64,000 nt of DNA from an uncultured Armatimonadia bacterium (GTDB taxonomy: Bacteria; Armatimonadota; Zipacnadia; CAVVLO01): NCBI GenBank assembly GCA_963749155.1, contig CAVVLO010000002.1, forward strand, positions 160,001-224,000, in the 5' to 3' direction. Below, one piece after another: positions 1-64,000 of this stretch. The notes below the pieces were generated by a model that saw only the letters and a program-made list of their open reading frames with translations, did no database searches and was not told the DNA's origin. Position numbers and translations under genes: made by a program. Numbering within the stretch: the first letter of the stretch is position 1; every line of letters begins with the position of its first letter.

Positions 1-1382
1 TGGTAGATCAACTTCGGATGCATACCCCTGCCTTTACCTGGCAGAAAGAAGGCGAGTTGCTCGCGGGTGATTCAGCCTTGCTTGATGAAGCAGTTTCAGA
101 CTTTATGGCTAACCTGCCCGCAGCGGAGTTGGAGCCAGAGTTCAGGTCCACCACCCTGGCTACAGCACTGCCCGCTACTCTGCCTTGCAGTTTCTCACTG
201 ACAATTGGTACCCAGGGCGAGGTCAGTGAGACTACACTCAATTATCAGCTTCGCCCGGCAGGAGAAGAGCCTGCCACCTGGGGCACTCGCCGGATGAGGT
301 CGCTCGATGAGTTCCAGAACAGGGCCTTCTCCGTGGACTTCTCTATGCCCGAACTGACTGGAGAACTGGCCTGGTATTTCACCTGTACTGTCGCTGGCAG
401 GCAGCTACGCTATCCGGCAGAAGGCGAATTCAAGCGTCCTGTCACCCAGGATATGACGCCCCCAGTCATCACTCTTGATCGGACCAGTCGTCAGTCCACC
501 AGTGAAGGCGGCAAGCTTGTGCGCCTTGTGGTGAAAGTTGATGACGCCTCAAAGCTGGCCGAACTAGTGCTGGCCTGGAAGCCCCTGCCTTCGGAAACAG
601 CCTGGCATTATGCGCCTCTTGCCCAGCGAGATGGCGCCTGGGTGGGCGAGTTCCCGCTTACCTCCGAAGGCGCCCAGTGGGCCTTGCGCGCAACCGATGA
701 GTGGGGCAACGCCTGTATGTGGCCGGATTTCGAGAAGGAGACTCCCTATATCATCGAAGAACCCTGGGCAGCGCCAGCGCCTTCGCCTGCGGTGCCTCCA
801 ATTGCCCTCGACCGGTTGCTTCTGCCCGAGGCCAGCGGCAAGCTGAAGAAGGTAGCCCTGGTGGGAAGAGAGGCTTCCAGCCTGGCCCAGGCAAGCCTCG
901 AGGTCAAAAAGGCTTTACTTGCCCGGGTAGAGGCTGGGGAGTCTTTGATTATCTTCAATCAGAACTGGCCAGAAGGCCTGACTTTCGACTGGCTGCCTGG
1001 TTCACTTGGCCAGACTGACGATGATTTCGACAGCGCAACTCTCGTGGGAGAACATCCTCTTACCACAGGCCTCACCAGCAAGCTCAGGGCCAGCAAAATC
1101 GTAAATGACGCTCTGATACCTGGCGAGGGTTGGACTGGCCTGTCCGATCCTTGTGGTCTGGCTGTGCGCGAGTGGGGCAAAGGTTATATAATCTCGGTGC
1201 AGTTCCGGCTTGAAGACCTGCAAGCTGTGGCTTCAATGCGGCGGCTTGCGCGCAATATAATCGGCTTTCTGCACCTTGAGCCTGGCCAGGATGAAGTGCT
1301 TGTGATCGATCCGGGCAATGGCGCGGCTCGCTCGTTGTTCGAGGAACTCGGCTTCAAGCTGGCATATCTTACAGAACTCTGA
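1..1382 (+). CDS. 5'-truncated multidomain hypothetical protein (Ig-like domain plus C-terminal glutamine-amidotransferase-like/beta-galactosidase trimerization-like domain; possibly glycoside hydrolase associated)
   Basis: Frame is open to the window edge. DMTPPVI...WALRATDEWGN looks Ig-like; LLARVEAGESLIIF...HPLTTGL...WGKG looks GATase-like. Confidence 0.5.
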   Translation, partial: VDQLRMHTPAFTWQKEGELLAGDSALLDEAVSDFMANLPAAELEPEFRSTTLATALPATLPCSFSLTIGTQGEVSETTLNYQLRPAGEEPATWGTRRMRSLDEFQNRAFSVDFSMPELTGELAWYFTCTVAGRQLRYPAEGEFKRPVTQDMTPPVITLDRTSRQSTSEGGKLVRLVVKVDDASKLAELVLAWKPLPSETAWHYAPLAQRDGAWVGEFPLTSEGAQWALRATDEWGNACMWPDFEKETPYIIEEPWAAPAPSPAVPPIALDRLLLPEASGKLKKVALVGREASSLAQASLEVKKALLARVEAGESLIIFNQNWPEGLTFDWLPGSLGQTDDDFDSATLVGEHPLTTGLTSKLRASKIVNDALIPGEGWTGLSDPCGLAVREWGKGYIISVQFRLEDLQAVASMRRLARNIIGFLHLEPGQDEVLVIDPGNGAARSLFEELGFKLAYLTEL

Positions 1383-1400
1383 TCAGGCGGGTAAAAGACG

Positions 1401-2267
1401 ATGGCGCTTCAGTTTGGTGAACTGACGGCGGTTGTTGATAACTCTCCAGGCGGCGATGCGGCGGTCAGATACGCGGCCTTCCTGGCAAGACGCCTCAACC
1501 CTATTTCGCCTCATCTGCGCCTTGCGGCGCTGGTGCAGCCAGAGCCTCTGGAACTCGAGGCTTCACCCGCTGACAACTCGGTACTGCCGGCTTTCAATAC
1601 TGGCCCGCGTATTACGGGGGGCAACCTGGCTTCGGAAGCCGCTCTGTCAGAGCGCCGCGATTTGCTGGACAGTTGGTCTGACAAGCTCTACAAGGAGCAG
1701 GTCGTCTGCGAAGAGGAAGTGGTCGTAGACGATCCGGTGCCTGCGCTTGTCTCGCTCTTCAAAAGCAGTGAGCTTACCGTGGCCAGTGCCCAGTCTAAAA
1801 TTACCAGAGCCCCTAAAACTCCGAAATTCCTGGCTACTTCCTGTCTTGCCGCTGGCAAACCTCTGCTGGTGGTTCAGAACGCCTATGATGTTATCTGTCA
1901 TGTCGCTTGCGTACTCAACTGGTCGCAGGCTGACCATATAGGAGAATCCCTGGCCGCCCTGCGTAACCTGGCTCGCGAGTGCCACAGACCCGCTCGGGTC
2001 ACCTGCCTTTTGATGGACAGAGGGGGCAGACGTGAAGGCCTGCTTGCCAAGGCAGAGGAATGGCGAGCTTTTTGGCCTCAGGTAGATGTGGTGCCAGCAA
2101 CGGACCCTAAAGACTTGACCAACCTGACCCGGCAGGCTGCGCAAATCGAAGCCGACCTGCTGGTGATGCCGACTTCTCTTGTTAATGGATTGTTTTCTTT
2201 CTCACGTATTGGGATTCTTGCCCGATTGATTTCAGAGGCTACCAAACCACTACTTTTATTGCCTTGA
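1401..2267 (+). CDS. Universal stress protein family protein, tandem USP domains
   Basis: N-terminal AVVDNSPGGDAAVRYAAFLARRL and C-terminal ADLLVM...ARLISEATKPLLLLP are USP-type motifs. Confidence 0.7.
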   Translation: MALQFGELTAVVDNSPGGDAAVRYAAFLARRLNPISPHLRLAALVQPEPLELEASPADNSVLPAFNTGPRITGGNLASEAALSERRDLLDSWSDKLYKEQVVCEEEVVVDDPVPALVSLFKSSELTVASAQSKITRAPKTPKFLATSCLAAGKPLLVVQNAYDVICHVACVLNWSQADHIGESLAALRNLARECHRPARVTCLLMDRGGRREGLLAKAEEWRAFWPQVDVVPATDPKDLTNLTRQAAQIEADLLVMPTSLVNGLFSFSRIGILARLISEATKPLLLLP

Positions 2268-2268
2268 G

Positions 2269-4722
2269 ATGAGCCCTATCGTCGACTTGCGCAAGACCTC
2301 GGAGTTTCGGTCAGGTGGCCTGCGCTTGCCCCACCGGGCCAGCCAGGTGGTCTTGACGCTTGCTTTGCTTATGACAGGAATCGGACTGACTGGTTGCAGA
2401 CAACCTCCAGCCATCACGCCTCCCCCGCAGATAAGCCCCAAACCACCAATTGTTCTGGCCAACCTGAACTGCCTCCTTCTGGAACCATCAGGCGATACTT
2501 ATGCTGGAGCCACGTTGCTCAGGCAGAACGACCAGCTAGTAGTTAGCGCGCCCGCCTGGGAAACAGGTCAGGCCGCAAGCCTCTACCTCGACCTGCCGGT
2601 GGCCGACTTGCAGACTGCCGAGTGGAGACTGCAGACCGGGATGACTCTTGAAGTAACCAACCTGACACAAACAGCTGTAGGTCTTACCGTGGTATTTGAA
2701 GATGAAGCAGGTTCTCAGCGTTTCTGGGCTTCCACCTTGCAACCTGGTGCCAACCTGGTTCAGTGTCCCTTTGTCGAGAAGACCCGGGGCTTGCGCCTTG
2801 ATAAGGTAAAACGCTTCACTTTGAGGCTGCAACGAGGGCCAGGCCCGGTAGAGCTTGCCCTGGACCGGTTGTCACTTCGTTTCGAACCCGAAGCACTTAC
2901 GAGAGCCTTGGCCAGCCGGTTAGTCAAACTGGAAGCCCAACTAGGCACCTTGCCTGCAGCAGCTACAGAGTCGCTGCGCGCAGAGCTTGCGGCGCTCCAT
3001 ACTCGGGTGAACTCACTGACCGCCGATATGACAGTGCGGAGCGGAGTGTTGCCCGCGGAGCTTGAAGCGCTATCGGCGCTTGAAAGAGTTGATTTTCCCC
3101 GTATACAGACTGCGATCTGTCAGGCGCTTGCTGCGCACAACGCCGGCTCGGAGCCAGAGGGGCCTGGCTATCTTGTGGTACCTGGCCTTGCGCAGGTCTC
3201 GCCGGAGGAAGGCTTCGCAGGAGACCAGCCGCAGGCCGACTTGCGCCTGGTAGCGGCACGGGGCGAAGTGGCACTAGCCCAGGTAGTGCTCTCTCCCGGC
3301 ATCAAACCTCTACGCGAGGTTGAGTGGGAGCTTGAGCCGCTGATAGGCCCAGAAGGCGCCAGTCTTCCGGAAGACTCGGTGGAGGTGCTTCCCCTCGGTT
3401 ATGTATACTGCAAGGCCCCTGCCGAATACGCGACCGAGGGAGAGGGCTGGTATCCGGATGCGCTGCTTTCTGGATTGCAGGAACTCCGAGTGCCTGCCAA
3501 CCGGTTCAGATCGCTGTTAGTGCGGTTTACTGGGCCAAAGGCAGCAAAACCAGGACTATATAAAGGCCAGCTTGCCTTCATAAGTGGTGGAGGCGACCAT
3601 TTCAAGGTTGCTATCCAGGCCGAAGTGCTGGATTACACCTTGCCTCAAAAGGCAACACTTCCAGCTTTCTTCCCCGCCAGGCTGGAATATGCCCAGGCCG
3701 TTTATGGCAACAAGGCTCCCCAGTTTATCTCCGCGCTTGCCGATTTGCTATTACAGTATCGAATGATGCCCCTTGATTTCTATGCGCCCCCAGTAGAGGC
3801 AGAGCAACTCGAACTCTTGGCCAAGGCTGGTCAGCCTGTTTTTCCGGTTGGATATCTCGGTAAAGAAAGTGATCCAGCCAAAGCGGATGAGCAGATCCGC
3901 GCCGAGCTGGAGTCCTTGAAACAGCTGCTAGGCCAGTTGCCTGAGGCAACCCGCAAACAAGCCCTGTTTTACCTGATGGACGAGGCTCCCCTGGAAGACC
4001 TGCAAGCTCTCTCGACGGCCGCCGGGGTATTGAAAATCGCCTTTCCCGACCTGCGCCTTGCGACCTCGGCTCTGCCACCAGCGGCCCAGCAACATCAGGG
4101 CCTGAGGGATCTGATTACCGACTGGATTGTGCTAACCAGTGACCTGCCTTTGGTTGATGAGCAAGCCTTAAGGGCCAACAAAGCCCGGCTCTGGGGCTAT
4201 ATTGCCAACCAGCCAACCAGTCCCTATGCCAACTGCTTTATCGAGTCATCCTGGACAGGGCTACGCTCACTTGCGGGCGCCCAGGCACTGGCAGCAGAAC
4301 TGGATGGCCTGCTCTACTACGCCGTAAATAAATGGTGTGCTGGGGCAAGTCCCCTGGAAGAGCGTCCCTTGCTCCAATTCGCCACCGCGAACGATCACTC
4401 GGGCAACGGGGTAGGCTGGCTGGTCTATCCTGGCAAAGCCGGCCCGCTAGCTTCGATGCGGCTTGAGGCGCTGAGGCAAGGGCTTCAAGACCATACAACC
4501 GCTCGCCTGCTTGGACACCTGGCGCAAAAAGCAGCAAAGCGGGGAGGCAAAGCAGCAGGGCTCGCAAGCCAGGCCCAGGCGGCGCTTGCCACCAAAGCCG
4601 GACCTGCCAGTTCCTTCACCGACTATAGCCTGGAGCCTGAAGATTACGAAGCCTGGCACCTGAAGATTTCACGTTTGACAGCCCAACTGACAACTGCCCT
4701 CGACGAGTCGCCCAAAGATTGA
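2269..4722 (+). CDS. DUF4091/GH123-like putative glycoside hydrolase lipoprotein
   Basis: Lipobox-like LTGC; LVAARGE; YPDALL; YLMDEA; C-terminal GWLVYPG..GPLASMRLEALRQGLQD is typical of DUF4091. Confidence 0.7.
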   Translation: MSPIVDLRKTSEFRSGGLRLPHRASQVVLTLALLMTGIGLTGCRQPPAITPPPQISPKPPIVLANLNCLLLEPSGDTYAGATLLRQNDQLVVSAPAWETGQAASLYLDLPVADLQTAEWRLQTGMTLEVTNLTQTAVGLTVVFEDEAGSQRFWASTLQPGANLVQCPFVEKTRGLRLDKVKRFTLRLQRGPGPVELALDRLSLRFEPEALTRALASRLVKLEAQLGTLPAAATESLRAELAALHTRVNSLTADMTVRSGVLPAELEALSALERVDFPRIQTAICQALAAHNAGSEPEGPGYLVVPGLAQVSPEEGFAGDQPQADLRLVAARGEVALAQVVLSPGIKPLREVEWELEPLIGPEGASLPEDSVEVLPLGYVYCKAPAEYATEGEGWYPDALLSGLQELRVPANRFRSLLVRFTGPKAAKPGLYKGQLAFISGGGDHFKVAIQAEVLDYTLPQKATLPAFFPARLEYAQAVYGNKAPQFISALADLLLQYRMMPLDFYAPPVEAEQLELLAKAGQPVFPVGYLGKESDPAKADEQIRAELESLKQLLGQLPEATRKQALFYLMDEAPLEDLQALSTAAGVLKIAFPDLRLATSALPPAAQQHQGLRDLITDWIVLTSDLPLVDEQALRANKARLWGYIANQPTSPYANCFIESSWTGLRSLAGAQALAAELDGLLYYAVNKWCAGASPLEERPLLQFATANDHSGNGVGWLVYPGKAGPLASMRLEALRQGLQDHTTARLLGHLAQKAAKRGGKAAGLASQAQAALATKAGPASSFTDYSLEPEDYEAWHLKISRLTAQLTTALDESPKD

Positions 4723-4750
4723 GGTTGCGAAAGGAGCCCACTAGCTGGAG

Positions 4751-5726
4751 ATGAGAAACTCGCGTCCCCCAAGCAGAGGCTGGAAAGACTGGAAGCTGTG
4801 GTTTCTGATACTAGGAACTCTAATTATGGGTTATCTGCTGGTATCACCGGCGCTCAACCGACCCGGTCCACAATCAAACCAGGCGCTTGATCTCTGGCGC
4901 CAACTGCTTGCGGCCCAGCGGGCAAGCCCGCCTGTCAGGCTCGTGGTCAGGCTGGAGCTGCCCCAGGCTAATCCGCCCATCGATATCCGGGCTACTCTGA
5001 CCCGGTCAGGCAAGTGGGGCGAACTGGCGCCCGAGCAAAGCGCTCTGACAAGCACCCGGTTGATGTCGGATGGGCTGCGTTATTGGCCCGCCACAAAAGA
5101 GCCTTCCAGCCTCCGCCTGCCCTCCCTTCCCTTGCCCGAGAACGAGGCCCAATTGCTTGCCAATTATCGGATTGAAGCTGGCAAGCAGAGCCAGCTCGCT
5201 GGACGTTCGGTAAGGGAGTTCGTAATCAGACCGGTGACGCCTGGACAGCCCTCTGAACGCCTTTGGTGCGACGAGATCAACCGACTCGTCCTGAAGCGAG
5301 AACGTCGTTCGGCTTCTGGCCAGATTGTTTTCAGACTGGAGACTAGTGCCTACCAGCCTCTTGATTCCTGGGAACCGGAAAACGAACTGGCTGGCTCAAG
5401 GGAAGCCCCCTTGCAGAAGCCTCTTGCCCAAACCGAATTGGAACAATCTCTCGGCATAAAGCTAGCTAGCGCCGACCAGCCTCCCGGAAGGGTATAAGCT
5501 AGAAGGTTACTATTTGATTGATTGCGCAGGAAGGCCAGTGGCAGAAAGCCGGTATACGAATGGCCTGTCGCATCTGGCCTTGTTCCAAAGCAAGCCAGGC
5601 CAGACTTGCGCTGGCGCTGACGTCTTTGGTCAGACCATCTCAGTTGAGGTAGCAGGGCAGCAGTTGCTGGCGGCAGGTGAACTTGGAGAGACTGCCCTCA
5701 GGCAGTTTGCAATGAGCGCCAAGTAA
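4751..5726 (+). CDS. MucB/RseB-like (LolA-fold) periplasmic protein; one frameshift near 5480 joins ORFs 4751-5497 and 5514-5726
   Basis: N-terminal TM; LAGR..FVIRP..RLWCDEINRLVLKRER motif. Removing one base at ~5480 gives LPEGYKLEGYYLIDC...YTNGLSHLALFQS, which resembles the RseB C-domain. Confidence 0.6.
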
Positions 5727-5741
5727 TCAGGTAGACAGTCA

Positions 5742-5770
5742 GGAAACCTTTTCCATAAAATATTCGTCAA
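5742..5770 (+). promoter_or_regulatory. Putative ECF sigma factor promoter (GGAAAC-N17-CGTC)
   Basis: GGAAACCTTTT at 5742 and CGTCAA at 5765, matching the AAC/CGT ECF consensus, upstream of a GGAGG RBS. Confidence 0.55.
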
Positions 5771-5802
5771 ATAGTCAAAGGCAGTACGAGGAGGCGTTTA
5801 TC

Positions 5803-6303
5803 ATGGGGAGGAAATTACTTTTAGTTTGTGCCGTTTTGTTGGGACTGCTTGCCCTGGCAGCGGTAGCCCTTGCTGATGAAGAGAGAGGCTATGCCCAGAC
5901 CCTGGGAGACCGGTTCGATCAAGCAGACCGATATTACGACTACCAGTACGATGACGATTATGACAATCGCCGGATGAAGCTCAACAAAAAGGAAAGAGAC
6001 CGTAGAGAGCGCGAGTGGGACCAGGACGAGTGGTGGGAACCACGCACAGAGCGCTACCGGCGGCAGCAACACTATGGCCCGCAGGGTCCCTCTTACTATG
6101 GTGGGGGTTACTATCCAGGTAATGGGTGGTCCTTCCAGTATTCACAGCCAGGCTGGAGCTTTGGGATGGGCTATGGTTTACCGTCCTGGGGTTATAACCA
6201 GCAAAACTGGAATGCCAAGGAACCGTGGTGGAGTGACCGGGTACCCCGTACGACCTATCGGATCTTCAGACCAGGTTTCTGGGGACCGGCAGGCGAGTGG
6301 TAG
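5803..6303 (+). CDS. Secreted low-complexity (Tyr/Asp/Arg then Gly/Tyr/Trp-rich) hypothetical protein
   Basis: Signal peptide ending AVALA; GAGGAGG RBS; followed by a hairpin. Confidence 0.7.
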   Translation: MGRKLLLVCAVLLGLLALAAVALADEERGYAQTLGDRFDQADRYYDYQYDDDYDNRRMKLNKKERDRREREWDQDEWWEPRTERYRRQQHYGPQGPSYYGGGYYPGNGWSFQYSQPGWSFGMGYGLPSWGYNQQNWNAKEPWWSDRVPRTTYRIFRPGFWGPAGEW

Positions 6304-6327
6304 CTAGCTTCGCAAGCAACTGAAGCG

Positions 6328-6361
6328 GACGAAAGGCGGGCCTTGGCCCGTCTTTCGTCTT
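6328..6361 (+). terminator. Stem-loop, probable terminator
   Basis: GACGAAAGGCGGGCC / GGCCCGTCTTTCGTC inverted repeat. Confidence 0.55.
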
Positions 6362-6383
6362 GACCAGACCAGAAGACGGCAAG

Positions 6384-6413
6384 TTGAGCAGGCCTCTCTT
6401 TATAAGGTATAAT
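6384..6413 (+). promoter_or_regulatory. Sigma70-type promoter of the ftsEX operon
   Basis: TTGAGC-N18-TATAAT, then a GGAGG RBS before ftsE. Confidence 0.55.
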
Positions 6414-6447
6414 CCCGAGGCAAGTTGCGGGAGGAGACAAAGGCTTT

Positions 6448-7140
6448 ATGCCAGAAGAAATGGTACGCTTTGAGGGCGTCAGCCATATCTACCCTAACGG
6501 GGTAGCCGCCCTTAGCGACATAAACCTGCAAGTAGACCGAGGCGAGTTCGTTTTCCTCGTAGGACCTAGCGGTACTGGCAAATCCACTATGTTGCGCACC
6601 CTCTACAGGGCACTTGTCCCGACCCACGGCGAAGTGGTTGTGGCGGGGATGAGCGTTTCCCGACTTTCGCCCTCGAAGGTGCCCTTGCTCCGGCGCAAAT
6701 TAGGGGTCGTATTTCAGGATTACAAGCTGCTCGAGAAGAAAACTGCCTGGGAGAATATCGCCTTCGCCCTTCAGGTTACCAATGCCAGCCGAAGGCGTAT
6801 CTATCTCAGAGTGCCCGAGATACTCGAGCTGGTTGGACTGCATGACAAGCGCGACGCCTTGCCTCTTGAGATGAGCGGAGGGGAGCAACAGCGACTCAGT
6901 ATTGCCCGAGCCCTCGTGAATGAGCCCGCTTTACTGGTTGCAGATGAGCCTACCGGCAACCTGGACCCAAAAATATCCGAAGAAATTATCAGTCTACTTT
7001 CCGAGATCAATTCTACTCATCAGACAGCCACTATCGTAGCCACGCATGACCGGCTGGTAGTCGACAGATTCCGCAAGCGCGTCGTCGCCCTTTGTGATGG
7101 GAGTATCGTCAGCGACCGCCAGGAAAGCGGTTATGCTTAA
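6448..7140 (+). CDS. ftsE: Cell division ATP-binding protein FtsE
   Basis: [47 protein letters not shown]; upstream of ftsX. Confidence 0.93.
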
Positions 7141-7148
7141 GGACAGAG

Positions 7149-8063
7149 ATGCTTAGCTCCCCAGTTGAGTTCGCGGTAGAGGAAGCCTTCGCCAACTTGA
7201 AGCGCAACCAGTCTATGAACTGGGCTTCCTTTCTTACTGTAACGGTGACCCTTTGCATATTGGGGTTCGCGCTGATGGTTAGTGCCAATCTAAACCATCT
7301 GGCTGACCAGTGGTCAAAGGAAGCTGGCCTTGTGGTCTTCTTTTCAAGCAATGCCACTACTGCCCAGGAAGAGGCAGTCTCGAAGGTACTCGAAGGCCGT
7401 CCCGAGGTGCGCAACGTTCGCTTCATCAGCAAGAAAGATGCGCTCAACCGACTGCAGGAGCGCTTTGGCAACAGGCTGGATTTGGAGACTTTCGCCAGCG
7501 ATAATCCTCTGCCAGACAGTCTGGAAGTCGAGCTTGCCGGGCCCGAGGCTGGAGCAGCGCTGGTGCCAGTGCTGGAAGGCCAGGCAGGGATTGAAGAGAT
7601 GGTACTGCCGCGCGAACTGCTCGATCGGTTACGCGCCATTACGCTGGGAGTACAGGTGCTGGCTTTCTCGATGGTTGCGTTGTTTGCCTTCAGTTCGCTT
7701 TTGATAATCAGCAATACTATTCGACTTACGGTGATGAGCCGGCAGCGAGAAGTAGAGATAATGCGGCTTGTGGGCGCCTCCGAAAGCCTGGTAAAAGCTC
7801 CTTTCGTACTGGAAGGCGCTTTTCTTGGAGCAGCCGGCGGAGTTGCGAGCGCGCTCGTGGTAACCTTGCTTTATGAGTTATATGCCGAGATGGTTGCAGC
7901 CAAGCTACCCTTTATACCTACAGTAGGGGGCACTGGCTTCGTGATGAGCTTCTGGATACTTTTGACAGCGGTAGGAATTGGCTTCGGCCTGATTAGTAGT
8001 ATTATGGCAGCCAACAAGTTTCTGGGCGAGCCGTATGCCTCTGCAGGGGGAGGCAAACCTTGA
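7149..8063 (+). CDS. ftsX: Cell division permease FtsX
   Basis: NPLPDSLEV and IISNTIRL...REVEIMRLVGA..PFVLEG motifs; 4 TM segments. Confidence 0.93.
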   Translation: MLSSPVEFAVEEAFANLKRNQSMNWASFLTVTVTLCILGFALMVSANLNHLADQWSKEAGLVVFFSSNATTAQEEAVSKVLEGRPEVRNVRFISKKDALNRLQERFGNRLDLETFASDNPLPDSLEVELAGPEAGAALVPVLEGQAGIEEMVLPRELLDRLRAITLGVQVLAFSMVALFAFSSLLIISNTIRLTVMSRQREVEIMRLVGASESLVKAPFVLEGAFLGAAGGVASALVVTLLYELYAEMVAAKLPFIPTVGGTGFVMSFWILLTAVGIGFGLISSIMAANKFLGEPYASAGGGKP

Positions 8064-9199
8064 GAATCGGCTGGCTGTCACTCATCATACTTGGGCTTTT
8101 TTGCCTAACACTGGCCGGGCCTTTAGCCCAATCAGGGGCAGGGGCTGACACCAAAAAAAGCACTTTGCAGCAGAAGAAGAACCAACTCCAGAAGAAGATT
8201 GACGAGCTCCAGAAAAAAATACGTCCCATCAAGCAGCAACAACGCCGCATGGCCGATCAGGTCAAGGACTGCGAAGATCGCGTGGCAGATGCCAGAGTTC
8301 ATTTGGGTCAGACGCGCAGTAAACTTGCCACTGCCAAACAGGAACTAGCCAAGTGCGAAACGCGTATGAAGGAATTGGAGACCCAACATTCTAACCAGCG
8401 CAAGCTATTTGGCGGACGTCTCTCTGCCTACTATAAGGGCGACCGGCTTCGCTTCCTTAACCTGTTGCTCGAGTCCGACAGCATTTTCGATCTGATAAGC
8501 AACGCTTATCTGGTCAGCGTGCTTTTCCAGGCTGATGTGCGAGCACTGGACGCAATCGAGATCACCAAAGTGGAACTCGAGACTGTACGCAAGAAGAAGG
8601 CCACCCAGGCTGCTACTTACGAAGGCTATGTCCAGGATGAGCTTACGGACCTGGAAGAAATCAAGCAGCAGGCTTATACCCAGCATGCGATACTTGCCAA
8701 GATAAGCAAGGAGCGCGCTTCCTGGGAACAATATATGCAGGAGTTCATCGAGGACTCTCAGGCCATCGAACGCCAGTTGTCGTCCTATTCCAGCGGATAT
8801 ACCGGCACCCTCGGGGGCAAGTGGCGCGGTAAGCTTATCCGCCCCTGTGGTGGGCCAGTAACTAGCCCGTTCGGCTGGCGTATCCATCCAATATATAGAA
8901 CCAAACGATTTCATACCGGCGTAGATTTTGGTATAGCGTCAGGTACTCCGGTCAAAGCGGCCACTGACGGACGGGTTGTCTCCGCAGGCTGGAAGGGAGC
9001 CTACGGCCGCTGTGTAATAATTGAACATGGAGGGGGCATATCAACAGTTTATGGCCACCTCAGTTCAATTAGCGTAAAAGCCGGTCAGACAGTAAGCAAA
9101 GCTCAGATGGTTGGTCGTGTTGGCAGTACGGGGCTTTCTACAGGGCCTCATCTGCATTTCGAGGTACGCGAAAACGGCAAGCCCGTGAATCCGCTCTAA
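8060..9199 (+). CDS. EnvC-like coiled-coil plus M23 peptidase (murein hydrolase or activator)
   Basis: Signal peptide, long coiled coil, HTGVD, YGHLS and STGPHLHFEVR with Zn ligands intact. Confidence 0.9.
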   Translation: MRIGWLSLIILGLFCLTLAGPLAQSGAGADTKKSTLQQKKNQLQKKIDELQKKIRPIKQQQRRMADQVKDCEDRVADARVHLGQTRSKLATAKQELAKCETRMKELETQHSNQRKLFGGRLSAYYKGDRLRFLNLLLESDSIFDLISNAYLVSVLFQADVRALDAIEITKVELETVRKKKATQAATYEGYVQDELTDLEEIKQQAYTQHAILAKISKERASWEQYMQEFIEDSQAIERQLSSYSSGYTGTLGGKWRGKLIRPCGGPVTSPFGWRIHPIYRTKRFHTGVDFGIASGTPVKAATDGRVVSAGWKGAYGRCVIIEHGGGISTVYGHLSSISVKAGQTVSKAQMVGRVGSTGLSTGPHLHFEVRENGKPVNPL

Positions 9200-9223
9200 G
9201 CTCTCAGTTCACCTGGAGGAATA

Positions 9224-10522
9224 ATGCGCGCTTTCAAGATATCGATTTTCGCCCTGATACTGGTGTTGGCGATGAGCCTGGCCTTTGTTGCGGGCCTCCG
9301 GGTGAATACTTCGCTGCTGCATCAGGCGACAGACCCTGCCAGGAGCCTCAATACGCTCATCCCCATACTTGATGAGGCCCATAGCGCCCCGCAGCTCGAG
9401 TCTACAATGGAGCCGCTAAGCACCTTCTGGGAAGTACTGGTGCGGCTTAAGACCAGTTATGTAGACCGGCTCGATGATGACAGGTCGCTGGCTTATGGCG
9501 CCATCCAGGGAATGCTCAAGACTCTGGATGATCCCTACACCAGATTTATGGATCCTGATAGCTATTCGAGTTTCCGTACCGAGAGTCAGGGTTCTTTCGA
9601 AGGGATTGGCGCAGTACTCGGAGTTTCCACCAAGGACAAGCCCGAAGAAGCCGAACCGCTTATAGTCAAACCCTTTGAGGGAGGTCCTGCCTTCAAAGCT
9701 GGCCTCCAGGTCGAAGACATCATAGTTGCCGTCGATGGCAAGCCGACCAAGGGAGTAGTGCTGGATGAAGTCGTGCGCTGGATCCGGGGCCCCCGTGGCA
9801 CCGAGATAACACTTACCATCCGCCGCAAGGACGTAGAAAAGGCTTTTGATGTGCCAATTAAACGCGACAGGGTGGAATTGCCCACTCTCCAAAGCGAGAT
9901 CAAAGACGAGATTGGCATTATCAGGCTATATGCTTTCAATGAGAACAGCCTGATGTTGCTGGATAAAGCCCTGGCTGATTTACAAACCAAGAAGGTCAAG
10001 GGGCTTGTCTTCGACCTGCGCGATAATCCTGGCGGCCTGCTGGATGTCGCAGTAGGAGTCGCCTCTCGCTTCGTGGCAAATGGCCCTGTGGTATATGTAG
10101 AAGAGCGAGGCAACCAGGAGACAGTGCTGAAAGTTACTCCCTCGGCGGTCCATGAGTATAGCCTGCCAATGGCAGTGCTGGTAAACAAAGGCAGTGCCAG
10201 TGCTTCCGAGATTGTCTCGGGCGCCTTGCAGGACGTTGACCGGGCTGCGCTTGTGGGCGAGACTACTTTTGGCAAGGGCCTGGTCCAGACAGTTGTGCCT
10301 TTACGAGATGGTTCAGCAGTGGCCATCACGACTGCTCGGTACCTAACTCCCAGCAAACGTGATATAAATCATAAAGGGATCGTTCCGGATTACCAGGTTT
10401 CACTCAGTGAAGAGGAACTGAAAGCGGGACGAGATCCCCAGGAAGCCAAAGCCCTGGAGCTGGTAGAGCAGGCAAGGACGACTCCTCTCCAGGCCAAGTC
10501 CAGCCGGCCTGGCTCGGTTTGA
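9224..10522 (+). CDS. ctpA: S41 family carboxyl-terminal processing protease (PDZ)
   Basis: LDDPYT, GIGA PDZ, DLRDNPGGLL, SASASEI, TFGKG. Confidence 0.9.
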   Translation: MRAFKISIFALILVLAMSLAFVAGLRVNTSLLHQATDPARSLNTLIPILDEAHSAPQLESTMEPLSTFWEVLVRLKTSYVDRLDDDRSLAYGAIQGMLKTLDDPYTRFMDPDSYSSFRTESQGSFEGIGAVLGVSTKDKPEEAEPLIVKPFEGGPAFKAGLQVEDIIVAVDGKPTKGVVLDEVVRWIRGPRGTEITLTIRRKDVEKAFDVPIKRDRVELPTLQSEIKDEIGIIRLYAFNENSLMLLDKALADLQTKKVKGLVFDLRDNPGGLLDVAVGVASRFVANGPVVYVEERGNQETVLKVTPSAVHEYSLPMAVLVNKGSASASEIVSGALQDVDRAALVGETTFGKGLVQTVVPLRDGSAVAITTARYLTPSKRDINHKGIVPDYQVSLSEEELKAGRDPQEAKALELVEQARTTPLQAKSSRPGSV

Positions 10523-10600
10523 GGTTTTCTTATTAGAGTTCCAGGATAATCGCCTGGCTTACGTATCGCAGCCCAAGATGCACCAGAGGTAATACCAGAA

Positions 10601-11662
10601 ATGGCCACCAGGCGCAGGAAAGTCGGCACCAGTTCTACTCGGGGCCGTGGCAGCGCATCTCGCGCAAAGCCGCGCTCGGGCAGGGCCTTGCTGCTTACAA
10701 TTGTCATTGTTGTGCTTATGTGCGTCGTTTACGGCGCCTATGCGCAAAGTACTGGCCCAGTGCAAAAACTCCGACATTGGAGTATCTGGGCTCTTGACAA
10801 GCTGTTTGCAAAGAGCGCCCAGGCCTCTCGAGAAGTCACGCCTGCTCGGTCGAACCCGCCGGCTGACATCAATCCTCAATCTGGCAAAGTTAGCCTTGAC
10901 TCAACCGCTGTCCAGGCACCTGACACTGCCAGCAAGCAACCAAGCAAGGCGGCTCCTCCTCGCCCGGCTCACAGGCTGGTAATCGTCATCGATGACTGTG
11001 GTTACAACGAGCTTATCCTGCGCGAGCTGGCTGCTTTGGACCTGAAGCTAACCTATGCCTTCTTGCCAGATGGCTCTTGCACGCCGAAGATGGCCGCAGA
11101 GCTCTCGCGAGCTGGCCATTGTATTATGTTGCATATGCCGATGGAGCCACTTGCCAGTGACAAACTGGCGCTTGAACCTAGTACTCTGCGCTGCGGAATG
11201 GATGGGGAGCAGTTGGAGAACTTGCTTGAGCTAGCCCTTGCCAAGGTGCCGCAAGCCGAAGGGCTAAACAACCATATGGGTTCCAGAGCGACATGTGACC
11301 AACAGGTGACTGAAACACTGGCTCGGTTCCTGCGCAATAGAACAGGCCCCTCGGGCAATCCCTTGTTCTTGCTTGATAGTATGACTACCCCGAGTGGTTC
11401 CTCTTCGCTGATGCGCGCGGCAGCTTTACGTTTCGAGCTTCCTTTCCGGACTCGAGACGTTTTTCTGGACGATGAGCTGGACCCTGAAGCTATGACTCGC
11501 CAGGCTGAAGAAGCTCTCGAGGTAGCCAAAAACACCGGAGAGGCTATCCTGATTGGGCATGCGCGGCGTGAGACTTTAGAGTGGCTCCGGACTAACAGCA
11601 AGTTATTCCAGGAATCAGACGTTACTCTGATGGGGCTTACTGAGGCAATCTATGGCCTCTAG
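10601..11662 (+). CDS. Divergent polysaccharide deacetylase family protein (YibQ-like)
   Basis: IVIDDCG, LHMPMEP, GLNNHMGS, RDVFLD, LIGH. Confidence 0.9.
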   Translation: MATRRRKVGTSSTRGRGSASRAKPRSGRALLLTIVIVVLMCVVYGAYAQSTGPVQKLRHWSIWALDKLFAKSAQASREVTPARSNPPADINPQSGKVSLDSTAVQAPDTASKQPSKAAPPRPAHRLVIVIDDCGYNELILRELAALDLKLTYAFLPDGSCTPKMAAELSRAGHCIMLHMPMEPLASDKLALEPSTLRCGMDGEQLENLLELALAKVPQAEGLNNHMGSRATCDQQVTETLARFLRNRTGPSGNPLFLLDSMTTPSGSSSLMRAAALRFELPFRTRDVFLDDELDPEAMTRQAEEALEVAKNTGEAILIGHARRETLEWLRTNSKLFQESDVTLMGLTEAIYGL

Positions 11663-12587
11663 CAGGGAGGAGGGTATTATGGCAGCCGACCCATCCTTTG
11701 ACAGACATGAACTTGTGAGCAGATTCCGCCGCCAGATCAACCTGATGTGGCTGGTGATTTTGGTGCTGCTCCTACTCAACTTCATCCAGTTCAGCGGTAA
11801 GGGCAAGGTGGCCGCCATACTGGTTGATGGCACGCCTGTGGCCTATGTCGAAGACAAAGATGCCGCGGATGGGGTACTCGCCAGCGTGCTGGATTCTGTG
11901 AAATTCGATACCAAAGCAAGCGATGCCCGATTCTCGAACACAGTGCGAGTAGTGGCTGTAAGCAAGCGCAATGCCGACTCGCTAGATGATCAGAAAGGCG
12001 CAGAGGAAAAGCTCAAGCGTTATGCGAAGGTACTCGTCAATGCCTTCGTAGCGCAGAACAACCAGACGGGAGAACGGCTAGTGGCACTGCCTACCGTGGA
12101 TGCGGTGAAGGAGCTGCAGGCGCGCGTAAGCAGCGAAGCTGCCGCCAAGCAGTTACCTCCCAATCTGCAACCGCTTACTGATATCACCGAATCGAAGCAG
12201 TGGGTTGATAGCAACCTGGCCTTCGCGACAGTCGAGCAGGCTTACGCTTTTCTGTCAGGCGGGAAGCTGCCGGCTACACCAGCGCTCGATACGCCGACGC
12301 CCGTTGCTCCAGTCCCAGCAGACGACAACACTGCGACAACCGCTCCAGTTAAGCCTGCCCCCCAGCCTGTTGTCAGCAAGCCAGTAAAGCCGGCTACGCC
12401 AACGGTTACCCCTGCTCCTGCGCCGTCGGGAGGAGGCACCTATACGGTGAAAGAAGGCGACACAGCCTGGGGTATATGCAAGCGATTGAAGGTATCTCTC
12501 AGCACTTTGGAAAAGTTGAATCCGGGCGTAAATCTCGATATCCTTAAGCCTGGCGACAAGCTGAACCTGCCTGGTGGCACCAACTAG
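11652..12587 (+). CDS. Membrane-anchored LysM domain protein
   Basis: N-terminal TM, Pro/Thr linker, C-terminal YTVKEGDTAWGI..LEKLNP..LKPGDKLNLP. Confidence 0.8.
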   Translation: MASSREEGIMAADPSFDRHELVSRFRRQINLMWLVILVLLLLNFIQFSGKGKVAAILVDGTPVAYVEDKDAADGVLASVLDSVKFDTKASDARFSNTVRVVAVSKRNADSLDDQKGAEEKLKRYAKVLVNAFVAQNNQTGERLVALPTVDAVKELQARVSSEAAAKQLPPNLQPLTDITESKQWVDSNLAFATVEQAYAFLSGGKLPATPALDTPTPVAPVPADDNTATTAPVKPAPQPVVSKPVKPATPTVTPAPAPSGGGTYTVKEGDTAWGICKRLKVSLSTLEKLNPGVNLDILKPGDKLNLPGGTN

Positions 12588-12609
12588 AGTACCAGGAGAG
12601 GTCGGCGAA

Positions 12610-12639
12610 TTGACTAAGGTTTCGGCAGCATAGTATACT
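12610..12639 (+). promoter_or_regulatory. Sigma70-type promoter
   Basis: TTGACT-N18-TATACT upstream of the GGGGGAGG RBS of the 12689 gene. Confidence 0.5.
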
Positions 12640-12688
12640 GCCGTCATTCTTGGCGCTGTGGAGCCATTCCACTGGGGGAGGCACTTGT

Positions 12689-13957
12689 ATGCCGTTTTGT
12701 CCTCAATGCGGCGCTGAAAACGAGCCTGAAGACCGGTTCTGCGGCGCCTGTGGCTATAAATTGCACACGGGCGGTAAAGCTGCGGCTGGCAAGTCCGGAC
12801 GGTTAGCGCGTGGTGAACGCGCTGCTAGCGAGGACGAGTCCCTGCTCGAATCAGCTGAAGAGGAAGCGCCTTCCGCGCTGCAGTATTCGAGCGCCAGAAG
12901 CTTCCTGCTGCACTATATGCGTCCCATTGGAGAAGGCCTTGGCGTATGCCTGGTGCTGGGCCTGCTCTATATCATCATCGGAGTCAAGCTTTCCAAGGTA
13001 TACCTTCCCCTTGAGACCATCTACAGCCCACTGCTTATGGGCACGGAAGAAGGCTCCAACCTGGGGGGCATCCTGGTCTGGCTTGCTATTTTCGGCGTCG
13101 GAGCAGCCTGGGCGGCGCGGGAAACCAAAGAGAACGGTTTCCTGTGTGGAGGCATCGCCGGTTTTCTGGCAGGGGCTATCTTCTCACTTGTCGAGGATCT
13201 GGTCTTCGACTGGGCTACCGCTTCTTTCCAGCATACCCTTGGCGCTGCAATGTGTGGAATGGCAATTGGCTTGCTGGTAGGACTTGTGGCCAGCCTGGTC
13301 GGTAGTCCTGCCCTCGTGCGCTTCCCGGCCAGGGCCAGGCAGAGCGCCCTGATTGCGCTAATTGTGCTGGTAGGAATGCTTATTGTCTTTGTAAACTTGC
13401 CCGAAATGGAAGGCACAAGAGCCTATGTACTGGGCAACAAGTTCCAGGAATACGGGCTCTTCAACGCCGCGATTCTGAAGTATGACTATGCGCATCGACA
13501 GGATCCGATGGATGTCAACATCCTCAATGACTGGGGAGTGGCCCTGAAGCAGGTACGCAAACCTGAGGAAGCCATTGCCGTCTGGGAACAGGCAGCCAGA
13601 TGGAATCCCAGTCGCGCTGACATACATCACAACCTGGGCATTGCTTACCATGAATTGTCACGCGTCGCGGATGCGATGAATCAGTATAAACTGGCAATAG
13701 CCTCAGACCCTGAGGATATGATAGCGCGCTACAACCTGGGTATCGCCTATGTTCACAAAGGGCAATTTGACCTGGCTGAACAGACCTTCAACGAATTGCT
13801 TACGGTCGATCCTGAAAACACCGACGCCAAGGCTGCTCTGGAAGCTGTCGCCAAGCGTCGAGCAGCCGCCGAGGCACTCGAAAGTGAAGAAACCTCGGGC
13901 GACTCGTCGGATGAGGAAGACCAGAATGAGGAGGACTTATACAACGACGAAGACTAG
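12689..13957 (+). CDS. Zinc-ribbon, multi-TM and TPR protein with acidic tail
   Basis: FCPQCG..FCGACG; about 5 TM helices; TPR motifs HHNLGIAY and YNLGIAY; ATG at 12689 follows a GGAGG RBS. Confidence 0.75.
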   Translation: MPFCPQCGAENEPEDRFCGACGYKLHTGGKAAAGKSGRLARGERAASEDESLLESAEEEAPSALQYSSARSFLLHYMRPIGEGLGVCLVLGLLYIIIGVKLSKVYLPLETIYSPLLMGTEEGSNLGGILVWLAIFGVGAAWAARETKENGFLCGGIAGFLAGAIFSLVEDLVFDWATASFQHTLGAAMCGMAIGLLVGLVASLVGSPALVRFPARARQSALIALIVLVGMLIVFVNLPEMEGTRAYVLGNKFQEYGLFNAAILKYDYAHRQDPMDVNILNDWGVALKQVRKPEEAIAVWEQAARWNPSRADIHHNLGIAYHELSRVADAMNQYKLAIASDPEDMIARYNLGIAYVHKGQFDLAEQTFNELLTVDPENTDAKAALEAVAKRRAAAEALESEETSGDSSDEEDQNEEDLYNDED

Positions 13958-13980
13958 CCTTGATCCTCAAAGCAAGCCCA

Positions 13981-14016
13981 GCAGATGCCCGGGGTCCTGG
14001 CCTCGGGCATTTCTGC
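13981..14016 (+). terminator. Stem-loop after the TPR gene
   Basis: GCAGATGCCCGGGG / CCTCGGGCATTTCTGC imperfect inverted repeat. Confidence 0.4.
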
Positions 14017-14036
14017 ACCCGCAGGGGGAGTGACTT

Positions 14037-14534
14037 ATGACCGACAAAGAAAAACAGATTGTGATAGCCGAGTTGCTGGAGCCGAATTCAAGGCTGAGCG
14101 TGGAGGACATCGCCCTTCGCTCAGGGCTGCCCGCAGAGGAAGTCGCCCATCTTATCGAGCATATGGAGCAGCAGCGCATAATCGTGAAGTACAAGACGAT
14201 TATCAACTGGGAAGCTTTGCGCGATGAGCAGGCTTATGCCTTCATCTCGGTTAAGAGTTCGCCAGAGCCGGAACTGGGCTTTGAGGGCATCGCCGAGCGC
14301 ATCTACAGCTATCCTGAAGTCCACTCCTTGTATCTTTGCTCGGGTGACTTCGACTTTATGGTAGTTGTCGAGGGGCGCACAATGAAGGAAGTGGCCTATT
14401 TCGTTGCTGAACGCCTTTCGCCCATCAAAGAGGTTACCAGCACGCGCACCCAGTTCGTGCTCAAGAAATACAAGATGGATGGCGAACTCCTGGTGCCAGG
14501 CCGTCAGGACAGGAGGTTGCCAGTATCGCCATGA
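14037..14534 (+). CDS. Lrp/AsnC family transcriptional regulator (YugG-like)
   Basis: N-terminal HTH; IAERIYSYPEVHSLYLCSGDFD and THF-like TQFVLKKYK motifs. Confidence 0.9.
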   Translation: MTDKEKQIVIAELLEPNSRLSVEDIALRSGLPAEEVAHLIEHMEQQRIIVKYKTIINWEALRDEQAYAFISVKSSPEPELGFEGIAERIYSYPEVHSLYLCSGDFDFMVVVEGRTMKEVAYFVAERLSPIKEVTSTRTQFVLKKYKMDGELLVPGRQDRRLPVSP

Positions 14535-15694
14535 GCAGACCTGACCGGATAGCCAAAATGGTGAGTGAGATGGCCCCCTCAGGCATCAGGGCCTTCTTTG
14601 ACCTGGTGGTAGGCAAACCCAATGTCATAAAGCTGGCAGTGGGCGAGCCGGATTTTTCGCCTCCCTGGCATGTCATAGAAGCGGTCATCGATTCGCTGTA
14701 TGCGGGTTTCACCTCCTATTCGTCCAACCAGGGTTTGCTGCGCCTAAGGGAAGAGATTGCTCAATATCTCGATTCCAGGTTCGGCATAATGGTGGATCCT
14801 GAGAAACAGGTGCTAGTTACGACTGGCGTAAGCGAGGCAATCGATATTGCCCTTCGAGCGCTACTTGAGCCTGGCGATGAGGTTATCGTCACCCAGCCTT
14901 GTTATGTCTCCTATGCGCCTTGTGTGGAACTTGCTTACGGCAAGCCAGTGATAATCGAATGCCGCCCAGAAGACGGCTGGCAGGTAGATCCTGAGCGGCT
15001 GGAAGCCGCCTGCAACGAGCGCACAAAGGCCCTGTTAATCAACTACCCCTGCAATCCAACAGGGGCTACACTTTCGAAAGAAGTCCTTGAACGCCTGGTT
15101 GAACTGGCTGTCAAGTGGGACTTCGTAATTTTGAGTGACGAGGTCTATGCGGAGCTGACTTTCGAGGGCGATCATACCGCAGTGGGCAGCCTGCCTGGCG
15201 CAGCCGACCATGTGCTTACTCTTAGTGGCTTCTCCAAGGCCTGGGCAATGACTGGGCTGAGACTTGGTTATGCGGCAGGGCCGACCGATATAATCGCCGC
15301 GATGACCAAAATCCACCAGTATACGATGCTCTGCGCGCCCATTACCGCCCAGATTGGCGGGATAGAAGCCCTCGCCGGGCCAAGTGATGAGATGCGTCAG
15401 CAACTGCGCGAATATGGCAGGCGACGCCGAGTCTTCTGCGCAGGGCTCAAAGAACTTGGTTTCCCCCTGGTAGAGCCAAGCGGAACCTTCTACGCTTTCC
15501 CGGATATCCGGTGGACGGGGCTCTCTTCCCAGGAGTTTTGCAAACAGCTATTGATGGAGAAAGAAGTAGCCACAGTGCCTGGAGATGCCTTTGGGACAGC
15601 GGGCGATGGTTACATCAGATGCGCCTTCGCAACGTCCATCGGGCAACTCGAGGAAGCCCTTCGGAGAATCAAGGACTTCCTCGCCGCCCTCTAG
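14531..15694 (+). CDS. Class I/II PLP-dependent aminotransferase (YugH-like)
   Basis: PSGIRAFFD, VGEPDF, NPTG, SDEVY, GFSKAWAMTGLRLGY. Confidence 0.92.
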   Translation: MSRPDRIAKMVSEMAPSGIRAFFDLVVGKPNVIKLAVGEPDFSPPWHVIEAVIDSLYAGFTSYSSNQGLLRLREEIAQYLDSRFGIMVDPEKQVLVTTGVSEAIDIALRALLEPGDEVIVTQPCYVSYAPCVELAYGKPVIIECRPEDGWQVDPERLEAACNERTKALLINYPCNPTGATLSKEVLERLVELAVKWDFVILSDEVYAELTFEGDHTAVGSLPGAADHVLTLSGFSKAWAMTGLRLGYAAGPTDIIAAMTKIHQYTMLCAPITAQIGGIEALAGPSDEMRQQLREYGRRRRVFCAGLKELGFPLVEPSGTFYAFPDIRWTGLSSQEFCKQLLMEKEVATVPGDAFGTAGDGYIRCAFATSIGQLEEALRRIKDFLAAL

Positions 15695-15709
15695 ATCACG
15701 CTCTTGTTA

Positions 15710-17044
15710 TTACCAGAGCGAGGTCTCGTAACGATACTGCACTTCGGTCTGAGGCCGTTCGTCCTCAGGCGCTTCGACCTGAAGCATCAACCGATGCTTC
15801 GAGTCTTTGCTGCCGCCTAGTTGCAGGCCGAACTCCCAGTCTTCTTGGTCGTTGTACTCGTTCTGCTCTAGTTGGATTGTCAGTTGGAACAGCGAACTCC
15901 GAGCCAGCTCGAGTCGTGAGGTTAGCAGGTTGTCAGACTGCGCCCACTCGCCCGAGGCTGTGGCATCAATCCCAAACACGTTGAACAGGCGCAGTTTGCC
16001 TGTATAGGTGTCCTCGACCAGGTCGGCATAAGGACTCTCGTCGCGCTGGAAGCCCAGCTCCAGACGCCCTTTCTCCAGTTCAAACCGGTAGTCCCGGCGC
16101 TCGAGGCCGGCACTGGCCAGGGTGTCTTTCAGAGCCACCTCGGCGTTGAAGTCCAGCCCCAGCAAGGAAGTTCGTCCACCATAGCGCGCTTTGCGTTCTG
16201 TCTGGCTCTGCGCGAGCTCGCCCTGGAGCAACAGGTCAGAAACTGGTTTTGTATCCAGCTTCACCTTATAGGTAGGTGAACCAAATACAGAACCTATACT
16301 TGCGTCCCATCCCAGCGATTCGCTACCGCGCGGTGTATAAGCGAGTTCCCAGAGCTCGCCGCGCACAGAGTCACGCTGGGCGAGGACCGCAATTACTCCA
16401 TCAGCGGTCCGGCGATTATAGGCTGCGCCCAGCAACTGACTGCCCTGGAGCTGACTGTAAGTTAGTCCTGTATTGGACCGGCTGCTTTTTTGCATATAAG
16501 CAAAGCTCTTTTCAATCTTGGTCGAGTTACTCCACCTTGCATCAAAGCTCTTGCCTTGGCCAAGGCTCGAAGTCAGAGTAAAGACATCGCTGCCACTGGC
16601 GGCTGGACTTCCCCGGAATCCCAGTTTCGTTCTGCTGCCAAGTGCCAGTTCACTGGACCAGGTTTCAGTTGTGCTTGCGCCATGACCTTGCAAGGTGCGC
16701 GTCAGGTTGAATTGCTGTTTGGGCAGCGAAAGCTGCAGCGTCCGAGTGTCTTCGCCCTCTTCCCGGTAACCAAGCACCGAAGAGCCATACGGGTGGAAAA
16801 CAAGCCCCAGTGATTCAGGCTGGCTTGCCCCTGTAAGCTCGCTAGTAGCCCCTTCTCGCTCGAAGCTCCAGTTCGTATCCAGTTCGAAGGAGCCAGTATT
16901 CAGTTGAAACTGGGTGGTGGCCTTATCGCTGGTATAGTTTTGAACCGAGGCGGCAAGCCCAGTTGGCGCTCCGGACGGTTCATCCGAGAAGCCTGGTAAG
17001 GCCAGGTAGCATACTAGTACTAGAATAAGAAGCCCTTTGGTCAT
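15710..17044 (-). CDS. Exported beta-strand-rich hypothetical protein (possible beta-barrel)
   Basis: GGAGGTG RBS before ATG 17044; signal peptide; alternating-pattern strands; ends YRYETSLW. Confidence 0.6.
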   Translation of the reverse strand: MTKGLLILVLVCYLALPGFSDEPSGAPTGLAASVQNYTSDKATTQFQLNTGSFELDTNWSFEREGATSELTGASQPESLGLVFHPYGSSVLGYREEGEDTRTLQLSLPKQQFNLTRTLQGHGASTTETWSSELALGSRTKLGFRGSPAASGSDVFTLTSSLGQGKSFDARWSNSTKIEKSFAYMQKSSRSNTGLTYSQLQGSQLLGAAYNRRTADGVIAVLAQRDSVRGELWELAYTPRGSESLGWDASIGSVFGSPTYKVKLDTKPVSDLLLQGELAQSQTERKARYGGRTSLLGLDFNAEVALKDTLASAGLERRDYRFELEKGRLELGFQRDESPYADLVEDTYTGKLRLFNVFGIDATASGEWAQSDNLLTSRLELARSSLFQLTIQLEQNEYNDQEDWEFGLQLGGSKDSKHRLMLQVEAPEDERPQTEVQYRYETSLW

Positions 17045-17139
17045 CTTGCTCACCTCCCTTTAGCTGGTTGGCAAAGCAAAGACGAGCCTGCTTGGCGGCT
17101 CGTCTCACGCACTGCCTTCCTGAGTATTTAGACACCACT

Positions 17140-18558
17140 CTAGCCTGCGGGTTGCTGCTCCTTGTCACTGTGCTTGACTGGCAACCAAACGCTGAAAGTT
17201 GAGCCTTCCCCTTCTTTGCTGGATAAGGCCAGGCGACCTCCATGATGCTCCACCAGTTTTTTTACAAGGGGCAATCCAAGACCGGTGCCTTTCTTCTTTC
17301 TGGCGCTTTCGGTACGGAAATAGGGTTCGAAGACTTTCGCCATATCGCTTTCGCCAATCCCAAATCCCTGGTCCTCGACCTCTACACGCGCCTCGTCATC
17401 CTCCAGGGCAAGTCGGACCGTCACGGTCGTATTGCTGGGCGAATACTTGATAGCATTAGTGACAAGGTTCGTGATAACGAGTTGGATACGAGGCTCATCG
17501 GCTTCGATATGAAGCCCCTTCGCCTCTGCAGCCACTTCGTAGACAAGCTCATGTTCGTTGGCATAAAGGCCGTGACGTTCTACGAAATGGTCCAGTAAAG
17601 CGTCCAGGTCGAAAGCCGTTATGTTCAGTCTAAGAGACTTGCCCGATTCGATCTGGGACAGGTCCAGGAACCCATTAATCATCTGGGTCAGGCGGTCGAC
17701 CTCGTCCATCATCATCTGAAGGAACTGGGCCTGACGCGCGCCTTCGAGCCGCTGGTCCAAAATGCTGGAAGCTACAAACTTGAGGGTCGTAAGGGGGCTC
17801 TTCAGCTCATGCGACACGAAGGAAACAGCCTCACTCTTCATTCGTGAAAGCCGCTCCAGCTCCGTGACATCCGTGAAGACAACAACTCGTCCAAGCCAGG
17901 AGCCATTGCTTCCCCCGATATCCTCAACGCCTGCCTGGACGAAGGTCTCGCCAGTCTGGAGAACCCGGTTTTCCGGCAAGTTGCCTGTAGCAATTACTGT
18001 GAGTAGCTCCTTGTCTTTGATCGATTCTTGTGCAACAGGACGACCAGCCTTCGGTGGGTCAATGCCAAGCAAGCGACAGGCAAAATCGTTGGCTATTACC
18101 ATTTGGTTCGCAGAGTTGGTAACCACAAGCCCATCGGGCATCAGGTCTACGATTGCCTCGAGCTGGGTCTCCAGCAATCTAGCCCTGGCAGCGATCCGGG
18201 CGCGCTCGGCTTCCAGCTCGATGCGTTGCTTTTCCATACTGCTCTTGGCGGCCTGGTAAGCGGCAGTCGCCTGGTTGACGAGACTACGCACCTCGGCATC
18301 AGACGTCAAAGTGAAGACTGCGCGCCCCCCTTCCCCATGACGTTCCAGCAAGCCAGCGGCCACCAGTTCACTGGCTTCGAGGTCAAGCTGGGCAGGCTCG
18401 GCGCCTATCCAGATAGCCAAGGATTCGGCGGTGTCTATTGTGCCCGGATTAGCATCCAGAAAAGCTACCAACTCGAGTTTGACCAGCGAGTCGAGATGCT
18501 CTTCCAGGAATTGGGCTATCTCGCTTGCTTTTTCACTTTTGCGTGATTTGGCTGTCAT
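17140..18558 (-). CDS. Cytoplasmic histidine kinase: N-terminal winged-helix-like domain, coiled coil, PAS, HisKA, HATPase
   Basis: VSHELKSPLT H-box, NLVTNAIKYS, DQGFGI, GTGLGL; PAS MPDGLVVTN; ATG at 18558 directly after the KaiC stop. Confidence 0.88.
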   Translation of the reverse strand: MTAKSRKSEKASEIAQFLEEHLDSLVKLELVAFLDANPGTIDTAESLAIWIGAEPAQLDLEASELVAAGLLERHGEGGRAVFTLTSDAEVRSLVNQATAAYQAAKSSMEKQRIELEAERARIAARARLLETQLEAIVDLMPDGLVVTNSANQMVIANDFACRLLGIDPPKAGRPVAQESIKDKELLTVIATGNLPENRVLQTGETFVQAGVEDIGGSNGSWLGRVVVFTDVTELERLSRMKSEAVSFVSHELKSPLTTLKFVASSILDQRLEGARQAQFLQMMMDEVDRLTQMINGFLDLSQIESGKSLRLNITAFDLDALLDHFVERHGLYANEHELVYEVAAEAKGLHIEADEPRIQLVITNLVTNAIKYSPSNTTVTVRLALEDDEARVEVEDQGFGIGESDMAKVFEPYFRTESARKKKGTGLGLPLVKKLVEHHGGRLALSSKEGEGSTFSVWLPVKHSDKEQQPAG

Positions 18559-18559
18559 A

Positions 18560-19936
18560 TCAGGCAGGGAGTATCCTGACTCCTTCATTACTGATCTCAA
18601 ACTGCCGAACGCGCATATCCGCGGCACTGGTGCGCATCTTGGGTATGGAAAGCTGTCGCTTTATCACACCTTGCTCCTCCACCAGACGCATTTCGAGGAT
18701 AGTATCTATCGCCATTCCCGCTAGCTCATAGCCGCGGTCTTCCCCACCGAAATTTTCATGGGTCAGTATCGAGGTAATGCCTTGCTGCTCGAAAGTGCTC
18801 ACCAGGCTGTAAATCCAGTTGCGAAGCTCGGTGGGAGAGGCAGTGTTGGCCTCGATTACATTGAGTCCGTCCACTACTACTCGTTTGATTTCAAGTTCGC
18901 GTACAGAATCCTGGATCTCCCAGAAGAGCCGGTTCACATTGAGATCAGCCGAGGGAGCCGCCAAAACGCGGAATTTCTCACTTTTGATAAAGTCTCGCAG
19001 ATAACCGAATCCCTCAGCCATCTGGAATATCTTGTATAACCGCTCATCCAGGGAGACAAACAGGCAAGACTCTTCCTGCTGGACGCCCTCATGCAGAAAT
19101 TGCAAGCCCAGACTGCTCTTGCCTGCACCAGGGGGGCCACTCACGAGGCCACAGAAACCTTGTATTAGGCCCCCGCTCAGCATCTCGTCCAGCCCAGCGC
19201 AGCCTGTCGAGACGCGCTCCAGCGGATTGCCGATGATCTCTTCGCGAGGGGGTTGGGGATTGGGATAGACAACAAGCCCCGAATCGGAGAAATCAAGGGG
19301 ATGTTTGCCCGAAATGTGCTCCTGTCCACGCGTCTTTACAATCTCGACGCACCGCTGCCGCCTCATCCGTTTGGGACTCGGATCATAACTCACCACGAGT
19401 ACGGCATCGGCGGTATAAGCCTCAAAAGAGATTGGCGAATCGTGTTCAAGTGAGAGTTCCTTGGTAAGGAAAGCTGTGAGATTGCGCTTTTTGAAGCCAT
19501 TGAGGAAGCTGTTCATTATCTCGCGCAATCTTACTGTCTCGAGTTCCAGCCGTTCAAAATGAGTGACGCTATCCACCAGGATGCGTCGAGCGCCAATCTC
19601 ATCCATCACGACATCCAGCATACCGCCTGGTTCCTGGATTTGTTCGTTGAAGACTTCAGGTGATGTACTGATGACCCTGAGTTTATCTTCGTCCTCAAGC
19701 GCCCTCAGATCCCAGCCGAACTGGGCCGCATCACGATAAAGCTGTTCAGGAAACTGCTCGAAAGTCACGATGATGCCAGGTTCGTCCAGCTCGGAGGCGC
19801 CGTGATAGACAAATTGTAGACCGAGGGTTGTCTTGCCGGTGCCTGGCGCGCCTTCTATCAAGAGGCTATGCCCCTCGATTAGCCCACCTAAAAATAGTTC
19901 GTCCAGGCCTTTGATGCCCAGGGGTAGCTTGCCCAT
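18560..19936 (-). CDS. KaiC-like double-domain RecA-superfamily ATPase (#4)
   Basis: GIKGLDELFLGG, GAPGTGKT, KTRG; second domain TGCAGLDEMLSGG, GPPGAGKS, KMRT; AGGAG RBS before ATG 19936. Confidence 0.9.
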   Translation of the reverse strand: MGKLPLGIKGLDELFLGGLIEGHSLLIEGAPGTGKTTLGLQFVYHGASELDEPGIIVTFEQFPEQLYRDAAQFGWDLRALEDEDKLRVISTSPEVFNEQIQEPGGMLDVVMDEIGARRILVDSVTHFERLELETVRLREIMNSFLNGFKKRNLTAFLTKELSLEHDSPISFEAYTADAVLVVSYDPSPKRMRRQRCVEIVKTRGQEHISGKHPLDFSDSGLVVYPNPQPPREEIIGNPLERVSTGCAGLDEMLSGGLIQGFCGLVSGPPGAGKSSLGLQFLHEGVQQEESCLFVSLDERLYKIFQMAEGFGYLRDFIKSEKFRVLAAPSADLNVNRLFWEIQDSVRELEIKRVVVDGLNVIEANTASPTELRNWIYSLVSTFEQQGITSILTHENFGGEDRGYELAGMAIDTILEMRLVEEQGVIKRQLSIPKMRTSAADMRVRQFEISNEGVRILPA

Positions 19937-19949
19937 GCAGTTTCTTCTC

Positions 19950-20282
19950 CTATTTCCTGCCGTTGAACTCCAACAACTTGGCCAAACGCAGCCTGCCGTC
20001 AGAATCCAGGAGCTGGGCGAGAAACTCTCCAACCAGCTCTCGGGCCTCGCGGTCGCGTGTATAACGGAAAACTGGATTATCCGAAGCCGAACACTGCAGC
20101 AACCCGGTAGAGGCCATCTGCTCCAGCACGGATTCCAGCAACTCGGGATTGCGTCCTATCCAGTGCGCCAAGCCCCGGCTGGTATCCATAGCCGAAGGAT
20201 TGTGATGGAAGTATGCAAGCACTTCCACCGCAATCACCGAACTACCAATCTGCCCAACATACTGAGCGAGTTGTTCTTTCAT
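19950..20282 (-). CDS. Small winged-helix-like protein (NPxxxDT..LA.WIG family)
   Basis: FHHNPSAMDTSRGLAHWIG...GLL...VFRYTRD; similar to 20340-20630 and to the kinase N-terminus. Confidence 0.75.
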   Translation of the reverse strand: MKEQLAQYVGQIGSSVIAVEVLAYFHHNPSAMDTSRGLAHWIGRNPELLESVLEQMASTGLLQCSASDNPVFRYTRDREARELVGEFLAQLLDSDGRLRLAKLLEFNGRK

Positions 20283-20339
20283 AAGACATACTTCCTGCAT
20301 TGGTCCTGCTCCATCCAGGCTGGCCTGCGACCTTCCAAC

Positions 20340-20630
20340 CTAGCGCGCTGCCAACACCGTCGAGACTAGCTGGCGCAGCGTTTTATCCTTGGTATAGCTA
20401 TAAATCGGAGGCCTGGTAACACCGGCCGTTGCTCTTATTTGTACGAGGCCCTTCTCTGCCAGAAGCTCCAGTTCATCGCGCACTGACTGCTCGCTTTGGC
20501 CTAGTCTTACAGCGATGCCCCGAGCATAATCCATCGTGAAGGGATTACGCTCAAAGAAATTCAGGACGCCCACACACCCCTGGGCGTCATCCTGCTCAAG
20601 CCAGTTTCTGAGTGTCTCCTCGGTCATCAA
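20340..20630 (-). CDS. Small winged-helix-like protein (paralog)
   Basis: FFERNPFTMDYARGIAVRLG...GLV...IYSYTKD; start overlaps the upstream stop (TTGATGA). Confidence 0.75.
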   Translation of the reverse strand: MMTEETLRNWLEQDDAQGCVGVLNFFERNPFTMDYARGIAVRLGQSEQSVRDELELLAEKGLVQIRATAGVTRPPIYSYTKDKTLRQLVSTVLAAR

Positions 20631-21904
20631 GACTCCCGTTCACCGCCGGCCTCGTGGCGAGGCAGACGCGCAACCAGTGCGTCCAGAGCATCAGCGTGCT
20701 GGGCTTCCAAAGGGTACACGATGAAGGTGCATTCTTCATCGCCGACTGCCTGGCAAGCCATCTCTTCACAATTGCAGGGGGCGCCGGTAAGCAGTTCTGC
20801 CGTACGCGACAAAAATCCCCGAGCGAAATCATCTGCCTGACGTCCAGCAGGAGTCATGGCCTGGAAAAGTCCGGTGCCAGCAAAACGCAGTTCTCCAGAG
20901 GCCTCCTGAGACTCCGCAAGCCTGAGTTCGCCAAGGCCCTGGAGCTGGAAGGCCTTCAGTCGCTCGCCCAGGCTGCCACCGAGTTTCTCAGCCAGTCGCC
21001 CGCCCGTATTATACATCGCGAGGGTCGACTCTCTCATCTGGTCGCCAAGGTCTTTCAGGATCTCGCCCACGAGCTGCCTGGAGACGGAACTTGCCTTGAG
21101 TTGGGCCTGAGCGCGTTCGAGTCGCCTGGCCATCTCATTTAGCGTGATAGCGAGCAAGCCAAGTTCATCTTTGGTATGGACAGTTGCGCGACGTGAAAGT
21201 TTCCCCGAAGCCAGTTGCTCGGCCACCGTAGACAGCTCCATAATGCGAGCCGAGATGCCTTTTGAGACCCAGATGCCCGCCCCAAGCGCAAGGAACACTG
21301 TCAAGATTAGCGCTGTAAGCACCAGAGAGTTGGCCCTGCCTGTAGCCTGGTCTATCTGCTCACGCGAGAGCTTCCTTGCCTGGGCTACTAACTGCTGAGC
21401 CTCAAGAGCCGCGCTGCGGAAGGCGGCTGCGCGCCGGCTGTTGGCGCCACTAAGCTCTGTGGCTCGAGTAGCCACAGAGTGCGCCTGATCGAGTATGCCG
21501 AGTAGTGCTGCAACGAAATCATCAACCTGGGGAGTTGCGGTTCCCACTCCCACATCCAGTGGAGAGATATTACTAAGCGAAAAGCCTGCGCGCTGGGCTT
21601 CCTTTTGCAGTTCGTCAGACTTCGAACTCCACTCGCGAGCCAGTTCGGCCAGCTCCTGAGGAGGAGCCTCCTGAGGAGCTTCAGCAATCAGGGCTGTCCG
21701 TTCACTTAGTCCACCCAGCTCTGCCAGCAACTCGAAAAGGCTTGACTGACTTTGGATACGACTCAGCGAACCCGAAATAAACCACAGCAAGACACCAAAG
21801 ACGCCACAGACCAGCAGAGGCACCGCAATTATCTTGGTGCCTACACCGAACCGCACCGTCATCACCTGGCTTGCCAGACGACTCAGTGGATCATGCCGGG
21901 CCAT
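20627..21904 (-). CDS. Membrane sensor: 2 TM, extracytoplasmic helical domain, HAMP, C-terminal V4R domain
   Basis: Two TM helices; HAMP LASGKLS..DELGLLAITLNEMARRL; V4R FARGFL..EEMACQAVGDEECTF. Confidence 0.8.
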   Translation of the reverse strand: MARHDPLSRLASQVMTVRFGVGTKIIAVPLLVCGVFGVLLWFISGSLSRIQSQSSLFELLAELGGLSERTALIAEAPQEAPPQELAELAREWSSKSDELQKEAQRAGFSLSNISPLDVGVGTATPQVDDFVAALLGILDQAHSVATRATELSGANSRRAAAFRSAALEAQQLVAQARKLSREQIDQATGRANSLVLTALILTVFLALGAGIWVSKGISARIMELSTVAEQLASGKLSRRATVHTKDELGLLAITLNEMARRLERAQAQLKASSVSRQLVGEILKDLGDQMRESTLAMYNTGGRLAEKLGGSLGERLKAFQLQGLGELRLAESQEASGELRFAGTGLFQAMTPAGRQADDFARGFLSRTAELLTGAPCNCEEMACQAVGDEECTFIVYPLEAQHADALDALVARLPRHEAGGERES

Positions 21905-21914
21905 CGTTTCCGGC

Positions 21915-22652
21915 TCACTCCCTGTAGTAGTCGGCGTTGACGACAAGCCCCTGCTGGGGTTTCAGGGCAAAGGGGAAGGCCCGGGGGTCGAAAGGCTGGC
22001 CACGCACCTTGGAAACTCGCAGATTGCGTTTGGGCACGCCGCCTCTTTCTTCCGCCACAAAGAGTTCTGCGATCACGTCATAAGCATTGGTCAGGCCATA
22101 AGTCTCCACAGGCCCCATTGCCGAGGAGAGATACAAGTCTAATAGCACTACGTTATCTTCGCGCAGCAACCTGTTCTTGTCGTAGATAAGGTTCACAAAG
22201 TCTCGCGGCGAGTAGTTGACCATAACTGATGCCAGGGAATCTATGACGACTCGACAGGGCCTGCCTGCTTTATCAACCGCCGATTTGATCACGTAGAGCA
22301 GTTCCTGCTGGTCGGCCTTGTCCGAGACGAAATAGCCCCCAGAGCGCTGCTGTGAGAAAGCATCCAGCACCAGCAGCTTGCCCTCACGCTCATAAGGATC
22401 TGTACCGAAACCGAATTTTTTAAGGGCGCGCCGTATCCTGTCCGGCGACTCGTCGCAAGCAACAAAGACAGCCGACTCTCTGGCCCGCAAGCCCTCGACG
22501 ATGAATTGATAACCGAAGGTAGACTTGCCGGCTCCGCTGTCCCCAGTCACTTGCCAGGCGGTCCCGAAGGGAATCGGCTCGCTAAGTATGCCCTCAAGCG
22601 GTGTGAAACGTACTCCCTCTTCGCCCTGTGGCGTGGCTCGCTCCTCGCTCAC
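21915..22652 (-). CDS. Single-domain KaiC/RAD55-like ATPase (#3)
   Basis: GDSGAGKST, FVACDESP, VVIDSL, VSKVRG. Confidence 0.85.
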   Translation of the reverse strand: MSEERATPQGEEGVRFTPLEGILSEPIPFGTAWQVTGDSGAGKSTFGYQFIVEGLRARESAVFVACDESPDRIRRALKKFGFGTDPYEREGKLLVLDAFSQQRSGGYFVSDKADQQELLYVIKSAVDKAGRPCRVVIDSLASVMVNYSPRDFVNLIYDKNRLLREDNVVLLDLYLSSAMGPVETYGLTNAYDVIAELFVAEERGGVPKRNLRVSKVRGQPFDPRAFPFALKPQQGLVVNADYYRE

Positions 22653-24062
22653 TTAGCTCATCTCCTCGCCACCGGGCACGTAGTACACCCGGATGCCTTC
22701 CTGGGTGATGGCCATCCTGTGCTCGCCCATCACGTGGCGCGTAGCGCGCAGTTTATAAACCTCAAGGCTGCGCCGACGTTTGGAATCCTGCTGCTGCACT
22801 CTCAGCACCACGACCCCGTCTACCAGTGATTCCTCAGTCTTAAAATTGCTAAGGTCGAGGGCGCCAGAGGTCGTTGGTGACACCAGGACTGATGTTGACT
22901 TGCAGGACTTTAACAGGTCGACAAGCTGAGCCAGCTTCTCGGCTACCAGCCCATCGTCCTCCGAGATCGAGTGCAGCATCGAGGCAACCGAATCCACTGC
23001 CACTCGCTTTGCGCCAGTGGTCTCAAGCAGCTCGCGCACTTCAAGCAGATGCTTGTCGACGTTCAGGTCTACAATGGGAAAAGACCGGAGCACCAGCTTG
23101 CCTTCCTCTACTAGCTGTCTCACAGGCCAGCCAAAGCTCTCGCCGAGTTCGACAAGTTGCCCTTCGGCCTCTTCATAGAGCAGCATCAAACCGACTTCGC
23201 CAAATTCCAGAGCGCCTCTTGTCAGATATTGCAGAGAGAGAATCGTCTTGCCAGTGCCAGCGGCTCCCGACAGCAGAGTTACAGCCCCCTGGGGGAAGCC
23301 TCCCCCAAGCAGTCTGTCTATCTCCGACAGGCCAAAAGCGCATCGGACGTCACTCTTAAGCACGGCTGGCTGGCCACTGGTCAGTTTTCGCGGGAAGACC
23401 TGCAGCCCGTCAGGATCTATCTCATACGAATGCCGGCCTGGCATAAAACCCGAACCGCGCATCTTGTGGACCGACAACCAGCGTCCCCCGCCTCGGGTCT
23501 GCTCGTCATTCTCGAGGTACAGCACCCCGTCAGCGATGGCAAATTCCGGCTCGGATTCGAGTTGATCAGCGGTATATTCACCAATCAGGAAGGTGGTGCA
23601 TTGCCAGCCGGCCATCTTCACCGCCAGGTCGTAGACGAACTTCCGGAACTCGCTAACCGAGGGCGCCAAGTCGTGGATAGCCTTGAAGCTATCGATTACC
23701 ACAACGGCAGGCCGGATCTGCTTTACCATCTCGATAAGCCGAGATTGGGCATCTCCGAGCCCTTCCTGGCGCACAATAGCGCCAATATCATTGAAAAATA
23801 CGCTTGTACCGACTTTATCCTGGTCGAAGAAAGTGAAGCCTTGCTGATAGCGCAGCACCTTGACCGAGGGCTCGGACAAGGTAGTGACATACATCGCTTT
23901 GCGCTCTTCGCTGGCGTTGTGGAACATCATCTCTTGAGCCAGGACAGTCTTCCCGGTACCGGGGCTTCCAGCTATCACGTTAACCGAATAGGCAGGAAAA
24001 CCTCCGCTGAGGATACGATCCAGATTCGGGATGCCTGTGGGCAGTCGCTCCAACTCGCACAC
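22653..24062 (-). CDS. KaiC-like double-domain ATPase (#2)
   Basis: TGIPNLDRILSGG, GSPGTGKT, TTLSEP, KMRG; GAAGTGKT, YEE, KLRA. Start may be TTG at 24053. Confidence 0.92.
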   Translation of the reverse strand: MCELERLPTGIPNLDRILSGGFPAYSVNVIAGSPGTGKTVLAQEMMFHNASEERKAMYVTTLSEPSVKVLRYQQGFTFFDQDKVGTSVFFNDIGAIVRQEGLGDAQSRLIEMVKQIRPAVVVIDSFKAIHDLAPSVSEFRKFVYDLAVKMAGWQCTTFLIGEYTADQLESEPEFAIADGVLYLENDEQTRGGGRWLSVHKMRGSGFMPGRHSYEIDPDGLQVFPRKLTSGQPAVLKSDVRCAFGLSEIDRLLGGGFPQGAVTLLSGAAGTGKTILSLQYLTRGALEFGEVGLMLLYEEAEGQLVELGESFGWPVRQLVEEGKLVLRSFPIVDLNVDKHLLEVRELLETTGAKRVAVDSVASMLHSISEDDGLVAEKLAQLVDLLKSCKSTSVLVSPTTSGALDLSNFKTEESLVDGVVVLRVQQQDSKRRRSLEVYKLRATRHVMGEHRMAITQEGIRVYYVPGGEEMS

Positions 24063-24108
24063 CTTCCCACACTTCGGCCCAGGCTACAAACCTTGGCCGC
24101 GACGGTGT

Positions 24109-24478
24109 TCAGTCTCCGTTGAGCTGATGCTCGGCCTGTTCCACGTCGGGTCTAAGATGCTTGACCACGACCTGACCGGTCAGAGTGGAGACATTCGAAA
24201 ATCAGCCGGGTGAATAGAGTCTTAAAAGCCTCTTTAAGTCGCTCGGGCGGCACCTCATCGAAGACGCTCACGTCTTCGGGAAGACGCACCCCTTCGTCAG
24301 TGACCTCGATGTATTCCAGGAAATGGTACTCCCCCGCCGCATCGAAAATGGCTGCCTCAATCATCGTCTGCAGGGCCACTGGCCCGAGCATACTGACTGC
24401 TTTGCGCCATATCGAGCGGAGCACCTCGGAATACACCTCGAGGATCTGCCGCTGGCTTAGTTCAGTCTGGCCGTTCAC
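24109..24478 (-). CDS. Small helical KaiC-associated protein; one-base frameshift at the A-run 24198-24201
   Basis: Paralog of 25919-26260. Removing one base gives ..LISNVSTLTGQVVVKHL..NGD* matching the paralog's ARLTGNALARRI. Confidence 0.7.
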
Positions 24479-24490
24479 GGCGTCTACCCC

Positions 24491-25891
24491 TCACTCCCAC
24501 TGGATTTCGACAGGGTCAGCCAGTACAAGCCCCTGGTTGCTAATACAGAGCTCTCTAGCCTGTCGAGAGTGATCGCTAGCATGCATCTTGAGTATGAGCA
24601 ACGCTTTCTTCATCGCGCCCTGGTCATAGGTGTACTGAAGCATCAGCACGTTGTCCACCAGGGTGAAAAGCCCTTGTTCGGAAAGCGAACGCGCTCCAAA
24701 CAACTCGGGTACATTGTCCACCAACAAGGTCGTCACGCCCTGCCTTGCCAGGCGACGAAGCAAGGAGTGGAAGAAACCTTGCGCATTGATACTCGCATCG
24801 AAGGCTTGCCGCAGCTCGCTTACGCTATCGAGTACGAGTCTTTTGGTGCCAGTCCGTTGCACCTTCGTCAGCAGGTCGGTAGTAAAACGTTCTGGCTCCA
24901 GGCTGCGCGGAGAGAGAGGCCAAATCTCGACCTGATTCCCCTTCAGCGATACCCCTGCGCCTGCCGAAGTGCCGCGAAGCTCAGCTTCCGACTGACGGAA
25001 ACTCACTAACAATCCTGGGTCACTAGCAGCTTGTCCGGCTGCAAGGAAGCTCATCGCGACAAGGGACTTCCCCACGCCGCTCGGGCCGATGACAAGGGTG
25101 CTGGTGCCGCGCGGGATGCCTCCCCCACAAGCCTCATCAAGCCCCCTTACCTGGAGGCCAACTCGATCAGCTACGGATTCGACCGAATTCTCACAGATAA
25201 AATGCTCGCTTTCCAGATTCGGGAACAGCCGCAAGCCATCAGTGGTGATTTCGAAATAATGCTTGCCAATCTCGAAATCACTACCGCGCATCTTGACGAC
25301 TTCAAGAGAACGCCGCCGCCGCGCGCCATTGCCTTCAAAAGTCAGCTCGAGTACGCCATCGGCGATGGCGAATATCGACTCGGTGCGCATCTCTTCTTCT
25401 GTGTATTCGCCAATCAGGAAAGTAGTGCATTCCCAGGCCGACAGTTTCAGCGCCAAATCAAAACCAAACTTGCGGACTTCCTTGTTGTCGGTCGCAAGAT
25501 CGTTAATGGCTTTGAAAGAGTCAATACAAACGAGCCCTGGCTGCGTCTTGCGCACCTGATGCAGAATCTGCTGGAGCGTCTCGTTTAGACCTTTCTCACG
25601 GATCAGATGGGCCAGGTCCAGATAGACAACACTATCATTGAAACGGTCGATGTTGAAGTAGGAAAAACGTGACTGATAGCGCAACAGCTTGAGCGCTGGC
25701 TCGGACAAAGTGGTCATGTAGATGGCCTTGAAATTGACCGAAGCATTGTAAAACAGACTTTGATGAACCAGGGTAGTTTTTCCGCCGCCAGGCCTTCCGC
25801 TGATTATGTTGACCGAATACAGCGGAAACCCACCGTGCAGGATTTTGTCCAACCCCGCATTGCCCGTAGCCAGCTTGGGTAGCCCAGGTAT
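24491..25891 (-). CDS. KaiC-like double-domain ATPase (#1) with degenerate second domain
   Basis: LATGNAGLDKILHGG, GRPGGGKT, TTLSEP, KMRG; second domain GPSGVGKS, SFRQ, KMHA. Start uncertain (ATA 25891 or TTG 25852). Confidence 0.88.
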   Translation of the reverse strand: MPGLPKLATGNAGLDKILHGGFPLYSVNIISGRPGGGKTTLVHQSLFYNASVNFKAIYMTTLSEPALKLLRYQSRFSYFNIDRFNDSVVYLDLAHLIREKGLNETLQQILHQVRKTQPGLVCIDSFKAINDLATDNKEVRKFGFDLALKLSAWECTTFLIGEYTEEEMRTESIFAIADGVLELTFEGNGARRRRSLEVVKMRGSDFEIGKHYFEITTDGLRLFPNLESEHFICENSVESVADRVGLQVRGLDEACGGGIPRGTSTLVIGPSGVGKSLVAMSFLAAGQAASDPGLLVSFRQSEAELRGTSAGAGVSLKGNQVEIWPLSPRSLEPERFTTDLLTKVQRTGTKRLVLDSVSELRQAFDASINAQGFFHSLLRRLARQGVTTLLVDNVPELFGARSLSEQGLFTLVDNVLMLQYTYDQGAMKKALLILKMHASDHSRQARELCISNQGLVLADPVEIQWE

Positions 25892-25918
25892 AGGGGATCA
25901 CTCCCGGCGCGGAAGCGC

Positions 25919-26260
25919 TTAATCTGGCCCGCCAGGCACGTTGTCCATAATACGCCTGGCCAACGCGTTGCCTGTAAGGCGAGCAATAATGGCGAAGATA
26001 TTACCTATGACTTCGGTCAGGGCTTGCCTGACTTCAACCGGGTCTAACTCGGCACTTCGGTTTTTCAACTCGCCAAGGTCGAGTCCGGTAGGCTTGGCCT
26101 GCACCAGTTCTGCCAAAGGATATTCTTCGGCGGTGCGGTAAAGGGCGCTCGAGCAAATCTCCTCGACTGCTGCTGTGCCAAGAGTCGGGAGAATCTTGTC
26201 CCAGATCGCGCCCAAAATATCTTCGTAAATTTCGACGGTCTGCTGGACGATATCCACCAT
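25919..26260 (-). CDS. Small helical KaiC-associated protein, first gene of the operon
   Basis: GAGGT RBS; IWDKILPTLG..ALYRTAEEYP..LTG pattern shared with 24109-24478. Confidence 0.75.
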   Translation of the reverse strand: MVDIVQQTVEIYEDILGAIWDKILPTLGTAAVEEICSSALYRTAEEYPLAELVQAKPTGLDLGELKNRSAELDPVEVRQALTEVIGNIFAIIARLTGNALARRIMDNVPGGPD

Positions 26261-26324
26261 CTGTAACCTCTAATAATTGCAGCCCATACCGCAAAGGGCC
26301 GGTCAAAGGGCCTTGTCGCCCGTG

Positions 26325-26333
26325 ATTATAACA
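26325..26333 (-). promoter_or_regulatory. Extended -10 promoter (TGTTATAAT) of the KaiC-like operon
   Basis: Perfect TGnTATAAT about 65 bp upstream of the first gene, flanked by AGGGCCGGTCA repeats. Confidence 0.55.
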
Positions 26334-26391
26334 CAGGGCCGGTCAGACAACCTCCCGGCCCTGCTCTTCGCTTGCAGTTTACCACTTCGAC

Positions 26392-27576
26392 TTAGAACAG
26401 GCGCCACTTGTGTTCGAGGAATCCTAGCTGGATATTCTTCCAGTCGGCCAGGACTTCCTGCACGATGGCATAGATTGTCTCTTCGAGGTCTTGGGTTGGC
26501 ACCTCCGCTTCGACTTCCACGTTGACTTCGTTGGGTTCGTTGATAGGATGGCCGATGCGGCTTAGCATATAGCACTGAGCTGCTGTCACTGGCTCTATAT
26601 CTTCGACTCTTTCGGCGATAAGTTGTGCCATTACCGAATAGATTTTCCCGACATGGCTTACGGGATTTTTTCCGCAGGCGGCTTCAAGAGTCATTGGCCT
26701 GTAAGGCGTGATAAGCCCATTTGGCCTGTTGCCACGCCCAACCTGGCCATCGTCGCCGGCCTCGGCGCTGGTGCCTGTGATAGTAAGATAAGCCTGTTGG
26801 GGATCGTCAGCCGTGTTGACCGACACCTTGCAGGCGCGATGAGTAAGTCCCTGTGCCAAATCCAGTATCGTCTGCTCAATAAGAGCCTTGGCCTCATCAT
26901 AAGCTGCTCTATTTGGCAACTCGGAGGCGACCATTGCACAAGCGACAGTAAGGTCGAGCTCGTCGCCCTGGCGAAGGCCCATTATCTTTATATCAGTGCC
27001 GATCTCGGGATGTTCCTGCTTGAACTCGAAGGAGTTGAGCACATGCTCTCCATCGAGCACGACTTTCTCAAGGTCGCTAAGGGGCCAGTAACCTACACCG
27101 AAGGAGGTATCATTGGCGCGTGGAACCGCAAGCGCCTGCGAAGCATCATAATTGTGCTGCAAGTCGAGAGAACCGGCCCGGATACGGGCATCTACAACCA
27201 ACCTGTCGCTGCCAACAAGCCGAGGCAGGTCGGTGGCAATCCAGTCAAGGGTGGTGGCCTGAGCAAATTCGAGCATATTAAGCTGGCCATCGATTGGTGT
27301 AGCGCGACCAACGAGGATAATCTCGATAGGGTCAAGCAGCTTCCCACCGCCAAATACTGGCTCAGTTCTGCCACCTACCAGCACGCACTTGTCCACGTTG
27401 TGATGGAGGATACGTCCACATGCCTCCAGATAACGCTTGCTCAGCGCAATACTGAGTTCTTCAGCAGCCCTGTCCGCAATAGAGTCAGGATGGCCCATAC
27501 CTTTACGCTCGACTATCTCGACAGGCATAAAGTTGGCGTTGGGGCGAGTGGGATTTGAGACTTTAATCCGTGGCAT
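26392..27576 (-). CDS. mat: Archaeal-type S-adenosylmethionine synthetase
   Basis: EIVERKGMGHPD, HHNVDK, ANDTSFGVG, GTSAEAGDDGQVGRGNR, EAACGKNPVSHVGKIY. Confidence 0.93.
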   Translation of the reverse strand: MPRIKVSNPTRPNANFMPVEIVERKGMGHPDSIADRAAEELSIALSKRYLEACGRILHHNVDKCVLVGGRTEPVFGGGKLLDPIEIILVGRATPIDGQLNMLEFAQATTLDWIATDLPRLVGSDRLVVDARIRAGSLDLQHNYDASQALAVPRANDTSFGVGYWPLSDLEKVVLDGEHVLNSFEFKQEHPEIGTDIKIMGLRQGDELDLTVACAMVASELPNRAAYDEAKALIEQTILDLAQGLTHRACKVSVNTADDPQQAYLTITGTSAEAGDDGQVGRGNRPNGLITPYRPMTLEAACGKNPVSHVGKIYSVMAQLIAERVEDIEPVTAAQCYMLSRIGHPINEPNEVNVEVEAEVPTQDLEETIYAIVQEVLADWKNIQLGFLEHKWRLF

Positions 27577-27631
27577 CTAGATTCCTCCCTAGTAGGTTGC
27601 CAACCCAGCCGGGAGGGAAGCGAGGGGAAAT

Positions 27632-27660
27632 AAAAAAACCCCTCTCTGCGAGAAGGGGCT
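27632..27660 (-). terminator. Intrinsic terminator, expression platform of the SAM riboswitch
   Basis: On the minus strand CCCCTTCTCGCAGAGAGGGG is followed by TTTTTTT. Confidence 0.85.
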
Positions 27661-27679
27661 TAGACGATGCAGTCTCTGC

Positions 27680-27792
27680 CCTTATCTTCCGCAGAGCTTC
27701 CGCCTGCGCTGGAGTTAGCACCGTCCCCTCGGATAATCCGGGGGGGTTGCTGCGGCTTCACAGGGCCAGTCCCTCAGCCGCTCTCGATAAGG
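27680..27792 (-). ncRNA. SAM-I riboswitch (S-box)
   Basis: Minus strand CCTTATCGAGAG..GAGGGACTGGCCC.TGAAGCC.GCAACC...GGTGCTAACTCC...GAAGATAAGG, with P1 CCTTATC/GATAAGG, upstream of SAM synthetase. Confidence 0.95.
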
Positions 27793-27900
27793 TATATCGG
27801 CGGGATTCTACCAACCTTGAGAGGTAAAGGTCAACTTATCTTTATTTTTTCTGCGGCTCAGTTGTCTGGACTGGTCCTTTATCGGACAATGAAGGCAACA

Positions 27901-29817
27901 ATGAAGAATAACACTTGGCGATTATTACTAACTGGCCTGTTGATTTGGCTAGCCAGTTACGGGTGGCTGACCTCGCCTCGGGCAGGCAGACTGGGCGAAT
28001 TGGAGCTTGACCTGCTGGCTCATCGTTTCAACTTGCGTGGGCCCAGGCCTGTCCCCTCCGGCATACTGCTTATTGGCTACGATGCCTCTGATGATGCTGA
28101 TCCGGATTTCGTCAGGCAGTTAGGAGAAGTGACCCGGCTGGCCCTTGAAGCTGGTTGCAAGGCAGTTGCGCTGGATCGTACAGTCGAGACCCCACGAGAT
28201 GATTTCTCCAGTGAGCTTGGAGATCTCGATACATCTCGCCTGGTACTGGTGTGCCGGGAATCTGGCGAGGGCATACCTGTTGAGACTGTTCCGAAGCAAC
28301 CTTGTGAAATCCAGGTGGCAGAAGGCGCCAGAGTGCCAGAAGTTCGGGCTTTGGCTCTGCCAACCCCAGCCCTGCTTCTGAGGGCGGGGGCAGTAGGAGC
28401 GGCTGACTTGATGGTGGCCTCACCTCTTGAGGCCTGGAAACTGCCCTTCGTGGTGAAACAGAAAGCAGGTCCGCGCCGGTTTGTCGAAGAGACTAGCGAA
28501 GAGGGCAAACGCCGCAAAATCGAACGCACTCCTTCCCTGCTGGTGCCTGGTTTGCCTGTAGCCTTGCTTGCCGCAGGGCAGCCAATTACCAAACTGGAGG
28601 TAAGCTCAGGGCAGGCCAAACTCGGGGAGAATCTCACAATCCCCCTGAACAAGGGGGGCGAGTTCGCCGTTAATTACTATGGACCAGGAGAGAGCCTGCC
28701 CAAGGTAGCCTTCAGCGATGTACTGCATGGGCTAGTGCCTCCTGAGCGTCTTCAAGGCCGATTCTGTATCATCGGCGCCACCGATTTTGCCCTTGGCGAC
28801 GTTGTGTGGAATCCCTTTTCAGGCGCTTTTCCCGGTCCTGAATTGATGCTAACTGCCACAGCCAATCTGATGGAGGGACGAGTGGCTCGATTGCTCAGCT
28901 CTCGAAGCGCAGCCCTGACAGCCTTTGCCTATACACTGGTCTTGCTTGGTGTTTTCCTTCTTTTTGACGGGCTTTTTATGCCTTTGCTGCTAGGGTTTGC
29001 GAGCTGGTTGTTTGCCGGTATGCTCTCAGAATTGGTTTTTGTCAGGCAAGACTTGATTGTCCAAATGGTTAGCCTGCTTGCATATGGGCTAGTATTGTTT
29101 ATTGCCCTGGCAGGACTGCGAGGATGGGAACTCGGCCGAGAACGTCAGCAGCTTGCCCGGGCGCTCGAACTCTATGTGCCCCTGACTTCGAGCCAGGATC
29201 TGGCTCAACTGAACGAGCCCCTCGGTCTGGGCGAAAGGCGTGTAATCACCGTTATGTTTTGCGATTTGCGCCACTTTACAGCCAATACGGCTTCAATGGC
29301 GCCGGAAGAGACAGTGAGTTTTCTTAACAGGTACTTCGCCGAGATGGCTCGTTTGGTCAATACTCATTTTGGAGTCGTAGACAAGTTTATCGGCGATGGC
29401 TTTATGGCAGTTTTTGGAGCACCACTTGTGGACTCCGAGCACCGCAGGCATGCCCTGCAATGCAGCCTGAGTTTGCTTGCGGAGCTACCCAAACTGGCCT
29501 TCGAGTATGCAGGCACTCCGCTTGGCGAATTGGAAGTCGCTATTGGCCTTGATACAGGTGAGGCGCTTGTGGGACGAATTGGTTCGCCTACCCTGCACCA
29601 GTTCACGGTGATAGGCGCGCCTGCCAACCTGGCAGCTCACCTTCAGCAAGCGGCTGGTAAAGCCAATCTGCCCTTGCTGGCCAGTGCCCGAGTGCTTGCA
29701 GGACTTGAGCAGGAATATGACACAGAGCTTTTTGCGGAGGCGGGATTGGAAGAAGAACTACAAGGCGCCTGTTTCTGGGTAAAAGGTAAGGCCAGGGCGC
29801 CAGGCAAGGAGGATTAG
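27901..29817 (+). CDS. CHASE2 domain adenylate/guanylate cyclase
   Basis: CHASE2 motifs (AVALD, VNYYGP, IIGAT, PGPE), 3 TM, TVMFCDLRHFT, DKFIGDGFMAVFGAP. The ORF extension to 27667 overlaps the riboswitch and was trimmed. Confidence 0.88.
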   Translation: MKNNTWRLLLTGLLIWLASYGWLTSPRAGRLGELELDLLAHRFNLRGPRPVPSGILLIGYDASDDADPDFVRQLGEVTRLALEAGCKAVALDRTVETPRDDFSSELGDLDTSRLVLVCRESGEGIPVETVPKQPCEIQVAEGARVPEVRALALPTPALLLRAGAVGAADLMVASPLEAWKLPFVVKQKAGPRRFVEETSEEGKRRKIERTPSLLVPGLPVALLAAGQPITKLEVSSGQAKLGENLTIPLNKGGEFAVNYYGPGESLPKVAFSDVLHGLVPPERLQGRFCIIGATDFALGDVVWNPFSGAFPGPELMLTATANLMEGRVARLLSSRSAALTAFAYTLVLLGVFLLFDGLFMPLLLGFASWLFAGMLSELVFVRQDLIVQMVSLLAYGLVLFIALAGLRGWELGRERQQLARALELYVPLTSSQDLAQLNEPLGLGERRVITVMFCDLRHFTANTASMAPEETVSFLNRYFAEMARLVNTHFGVVDKFIGDGFMAVFGAPLVDSEHRRHALQCSLSLLAELPKLAFEYAGTPLGELEVAIGLDTGEALVGRIGSPTLHQFTVIGAPANLAAHLQQAAGKANLPLLASARVLAGLEQEYDTELFAEAGLEEELQGACFWVKGKARAPGKED

Positions 29818-29819
29818 CA

Positions 29820-31451
29820 GTGGAAGGACGCTCCTATGAAAACCAACTCTACGCGCTGCTTGAAGCGAGTCTGCTGGTCAGCGCAGAGCTGGAACTAAGC
29901 CCACTGCTTGCACTGCTTACCAAGCTTGCGGCCAAAGTTGTAGACGCCGAAGCGGCTTCTTTGTTGCTGATTGATCCTGCGGCACAAGAGCTCGAATTCG
30001 CCGTTGCGCTTGGCGAGAAAGGCGCGGAAGCTGCAAGGCATCGTATTAAGGTAGGCCAGGGAGTCGCCGGTTGGGTAGCCGCCACCGGGCAATCTGCCAA
30101 TGTCGCCGATGCGGCAGCCGATTCACGCTTCACTGGCTTGATAGACCAGGAAACCGGGTTCCATACGCGCAACTTGCTGGCCGTCCCAATGAAATATCAT
30201 GACGAGTTGGTTGGCGTTATCGAGTCTATGAACAAGCGCTCTGGAGATGGCTTCTCAAAGGATGATCAGAGCGTACTGGAAGCTTTCGCGGCCCAGGCGG
30301 CTGTAGCAGTGAAGAACGCTCGTTATCTTGAGCTCCTCCAGGCCCGACTTGGCGAAGTGAATCAGGAAGCAGTGCGCCAGGCAGAACAGGCTCGGGCTGG
30401 TCAGCATTTGCTTCGTGAGGTAATGAACGCACTGGCTGATGCTGTGTGGGTCACAGACCAGGCTGCCAATGTCTGGGATGCCAATCCGGCAGCAGATTTG
30501 CTTCTGCGACAGAGACTGGGCACAAGTCTGGGAAAACCTTTGGGTGATTTACTTGGGTGCGAGCCTGTTGCCGAACTAATAAAACGCTTCTCTGCTGGCG
30601 AAGAGAGCCCTGAAGCAGTGGAAGTCAAGCTGACCATCGAAGACGAACCGTGCGTGCTTCAACTGCGCGCAGGCAAGCTCCCTCCTGTAAAAACCCTGGT
30701 CGCCAGTTATGTATTTGTAGCAACCGATATCACCACGCTGAAAGACCTGGCGCAGATGAAAAGTGATTTTGTGGGCTATGTCTCTCACGAGATGAAGACG
30801 CCGCTTACAAACATAATTGGCTTTACCTCAACGCTCATTAGATTGAAAGAGAGACTTGATTCCGTTCAGCAGGAGGAGTTTCTGACAACCATCGAGTCTG
30901 AAGCTCATCGCCTGGTGAGGCTTATCAATGATTTTCTCGATGTGACGAAGCTTGAAGCGGGTAAAGCGCTGACACTTATAGTTACAGAAGAAAATCCAGA
31001 ACGGCTGACACGCAAGTCGCTAGCCCCACTGGAGAAGCTGTCAGACAACCATCAACTGGTTTGGGACTTTCCAGAATCTGCAACCTCCCTCGAATGCGAT
31101 GCCGATAAAGTGGCACAGATTCTGGTTAACCTGGTGAGCAACGCTATCAAATATTCACCTAACGGAGGCGAGATAGGCATACGCCTTGCGCAGGAGGGCG
31201 ATTGCACTCGCTGGCAGATATCAGATCAGGGGCTGGGAATGACCCCTGAAGAACAGGGGCTGCTCTTCCAGCAATTTAGTCGTTTGCCCCAGAAAGGCAC
31301 GCGCAAGATAAAGGGTACAGGACTTGGACTTTACATCACACGGCGGCTGATTGAGGCTCACCGTGGTAGAATATGGGTCGAGAGCACACCGGGAGAAGGT
31401 TCTACTTTCTCCTTCGAGTTGCCAAACAGGGCAACGGATACAGCCAAATAA
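29820..31451 (+). CDS. GAF-PAS sensor histidine kinase
   Basis: GAF GQGVAGWV..TRNLLAVP..NK..F..DD; VSHEMKTPLT; NAIKYS; GTGLGL. Confidence 0.9.
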   Translation: MEGRSYENQLYALLEASLLVSAELELSPLLALLTKLAAKVVDAEAASLLLIDPAAQELEFAVALGEKGAEAARHRIKVGQGVAGWVAATGQSANVADAAADSRFTGLIDQETGFHTRNLLAVPMKYHDELVGVIESMNKRSGDGFSKDDQSVLEAFAAQAAVAVKNARYLELLQARLGEVNQEAVRQAEQARAGQHLLREVMNALADAVWVTDQAANVWDANPAADLLLRQRLGTSLGKPLGDLLGCEPVAELIKRFSAGEESPEAVEVKLTIEDEPCVLQLRAGKLPPVKTLVASYVFVATDITTLKDLAQMKSDFVGYVSHEMKTPLTNIIGFTSTLIRLKERLDSVQQEEFLTTIESEAHRLVRLINDFLDVTKLEAGKALTLIVTEENPERLTRKSLAPLEKLSDNHQLVWDFPESATSLECDADKVAQILVNLVSNAIKYSPNGGEIGIRLAQEGDCTRWQISDQGLGMTPEEQGLLFQQFSRLPQKGTRKIKGTGLGLYITRRLIEAHRGRIWVESTPGEGSTFSFELPNRATDTAK

Positions 31452-31475
31452 GCAGCCGATGCAGGAAGTGAAGCA

Positions 31476-33869
31476 ATGGCCAGCAGCAAAGCCCGTGGCG
31501 GGAGGCCCGCTGGTGCGCTCGCGCGCCTGAAAGAGGTGCCCAAGTATCTGCTTGGGGGTTATGCTTTGGTGGGAGCAGGTCTAGTGCTCTTCACCGGGCA
31601 TTGTATTGGCTGGTTTTACTCCAATCTGCTCACTGACATCTCTCATAACCTCGAACTCTTCTTTGGAGATCTGGCTTTCCTCTTTGGGCTTCTACTTGCC
31701 TGGACTGGCGCGCTACTTATCATTGAAGGGCCTTTCCTGAGCACCCTCAAAAAACAGCTTGGGGGAGGGCTGTTGTTTGTCTCCCTACTGGTGCTTGCCG
31801 CTTTGGCAAGGGGGCTTAGCGAGTTAACAGCGCAGGAACTGGCTGGCTGGGCAGGATTCCATCTGGCTACTGTTATGCGAGAGCTGCTTACCTGGGCAGG
31901 CGCTTTTGTTGTCTCTCTTATCGGACTGGTTGGAGCGTTGCTCCTTATTACAGAGGGGCAGATATTTCATCAACTTGGCACTGCCTGGAAAGCCTTGCGC
32001 GAGGGGCAGAATACCTTGCGTCAGACTGTAAGCGAACGGGCAAGCGGGGCCCGGCCTCCCTCGGCAGAGCCTCGTGTACGCAGGCGCGAGCGACTGCGCG
32101 CCGAGTCCGAACCTGCCACCCCATCAGAGGCAAAGGGATTGCGCGAGGCTGAAGCCGACCTTGAACAAGCCCTGAAGGCACTGGAAGATGATTCGCCTGT
32201 GCCCGCTCCGGAAATCGTGGCAGCCGAAGCAAAGCGCAAGGAGCGCGAGTACAAGCCGGTTGTTGGAGCAGAGCAGGGCGAGACACTGGGCGCCAGCAAA
32301 GCTGCTGCTGTAATGAGAGCCCAGCGCATCAAGCTGCCGCCACTTGCTTTACTTAATCTGGATGACCCGGAAAGTGGGCGAAAATCTCAGGAACACGCGC
32401 GCAAGGGAGTCACCTTACTCGAGCGCGCCTTCAGTGATTTCGGCGTGGATGCGAAGGTTGTCCACCATGTGGTTGGCCCAACTGTTACGCGATATGAAGT
32501 AGAACCTGCGCCTGGTGTGCGCGTCAGTCGCATCTCCCAGCTCGATGATGATATACAACGCATCCTGGAAGCGGTGGGCGTCCGCATCGAAGCACCTGTG
32601 CCTGGCACTTCGATAGTCGGCGTAGAGGTCGGCAACCAGAAAGCAGCCACGGTCTCTCTTGGCTCGGTTATGAACACCCCGGAATTCAAGCGTCCTGCCG
32701 CAAGACACCCCCTGACCTGTGCTTTTGGGCGAGATGTGGCGGGAACTCCCATAGTGGGAAACCTGGCCGAGATGCCTCACCTGCTGGTTGGCGGCACGAC
32801 TTACTCAGGCAAGAGCGTCTGTCTCAATGCGATTATCCTGAGCCTGGTGATGAACAACACCCCCGACCAGGTGCAGCTTGTGCTGGTCGATCCAAAGCGC
32901 GTAGAGCTTACTTTGTACCAGGGGATGCCCCACCTCTATGCGCCTGTTATCTCCTCTCCCAAAGCCGCAGTGGCCGTTCTGCAACAGGTAATGCGAGAGA
33001 TGGACAGGCGTAATATGCTTTTCCACAAGCTGCGGGTTCGGAACATGGGCGAGTATAACGAGCTGACCAGTCGAGGCGATGCGGGCGACTACGAGAACCT
33101 GCCTTATATCGTAGTCATAATAGATGAGCTGGCTGATCTGATGTCAACGGCACCGGGAGAATTCGAACCGACAGTCTGCCGCCTGGCCCAGCTTGCCAGG
33201 GCATCGGGTATCCACCTCGTATTAGCGACTCAGCGACCCTCAGCCCAGACAGTCACAGGTGCTATCAAGGCCAACATATCAGCCAGGATAGCTTTCCGAG
33301 TTGCCCAGCAGATAGAGTCCCGCATCATCCTGGACGTGAACGGCGCCGAGCGGCTGCGCGGACATGGCGACATGCTCTACTATGATGGACGCACCTATCC
33401 AATCCGAGGGCAGGGCTCACTGGTGACTAGCGCCGAAATCCAAAAGGTGCTAAACTACCTTAAGGACCAGCTTACGCCTTCTTACAGCTTTGAGCCCGCT
33501 GAAGAAAACGAGCAGGAAGTGAGCGGCCAGCGCGCAGCCGATGATATCCTCGACGACGACAAGTTCGAGGCGGCCCTGCGTCTTGTGCTGGAGCGTCAAG
33601 AGGCGTCTGTGTCCATTATCCAAAGGAATTTCGGAGTCGGCTGGAGCCGGGCTGGGCGCTTGATGGATATGATGTATCGCCTTGGCATTGTTGGGCCGTA
33701 TGAAGGTTCCAAGCCCAGGCAGATCCTCGTAGATCCCGCTGAATATCTTGCTTTGCTTGCCCAGGGTGGTATCGAAGCCCTGCGCAAACGCAAGCCAGAT
33801 CAGGAGCCGAAGCCTCAGCTTCCTCTGGACGAGGGAGAACCTGACGACGCGACAAGTGAAGAAGAGTAG
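31476..33869 (+). CDS. ftsK: FtsK/SpoIIIE DNA translocase
   Basis: N-terminal TMs, GPTVTRYE, MPHLLVGGTTYSGKS, IIDELADLM, LATQRPS, gamma domain. Confidence 0.93.
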   Translation: MASSKARGGRPAGALARLKEVPKYLLGGYALVGAGLVLFTGHCIGWFYSNLLTDISHNLELFFGDLAFLFGLLLAWTGALLIIEGPFLSTLKKQLGGGLLFVSLLVLAALARGLSELTAQELAGWAGFHLATVMRELLTWAGAFVVSLIGLVGALLLITEGQIFHQLGTAWKALREGQNTLRQTVSERASGARPPSAEPRVRRRERLRAESEPATPSEAKGLREAEADLEQALKALEDDSPVPAPEIVAAEAKRKEREYKPVVGAEQGETLGASKAAAVMRAQRIKLPPLALLNLDDPESGRKSQEHARKGVTLLERAFSDFGVDAKVVHHVVGPTVTRYEVEPAPGVRVSRISQLDDDIQRILEAVGVRIEAPVPGTSIVGVEVGNQKAATVSLGSVMNTPEFKRPAARHPLTCAFGRDVAGTPIVGNLAEMPHLLVGGTTYSGKSVCLNAIILSLVMNNTPDQVQLVLVDPKRVELTLYQGMPHLYAPVISSPKAAVAVLQQVMREMDRRNMLFHKLRVRNMGEYNELTSRGDAGDYENLPYIVVIIDELADLMSTAPGEFEPTVCRLAQLARASGIHLVLATQRPSAQTVTGAIKANISARIAFRVAQQIESRIILDVNGAERLRGHGDMLYYDGRTYPIRGQGSLVTSAEIQKVLNYLKDQLTPSYSFEPAEENEQEVSGQRAADDILDDDKFEAALRLVLERQEASVSIIQRNFGVGWSRAGRLMDMMYRLGIVGPYEGSKPRQILVDPAEYLALLAQGGIEALRKRKPDQEPKPQLPLDEGEPDDATSEEE

Positions 33870-35226
33870 TCACTCCTCTAACCAGGCGAAGCCTCTGGCC
33901 GGCGTGAAATTGACTTTCGTCCCCCTGGGTTGCGCGAAGAATCTCGTTGATAGCGAGCGGATGCTTGCCGCGTTGCTTGCTGCGGGTATTCAACTGGTCG
34001 AGGAGCCAACCGAGGCCGATGTGGTGCTCATCAACACTTGTGGCTTCATCCGCGCTGCTCAGGAAGAATCGCTTCAGGCTCTTGAAGAAGCCCTGGAACT
34101 CAAAGCAGATGGGACGATTAAAGGTGTCGTTTGCGCTGGTTGCCTTTCCCAGCGATTCTCTGATGAACTCACCGAGCATCTGCCTGGCCTTGATGCCGTG
34201 CTTGGTATAGACTCGGCACCCGATATCGTGCGCGCAGTTTTGGCCGCTACAGGTGACCAATCACTGGTCGAGATACCCGCTCTGGAGACTCTGGTCGAAC
34301 ACTGCCTGCCCAGAGAACTGACCACGCCCCCCTGGTTTGCCTATCTGAAAATCGGTGATGGTTGCGACAATTGGTGTTCCTATTGTGCTATCCCGATTAT
34401 CAGAGGACGCGCGCGCAGTGCCTCACTGGATGAACTGGCGGTTGAGGCCAAAGCCCTGACCGGTCGCGGGGTCAGAGAACTCAACCTGATAGCCCAAGAC
34501 CTGGGGCGATATGGGCAAGACCTGCCCGACGCGCCTTCACTTGCAACGCTGGTATCTCGACTGCTTGAGGAAACTGGGCCAGACTTGCACTGGCTCAGGT
34601 TGCTTTATCTGCATCCCGAGCATATCCAGGACGACCTCCTGACCTTGATGGCTGAACAACCTCGACTGGTCCGATATCTGGATGTCCCCTTCCAACATGC
34701 CTCGGGGCCAGTTCTTGCACGTATGAATCGAAAAGGCGATCTGCAGTCCCAACTGGCGCTCGTGCAGCGGTTGCGCGATGCTTTACCAGGCCTGGCTTTG
34801 CGCACTACGCTACTTGTAGGCTTCCCCGGCGAGACGGAGTCAGACTTCGAAGCCCTGATGGAGTTTATAGAAAGGGGCCGGTTTGACAGGCTTACGGCCT
34901 TTGCTTATTCGCCCGAAGAAGGCACGGCAGCCTTTGACTTGCCTGACCGAGTGCCCGAAGAACTCGCCCAACAGCGTCTCGAGGCGGTCTTCGAGTCGCA
35001 ACGCCTTGTCTCTGCCGAACTCACCTCCGCCTTCGTTGGCCAGAAGCTCGAGGTGCTTCTCGAGAGCAATCCCTCACCTGGCCAATATGTCGGTCGCAGT
35101 TACCGAGACGCTCCCGAAGTGGACTGTGAGGTCCAGGTGAAGGGCTCCGGGGTTGCGGTTGGCCAGTTCGCAAGCGTCCATATAACAGGCGCAGACGACT
35201 ACGATATGAGGGGTGAGGTTATCTGA
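33856..35226 (+). CDS. rimO: Ribosomal protein S12 methylthiotransferase RimO
   Basis: LGCAKNLVDSE, INTCGFI, CDNWCSYC, C-terminal TRAM domain (GRS..DAPEVD). Start is GTG 33856 or 33904. Confidence 0.9.
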   Translation: MKKSSHSSNQAKPLAGVKLTFVPLGCAKNLVDSERMLAALLAAGIQLVEEPTEADVVLINTCGFIRAAQEESLQALEEALELKADGTIKGVVCAGCLSQRFSDELTEHLPGLDAVLGIDSAPDIVRAVLAATGDQSLVEIPALETLVEHCLPRELTTPPWFAYLKIGDGCDNWCSYCAIPIIRGRARSASLDELAVEAKALTGRGVRELNLIAQDLGRYGQDLPDAPSLATLVSRLLEETGPDLHWLRLLYLHPEHIQDDLLTLMAEQPRLVRYLDVPFQHASGPVLARMNRKGDLQSQLALVQRLRDALPGLALRTTLLVGFPGETESDFEALMEFIERGRFDRLTAFAYSPEEGTAAFDLPDRVPEELAQQRLEAVFESQRLVSAELTSAFVGQKLEVLLESNPSPGQYVGRSYRDAPEVDCEVQVKGSGVAVGQFASVHITGADDYDMRGEVI

Positions 35227-35940
35227 TGAAGAAGGAACTGCCCCCGATAAAAGGCTTCATACCCTTCAACCATGCTGGATTGGGAAGGACGGCTTGCCTC
35301 GACCCTTTTTCTTGGAGGCTGCAACTTCAGGTGTGGCTATTGCCATAATCCTGAACTTGTGATAAACACGGGCGAAGTTGGCGATATACCCTGGCAGCAA
35401 ATCGAGGAGCGCTTACATAGCCTGGGCAGTTGGCTCGATGGCGTCTGTATAACTGGCGGAGAGCCAACTCTGGATGCCCGATTGACTGCTTTGTGTGAGC
35501 GCCTTGGGGAGCTTGGTTTACGAGTTAAGCTGGACACCAATGGCACCCGGCCCGATATATTGGAATCTCTAATGACGAAAGGTCTAATCCATTGTGTGGC
35601 AATGGATGTAAAGGCTCCCCTCGACAAAGCAATTTATGATAGAATCGCAGGCGTTGCGGTAGATATATCTTTACTGCAGCGATCCGTTCAGCTTATTCAG
35701 GCCAGTGGACTGGAGTATGAGTTCCGCACAACCGCGGGCGAAGACTTCCTTTCACTGGAGGAGCTAGGGCAGTTGGCCGGGCACCTTCAAGGCGCCCGGA
35801 AATGGGTGTTGCAACGGTTTCTACCCGACCACTGCCTGAGTGAAGAGTTCAGGGCAATGTCCCGTGCCTCGGATGAGTATCTCGAGGCAGCCTGCAGGTT
35901 AGGGGCAAATTGTATAGAGCAGTGTGTGGTGAGGGGTTAA
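35226..35940 (+). CDS. nrdG: Anaerobic ribonucleoside-triphosphate reductase activating radical SAM protein; +1 frameshift near 35263
   Basis: GCNFRCGYCHNPEL, ITGGEPT, KLDTNG, EFRTT. ATG 35226 overlaps the rimO stop and reads MKKELPPIKGFIP, one base out of frame with STMLDW. Confidence 0.8.
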
Positions 35941-35961
35941 CCCTCCCCAGGAGGAAGAGCT

Positions 35962-37920
35962 TTGACAGCCAAGATTGGAGAGAAGAAACTGGCCCTTGCA
36001 AGTCAGCGACTTGGGGACATTATCTTCGATCTCTTGCTTGAGGCGGGGCGTCCCCTCGACCAGCGAGAGCTTGATGAAGGGATAAAGGGAACACTGGGCA
36101 AGTCCATCTTCCCGTTGGCTACACGGCGAGTACTTCGCCGAGATAGTCGACTTCAGGAGACAGAGGGCGACTTCGATCTTCTGGCGCGTCAAGTGCTTCC
36201 AGATCGTTCTCTTGATAGCGGAGTTAAGCATCTGCTTCTGGCCGCTGGCAGGCCGCTCAGTCTGCAGCAGCTAGCCAATGAACTAGCCCTGGCAAAGACC
36301 AGATCAGCCGACAGTATCGCCGAGTTGATTGCCAAACTCGCCGAGCGCGATTTTTCTTCTTTTATACTAGCGGGAGAAAGGTTGTTCTTGCGTGAGTGGC
36401 TGCTGTTCGTGACCGATAACGAGGAGGAATTTGTCCTTCTCGACAACTTCGTCAACGAACTGCCCACGCTGGAAGAATTCGAGAAGCATATCAAGTTGCC
36501 TTCCCGCAAGCCTGCCACACCGCTTGCGCTGGCCGAGAAGCTCCTCGAAGCCGCAAATGAGCCTGTTTCTAACAAATACCTGCAGTGGGCTATTTGGAAG
36601 GTCTTCGGCGAGTTCCCGGATGCGATCGGTTTCTACGAGCAACTTGAAAAGTCAGACTTCACCGCTCTGCTTAGCGGACCCAACTGGTTGCCCAGCAAGG
36701 ACACCGCAGGTTTGGCGACAATGCTGGTCGACTTCAGCGTCGAACTCCAGGAAGAGGACCGCGAGCAGCTTTCCAAGCTCAATCTGGCCGTTCTGCTCAA
36801 GCAGCCTGCCCCGCGCGATCAGCAATATCACATCTCGGCTCGCGATAAAGAGCGCGTTCATACTTTCCTTGCCGAGCGCGAAGAACCGAGCGACCTGGCT
36901 GACATCTTGCGCGAGGTGTTCGCCGTTTATCCAAGTGACGACACTTTCCTGGCGGCTGCTCATGCCCTGACCGAGCGTCTGCACCAGGATGAACGCTTTA
37001 TCGCTGGCGAAGCTTCAGAGACAAGCTGGATGGTCACCGAGGAAGTACCTGAAGAGGTGCGTATCATCCCCGAGAGACTCATCCCGATACTATCGGAAGA
37101 GCTGTCAGCAGAAGGCGACCCAGTAGATGCCGAACTCGAGGACGAAGGTCTGACCAGAGGTATGGTCAATCTGGCCGATTTCGTCCATCTGCCCGAACTT
37201 GAGGACATAGGCGAAGAAGAAGAAGTCGACCCGGATATCATCCCGGACGAGGCGCCGGCGGAAGTTATCCTGCCTGTTATGTATCACCATTTCGTGACTG
37301 GTATGTTGAAGTATCGCAAACTCGACTGGGGCTTCTTCCCCGAGGACGAAGACCTGGTTCGAGTTACTTTCCTGGACGATCGCGGCGAGCTCTACAATGG
37401 CTGGGTCAACAACGAGCTGGGGCTTGTTTATGGGCTTGCCAAGTGGTTTGAGCGCCAGCACGAGCAGGGGCTCACCCAGGCGGGTTGCCTCATCCATCTG
37501 AAGCCAGGCGCCGAGAACAACCAGTTCATCGTCACCTACGAAGGCGACCAGCATGAGAAGACTTTCGTATCAACGGAGCGTCTCGAAGAGCTGATTACTC
37601 TGCGCCAGAATTATAACCTGGCTACGGCGACGACCTTTGATCTGGTCTGCGCGGTGCTGGAGAACCAGAAGGATGGGCTCTCGCCCGAGGCACTGTGGGC
37701 CGAACTCAACATCCTGCGCCGCACCAGCAAGCGGGCCATCGCATCACTGCTTGCGAGTTATATGTGCTTCAACCAGTCACGGCTGCGGCCTGATCGGTGG
37801 ATATATGACTCCAAGCGTCGCGGCCAGGGCCGCATGAAGGACAAGCGCCAGTACATCATCAGTCAGGAAGCGACTGGCGAAGAGGAAGTTCAGGTAGACC
37901 GCGATACACTGGTCGAATAG
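35962..37920 (+). CDS. Acidic hypothetical protein, possibly with several winged-helix modules
   Basis: 652-aa ORF with AGGAGG RBS before TTG; recurring 'LL.AAGRPLSL..L'-type helix patterns. Confidence 0.65.
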   Translation: MTAKIGEKKLALASQRLGDIIFDLLLEAGRPLDQRELDEGIKGTLGKSIFPLATRRVLRRDSRLQETEGDFDLLARQVLPDRSLDSGVKHLLLAAGRPLSLQQLANELALAKTRSADSIAELIAKLAERDFSSFILAGERLFLREWLLFVTDNEEEFVLLDNFVNELPTLEEFEKHIKLPSRKPATPLALAEKLLEAANEPVSNKYLQWAIWKVFGEFPDAIGFYEQLEKSDFTALLSGPNWLPSKDTAGLATMLVDFSVELQEEDREQLSKLNLAVLLKQPAPRDQQYHISARDKERVHTFLAEREEPSDLADILREVFAVYPSDDTFLAAAHALTERLHQDERFIAGEASETSWMVTEEVPEEVRIIPERLIPILSEELSAEGDPVDAELEDEGLTRGMVNLADFVHLPELEDIGEEEEVDPDIIPDEAPAEVILPVMYHHFVTGMLKYRKLDWGFFPEDEDLVRVTFLDDRGELYNGWVNNELGLVYGLAKWFERQHEQGLTQAGCLIHLKPGAENNQFIVTYEGDQHEKTFVSTERLEELITLRQNYNLATATTFDLVCAVLENQKDGLSPEALWAELNILRRTSKRAIASLLASYMCFNQSRLRPDRWIYDSKRRGQGRMKDKRQYIISQEATGEEEVQVDRDTLVE

Positions 37921-37960
37921 CCACCAACTGACAAGGAATCACAATTGAATAACCACTGAC

Positions 37961-37995
37961 GAGGGAGCGCACTCAGGTGCGCTCTCTCTTTGTTT
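37961..37995 (+). terminator. Intrinsic terminator
   Basis: GAGGGAGCGCAC/GTGCGCTCTCTC stem followed by TTTGTTT. Confidence 0.7.
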
Positions 37996-38069
37996 GGAAC
38001 GCAGGAAGCCCTCCGTCTTACCCCGAATAAAGCGCAAGCCTCACCACCTGATGCCTTGAAGGATGGCTT

Positions 38070-41000
38070 ATGGCCGGTTCCTGGCGCACCGTGCGAGTGT
38101 TTGTCTCCTCTACCTTCCGTGATATGCACGCAGAACGGGACTGGCTGGCGCGGGTCGTCTTCCCGGAGCTGCGCGAACGCTGTGCAGCAGCGGCAGCTCT
38201 ACCTCACCGACGTGGACCTGCGCTGGGGGGTGACTGAGGCAGAGGCCGAACAGGGCAAGGTGCTGGCCGTTTGCCTGGAGGAGATAGACCGCTGCCGGCC
38301 TTTCTTCCTCGGCCTGCTCGGAGAACGCTATGGCTGGGTGCCGGAGACACTTCCGGAGGAAGCAGTAATCGAGTTTCCGTGGGTAGATGACCGAAAAGGG
38401 CACTCTGTAACAGAACTGGAGATACTCCACGGGGTGCTAAATAACCCGGAAATGGCGGGCCGGGCGTTCTTCTTCTTCCGCGAACTGTCAGCAAAGACTC
38501 CGTTACCTGCTGATTACCAGGCTGAAACACCGGAGGCTGCCGAGAAGCTCGCAAAGCTGAAGCAACACGATCCGGGACGCGAAACTTCCTGTAACAGAAT
38601 ATGCCTGCCGGTGGGAGGGCAAGGTCGTCGGGCTGGAGGACTTCGGCAAGGCGGTGCTGGAGGCTCTCTGGACGGCCATCTCGCGAGGAATATCCCGAAG
38701 ATGCCGAGCCACCGGATGCCCTTACCGAGGAGATAGAGCTTCACGAGGCGCAGGCGGCGCGGCTGGTGGCGGGCTTCGTCGGGCGGCAGGAAGAGAAGCG
38801 CAAGCTCACCGAGTACGTCGAGTCTGACACCCACCGGGCGCTGGCGCTGACCGGCCCGGCTGGCAGTGGCAAGTCGGCGCTGCTGGCGGATTGGTCGCTG
38901 GAGTATCGCGAGGCTCATCCAGAGGCTGAAGTGGTGCTGCACTTCGTCGGGGCAAGCCCTTCCTCGACCAGTCATATCCAGACGATGCGTCGGATTGGCG
39001 AGGAGTTGAAGCGTCGGCTTGGCCTCTTCAGCGAGCTTCCGGACAAGCCAGAGGGGCTGGAGGAGGCCTTCCGCAACCTGCTTGATAGAGGCCGGCAGCA
39101 AGGCCCAAGGGCCGGTCGTGCTGGTGCTCGATGGCCTCAACCAGCTCGAAGACTATCGGCGGGGCGCTGGGCCTGGCGTGGCTGCCGGAGTTCCTGCCGC
39201 CGGGCATCCGGATCATCGCCTCGACGCTGGAAGGGCAGCCTCTGGAGGCACTGCGCCGGCATCAGGCTGAGGAGCTTCTGCTTGCCCCTCTGACCACCCC
39301 GGAGCGGAAACAGCTTGTTACTGACTTCTTAGGGGAATATCGCAAGAAGCTCTCGGACTCTCAGCTTGAGGCGCTGCTGGCTAACGAGGCAACGGAGAAC
39401 GCCCTCTACCTCAAAGTGGCGCTCGAGGAGTTGCGCCTGTTCGGCAGCTTCGAGGAGCTGACACAGCGCATCGAGCGGCTGCCAGCGACGACGGAAGAGC
39501 TGTTCGGGCAGGTGCTGGACCGGGTAGAGGGCGACCACACAGGCGTCTTCCCCGTGGCGGAAGGGCTGGCGCTGCTTGCGGCTTCGCGGTCGGGTCTCTC
39601 AGAACGCGAACTGCTGGAGCTTGTCGGCGGCGAGGTAACAGCCCTGGCCTGGGCGCGCGTCCGGCGGAGCCTTGCGCCCTACCTCGTCCAGCGCGGAGAG
39701 CTGCTGGACTTCGCCCACCGCACTCTCTGGAAGGCCGTGAAGGCGCGCTTATGGCGACTCCCCCGAGCGCCATCTGAAGCTGGCCGACTACTTCCTCACT
39801 GCCGACATCGACTCGCCGCGTGACCGAACGCCCCTGGCAACTCGAACAAGCCGAGGCCTGGGAAGCCCTGAGAGACGAACTGGTAACCCTTGAGGTGATG
39901 GAGTGGTTCTACAACCAGAACCAAGCGCATGACTGGTTCGCCTACTGGAAGCCACTGGCGGGCAGGTATGAGCCTGGGGCCAGTTGCCTGGAAGCGGTCG
40001 AGAGAGACGGCGATGAGCTGGGAAGGGCCAGCCAGGCTAATGCGGCTGGGGCTGTTACTCAAAGCTGCCGGGCTCTACCCCCAGGCGCTGCCCCTGTATG
40101 AGCGGGCACTTGCGATAAAGTGAGGCGCAGCTTGGGGCCGACCACCCCTCCACCGCCACCAGCCTGAACAACCTGGCGGTGCTGTATGAGTCGATGGGGC
40201 AGTATGACAAGGCGCTGCCGCTGTACGAGCGGGCGCTTCGGATAAGGGAGGCGCAGCTTGGGGCCGACCACCCCTACACCGCCTTAAGCCTGAACAACCT
40301 GGCGGTGCTGTATAAGTCGATGGGGCAGTATGACAAGGCGCTGCCCCTGTGCGAGCGGGCGCTTCGGATAAGGGAGGCGCAGCTTGGGGCCGACCACCCC
40401 GACACCGCCCCAGCCTGAACAACCTGGCGGGGCTGTATTAGGCGATGGGGCAGTATGAGCAAGGCGCTGCCCCTGTATGAGCGGGCACTAGCGATAAGGG
40501 AGGCGCAGCTTGGGGCCGACCACCCCTGACCGCCGCTACAGCCTGAACAACCTGGCGGTGCTGTATTACGCGATGGGGCAGTATGAGCAAGGCGCTGCCG
40601 CTGTATGAGCGGGCACTGCGCGATAAGGGAGGCGCAGCTTGGGGCCGACCACCCCGACACCGCCACCAGCCTGAACAACCTGGCGGGGCTGTATGACGCG
40701 ATGGGGCAGTATGAGAAGGCGCTGCCCCTGTATGAGCGGGCGCTTGCGATAAGTGAGGCGCAGCTTGGGGCCGACCACCCCTCCACCGCCACCAGCCTGA
40801 ACAACCTGGCGGGGCTGTATCGAGTCGATGGGGCAGTATGACAAGGCGCTGCCCCTTTATGAGCGGGCGCTTGCGATCGATGAGGTCGCAGCTTGGGGAT
40901 GATCACCCCGACACCGCCACCAAGCCTGAACAACCTGGCAGTGCTCTATAAGTCGATGGGACAGTATGAGCAAGGCGCTGCCCCTGTATGAGCGGGCACT

Positions 41001-41345
41001 TGCGATAAGGGAGGCGCAGCTTGGGGCCGACCACCCCGACACCGCCCCAGCCTGAACAACCTGGCGGGGCTCTATCAGGCGATGGGGCAGTATGAGAAGG
41101 CGCTGCCCCTGTACGAGCGGGCACTTAGGATAATGAGGCGCAGCTTGGGGCCGACCACCCCTACCACCGCCACCAGCCTGAACAACCTGGCAGGACTGTA
41201 TTACGCGATGGGCCAATACGAGCAGGCGCTGCCACTTCTCCAGCGCGCGGCCAATATACTAGAGAAGACTTTAGGGCCTGACCATCCTAATACCAGGACA
41301 TGCCAAGCCAATATTGAAGCCCTGAGGCAGGCGATGGGGCAGGGG
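38070..41345 (+). pseudogene. DUF4062-STAND (NACHT-like) NTPase-TPR protein (NLR-like), broken by many frameshifts, probably sequencing errors
   Basis: From ATG 38070: [49 protein letters not shown]; Walker A GPAGSGKS; Walker B VLVLDGLNQL; NALYLKVALEEL; 42-aa TPR repeats. True end is uncertain. Confidence 0.8.
40085..41290 (+). repeat. Tandem ~126-bp repeat array (9 near-identical units) encoding 42-aa TPRs
   Basis: CTGAACAACCTGGC recurs near 40164, 40290, 40415, 40543, 40671, 40797, 40926, 41053 and 41178. Confidence 0.92.
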
Positions 41346-41354
41346 AAAGGTTAC

Positions 41355-41590
41355 TCTCGAGGGTGCAGGGATTGTATCTCTGCACCGCGTCGATTAGCCA
41401 GTTCAGGTGCAAGGGTAGAACCCTTGCACCATCGAACTTTAGCGAACCCTTGCGCCACCTCGAACTTAAGCGAACCCTTGCACCCTCGAGATTTTTGGAT
41501 ATGGCCCTTCGACAAGGCGGCCTGGCAGCCGCCTGCTCAGGACCTCGGCCTAACGGCCTCGGGCTGGGCGGGGCTTAGACCCGCCCCTAC
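41355..41590. repeat. Cluster of REP-like palindromes and short direct repeats
   Basis: Outer IR TCTCGAGGGTGCA(A)GGG; hairpin GGTGCAAGGGT/ACCCTTGCACC; 3x GAACCCTTGCRCC; minus-strand GTAGGGGCGGGTCTAAGCCCCGCCC at 41566-41590. Confidence 0.65.
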
Positions 41591-41709
41591 AGAAGGCGAA
41601 GCGCCGCGATGGAGTCTTCCTTTCCTTGACCCGGCCCGCAGGATAAGCCAGAATAAGCCAAGGCGCCGCAAGAAGACTCGCGCAACGCGCGCCCTAATCC
41701 CTGTAGAAG

Positions 41710-43440
41710 ATGAGACAGACCAAAATGAGTGATCCTGGCAGCACAGAACCACTAACTGGTGACAGGCCCGAGCCAACTGACTTCATCCGCGAGGCGGTGA
41801 AGCAAGACCTGGCCGAGGGACGCTTCGACCATGTCCAGACGCGCTTCCCTCCCGAGCCAAACGCCTATCTGCATATCGGCCACGCAAAGGCAGTCTGGAT
41901 TGATTACGGCATCGCCGAGGAGTTCGGCGGGCTGTTCAACCTGCGTTTCGACGATACCAATCCGACAAAAGAAGAGCAGGAGTTTGTGGATGGCATCATT
42001 GAGGATGTCCACTGGCTTGGCGCCGACTGGGGCGACCGGTTGTTCTTTGGGTCGGACTACTTCGAGCAGATGTACGAGTGGGCGCTTGTCCTCATCAAGA
42101 AAGGCCTGGCCTATGTCTGCGACCTGACGCCTGAAGAGGTAATTGACTCGCGGGGCGCGCCTACTCGGCCAGGTGTCGAGAGTCCCTATCGCGGTCGCAG
42201 CATCGAAGAGAATCTCGACCTCTTCGAGCGGATGCGCGCCGGGGAGTTTCCGGATGGCACCAGGACGCTTCGGGCCAAGATTGATATGACCTCGCCCAAC
42301 TTGAATCTGCGCGACCCGATTATGTATCGCATCCGGCACGCAGAGCATCATCGCCAGGGCAACAAATGGTGCATCTATCCGATGTACGACTGGGCGCATG
42401 GACTGGAAGATTCCATCGAGGGCATTACGCATTCGCTGTGTTCGCTGGAATATGAGAATCACAGGCCGCTCTATGACTGGTTCCTCGAGGCGCTTGAGAT
42501 CTATCATCCAAGGCAAATTGAGTTCGCGCGGCTTAATCTCTCTTATACGGTGATGAGCAAGCGGCGCTTCATCGAGCTGGTGCAGGGCGGTTATGTAAGC
42601 GGATATGACGACCCTCGACTGCCGACCCTGGCTGGCATGCGCAGGCGTGGCTACACGCCGGAGGCTATCAAAGACTTCTGCAAGCGCATTGGGGTCGCCA
42701 AGTCAGACAGTATCGTGGACATCGCCATGCTGGAAGACTGCGTGCGAGAGCATCTCAACAAGACGGCCGCGCGTGTAATGGCCGTTATGAAGCCGCTCAA
42801 GGTCGTTCTGATCAACTATCCAGAGGACCAGATCGAAGAACTGGACGCGATAAATAATCCCGAGGACACCTCGGCTGGCAGTCGCAAGGTGCCTTTCGCC
42901 CGTGAGCTGTATATCGAACGCGAAGACTTTGCCGAAGACCCGCCGCCAAAGTTTTACAGACTGGCTCCAGGTCGCGAAGTGCGACTGCGTTATGCGTATT
43001 TCATCAAATGCGAGGAAGTAGTGAAGGACGAGAGAGGCGATATTGTCGAACTCCGCTGCACTTACGATCCTGAGACTCGCGGGGGCGATGCGCCCGATGG
43101 ACGCAAGGTGAAGAGCACTCTCCACTGGGTTGCGGCAGCCTCTGCTGTGGAAGCCGAGGTGCGCTTGTTCGACCGGTTGTTCCTGAAGCCTGATCCGGAC
43201 GAGGTAGAAGAGGGGCAGGATTATCTTGCCAACCTCAATCCTGAATCCCTGGAGATAACCTCCTGCTTCATCGAACCAGGTGCTGTCGGAGCCGAACCTG
43301 GCACGCGCTTCCAGTTCGAGCGGCAGGGGTACTTCTGTGTCGATCGTGATTCGACCCCTGAGAAGCTCTGCTTCAACAGGACGGTCACCCTGCGCGACTC
43401 ATGGGCAAAGATTGCCCAGGCCACAAAGCAGGGGAAGTAA
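41710..43440 (+). CDS. glnS: Glutamine--tRNA ligase
   Basis: [59 protein letters not shown]. Confidence 0.96.
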
Positions 43441-43463
43441 GGGCCATCCGGAGCCGTCAGCAC

Positions 43464-43493
43464 TTGACATAAGGCCCCCAGCCTTGTAAATAT
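43464..43493 (+). promoter_or_regulatory. Probable tRNA promoter
   Basis: TTGACA-N17-TAAATA just upstream of the tRNA. Confidence 0.45.
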
Positions 43494-43504
43494 ATGGGCC
43501 ACGC

Positions 43505-43580
43505 TGCCGAATAGCTCAATTGGTAGAGCGCGTGCCTCTGGAGCACGATGTTCTAGGTTCGAGTCCTAGTTCGGCAGCCA
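43505..43580 (+). tRNA. tRNA-Gln (anticodon CTG)
   Basis: TGCCGAA/TTCGGCA acceptor stem, GCTC/GAGC D-stem, CGTGC-CTCTGGA-GCACG anticodon arm, TTCGAGT T-loop, encoded CCA. Confidence 0.96.
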
Positions 43581-43593
43581 TCTAGTAAATCGT

Positions 43594-43630
43594 CAAGGGA
43601 GCGCATACATATGCGCTCCCTTGTTGTTTT
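43594..43630 (+). terminator. Intrinsic terminator after the tRNA
   Basis: CAAGGGAGCGCATA / TATGCGCTCCCTTG followed by TTGTTTT. Confidence 0.8.
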
Positions 43631-43695
43631 CCTCGCAGGAAAGCCTCCCCTATACACCGAACCTCTCCCCACAGACGCTGTGGATGGTGAATCAG

Positions 43696-46436
43696 ATGCG
43701 TTTATCAAGGCTAGTGCTTCTCATACTGCTTGCTTGCACAGCTGGCACCGGGGTGAGTGATGTGGCAAAAGGATATATTGACCTGGAAACCAGCACCAGT
43801 TGGCAGCTTGATTTTCCTGCAGGTAGAATTGGTGGCCATGCCCGCACTGGCGTACGCTGGACCGCGCCTGAAGCGGGGGTAATCTCGATCCAGGGCGGGG
43901 TGTGGAAGCTACGCAATAATGACGCGGTCAGAGTCACACTGTGGCTTAAGAGCGAGAAGCTCCTGGACCGCGTGACGCCGCCGCCTCAGTCGCCGACCTG
44001 CAACTCTAGTCGGCCCTGGCCCTTCGTACTGACCGACCTTCGTGTTGAGCGGGGAAACGACGTTATCCTCGAGATCGATGGTAATGACTTTGTGGGCATC
44101 GACCTGGTCATCTCGGATGGGGAGACCACCTGGGATCTGGCGGATGGCTTCAGTGACACCGAGAACCCTTCTGGTCCCTGGGCCTGGGGCGAGGTCGTGA
44201 TGGACGCGGCCCTGCGGCCGCATCTTGCCCCCTTCCCTGTCCACGTAGATGATTATGACGCGCCGGATATGGGGCTTGGCCAGCCGGCATGGACTGGCGA
44301 GGAACCCTTCTGGTACTACTCACTGCTGAAAAGCCGCGGCACGATAAAGCCAAGTCGCGCAGTACGCTTCACTTCCGACCTCACAGTCTGTGCCGAAGCG
44401 GCCGCAGGAGGCACCTGGGCAGGACGTTTCTGGGCAACCAACGGTCGTCAGGAACTCGCTTATGGCCTGATGCAGGAGCCGGCTTTTGCTCTCGATATCG
44501 CAGGTGAACCGCTTGTAGCTGGTTGGAACTGTGCCCAGGCCCTCGAGGTTGAGCCAACAGAGCGTGGTGAACGGCACTTCGTGGTGGAACTCTCTCACGA
44601 CAGCCCAAGGCTGACCTGCAGGTTGCACACACTGCTGGATGGCACCGCAGTGATGACTCGGTGGCTCGAGCTGACTAATGAGTCAGCTGAGGCGTTACCA
44701 CTCACTGGTGTTTGGCCCTGGACGCCTACCTTCATCGCGGGAGCCAACTTCTGGGGCAACGCCAACCCGCCGAAGGTTGCGGACAACGCCTTTACCCTCG
44801 GCTACTTCACGAAGCCCGACCACTGTTGGGAAGGCTGGTTTGACTGGAAGCCGCTGCCGGTTGGCAAGACCGTTATTGGCTGTGACCGCGGCCAGTGCTA
44901 TGACGATCCTTTCTTCATCATTCGCAACGAGGGGACAGGTGAATACGCCATCGGGAGCCTGGCCTGGTCGGCCAACTGGCAGATGGAGCTCGATTACGCC
45001 CAGGAAGGCACTCACACCTTGCGCTGCAAGATAGGCCCCTGGGCGAGTGATGCACTGCGAGTTGTGGCGCCCGGAGAGACCATCACCAGCCCCGCAGTGC
45101 ATCTGGGGCTGGTCGCGGGTGATCTCGACGCCGCGGTGCAGGCGATGCACGAGCATATACGGCGTTCAGTCCTGCCTCCACGTAACCTTGACCGGGCCTA
45201 CCTTGTGCAATACTCGTTACCTGGCGACCAGGGGTACCTGTCCCAGCGATTCGGCGATGCCAGTGGTTACACCGAGGAGAGTGTCCTCGCCAATGTTGAC
45301 CTGGCTGTCTCACTCGGAGCGGAACTCTTCATAATGGATGCCGCCTGGTGGGATATCCAGGGCGATTGGACTGCCTCGCCGACGCGCTTTCCGCACGGGC
45401 TAGACCCGATCATCGACTACTGCCACAAGAAGGGACTGCTGTTTGGGCTCTACGCCGAGATCGAGAAGGCCAGCCCTGGCAGCAAGGCCGCCCAAGAGCA
45501 TCCAGACTGGATCGAGTGGCATGCTCCGTATCCTGTGCTCAATCTGGCCGATCCTGAGGTTGCGGCCTATATGGAGGAGCAACTTGCCAGCCTGATAGAA
45601 CGTTACCGGCTGGATCTCTTCCGCCTTGATTTCAACACGCCGACCTCTGAGCGCTTCGAGGGAGCAAGCTTTGAGCGTGAGGGAAACGTCGAGAACAACT
45701 TCTGGCGTTACTATGACGCCTGCTACGGCATATTCGAGCGCATCCGGGAGCGCTTTCCCGACGTCATCCTCCAGCAAGCGGCCTGTGGCGGTGGCCGCAA
45801 CGACCTGGGCATCGTCGCGCGCTTCGATGAGCAGTATCTCACCGATGGTCTGAGGGTACCGTATGAGCTACAGAACTATGCCGGGCAGACACTCTCACTG
45901 CCTCCGGAGACACTGATCATCGCCCATGGGGCCGATGGGGGACAGGGCTTTGGCGCTGCAGAGAATCTCGACACGGTGCTAAGGACGACTTTCGCCCTGT
46001 CGCCTCCCTGGCTATTTGCAGGCGACAGTAGGCCCGGCTGACACCCCGATGCATCCAGAACGACTCGCGCGTATCCGCCATTACTGCGATCTTTACAAGA
46101 GCTTCATCAGGCCACTGCTGCCCACTTGCAAGGTCTTCCACCACGAGCCAGTCAGCGCGACTGGCGGGGTCGAATCGAGCGGCTGGTTTGTGCTGGAATA
46201 TGCCTCGCCCGACCGCAAGCAAGGGTGGGCAACGTTAGTGCGGATTGCGCGTAAGGGTGACGACCTAGTACTTCCTCAGGCCGCGCGGGCTCGATCCAGC
46301 CAAAACTTATGAGGTTACTTTCGACAACTTCGGCTCGAAGGTAAAACTCACGGGCCTGGAACTGATGCGAGAGGGCATACCTGTAAGGTTAGAGGCCTTA
46401 GCCTCCTCTGAACTGCTGCTCTTCAAGGCCAGGTGA
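43696..46436 (+). CDS. Exported GH36 alpha-galactosidase-like protein; two frameshifts (~46030, ~46265)
   Basis: ELFIMDAAWW..GDW..RFPHG, LFRLDF, ACGGGRND. C-terminal PRGLDPAKTYEVTFD..SSELLLFKAR* lies in a third frame. Confidence 0.8.
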
Positions 46437-46446
46437 GGAGGCCCAG

Positions 46447-47772
46447 ATGCGAATCGCTCTCTTGCTTGCTCTGGGTTTGATTCTGGCTGCGGGCTGCGCA
46501 TGGCCGAAAGGAGGCGGTCCAGTGGGGCTGTCAGGTTACACGCTGGAGGATGACAAAGGCCCCTTCCTTGGACTCGGCGTTACCTATATGGCGGCGCTGC
46601 GCCACTCGAAATATGACTACCCACTGCTCTGCAGCAACCTCGAACTGCTCTCCCAGAACGGCTTCGGCTACATCCGCGTCCTCTCAATGGTCGGTTGGTA
46701 CTCCGCCTGGGAGGGCATCGAGATAGCCCCAGTAGACTTTACAAGCCGCGAAGGCAAGCCGGTTGCCGCCTGGCCAGACTATGACGCTCAGCTTGCACGG
46801 CTTATCGACACAGCCTACGACAAGTATGGCTTGCGTGTCGAGTTGACCCTTTTCGCGGACGCTCAACTGATGCCGGAACGCAAGCAGCGTCTTGCCCACC
46901 TCGATCGGGTGCTTTCCGTAGTAAAGGGAAGAGAGTCCAAAGTCATCCTGCTCGAGGTCGCCAATGAGGCCTGGCAGAACGGCTTTCCGGGCGAGACTGG
47001 CGAGCGAGAACTACGTCACTACTCTGATTACCTGAGGAAGAGAACGCCTGTACTCACTGCGCTTAGCGCACCGCCGGACTCGTCTCTGGAAGGTATCCGC
47101 AAGCTATATGATGGGAGTGTTGCCGACATCGCCACAGTGCACTTCTCCCGCGACATGCACAGCCAGGAAGGCCCCTGGCTTCCTGTCAGAGATTGTTGGG
47201 CAGCAGCAAGAAATGCTGGTCGCCCCATCAGCAGCAACGAACCGATCGGCCCTGGTTCTTCGGTTGACAGCGAATCTGATCCTGTGCGGCTTGTTTCAGC
47301 TGCCCTGCTCGCCTGGACGGCCGGTCTGCCGATGTACGTCTACCACACCTCGGCGGGTGTCTTCGGCAAGGTGCCCTTCGAAGAGATGGCCGGTCTGGCG
47401 AGTTTTGCGAAACTGCGCAAGCTGCTGCCACCCGACCTTCCAAACTGGACGAGGGACGATGGCACAGCACAATATTTCCCTGTCGCCAGCAACTGTGAGC
47501 GCAACTGCCTGGGTGCAGCGTTGCGCGCGCCAAGCGAGGCAGGTTGCATATACTGCCCAGGTGCTACTCAGGATAAAGAGTTCGTTCTCATCCCGATGGG
47601 TGTGCGAGAAGCAGGCATCGAACTTACGGCACATGTATCGGTGGAAATGCGCGTCTACAATCCCTTTACCGGCGAGTTGGTGCTGCGTGGCAAATACGAG
47701 CCGGGAGAGCGCCTCATCCTGCCGCAAGGGTCGGGAGTCTATATCATCTGGGGCAAGCTGAGGGAGAGTTAA
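46447..47772 (+). CDS. Putative glycoside hydrolase lipoprotein (clan GH-A-like TIM barrel)
   Basis: LAAGC lipobox; EVANE and SSNEP acid/base-like motifs. Confidence 0.55.
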   Translation: MRIALLLALGLILAAGCAWPKGGGPVGLSGYTLEDDKGPFLGLGVTYMAALRHSKYDYPLLCSNLELLSQNGFGYIRVLSMVGWYSAWEGIEIAPVDFTSREGKPVAAWPDYDAQLARLIDTAYDKYGLRVELTLFADAQLMPERKQRLAHLDRVLSVVKGRESKVILLEVANEAWQNGFPGETGERELRHYSDYLRKRTPVLTALSAPPDSSLEGIRKLYDGSVADIATVHFSRDMHSQEGPWLPVRDCWAAARNAGRPISSNEPIGPGSSVDSESDPVRLVSAALLAWTAGLPMYVYHTSAGVFGKVPFEEMAGLASFAKLRKLLPPDLPNWTRDDGTAQYFPVASNCERNCLGAALRAPSEAGCIYCPGATQDKEFVLIPMGVREAGIELTAHVSVEMRVYNPFTGELVLRGKYEPGERLILPQGSGVYIIWGKLRES

Positions 47773-47776
47773 CGAG

Positions 47777-50536
47777 ATGAAGGCTGTAAGCCTGGGGACT
47801 ACTGTGCTCTTGCTTATTGCAGCTTGTTGCCTGGCTGCAGCAGAACCGGTTCTGCTTGTCGCGATGCACGACACAGGCTGCATCGAAGCCTACGAAGTGG
47901 CCACTGGCAAGTGGCTGGGTACGCTGACAGAGGGGCTGGAATCACCAAATGCCCTCTGCGCAGGGCCTGAGGGCGCGCTCTACGTGGCTTGCGGCGTGAG
48001 TAACGGGCCTGGTGTGGTCGTAAAGGTAGATGGGAAGACAGGTGAAGTACTCGAAGAGTCCGTTAGCTATCCTGATGGCGATCCAGCCCAGCCTCGCAGA
48101 GCAACAGATGTGAAAGTGCTTGGAGAGGCTCTCTACGTAGCAAGCTGCGATGATGGCCGACTGCTGCGCTATGCGTTGTCAGATGGCGTCTTCCTCGGAG
48201 AGGTTGCGAAAGGCAGCGCCGGAGGAGTAACAGAGCTTGAGCTGCATGACGGGTGGCTCTACTGGGCCGATTTTCAAACTCACTCGGTCAGGAGAAGCTC
48301 CCTGGAAGACAGCCAGGTGGAATCGTTCACAACCCGAAGTGGTTTTGCCCCCTGGGGTCTGGCTTTCGATTCGGACGGGAATCTCTTCTGGAGTGGCTCA
48401 GACCACACTATCCAGCGTTGCAAGGAAGGTACAAATACGACCTGGGTTGGACCTGAAGCAGGGCTTACGACGCCGATCCACCTGGAGCTAGTGGCTGAAA
48501 GGCTTTTTGTCTCGGATTATTCAGGGGGCACTATAACCATCTGGAGCGCGCAAGAGCCCGATAAACTGCTGCTGACAATCAAGGGAGACGAGGTGAAAGG
48601 TCCAATGGGTATGGCCTTCAGTGAGGAGGCTCCAAACAAGGGCAAACCGAAGTTGGTTGGCCTGGAAGCTGGCTCCGGCGGCAATCCGGTAGTCCGGCTC
48701 GAAGCGCGCGCCGACAGGGCGAGAGTGGATTTCCTCGGTTGGGATACCGAAGGCGGTGACCGCGCCCGGGTGAATCTCTTGAGGCGTCCTGCCCAGCTTC
48801 GACTGCTATTGGATTCTCGTTGGAAGTCTAGCCAAAACTTGCCGGCAACGTTAACCCATTCCGAGAAAGATGCCCTTGAATACCGCCTGGACTTAGGCGA
48901 GGGAACTTTCCTTATCTGGCGTCTACGCCTCTTTGAGGGTGGCCTTGATATCCGTCTAAAATTGGAAGGTGTGAAGTCAGAGCGGTTGCAGGGGGTGCAG
49001 CTTGAGCTACCCCTTAATCCGCGTAACTCATGCGCTACCGTCCTCAATGATAAGTGGTCCGAGGACGGTAAAGCTCTGCTTCCGTGCGTCTTAAGTGCGC
49101 CTGACCTCGGCCAGATGCGTCTTTCCTGCAATCGTTACCCGGACCTACCGGTCGGGGTTGAGGGATCTCGGTTGGCCGGAAAACTTACCCTAACCTTCGA
49201 TTTGCCGGTTCCCGATCAGCGAGGGTATGCATTGAGCTTTCGTCCTGTCCTGCTGCCAAGGCCAGCTGGTTATGCCAACGAGGCCAGATGGAAAGCAGCC
49301 CGACGTGGCTGGTTCAACTTTCTCGAAGCGACAGCCCACCGCCCCGCTGAAGGAAATCACACCGAGACGACACCTGGTTTGTGGGCCAACAACACCCTCA
49401 GCGATCCTGTAAGCTCCACAATATTCTGGCTTGGAGAGGCGGTGCTGCTAGTGCCCGAGCTTGCAGAAGGTGTCACAAGCACCGCTCTGCTGAGGCGCAC
49501 GCTTGATGCCTGGCTCACTAACCGAGTGAACGAAGAAGGTCAGGTGACCTATGTCTGGACTGGTGGCTATGGGATGATGGACGCCCCGCCGGCACTGCTA
49601 ATCGCCGCTTGGTCCTATGTCGAGGCAACGGGGGACCTGGCCTGGTATAAAGCCAACTACGAAGTGCTGAATCGCATTGCCGGCTATGTTGCGGGGCGTG
49701 ATGTGGACGGCGATGGCCTGGTCGAGTCGAAACAAACCGGCAACAGCGGTACCTACCTGTTTGGTGACACTGCCTGGGATACTTACAGTTCTGGCCACAA
49801 GAATGCTTATGTCAACGCGCTAGCCTATCGAGCTTTCCTGTGCCTGGCAGATCTGGAGAGCAAGGTGGGTGACCTCGAGAAGGCCAGCGTGTGGCGCGAC
49901 CGGGCTAGCAAGCTGAAGGCTGCCTTCCACGACTGTTTCTATAATCCTGATTCTGGCTGGCTCGGTTGGTGGCGTAGCGAGGACGGCGTGCTCCATGACA
50001 TCAACAGCGATGTGCCGACCGACCTGGCTATTCTCTACGGGCTCATCGAGGAGGCAGAGGGCGCCCAGATGCTGGACAAGTATTGGGCAGCCCTACAACA
50101 AAGTGGCTTTAAGCGTTTTGATTTGGGGGTACCGCTAAATATCAGGCCTGTACCACGTGATGACCAATACCAAGGGTGGGGCGGACAGAATCCTGATGGT
50201 TCGGACACCTTCGGAAAGTATCTCAATGGTGGTTGTTGCGTCAGCAACGCCGGATTGTTCCTCGCTGCTAACTGGGTTGCTGGACACACAGACCGCGCCG
50301 ATATGGTGCAGGATGCGATGCTGAAGCGGCAGGTGGAGGGATTTTTCTCTAACGGCGGAGGGTTCCAGAATGGATTCGTGGACCGCTACCCCGAGGGGGC
50401 AGAGTTCTATGACTGGGAGGGCAACACCTGCGGTTATGAAGGCCATCTGGTTTACTCCTGGATTTTCTTGCAGGCAATGCTGATGGAAGAACCAGCTTTG
50501 CGGCAACGCGTGTTTGGGCCAGTGCTTAGTGACTAA
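47777..50536 (+). CDS. Exported beta-propeller plus (alpha/alpha)6-barrel glycoside hydrolase-like protein
   Basis: Propeller repeats (PNAL..GPEGALYVA, PWGLAFDSDGNLFWS); YVEATGD..DVDGDGLVE..AWD..AYVNALAYRA as in GH78/GH116-like folds. Confidence 0.65.
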   Translation: MKAVSLGTTVLLLIAACCLAAAEPVLLVAMHDTGCIEAYEVATGKWLGTLTEGLESPNALCAGPEGALYVACGVSNGPGVVVKVDGKTGEVLEESVSYPDGDPAQPRRATDVKVLGEALYVASCDDGRLLRYALSDGVFLGEVAKGSAGGVTELELHDGWLYWADFQTHSVRRSSLEDSQVESFTTRSGFAPWGLAFDSDGNLFWSGSDHTIQRCKEGTNTTWVGPEAGLTTPIHLELVAERLFVSDYSGGTITIWSAQEPDKLLLTIKGDEVKGPMGMAFSEEAPNKGKPKLVGLEAGSGGNPVVRLEARADRARVDFLGWDTEGGDRARVNLLRRPAQLRLLLDSRWKSSQNLPATLTHSEKDALEYRLDLGEGTFLIWRLRLFEGGLDIRLKLEGVKSERLQGVQLELPLNPRNSCATVLNDKWSEDGKALLPCVLSAPDLGQMRLSCNRYPDLPVGVEGSRLAGKLTLTFDLPVPDQRGYALSFRPVLLPRPAGYANEARWKAARRGWFNFLEATAHRPAEGNHTETTPGLWANNTLSDPVSSTIFWLGEAVLLVPELAEGVTSTALLRRTLDAWLTNRVNEEGQVTYVWTGGYGMMDAPPALLIAAWSYVEATGDLAWYKANYEVLNRIAGYVAGRDVDGDGLVESKQTGNSGTYLFGDTAWDTYSSGHKNAYVNALAYRAFLCLADLESKVGDLEKASVWRDRASKLKAAFHDCFYNPDSGWLGWWRSEDGVLHDINSDVPTDLAILYGLIEEAEGAQMLDKYWAALQQSGFKRFDLGVPLNIRPVPRDDQYQGWGGQNPDGSDTFGKYLNGGCCVSNAGLFLAANWVAGHTDRADMVQDAMLKRQVEGFFSNGGGFQNGFVDRYPEGAEFYDWEGNTCGYEGHLVYSWIFLQAMLMEEPALRQRVFGPVLSD

Positions 50537-50554
50537 TCCAAGAGGAATAGCTCT

Positions 50555-51607
50555 ATGTTACGTCAAGTTGTCTTGGCTTTATCAATATTGATAATATCAA
50601 GAATGCTGATGGCAGCCATGACGCCACCAGAGCCAGTCAAGGCTCGCGTGAGGCTTGGTTCGTACTACTTCCCCGGTCACTTCCATGCGGGTCGATGGGC
50701 GCCGATGAAGTCATATGGCAGTCCGACTCCCCTACTTGGCTATTACCGAGACGGCGCGCCTGGGGTAGCTGACTGGCACATCAAATGGGCAGTTGAACAT
50801 GGAATCTCATACTTCGTATTCGACTGGTATTACGACCATCACACTGGCACTGTAGCAGAGCATAACACCGCACTGGACCAGGGCTTCCTCCAGGCCCAGT
50901 ACCGTAACTTGATGGAGTTTGCCATATTCTGGTGCAATGAGGAGGCACTGACCGAGCCCCTCTATACAGAACCAGAGCTTGTACTATTTGGCAAGACTCT
51001 CGGGGAGCGCTATTTTGCGCAGCCAAACTACCTGCGCGTTGAGGGACGTCCGGTGGTATTCATCTCCCGGCCGTCTCGCTGGATTGCCAGCCTGGGTGAT
51101 CGCGCAGGCGAGTTGCTGGCAAGAATTAGTGCGGCAGCTGGACTGCCCGAGGGGCAGTTGGTCTATTTCGTCGCCCTGCAATCACATAATCTGTCTGGGC
51201 TGAAGGCTGCTGGCTTCAGCGCCTGCAGCGCTTACAACTATGCTAACGAGCGCACGGCGGACGAGGGCTCTCCCCTGCGCGCGACCTATGCGGATATGGT
51301 GACAAGCTACGAGCGGCTGTGGAAGCAGGTGCGCGAGGACGGTACGCTTCCTTATATAGTGCCCCTTTCACCGGGCTGGGACAGCCGCCCCTGGTATCGT
51401 GAACACGCCCTCGTGCGAACGGGGGCAACGCCAGAGCTCTTTGAGGCGATGTGCAGGCGCTCACTGGACTATGTGGACCTACGCTGCCCCCTCGTTATCG
51501 CCGAGTGCTGGAATGAGTTCGGTGAGGGCAGCTATCTCGAACCCACCGAGGAGTCTGGCTTCGAGGCGCTCGATGTGCTGAGAAAGGTCTTCTGTGATAC
51601 TCGGTGA
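50555..51607 (+). CDS. GH99-like/WbsX family glycoside hydrolase, probably fused to the next ORF via a frameshift
   Basis: YYFP, PLLGYY, WAVEHGI.YFVFDWY, PGWDSRPW, WNEFGEGSYLEP. Confidence 0.8.
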   Translation: MLRQVVLALSILIISRMLMAAMTPPEPVKARVRLGSYYFPGHFHAGRWAPMKSYGSPTPLLGYYRDGAPGVADWHIKWAVEHGISYFVFDWYYDHHTGTVAEHNTALDQGFLQAQYRNLMEFAIFWCNEEALTEPLYTEPELVLFGKTLGERYFAQPNYLRVEGRPVVFISRPSRWIASLGDRAGELLARISAAAGLPEGQLVYFVALQSHNLSGLKAAGFSACSAYNYANERTADEGSPLRATYADMVTSYERLWKQVREDGTLPYIVPLSPGWDSRPWYREHALVRTGATPELFEAMCRRSLDYVDLRCPLVIAECWNEFGEGSYLEPTEESGFEALDVLRKVFCDTR

Positions 51608-52544
51608 CTGGCCGTCCAATGCAGTGCCTACGGCAGAGGAGAATACCAATTTGGTATTCCAAGACATACCTGATGATCCACTCCACCTTCCGCCGGGTCA
51701 CCAGACTGGTAATCTGCTTGCCGCGGCCGATATGGAACAATCCACTGGCTGGGCTACGTTCGCTGGCAGCCCGACGCGTTTTACATCCGAGGAGCCGCAC
51801 TCTGGCAATCAGTGTCTTCTGGTAGAGCCTGACAAGCAAGCCAAGTCACTCGCTCGTGTCGCGCTGGAGTTCGGTCGCGTCTATCACGTCGAAGCCTGGG
51901 TGAGATGCGCGCCTGGGGCAAGTGTCACCGTGAACTGTGCCCTCTTCGATTCGAAGGGGAATTGGCTCCAGCGCTACATCCAGGTGGGCGCAAGCGCCTC
52001 GCCCGAGTGGACGGCTGTCTCCCTCGACCTGCCTGCGACAGACCGAGAGGTGGCGTCAGTAGACGTGGAGTTCGTTGTGAGCGGAGGTCTGGCCTATGCC
52101 GACGATGTCTCGGTGACCGCTGGTGGCTATATACCTGGTGTAGAGACGTTGTTCGACTCCAGTAGCGGTGCGGACTGGGAGCGTCTTGATGGCGCCGCCG
52201 TTGACGCCTGGCCGCTTCTAATGAAGGCAGGGACAGGCATCAAGACAAAGCGGCCTTTCCCATATATGCCCCGTGCGATATGGCTTGTGCAGGCCGAGGT
52301 GAACTGCTCCGAGCTGGCTACGCTGGAGCTTCACTTGCCTGACTTTGACGCCGAGGACCACTGGCTTGGTAGCTACGCCCCTGTTGAGGCCTCCCAGGTC
52401 AGTTGGCAGGATTGGGGCACAGTGACCTGGCGCTTCGATGCACCTGAGGAAGCAGAGAAACAAGCCTTCCGCCTGGAGTTCCGCGCCCTGGGTGGGCCGT
52501 GTGAAATTCGCAGTATAAGATTATTGCGGATCCCAATCCCATAA
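51594..52544 (+). CDS. Carbohydrate-binding-module-like (CBM4/9-like) domains, likely the C-terminus of the GH99-like protein
   Basis: NLL..ADME..W..PHSGNQCL..YHVEAWVR..YADDVSV; no own RBS; overlaps the upstream stop. Confidence 0.55.
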   Translation: MILGDWPSNAVPTAEENTNLVFQDIPDDPLHLPPGHQTGNLLAAADMEQSTGWATFAGSPTRFTSEEPHSGNQCLLVEPDKQAKSLARVALEFGRVYHVEAWVRCAPGASVTVNCALFDSKGNWLQRYIQVGASASPEWTAVSLDLPATDREVASVDVEFVVSGGLAYADDVSVTAGGYIPGVETLFDSSSGADWERLDGAAVDAWPLLMKAGTGIKTKRPFPYMPRAIWLVQAEVNCSELATLELHLPDFDAEDHWLGSYAPVEASQVSWQDWGTVTWRFDAPEEAEKQAFRLEFRALGGPCEIRSIRLLRIPIP

Positions 52545-52547
52545 AAC

Positions 52548-52577
52548 AGGGCGCCCGGCAGCCACCGGACGCCCTTT
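52548..52577. terminator. Stem-loop between convergent genes
   Basis: AGGGCGCCCGG / CCGGACGCCCT inverted repeat. Confidence 0.5.
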
Positions 52578-52594
52578 GGAAACTGACTTGGTAA

Positions 52595-53617
52595 TCAGAT
52601 GATTTCTCGCGGCTCCAGCCAGGCCTCGAAGACTGCTTCGACGTTCTCGGCAGGGGTATCCATCCCCCACTCGCACTCGGCAATGACGCCGCCCTGACCC
52701 TTGTCAAGCGCGCGGCGCACACGATGCACCGCTTCCCTGGCTTGTTTCGGCGTGCCAAAGGGCAGCACCCACTGGCGGTCTATCTCTCCCCACCAGGTGA
52801 TCTTGCCCTGGTACAGTTCACCCAGCTTTTCGATGTCCATACAGAAGAGCTGTGAATTGAGAGCGTCTACGCCGACCTCGATAAGGTCTGGGTAGATGGC
52901 CTCAATGAAGCCATCCGAGTGGAAGAAGACCTTCTTCCCCGCGCCGCGGATAATCGAACAGTATTCCGCGTACATCGGCTTGAAGACCTGTCTCCACATC
53001 GCTGGCGAAATCAGCAAGGCGTTCTGCGAGCCCCAGTCATCCATAAAAGAAATGCCATCCACGTCGGTTGCGGCAAGCATCGCGAGGTCTCTGCACTCGA
53101 ACTCATGAAGTCGCTCGAGCAGCTTCAGTAGTCTTTCATCACCGTAGGCCAGCCCCATAAGCGTCTGTTCTGTCCCCAGCAAGAACTGAAGCCGCTCGAA
53201 GGGGCGAGTAAGGCTGCCTGCCAGGATGAAGAGGTCGCTCGCCGCGCAACTGGCGTTAGCCTGCGAGAAATCAGCCCCATCCAGCAACTCCCAGGGCAGT
53301 TCGTAGGAGGCAGCATCGTCCAGATTGGCGATCGCAGGTTCCTTGACTTCTCCAATAACACCTGGCTCTCCCACATGCCAGACGCTGCCGAATTCATCTA
53401 CGTATTCGCCAACTTCCGATGGGATACCACGCGCCCGCTTCGGGACGCCATAACGTAGCGCCGGCCCACCGATATCGCCTGGATACTTTTCGTTGAAACA
53501 CTGCCAGGCCTCGGTGTAGTATTTCGGCACGCCCGGAAGCGCCCACACCTGACGCGGCGCGCGGTCTACCGGTTCGTGGTTCAGAGTCTTGTAAACCCGT
53601 TCGCGAGAAGTCATCAT
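52595..53617 (-). CDS. Uroporphyrinogen decarboxylase/MtaA-CmuA methyltransferase superfamily protein
   Basis: MTSRERV, DDWGSQ..LISP.MW, FFHSDG, GEIDRQ.LPFGTP, ENVEA. Confidence 0.85.
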   Translation of the reverse strand: MMTSRERVYKTLNHEPVDRAPRQVWALPGVPKYYTEAWQCFNEKYPGDIGGPALRYGVPKRARGIPSEVGEYVDEFGSVWHVGEPGVIGEVKEPAIANLDDAASYELPWELLDGADFSQANASCAASDLFILAGSLTRPFERLQFLLGTEQTLMGLAYGDERLLKLLERLHEFECRDLAMLAATDVDGISFMDDWGSQNALLISPAMWRQVFKPMYAEYCSIIRGAGKKVFFHSDGFIEAIYPDLIEVGVDALNSQLFCMDIEKLGELYQGKITWWGEIDRQWVLPFGTPKQAREAVHRVRRALDKGQGGVIAECEWGMDTPAENVEAVFEAWLEPREII

Positions 53618-56097
53618 CTATTCCTCCATCAGGTTGCACTCGGTCAGCTCACCATCATCGAGGCGGAAGCTCTTCAGCTCAAAGGCCCCGAGTGTTAGTG
53701 TCTGGTTCAAGCCTGCCACAGGCACAGCCAGCTCAGTCACACGCGGCTGACCGGTTGGGTTGAAGAGACGTACGATGTAGCCCTTCCCGTCCTCGGCCTG
53801 CTTTATAGAAGTGATCTGGACGGCCTTGTCCGACAGTGTCGCGAGCAGCGCGGGTGCCTCGCCAGCCCCGCTCGGGAAGAAGGAGATGACATAGGGCTTC
53901 TCAGAATGCGCCAGTGCCTCGCGGTCCACTACTTCAAGCCGTTCAGCAGCGGGTCCGGGCTTCAGCCAGAGGCGGAACTGACGCTCTCCCTGGTCCTGAT
54001 GCAGGCTGTACCTGTCACCTGGGATGGCAGACTCGAACTTGCCTTCCTTTTGATGGATTGGGTGCCCCGAGTAAGCTGGCGACCGCAGCAGCGTGATGCG
54101 CAATTCGCTACCCTCATAGCTGAAACCGTAAACGCCATCGTTTATGCAGGAGACAGCCTGCTGGCTCCCGGCGTCTGTCAGCGCGACCCACTTCTGAGCA
54201 ACGAGTTCCTTCCCCTCGAACTTGAACTCCTCCACCCCATACGCTACCTGCCCGAAGACCTGCGGCGCTTCGAAGGCGGTTGGCACGGCCAGCTTTAGCA
54301 GCTTCTCCTTCTCGTTCCAGTAGACCCGGGTCTGGACCTCTACCTCGACGCCTTGCTTGGGCAGCAGATAGCGCTGGATGATGAAAGAATCACCCCACGA
54401 GAGGACCGTCTCGACGATGGTGCGCACTGGCCCATCTTCAACAACACGTACAGTCGGCAACGGCTCTGGCAGAGCGCAGACACGCTGGCCGCCAACTTCG
54501 TCCATCAGCGAGAACTCGCCGACCATCTCCCGGTAGTCCATCACAGTCATTCCCCAGGAGTCCTCATTGTCCGCCAGCACCAGTGGCCTGAAAGCCGGCC
54601 CGTCGAGGTACTCGGTACCGTCGACAACGAGGCTCTCGAGGAAGCCTGTCTCACAACTGACGGAAGCGGTCAGGTCCTGGCCGCGGAAGACGAACTTACC
54701 GCCCTCGGGCACGAGCGTCAGTTTCGGCTTCTCAGGGAGCACTTCAAGCTTGCAGTCGAACCGGTTGACCTGTCCAGGTGCCAGCGTCGCCTCGAAGGCG
54801 ACGCGCTTGCGCCAGTCAATGGGCACGCTGGAGAGCTCTTTCTCGACCTGCGTTGGCACAGGCGTGGCGCCCTGGTAGACGTGGACATCGGTGAAGGTGC
54901 CCTCCCACCCCTGGTTCGCCAGGTTGAACTCGCACTCGAACACACCATGTACCGGATACGGATGCGGGTTGTAGGCCATAATTGGGATCTCGCCTTCAAC
55001 CGCTTTCGGCTGGCCTGCGCAAAGGAAGAAGAAAGCGCGCGCCTTGAGCCTGCTGCAGATCTCGAGTGCATGGTCCTGAAGCCTGATCGCCGCATCCTCG
55101 ACCGGCTGGATGGACGAGCCGGGCAAGATGTCGTGAAACTCAGAAAGCAGCAGGTCGCGCAGAGCCGACTGCAACTCGCTGGCGGGGTATTCGGTGAGGC
55201 CCGCCAGGGCGGCGTGGCTCATCAGCTTCTCGGTCACGTATAACTCGTCCTCGAGCTGCCTGTGCTTCTGCTTGATGCGTATCTGGCTGGTGTAACAGCC
55301 AACTGCCCAGGAGTTGAGGTCGCCCTCGTGCCGGGGGGCTCATAGCCGCTTGCCCGTAGTTCGGCGAAGAAGGCCTCAGGTGTGGATTGGGCGATCTCGA
55401 CCTCGGGCCGGTCCTTCACAAGCTGGCGCAGATCGTTCAGGTCGCCACGTGAAGCTCCGCCGCCATGGTCACCCACGCCCCAGAGCATAAGGCCAAGGTC
55501 GCCAAGCTCCCAGTTTTCAATTCGGTGTTCCGTCCACTTGCGCGCCTGGCCAAGCAGCGTGCCATAGAAAGGCTGGCGGCAGCCGGTAACAGTTGAACCA
55601 TCGTAGCCGACCCAGGTGTAGATATCCGCCGGCAGGGGGCAGTCGTGCTGGCCTGGCCGGCAGTGGATGTAGGAGTCATAGCCCGACTTGGCGAGAATCT
55701 GCACCAGCCCACGGGTATGACCGAAGGGATCGAAGTTGATGGCGGTAGTCGGCCTCTTGCCGAATTTCTCAGCGAAATAGCGCCTGCCAAGCAAGGCCTG
55801 GCGAAGAAAAGACTCTCCACTTGGCATATTACAGTCAGGCTGGACGTACCAGCCTCCCATTATGTGCCAACGACCTTCGGCAACAAGACGCTGGATTCGC
55901 TCGAATAGGGCCGGCTCGAATTCTTCCACCCAGCGGTACAGGATGACCTCGTTGTGGCAGAAGACAAACTCGGGGTATTCATCGAGCAAGTCAGCGGCGG
56001 TGCGGAAGGTCGAGATAGCCTCGGCGGCGCCTTCCTCCCACTCCCACAGCCAATAGGGATCGAGATGGGCATTGCAGACCAGATGCAGCTTCTTCAT
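53618..56097 (-). CDS. GH38 alpha-mannosidase; single frameshift in the G-run at ~55333-55338
   Basis: NAHLDPYWLW, PDCNMPSGES, DPFGH, GVGDHGGG. Shifted frame reads GCYTSQIRIKQ and continues into EFHDILPGSS. Confidence 0.88.
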
Positions 56098-56226
56098 AAA
56101 CAGCCACTCCAAAACTATGTTGTTGGGCTCTACAGCCGATTCCGGATTCTACAGAGGGAGAGAACCTACTGCAATGTTAGAGGGAGACAATTTTTACCGT
56201 CGAACCAGCGCTCGGAGGGATGTCTT

Positions 56227-59200
56227 ATGTTCGCAGGCAAGCACTCGCTGTGTAGTGTGTATATATTGGCAGTCGTCTTTCTTTCAGCCTGGCTGCTTAC
56301 GGAGGGATTTGCTGTGACAAGTGGTGATGGGTACATCCAGCGTCAGCAAGACACCTGGCGGCTGGGCACTGGCCAGGTGGAACTCATCCTGACTTTCGAG
56401 CAGGGCAGCCTGCTCGTTAGGGAGCTAACCAACAAGTCGGCAGGGACTTCGCTTATTCCAGCAGGACAGCCGCAACCTGACTTCAGCTTCGCACTGGGTG
56501 AAGTTGAGGCACGTGTGACCAGTGCAAGTGGCGACTGGCGCCTGGTAGGTGCCCAAGAAAGTGTCTTGTCACAAGGCGAGTTACAACTTGTGATTACCCT
56601 TGAACGCAGCCCGCTCCAAATCGTGAAGACCTGGATCGTCTTTCCGAACACTGGGCTTATCCGCCAGTGGATAACGGTCACCAACACAGGCGGCCAGCCT
56701 GTGCTGGTGCGCGACCCGAGTTTCTTGAAAGTGGGATGCAACATTGCAGCGCCAGACGCGCTGGACTTCTACTGGATGACAGGCGCCGAGAATTATGGCG
56801 GTTCCTGGGAGCTTCGAGAGGAGCAGTTAAAGGTCGGCGCCACGCGGAAGTTTGATTCTTTCGACCCGATGGACGCCAAGCCTACCAAGCCCCTTGGTGA
56901 CGGGGTCAACTGCTATGTGATGCAGAACGGCAAGCAGGTCTTCCCCGCTTCAGGTTATCTCTACACCGCCGATGGGATGGACAACCAGTCGTATGACTTC
57001 TGGGTGGACGTCCAGCAAGGCGACAAGCTGGCTTTCTCTGACTAATATGAACACCAATCTAGGTTACGACACGACCTATTTCGACCCGACACTGACCTAC
57101 GAAGACGGCGAGACCCACAGGGCTTCTGCAGAGTTTTCGGATCAGCAGGGCGCTGGCGGTTGGAATTACCAATACCTCGAAAAGGGCCAGTGGGTAGATT
57201 TGGTCTACTACCCTCAGCCCAAACAATGGCGGAAGGCGATCGACAATCCTACCGGCACGCCCTTTGTGGGCGTCAGCGACCAGCACCCCGATGGCGGTCA
57301 GGATGCCGCGCGCGTCTGGACCGCTCCGAAATCTGGACGCGTCCACATCCTGGGCCATGTCTGCAACACGGGTAACTGGGCAGGAGCTGACCCCAACTAT
57401 CACTTCAGGATGGGCACTGCAAGCTACGCGCCCTGGTATGCACTTACCAATGGGAAGTCTGGGCTTGTCATCGGCTGGGACTACTTTGGCCACTGGACTT
57501 CTGGCTTTGATCTGGCGCCAGATGGCCTGGTAACCTCCGAGTTGCGCGTGGCTGAATACAACAAGACACTTGCCCCTGGCGAGAGCTTGACCACTCCGAT
57601 GGCCTTCTGCTGTGTCTACACAGGTGACCTCGATGAGGCGGGCAACGCCCTCCTGGACTGGCAGTATGGCTATCTGTGGGACTATGCGAGGCCCGAGTGG
57701 TTCCCCGCCATCAGGATGCTTGGTTACTGGATGAAGGGCACTCACTGGAACCTGGGCTGGCTGGGTGGCCAGCCCGAGTGGGACAGTTGTATGAACAAGG
57801 TCTTTCGCACTGCCGACTTTATGCGCTATGTTGGCGGTGATGTCTATCATCGCGACTGGGGCTGGTGGGACAAAGCCGGCGACTGGAACGGCCCCGACTG
57901 GCGCACCGCCAACGAGTATCTGGCCGAAAACGATATGGGCCTGCTGATCTACGCCTTCCTCTACACCGTCGAGCACGACTCGAAAGTCGCCCAAGAGCAT
58001 CCTGAGTGGCTGTGTGATGACGGCGCGACGCTCGATATGAGCCTGCCTGAGGTCGTCGAGTTTATGAAGGGTCAGCTAGATGACTTCTACGCCAAGTGGG
58101 GGGCCTTCGAGTGGCGCAACGACAGCGGGCCAATGTCGAGGCGCGGCAAAGATGACACTGTGTTGCTCAGGCAAGATGCAGGTTTGCGCAAGGTTATACA
58201 AGATTTCCTCGACAAGCATCCCGATTGTGGCTTCCAGGGTGTGAATGGCGGGGGCAACCTGGCCGGCTACGACTATATACGTCTAGGAGCTGGTTTCCAG
58301 TTCTCGGACGGAGCCGTTGGCATCCTTGGTAACTACTGGGCTTCGCAGCTGCTGCCCCCGGACAAAATCAATAATATGCCTGACATCTGGGATCCTGCCA
58401 GGTATGAAAACGCCACCTGGCGCGGCCTGCTCGCTAACAACTTTGATCTGACAGGCGACACCTGGGATCCCGCCAAGCTCGAAGGCTTGCGCCTGGTCTG
58501 CGATATCTACCACTATCTGCAGACCCAAGGGCTAGTGGGACGCTGGGTGAAAGTCTATCGTCCCCGGGTTGAGGGCGATGACGAGACGATGTATTTCCAG
58601 CGGCTGTCCCAGGATCGCCAGCGCGGGATCCTCATCACCAAGCATCTGGTAGAAGGGCCTATCACCCTCTGGCCCAAGGGGCTGCTTGCTGATCGTCCCT
58701 ATTTCGTCTCCTACCAGGATGGCTCTGGCCCTGAGGAGACTCGCACTGGCGCTGACCTGATGGCCAAGGGATTGTATCTGGCGAAGGTCGCGCCAGGAGA
58801 GCTCATCTACCTCAATGTGCCACTCCACCCAGGCAGCAAACTCGATACAACTGCGCCCAGCGCCCCCCTCGAGTTGCTCAAGGCGCGCGCTGAGTATCTC
58901 GGCTACCCCGGCATCGAGCTCAACTGGGAAGCTGCCTCAGATGATAACTGGCTCTCCTATTATGAGGTCTGGCGAGATGGAGAGCTCATCGACAAGGTCT
59001 CGAAGGGCACCTTCTACTTTGACCATTCGGCAGGCGCTGAACTGGCTGCCGTCTACTCGGTGCGCACAGTTGATGGCGCAGGCAACACTTCTGAGCTTGT
59101 TCAAGCGACCGGTCCCTCTGCAGCACGCTGCCATATCGTAGATGACGCTGCCACGCGCGCCCTGACTTACACCGGTAGCTGGACCAGAGAGCTGAACCTT

Positions 59201-59512
59201 CAGCCTGCATACAAGGGAACCGTCAGTTGGGCCGACGCAGCCGGGGCGAGTGTTGAGTGGACTTTCGAAGGCAGTCGCATCATCTGGATTACCAAACTCG
59301 GCGCCGACTGCGGGCTGGCCGAGGTCAGCCTGGATGGAGGCGCACCTGAGCAGGTCAACACCTATACGGCCGATGATGTGTGGGGAATCGGGCTCTGGCA
59401 GAAGGAGCTTGCGCCAGGGCGCCACACAATTCGAGTAGAAATATTGGGAGAGCGCGAGGCTCGCTCCAAGCATACTCGGGTGTATCTGGATGGATTCCGG
59501 GCCGAACCATAA
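56227..59512 (+). CDS. Exported GH36-like alpha-galactosidase with inserted beta-sandwich, Fn3 and C-terminal CBM-like domains; frameshift at ~57040
   Basis: DWGWW..GDW, LDMSLPEV, WRND, GGGN; Fn3 DTTAPSAP..WEAASDD..VDGAGNTS. ORFs 55954-57045 and 56972-59512 are continuous in homology. Confidence 0.75.
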
Positions 59513-60628
59513 CTAGAGACGTTTCCGAAAAGTAAGGGCGCCTGCCCCAACGAGCAGCAACCCCAGCCCAAGCATCGCCAGGAGCTGGGGCCAGAGTTCG
59601 ACGAGGCCGGCGCCCCTCAGCATAATTGACCTGAGGCACACAAGGAAATACCGCATTGGCACTGCATAGGTAAGCGTCTGTAGCCACTGGGGCATATTGG
59701 CAATCGGGAAGATGAATCCACTTAGCAGTATGTTTGGGAACATAATCAGAAACATCAGCATCTGGGCTTGCTGCTGAGTAGTCGAAAGAGTCGATACAAG
59801 CAGACCCATCCCAGAGGCTGTCATCAGATAGAGCAAACAAGAGAACAGAAACAACACCAGGCTGCCCGAATGGGGCACTTGGAACCAGAAGAGCAATACT
59901 GACAGCACCAGCAACGCATCTACCGAGCCAACCACCATATACGGAACAAGCTTTCCAAGTAATAACTCTCGGGCCCGGATTGGCGTCACCATTACCTGTT
60001 CGAGGGTGCCTGCCTCACGCTCCTTCACGATGGCAAGCGCGGTCAGCGTGCCACTGATGATCATCAGTACCATCCCCATAACTCCAAGCACCATAAAGAA
60101 ACGGCTTTCCAGGGCCGGATTGTAGAATATCCGGGGCTCGGTCTGGATGGTAGGCACGCGTGAATACATACCACTCGCCTTCAAGCGTTCTATCAGGTAT
60201 AGTTGGCCATGCTGAACCACCAGCCCAGCCAGGTAGCCTGCTCCCACTCCGGCACTATTGGAATCACTGCCATCCACAATCAGTTGCAGTGGGGCTGCCC
60301 CCTTGCGCAGTGCGTCTGAAAATCCAGGGGGGATGTGCAGGGCGAGCTGGGCCTTTCCAAGGTCCAGGAGTTGCTGCAGGTCTTCGGTCCTTTGGGTCTC
60401 CTCCACCAACCGGAAATAGCCTGTCTGCTCAATTTCTGCGACCAGGCGCCTGGACTCACTCGAACGGTCCTGATCACAGACAGCAACTGGAAGCTGTTGC
60501 ACATCCAGGTTGGCCGCATAGCCTAGCAACAAAAGCTGCAGAACCGGCGCAACCAAAGCCATTACGACCATACGTCGGTCGCGGCGGAACTGCCGGAACT
60601 CTTTGGCTAGCAAGGCAAGCAGGCGCAT
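59513..60628 (-). CDS. ABC-2 exporter permease (YbhR-like)
   Basis: KEFRQFRRD, YNPALES, KEREAGTLEQ..TP, LLSGFIFPIANMP. Confidence 0.88.
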   Translation of the reverse strand: MRLLALLAKEFRQFRRDRRMVVMALVAPVLQLLLLGYAANLDVQQLPVAVCDQDRSSESRRLVAEIEQTGYFRLVEETQRTEDLQQLLDLGKAQLALHIPPGFSDALRKGAAPLQLIVDGSDSNSAGVGAGYLAGLVVQHGQLYLIERLKASGMYSRVPTIQTEPRIFYNPALESRFFMVLGVMGMVLMIISGTLTALAIVKEREAGTLEQVMVTPIRARELLLGKLVPYMVVGSVDALLVLSVLLFWFQVPHSGSLVLFLFSCLLYLMTASGMGLLVSTLSTTQQQAQMLMFLIMFPNILLSGFIFPIANMPQWLQTLTYAVPMRYFLVCLRSIMLRGAGLVELWPQLLAMLGLGLLLVGAGALTFRKRL

Positions 60629-60639
60629 TATGTCTCTCT

Positions 60640-61776
60640 TTAGAGCTGTTTCTTGAAACGACGCATACTAAGCAAGATGAGTACCAGGGCAATCAGGCTC
60701 AGCTTGATCAGAGAAGGCCAGAAAGCCCAGAGCCCAACCCCCTTAAGGTAGATTACTCGAGCCACAATCAGGAAGTGAGTCGCGGGCATCACCTCGGCAA
60801 TTGCCTGCAAGATGGGCGGCATATTGCGCAAGGGAAAGACGAAACCTGAGAGCAAATTGCTTGGAAGCAAAGTCACTGTAATTGCGCCAATCATTGCAAA
60901 TTGCTGGGTACTGGCCACGGAAGAGGCAAGCAGCCCGATTGCCAGGGCACAAAGCAGGAAAAGTGTCGCGCAGGACACGAAAAGCAAAGCGCTGCCTGCC
61001 ACATACACATCGAAGACCAGCGCGCCAAGCACCATTGTCAGCAGGATATTGAGTAGTCCGAGCAAGAGATAAGGCAAGGCCTTACCAAGCAGGATCTCCA
61101 GAGCTTTAACTGGAGAGGCAGCCAGCAACTCGAAACTGCCGTTTTCCTTCTCGCGAACAATGGTGCCTGAAGTGAGCAAAGCGCCAAGGATGACCAGGAT
61201 GATAACAATCAACCCAGGCACTATAAACTGGCGACTTTCGAGGGCTGGATTGTAAAGCACCTTCCGACTCAACTGGATTGGTGACTGGATTCGGCTTGAA
61301 GGCACCCCTTGGCGCCTGGCGTGTTGACTCACAAGCTGCTGGGTCCAGGTCGCCAGGAAGCCTTCGAGATAATTCATCGCGACACTGGCTGTGTTGGAAT
61401 CCGTACCATCGACCAATACTTGTACCTTGCCAACCTGGCCGGCTTCCAGATCCGCTTCAAAGCCAGGTGGAATTACAAGCGCTGCCAACGCTTTCGTCTC
61501 GAGGAAGAATTGCTCAGCCTGGGTGGGATTCGCTGGAGCAGCCTCTAGTTCGAAAAGATCAGTATTTTCGAGATTGCTCATCAAAGCTCTGCTGGTCTTT
61601 GACTGGTCGAAATCGCAAAGCACAAAGGGCAACTCGCGCAAATCCAGGTTGAAGCCTGACCCAACCACAAAGAGCAATATCAGGGGCAATAGGATAGCTA
61701 CCCCAAGACTCCTGGGATCTCTTTGGATATGGAGCCATTCCTTGCGCGCGATGGCCAGTAGTCTACGCAGGTTCAT
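60640..61776 (-). CDS. ABC-2 exporter permease (YbhS-like)
   Basis: RKEWLHIQRDPRSL, YNP, REKENGSFE, LLSGFVFP. Confidence 0.88.
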   Translation of the reverse strand: MNLRRLLAIARKEWLHIQRDPRSLGVAILLPLILLFVVGSGFNLDLRELPFVLCDFDQSKTSRALMSNLENTDLFELEAAPANPTQAEQFFLETKALAALVIPPGFEADLEAGQVGKVQVLVDGTDSNTASVAMNYLEGFLATWTQQLVSQHARRQGVPSSRIQSPIQLSRKVLYNPALESRQFIVPGLIVIILVILGALLTSGTIVREKENGSFELLAASPVKALEILLGKALPYLLLGLLNILLTMVLGALVFDVYVAGSALLFVSCATLFLLCALAIGLLASSVASTQQFAMIGAITVTLLPSNLLSGFVFPLRNMPPILQAIAEVMPATHFLIVARVIYLKGVGLWAFWPSLIKLSLIALVLILLSMRRFKKQL

Positions 61777-62717
61777 CGGACGCCCTCCGAGACCGCGTCT
61801 CCTGTGAGATACAGGAAGGCATGCTCCATACTGCGTCTGACAGGACGTAATGATTCGGGAAGATATCCCCTCTGTCCAAGCAGCTCTCGCAACCTGGTTT
61901 CTGGGTTGGTAACCGCATCGCTTAACACAACGTGCAGAGAAGAACCAAACAGGCTGGCATCAAGGATCTCCGGAAGTCCTAGTAGTGCTCTCTGGGCCTC
62001 CAGGGCGTCTGGCAGTTTTACTTCGAAGAGTTTGCCTGGCACCAGAGCGCGCAACTCGGCAGGAGTGCCCTCGGTCACCTTTCTACTCTGGTATATCAAC
62101 AGCAACCGATTGCAGTATTCTGCTTCTTCCATTACGTGTGTTGTAATGAGGGTCGTTACGCCTTCACCGGCAAGCTCGGAGATGAGATCAAAAAATAGCC
62201 GGCGGACAAGAGGATCGACCCCGCTGGTAGGCTCGTCAAGGAAGAGGATGCGGGGTTTATGGATTAGCGCACAAGCGAGTGCCAGCCGCTGCCGCACTCC
62301 AGTGGACAAGGTCCGGGTAAGCCGCTCTTCAAACTCTCCAAGTGCAAGCCGCTCGAATAAAGCCTTCGACCGTTCGGAAAGCTGACTTTTGGAGACCGAG
62401 TATACGCCAGCGTAAAACTCCAGGTTTTCCTGTACTGTAAGATCGCCATACAGCGAAAAGAGCTGCGACATATAACCAATGCGTCGCTTCACTTCTTCCG
62501 GCTTTCGCTTGACGCTGAAGCCATCGATACAGGCGTCTCCCCTGGTTGGACGCAGCAGGCCACATAGCATCCTGATAGTAGTGGATTTACCCGATCCATT
62601 GGGGCCAAGGAAGCCATATACCTCTCCAGGCTGGATATCGAAAGACAAGTCCTCAACGGCTACAAAGTCGCCGAAGTGCTTCTCCAATCCCTGGGCGCTG
62701 ACAGCAGGTTCAGCCAA
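61773..62717 (-). CDS. ABC exporter ATP-binding subunit
   Basis: GPNGSGKST, LDEPTSGVDP; GAGGAGG RBS before TTG 62717. Confidence 0.9.
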   Translation of the reverse strand: MAEPAVSAQGLEKHFGDFVAVEDLSFDIQPGEVYGFLGPNGSGKSTTIRMLCGLLRPTRGDACIDGFSVKRKPEEVKRRIGYMSQLFSLYGDLTVQENLEFYAGVYSVSKSQLSERSKALFERLALGEFEERLTRTLSTGVRQRLALACALIHKPRILFLDEPTSGVDPLVRRLFFDLISELAGEGVTTLITTHVMEEAEYCNRLLLIYQSRKVTEGTPAELRALVPGKLFEVKLPDALEAQRALLGLPEILDASLFGSSLHVVLSDAVTNPETRLRELLGQRGYLPESLRPVRRSMEHAFLYLTGDAVSEGVR

Positions 62718-63648
62718 GGTCAACCTCCTCCCTGGCAAGCGCAGCGGCAAAGGCATCTTCAAGCCCCGGTTCTATCTGTTCAGCCTGGGTTACTTCAAGG
62801 TGTGCCTGGTTCAGAGCCGCCACCAGAGCACTTGTTTCGACACCTGACCTGGTTGCTATATGCAGCGAATCCCCAAACACAATCACCGACTGCACATACT
62901 CCAGAGCCTTGAGCACACCCCGAGCTGAGCGCTGAGGCTGCACGGTTATAGAAAACAGATTGCCTTCGACAGCCACTTTCAACTCGGCAGGTGTGCCGTC
63001 AGCAAGCAGTTTGCCTCGATTCAGCAGCACTAATCGATCGCAGCGTTCAGCCTCATCCATATAGGGAGTGCTAACGAGCACGGTGACTCCCTGGGCTGGT
63101 AGATCGTGAATCAGTTCCCAGAAATCCCTGCGCGAAGCAGGATCAACCCCAGTTGTTGGTTCATCCAATAATAAAACTTCGGGGGTATGGATAAGAGCGC
63201 ACATCAATCCGAGCTTCTGTTTCATTCCTCCACTGAGCTTGCCAGCCAGGCGCTCTGTAAAAGGGGCAAGCCTGGTGATTGCAAGCAGTCGGTCTGCTCT
63301 TTCGCGGTATTCGCGCTTCCTGACACCAAAGAGCTCTGCGGTAAAACGCAGGTTCTCGGCCACGGAGAGATCAAGATAGAGAGCAAAACGTTGGGGAAGA
63401 TACCCAAGGTGGGGCTTGGCACTCTCCGGATTATGCACTACATCCCTTCCAGCGATGGAAATCTGGCCCTCATCCGGACTCATTACTCCTGAAAGCAAGC
63501 GCATAAGAGTGCTCTTGCCAGCCCCGTCCGGGCCTAGAAGCCCGAGGACCTCACCGCGCCTGGCCTTGAAGCTGACACCATCAAGTGCCGTCACCAGGCC
63601 AAATCGCTTTACAGCGCCTGTAACCTCAATTGTCAGCGCCTCGTTCAC
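62710..63648 (-). CDS. ABC exporter ATP-binding subunit
   Basis: GPDGAGKST, LSGGMKQK, LDEPTTGVDP. Confidence 0.9.
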   Translation of the reverse strand: MNEALTIEVTGAVKRFGLVTALDGVSFKARRGEVLGLLGPDGAGKSTLMRLLSGVMSPDEGQISIAGRDVVHNPESAKPHLGYLPQRFALYLDLSVAENLRFTAELFGVRKREYRERADRLLAITRLAPFTERLAGKLSGGMKQKLGLMCALIHTPEVLLLDEPTTGVDPASRRDFWELIHDLPAQGVTVLVSTPYMDEAERCDRLVLLNRGKLLADGTPAELKVAVEGNLFSITVQPQRSARGVLKALEYVQSVIVFGDSLHIATRSGVETSALVAALNQAHLEVTQAEQIEPGLEDAFAAALAREEVDLG

Positions 63649-64000
63649 CTGGTCTGAGTCGCCTGCCTCAGGTCAGCGGGCATCCCAGGTTTCAAGACGC
63701 CTTCGCCCTCTCCCAGTGCCACCTTCACCCAGTACACTTGCTTGGTGCGTTGTTTGGCGGTTTGGACGTCCTTGGGAGTGAACTCTGCCTGGTCAGAGAT
63801 CCGGATTATTTCGCCCGTAAACTCATGACCGCGCGCAGCTTCGGTAGTAACCGGCAGCCGGTCTCCCAGCCTGATCTGGCCTAGAGTCTCAAAACCGAGG
63901 TATGCTCTGAGCCACAATTGGGTGAGGTCAGCTATTACCACAACTGGCGCCCCGGCGGGCACAATCTCTCCGACCAAGGCGACCTTCTGGGTCACGACGC
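63645..64000 (-). CDS. HlyD-family membrane fusion protein (YbhG-like), partial
   Basis: AEFTPKDVQT..R..VY.VK..LKPGMPAD; runs off the window edge. Confidence 0.85.
   Translation of the reverse strand, partial: VVTQKVALVGEIVPAGAPVVVIADLTQLWLRAYLGFETLGQIRLGDRLPVTTEAARGHEFTGEIIRISDQAEFTPKDVQTAKQRTKQVYWVKVALGEGEGVLKPGMPADLRQATQTR

Follow-up and report, generated by a model that had tools for sequence, protein, structure and literature searches.

In the cyanobacterial clock, KaiB and SasA alike dock at the B-loop of KaiC (bioRxiv 10.1101/2020.06.17.158394), which spans residues 116-123 of the cyanobacterial protein (PMC12084410). SasA homologues outside cyanobacteria have been described without the KaiB-like domain (PMC5520375), so another output route must exist. 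In Pseudomonas, two-hybrid and co-immunoprecipitation experiments have been reported in which KaiC-like proteins bind a neighbouring kinase via its N-terminal region (bioRxiv 10.1101/2022.01.26.477890). Archaeal KaiC-like ATPases have been proposed to act as hubs of signal transduction (Makarova, Galperin and Koonin 2017, as summarised in PMC5847659). KaiC homologues are widespread beyond cyanobacteria. The winged-helix family described here is a testable candidate for the route by which they reach outputs: it is a small domain, predicted to dock, that is marked by a clear signature motif, pairs with one KaiC subfamily and occurs naturally in several fusions.

The locus lies on the minus strand of a window of 64,000 nucleotides (the whole stretch of DNA that was analysed) from an uncultured Armatimonadia bacterium. 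Its central gene encodes KaiC#4 (18560..19936), a double-domain KaiC-like ATPase that matches PF06745 twice (E 8.8e-95) and is the predicted docking partner of the family. The preliminary description had set three copies of one domain around this gene, and both the placing of the three open reading frames and their position beside KaiC#4 hold. Two copies are free small proteins, A (copy 1, 116 aa, 19950..20300), recognised by BLASTP and its AF2 model, and B (copy 2, 96 aa, 20340..20630), recognised by BLASTP. The third, the NPxxxD winged-helix domain at 18256..18558 (profile match, E 2.7e-34), is the N-terminus of a histidine kinase (17140..18558) in which Pfam and AF2 place a long helix, PAS, HisKA and HATPase_c after it. 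The kinase is of the two-component type, since the HisKA phospho-acceptor domain (E 1.1e-14) and HATPase_c (E 3.1e-31) are both present and the DHp and CA domains are modelled; the PAS match is weak. Its start is likely the ATG at 18558, which sits 1 nt past the stop codon of KaiC#4 (18560-18562); the longest open reading frame begins at 18627 (17140-18627), and homologous kinases begin 2-20 aa ahead of the winged-helix domain. The ATG at 20282 is the probable start of small protein A; its close homologues, of 109 aa, begin at the MKEQ position, and 13 nt separate its end from the ATG of KaiC#4.

Directly upstream of B, and in one gene string with it, is a gene for a membrane protein with HAMP (Pfam, E 1.4e-10) and V4R (E 2.6e-09) domains (20627..21946). 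Two short metatranscriptome contigs from one library fall on this gene (20880-21056 and 21696-21902), in a type of library that may contain DNA, and no contig of the RNA libraries covers A, B, KaiC#4 or the kinase. Further upstream are KaiC#3 (21915..22652), a single-domain KaiC-like protein (PF06745, E 1.2e-30), and two double-domain ones of another subfamily, KaiC#2 (22653..24062; E 6.6e-84) and KaiC#1 (24491..25852; E 9.9e-63), which belongs to the subfamily of KaiC#2. Each of the latter two has a small protein upstream, of 108 aa for KaiC#2 (24152..24478), which matches no Pfam or NCBIfam family, and of 113 aa for KaiC#1 (25919..26260). These two are paralogues of each other (E 4e-11) and form a second small-partner family, unrelated to A and B.

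The kinship of the three copies around KaiC#4, proposed earlier from an alignment by eye, is borne out by BLASTP: the kinase N-terminus matches A with 32% identity over 87 aa (E 2e-14) and B with 27% over 74 aa (E 1e-7), and A matches B with 37% over 75 aa (E 8e-16). The NPxxxD, GLL and T.D motifs lie inside the invariant columns of the three-way alignment, which are N, P, D, G, G-L, T, D, R and L-V. A profile built from these copies recovers one more in the genome, the fourth (contig C1, 135910-136242, E 1.7e-11), again directly upstream of a KaiC-like gene. With A as a single query the homologue search returned 4 close relatives, against far more by exhaustive profile search, where the family comprises 744 representative clusters with E<=1e-3, of which 103 reach E<=1e-10. 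A search for related loci with a 5-row alignment returned a single locus (L009). The winged-helix family is unnamed, and its matches to Pfam and NCBIfam models all stay under the cut-offs: B attains 20.7 bits for MarR_2 against a cut-off of 27 bits, and Pfam gives neither a MarR nor an ArsR match for A and the kinase N-terminus.

The winged helix, suggested in the preliminary description, is what the models give, and this fold differs from that of the thioredoxin-like KaiB. The AF2 model of A (pLDDT 86.5) has the order H-H-b-H-H-b-b-H-H, and its best structural matches are ArsR and MarR proteins (CzrA, Z 10.9, rmsd 3.0, 93 aligned); Foldseek retrieves the MarR family at E about 1e-3, with TM about 0.5 for MarR chains. 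Model and structural matches together thus place A in the winged helix-turn-helix fold of MarR/ArsR regulators. In the model of the kinase (pLDDT 85.1), the domain reads H-H-(b)-H-H-b-b and is followed by a 52-residue helix that leads into PAS. The conserved signature of the family lies on the face made by the beta-sheet and helix 2, and N34, D39/E, T40 and Y78 are retained in kinase-fused copies that lie away from KaiC.

KaiC#4 belongs to the KaiC family, with two RecA-like domains whose Walker A motifs are GAPGTGKT and GPPGAGKS and with a match to solved KaiC chains at E 8.9e-64. It falls below the cut-offs for the circadian KaiC equivalogs (268.7 bits against 408 for NF006799; 198.1 against 546 for TIGR02655). 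In the alignment, G407 and M408 stand where cyanobacterial KaiC has the phosphosites S431 and T432, and this weakens the timer-like behaviour that had been suggested for the system. KaiC#4 also carries Q at what we take to be the position of the second CI catalytic glutamate of KaiC.

The preliminary description had called for a complex prediction, which was made for A with KaiC#4 as monomers and gave an ipSAE of 0.66 (0.65-0.68 between runs) against 0.08 for the best control. The runs share at least 95% of their contacts, and the pLDDT of the partners is at least 74. The ipSAE mark is reached by 116 of 157 solved complexes and by 2 of 215 mismatched pairs, counts that are rough since own alignments were used. 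Docking of A on KaiC#4 is thus well supported as a prediction. The predicted interface involves residues 33-40 (the NPxxxD motif), 42-43, 46-47 and wing residues of A, and residues 62-64, 81, 87-95, 98-99 and 106-110 of KaiC#4. Up to residue 101, residue q of KaiC#4 aligns with q+17 of S. elongatus KaiC; hence residues 91-101 correspond to S. elongatus 108-118, at the B-loop, and the interface stretch 87-99 aligns with 104-116. The B-loop of KaiC#4 is 3 residues shorter than the cyanobacterial one. The conservation of the interface lends no extra support, because the predicted KaiC residues do not exceed CI as a whole in this respect (0.59 against a CI average of 0.62, with 68% of random sets as high). 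When the segment around the B-loop is compared, the partnered subfamily consists of KaiC#4 and the KaiC of C1 only. The idea that the domain is a KaiC-docking module is supported in part, by a controlled prediction that places A on the CI domain of KaiC#4; KaiC#1-3 lie outside this subfamily.

The preliminary description had also proposed building a profile of the copies and following its co-occurrence with KaiC-like genes. Our locus survey covers 132 listed matches with E<=1e-10, from 88 further genomes of the phylum, with 22 unlisted matches and 14 weaker rows outside it. Among the listed matches, 30 of 54 free full-length copies and all 25 fusions to a MerR domain are followed on their own strand by a KaiC-like gene at no more than 200 bp. 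By their coordinates, 6 of the 14 weaker rows also precede a KaiC match, at distances of 38-117 bp. Against the idea stand the kinase fusions, none of which (0/40 listed) is near a KaiC gene; among the other long fusions listed, one of 7 is. The remaining 24 of the 54 listed free copies lack a KaiC neighbour over a range of 8 kb or up to the end of the contig, one of them with zero downstream sequence, and many of these share a conserved pyrF/DUF4132/DUF6259 context. The neighbours of kinase fusions include an upstream protein of ~280 aa in 20 of the 40 listed cases, with HNH_repeat in 5 that were scanned, and are otherwise housekeeping genes, with no recurring response regulator or KaiC.

At the level of genomes, PF06745 occurs in 86 of the 89 genomes with the domain, against 88 of the 212 without it (301 genomes of the phylum). 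The domain is carried by 80 of the 81 genomes with the KaiC#4 subfamily, and 211 of the 301 have neither, counts that overstate independence because the genomes are related and the KaiCs behind the subfamily profile were picked by neighbourhood; its cut-off (E<=1e-100) was chosen after viewing the distribution of scores. Six genomes of one family (G027, G080, G122, G185, G219 and G227) have a free copy and no KaiC#4-type gene. Kinase fusions are present in the absence of any free copy in 21 of the 88 genomes, and in the 14 kinase-only genomes that were sampled a KaiC#4-type gene is present at another place, where no family member adjoins it. The domain is thus tied to KaiC-like genes, as had been anticipated, at the level of both loci and genomes.

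The domain is not confined to stand-alone proteins: its fusions to signalling outputs are in keeping with the role in signalling supposed earlier. Among 16 long family matches that were scanned, nine have it as the N-terminal domain of PAS-HisKA-HATPase kinases, and in one further HisKA-HATPase kinase the N-terminus shows a MarR_2 match only. Another of the 16 is a GAF-PAS-cyclase (adenylate cyclase), and another contains BON. The MerR fusions are ~220 aa long, with MerR, a DNA-binding domain in its own right, at the N-terminus and the winged-helix domain at the C-terminus.

We think it reasonably probable that the domain shared by these proteins is a protein-docking adaptor, and not a DNA-binding one, for the CI ring of KaiC#4-type ATPases. 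The face formed by NPxxxD, beta-1, helix 2 and the wing would bind the segment of CI, the N-terminal domain of KaiC, that is equivalent to the B-loop. The free small protein would be translated together with its KaiC, and the fusions to PAS-HisKA-HATPase kinase, GAF-PAS adenylate cyclase, MerR and BON would couple the state of the ATPase to an output. At this locus, A, B and the kinase N-terminus would all address KaiC#4: the kinase could sense the state of KaiC via its long helix into PAS-DHp, and the free copies might occupy or modulate the same sites. We infer that the kinase domain docks likewise, and competition between the copies and the nature of the output are part of the same inference. 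More tentatively, and with doubt prevailing, the system might be an independently evolved circuit of the KaiB/SasA type. One winged-helix family would then provide both the free proteins that occupy the B-loop site of its own KaiC subfamily and the readers fused to an output (kinase, cyclase or MerR transcription factor) that vie with them for it. Such a circuit would let a KaiC hexamer outside any clock switch, according to its bound nucleotide, between phosphorelay, cyclic-nucleotide and transcriptional outputs, in Chloroflexota-like bacteria and in other phyla.

Other readings of the family are conceivable. If A and B were ordinary transcription factors like ArsR or MarR, they would autoregulate the KaiC operon by binding DNA, their tie to KaiC would be no more than that between a regulator and the gene it controls, and the copy in the kinase would have degenerated or would serve for dimerisation. 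The likeness of the fold to ArsR/SmtB and MarR repressors, with CzrA at the top, fits this idea, as do the weak matches of family members to MarR_2 (E<=0.01; 14/62) and HVO_A0114 (17/62), the 12 of 62 members that are basic (pI above 8) and the position of a small gene directly upstream of its target, where small regulators are often placed. The putative recognition helix speaks a different language: in 49 of 62 members helix 3 carries a net negative charge, Glu is the commonest residue at its positions 53, 56, 58, 60, 61 and 64, and the most conserved residues (N34, P35, D39, G49, R50 and Y78) all lie outside it; the pI is below 6 in 40/62. On the face of these sequences, the acidic helix argues against contact with DNA. 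A DNA-binding role also sits badly with the fusions to kinases, cyclases and even a MerR DNA-binding domain, with a co-occurrence that is specific to one KaiC subfamily and persists where the genes are not adjacent, and with a prediction of the A-KaiC#4 complex that passed its controls. We consider such a regulator unlikely.

Less likely still, in our judgement improbable, is a module for small-molecule or redox sensing or for dimerisation, whose link with KaiC would come from a shared pathway or clade and not from docking. The domain does occupy the input position of several signalling architectures, its flanking helices are like the dimer interfaces of MarR/ArsR proteins, and the kinase fusions and 24 of the 54 listed free copies are away from KaiC. 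The conserved columns of the family, searched for conserved Cys, His or a metal-site pattern, have none of these, which speaks against a sensor, as do the tight, translationally coupled pairing with KaiC in 55 of the 79 listed free or MerR-fused loci and the use of the family's signature motif in the model of the complex. Start and stop codons that overlap or nearly abut those of the KaiC gene point to co-translation, which would also suit free copies that help, as chaperones, to assemble or load the KaiC hexamer, with the fused copies just tethering enzymes. The present observations suit this chaperone role and the adaptor alike, but 21 of 88 genomes have kinase fusions only, and we give it very little credence.

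If the binding predicted for the docking adaptor is true, then the logic of free and kinase-fused paralogues acting on the CI B-loop arose twice, from unrelated folds, and the family becomes a handle for annotating hundreds of proteins now called "hypothetical" or "MarR-like". Our literature search, of limited reach, found no paper that names this domain as a partner of KaiC.

The closest parallel is KaiB/SasA. In both systems a free small protein is homologous to the N-terminal domain of a histidine kinase and both address a double-domain KaiC, here by prediction, with the predicted contact at the part of CI equivalent to the B-loop. In both, the kinase gene may sit apart from kaiC; sasA is not known to be located at kaiABC. 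The differences are equally clear. The domain is a winged helix here and thioredoxin-like there, and its binding is predicted; A, B and the kinase do not match the KaiB family PF07689, and neither does anything else at E<=0.01 in this genome, whose completeness by marker genes is 100%. KaiC#4 lacks the S431/T432 sites and has a shorter B-loop, the winged-helix domain has further fusion partners in cyclases, MerR and BON, and no fold-switching, KaiA or RpaA partner is known for its family. ArsR/SmtB and MarR repressors share its overall fold and size, whereas the present domain stays below the Pfam cut-offs, has an acidic recognition helix, carries its signature on the beta-sheet/helix-2 face and is fused to signalling enzymes. 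The archaeal hubs resemble it in that KaiC-like ATPases are tied to diverse signalling modules outside clocks, in the summary given by PMC5847659, and differ in that the present winged-helix family was seen here in bacteria. The Pseudomonas proteins are likewise non-cyanobacterial KaiC homologues without KaiB, as presented in bioRxiv 10.1101/2022.01.26.477890. Compared by description only, they differ in that the interacting region is given there as PAS (aa 1-138), with no free paralogue reported, whereas here a winged-helix domain precedes the PAS of the kinase and recurs in the free proteins A and B.

Three copies of a winged-helix domain with the signature NPxxxD lie in a run of ten closely packed genes on the minus strand, from 26260 to 17140 of the window. 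In transcription order, these encode a 113-aa protein (25919-26260), the KaiC-like ATPase KaiC#1 (24491-25852), a 108-aa protein (24152-24478), KaiC#2 (22653-24062), the single-domain KaiC#3 (21915-22652), a membrane protein with HAMP and V4R domains (20627-21946), the free copies small B (20340-20630) and small A (19950-20300), KaiC#4 (18560-19936, from the ATG of MGKLPLG), and a PAS-HisKA-HATPase_c kinase (17140-18558 or 18627) whose N-terminus is the third copy. Small A ends 13 nt before KaiC#4 starts, and the kinase ATG (18558) is 1 nt past the KaiC#4 stop codon. The 108-aa and 113-aa proteins, which match no Pfam or NCBIfam family and stand upstream of KaiC#2 and KaiC#1, respectively, are paralogues (BLASTP E 4e-11); a locus of another genome (L015) has a 120-aa ORF ahead of a KaiC#2-type gene in the same layout. 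They may form another family of small KaiC partners, unrelated to the winged-helix one. In one sediment metagenome run, a strain variant lacks 1 nt within the 108-aa ORF (24203) and differs by 66 substitutions across 8.2 kb of the cluster. The gene directly upstream of the cluster (26392-27576, minus strand), which starts MPRIKVSNPTRPNANFMPVEIVERKGMGHPDSIADR, resembles by eye an archaeal-type S-adenosylmethionine synthetase.

The kinase N-terminus, small A and small B are homologous, as the preliminary description had proposed: they are pairwise paralogous (BLASTP E 2e-14, 1e-7 and 8e-16), with 27-37% identity and the columns N-P, D, G, G-L, T, D and R invariant across their alignment. Searching this genome with a profile of the three yields a fourth copy (contig C1, 135910-136242; E 1.7e-11), directly upstream of a KaiC-like gene. 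This gene, the genome's other one of KaiC#4 type (C1, 134481-135885), reads as two ORFs (328 and 135 aa) on one strand, about 10 nt apart; it may be a pseudogene, or a frameshift or misassembly may have split it. Against Pfam and NCBIfam, the domain reaches no cut-off; its only matches are weak winged-helix ones, such as small B to MarR_2 (20.7 bits), and among 62 aligned relatives 17 match HVO_A0114 and 14 MarR_2 weakly. The domain is a real, sizeable, unnamed winged-helix family: an exhaustive search of 1.84 billion representatives with the profile matched 744 clusters at E<=1e-3, of which 103 reach E<=1e-10, most being 90-160 aa long and the nearest being named "hypothetical" or "putative MarR" in the protein atlas and coming most often from Chloroflexota, Actinomycetota and Acidobacteriota. 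The fold, claimed earlier to be unlike that of KaiB, is borne out by the AlphaFold2 model (62 relatives; pLDDT 86.5, pTM 0.75), with the winged-helix topology H0-H1-b1-H2-H3-b2-b3-H4-H5, and by its closest solved structures, ArsR/SmtB and MarR repressors (CzrA Z 10.9, rmsd 3.0, 93 aligned; Foldseek E ~1e-3). The would-be DNA-contacting helix is net negative in 49 of the 62 members (mean -2.0), the pI is below 6 in 40 and above 8 in 12, and the most conserved residues (N34, P35, D39, G49, R50, G66, Y78) lie outside that helix.

The claimed link of the domain to KaiC is upheld by gene neighbourhoods and co-occurrence. We surveyed all of the 132 listed matches at E<=1e-10 outside the window's genome, leaving aside 22 not listed and 14 listed but weaker, with as much as 8 kb of flanking sequence per side, and scored a KaiC-like gene at most 200 bp downstream on the same strand. 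Such a gene follows 30 of 54 free full-length copies, all 25 MerR-fused copies, 3/6 short partial copies, 1/7 other long fusions and none of the 40 kinase fusions; by coordinates, six of the 14 weaker matches precede a KaiC match by 38-117 bp. Of the free copies, 24 are orphans, one of them on a contig without any downstream sequence; most stand in a conserved housekeeping context (DUF4132, pyrF, copy, DUF6259). At seven orphan loci (L083, L088, L090, L092, L107, L123, L130) this string reads DUF4132/DUF7737 protein, pyrF, copy, DUF6259 protein, and their genomes also have a MerR-fused copy adjoining their single KaiC. Across the phylum, the domain matches at E<=1e-5 in 111 of 301 genomes and PF06745 occurs in 174, including 86 of the 89 with a strong domain match (E<=1e-10) versus 88 of the 212 others; over 88 genomes, 35 have free and fused copies, 21 only free and 32 only fused ones. 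Many KaiC#4-type genes of the window's class encode about 880-950 aa, with two KaiC domains and a C-terminal periplasmic-type solute-binding domain (SBP_bac_1/8), each preceded by a free copy (L057, L050, L075; e.g. L057:5308-7941).

The association concerns one kind of KaiC. Those downstream of family members have in common a segment of the N-terminal KaiC domain (CI), FEEFPQQ...KL+VI.TSP.VFQQ, at which KaiC#1, KaiC#2 and the L015 relative are wholly different. A KaiC#4-subfamily profile, made from KaiCs selected by neighbourhood, gives two-humped scores over the 301 genomes; at E<=1e-100, a cut set after this distribution was known, it matches in 81, of which 80 have the domain, and 211 have neither, counts that are drawn from kindred genomes. 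The nine domain-bearing genomes without a KaiC#4-type KaiC at this cut comprise two truncated matches (G001, G278), one single-domain KaiC beside the copy (G148) and six of one family (G027, G080, G122, G185, G219, G227). In 14 sampled kinase-only genomes, a KaiC#4-type gene is present elsewhere, preceded by a secreted protein instead of a family member.

Among 16 long profile matches, nine have the domain N-terminal to a PAS-HisKA-HATPase kinase, one is a further HisKA-HATPase kinase whose N-terminus has a MarR_2 match only, one is fused to a GAF-PAS adenylate or guanylate cyclase, one to BON domains, two are many-repeat proteins (one built of generic HTH repeats) and two gave no family; the phylum survey adds a class of about 220 aa with MerR_1 N-terminal and the domain core C-terminal. 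The kinase model (pLDDT 85.1) runs from the winged helix through a 52-residue helix to PAS, DHp and CA. The domain thus occupies the position of input or adaptor modules. At 20 of 40 kinase-fusion loci in other genomes (e.g. L021, L027, L051, L054, L060), a conserved protein of about 280 aa is encoded upstream of the fusion, with HNH_repeat (homing-endonuclease-associated repeat) domains in all five scanned.

Together, these data are best explained if the domain, free or fused to outputs, serves one KaiC-like subfamily as an adaptor that docks on it, and a single modelled pairing lends support to a putative binding of small A to KaiC#4. With KaiC#4 (458 aa, 32-row alignment) and small A (62-row alignment), the predicted complex scored 0.66 (runs 0.65-0.68, sharing at least 95% of contacts, partner pLDDT at least 74); the best of three controls scored 0.08 and unrelated partners 0.00. 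Of 157 solved complexes 116 attain the score mark, and of 215 mismatched pairs 2 do, rates that are only approximate for our own alignments. The predicted interface comprises small A residues 33-40 (the NPxxxD signature), 42-43, 46-47, 69, 71, 77, 79 and 82, and KaiC#4 residues 62-64, 81, 87-95, 98-99 and 106-110, all within CI. In favour of docking, N34, D39/E, T40 and Y78 are kept in kinase, MerR and cyclase fusions; against it, the KaiC interface columns show no greater conservation than CI as a whole (0.59 vs 0.62). The winged-helix domain, free or output-fused, would then dock on the KaiC#4-type ATPase as an adaptor. From their common motif, small A, small B and the kinase might compete for it.

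The core of the earlier proposal, a KaiB/SasA-like logic with a different fold, is backed in part, by evidence as to the fold difference, the KaiC link and the adaptor role; gating and timing are conceivable. KaiC#4 is under the circadian KaiC equivalog cut-offs, KaiB has no match in the window's genome, and G407/M408 take the position of the S-T pair of solved KaiCs, so that timer-like behaviour by phosphorylation is not supported; a switch by ATPase state is possible. The pair presumably corresponds, by a numbering offset, to S431/T432 as named in bioRxiv 10.1101/2022.01.26.477890. By HMMER, each residue q of KaiC#4 as far as 101 aligns with residue q+17 of S. elongatus KaiC (7dye_A), beyond which KaiC#4 lacks 3 residues; residues 87-99 thus equal 104-116, and 91-101 equal 108-118. 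Two sources give the B-loop as residues 116-123, or more widely A112-D126 in an ancestral protein's numbering with offset 4 (PMC12084410), and describe it as the docking site of both KaiB and the SasA thioredoxin-like domain (bioRxiv 10.1101/2020.06.17.158394). Small A in the KaiC#4 model is of another fold than the KaiB of the KaiB-CI complex, whose structure has already been solved.
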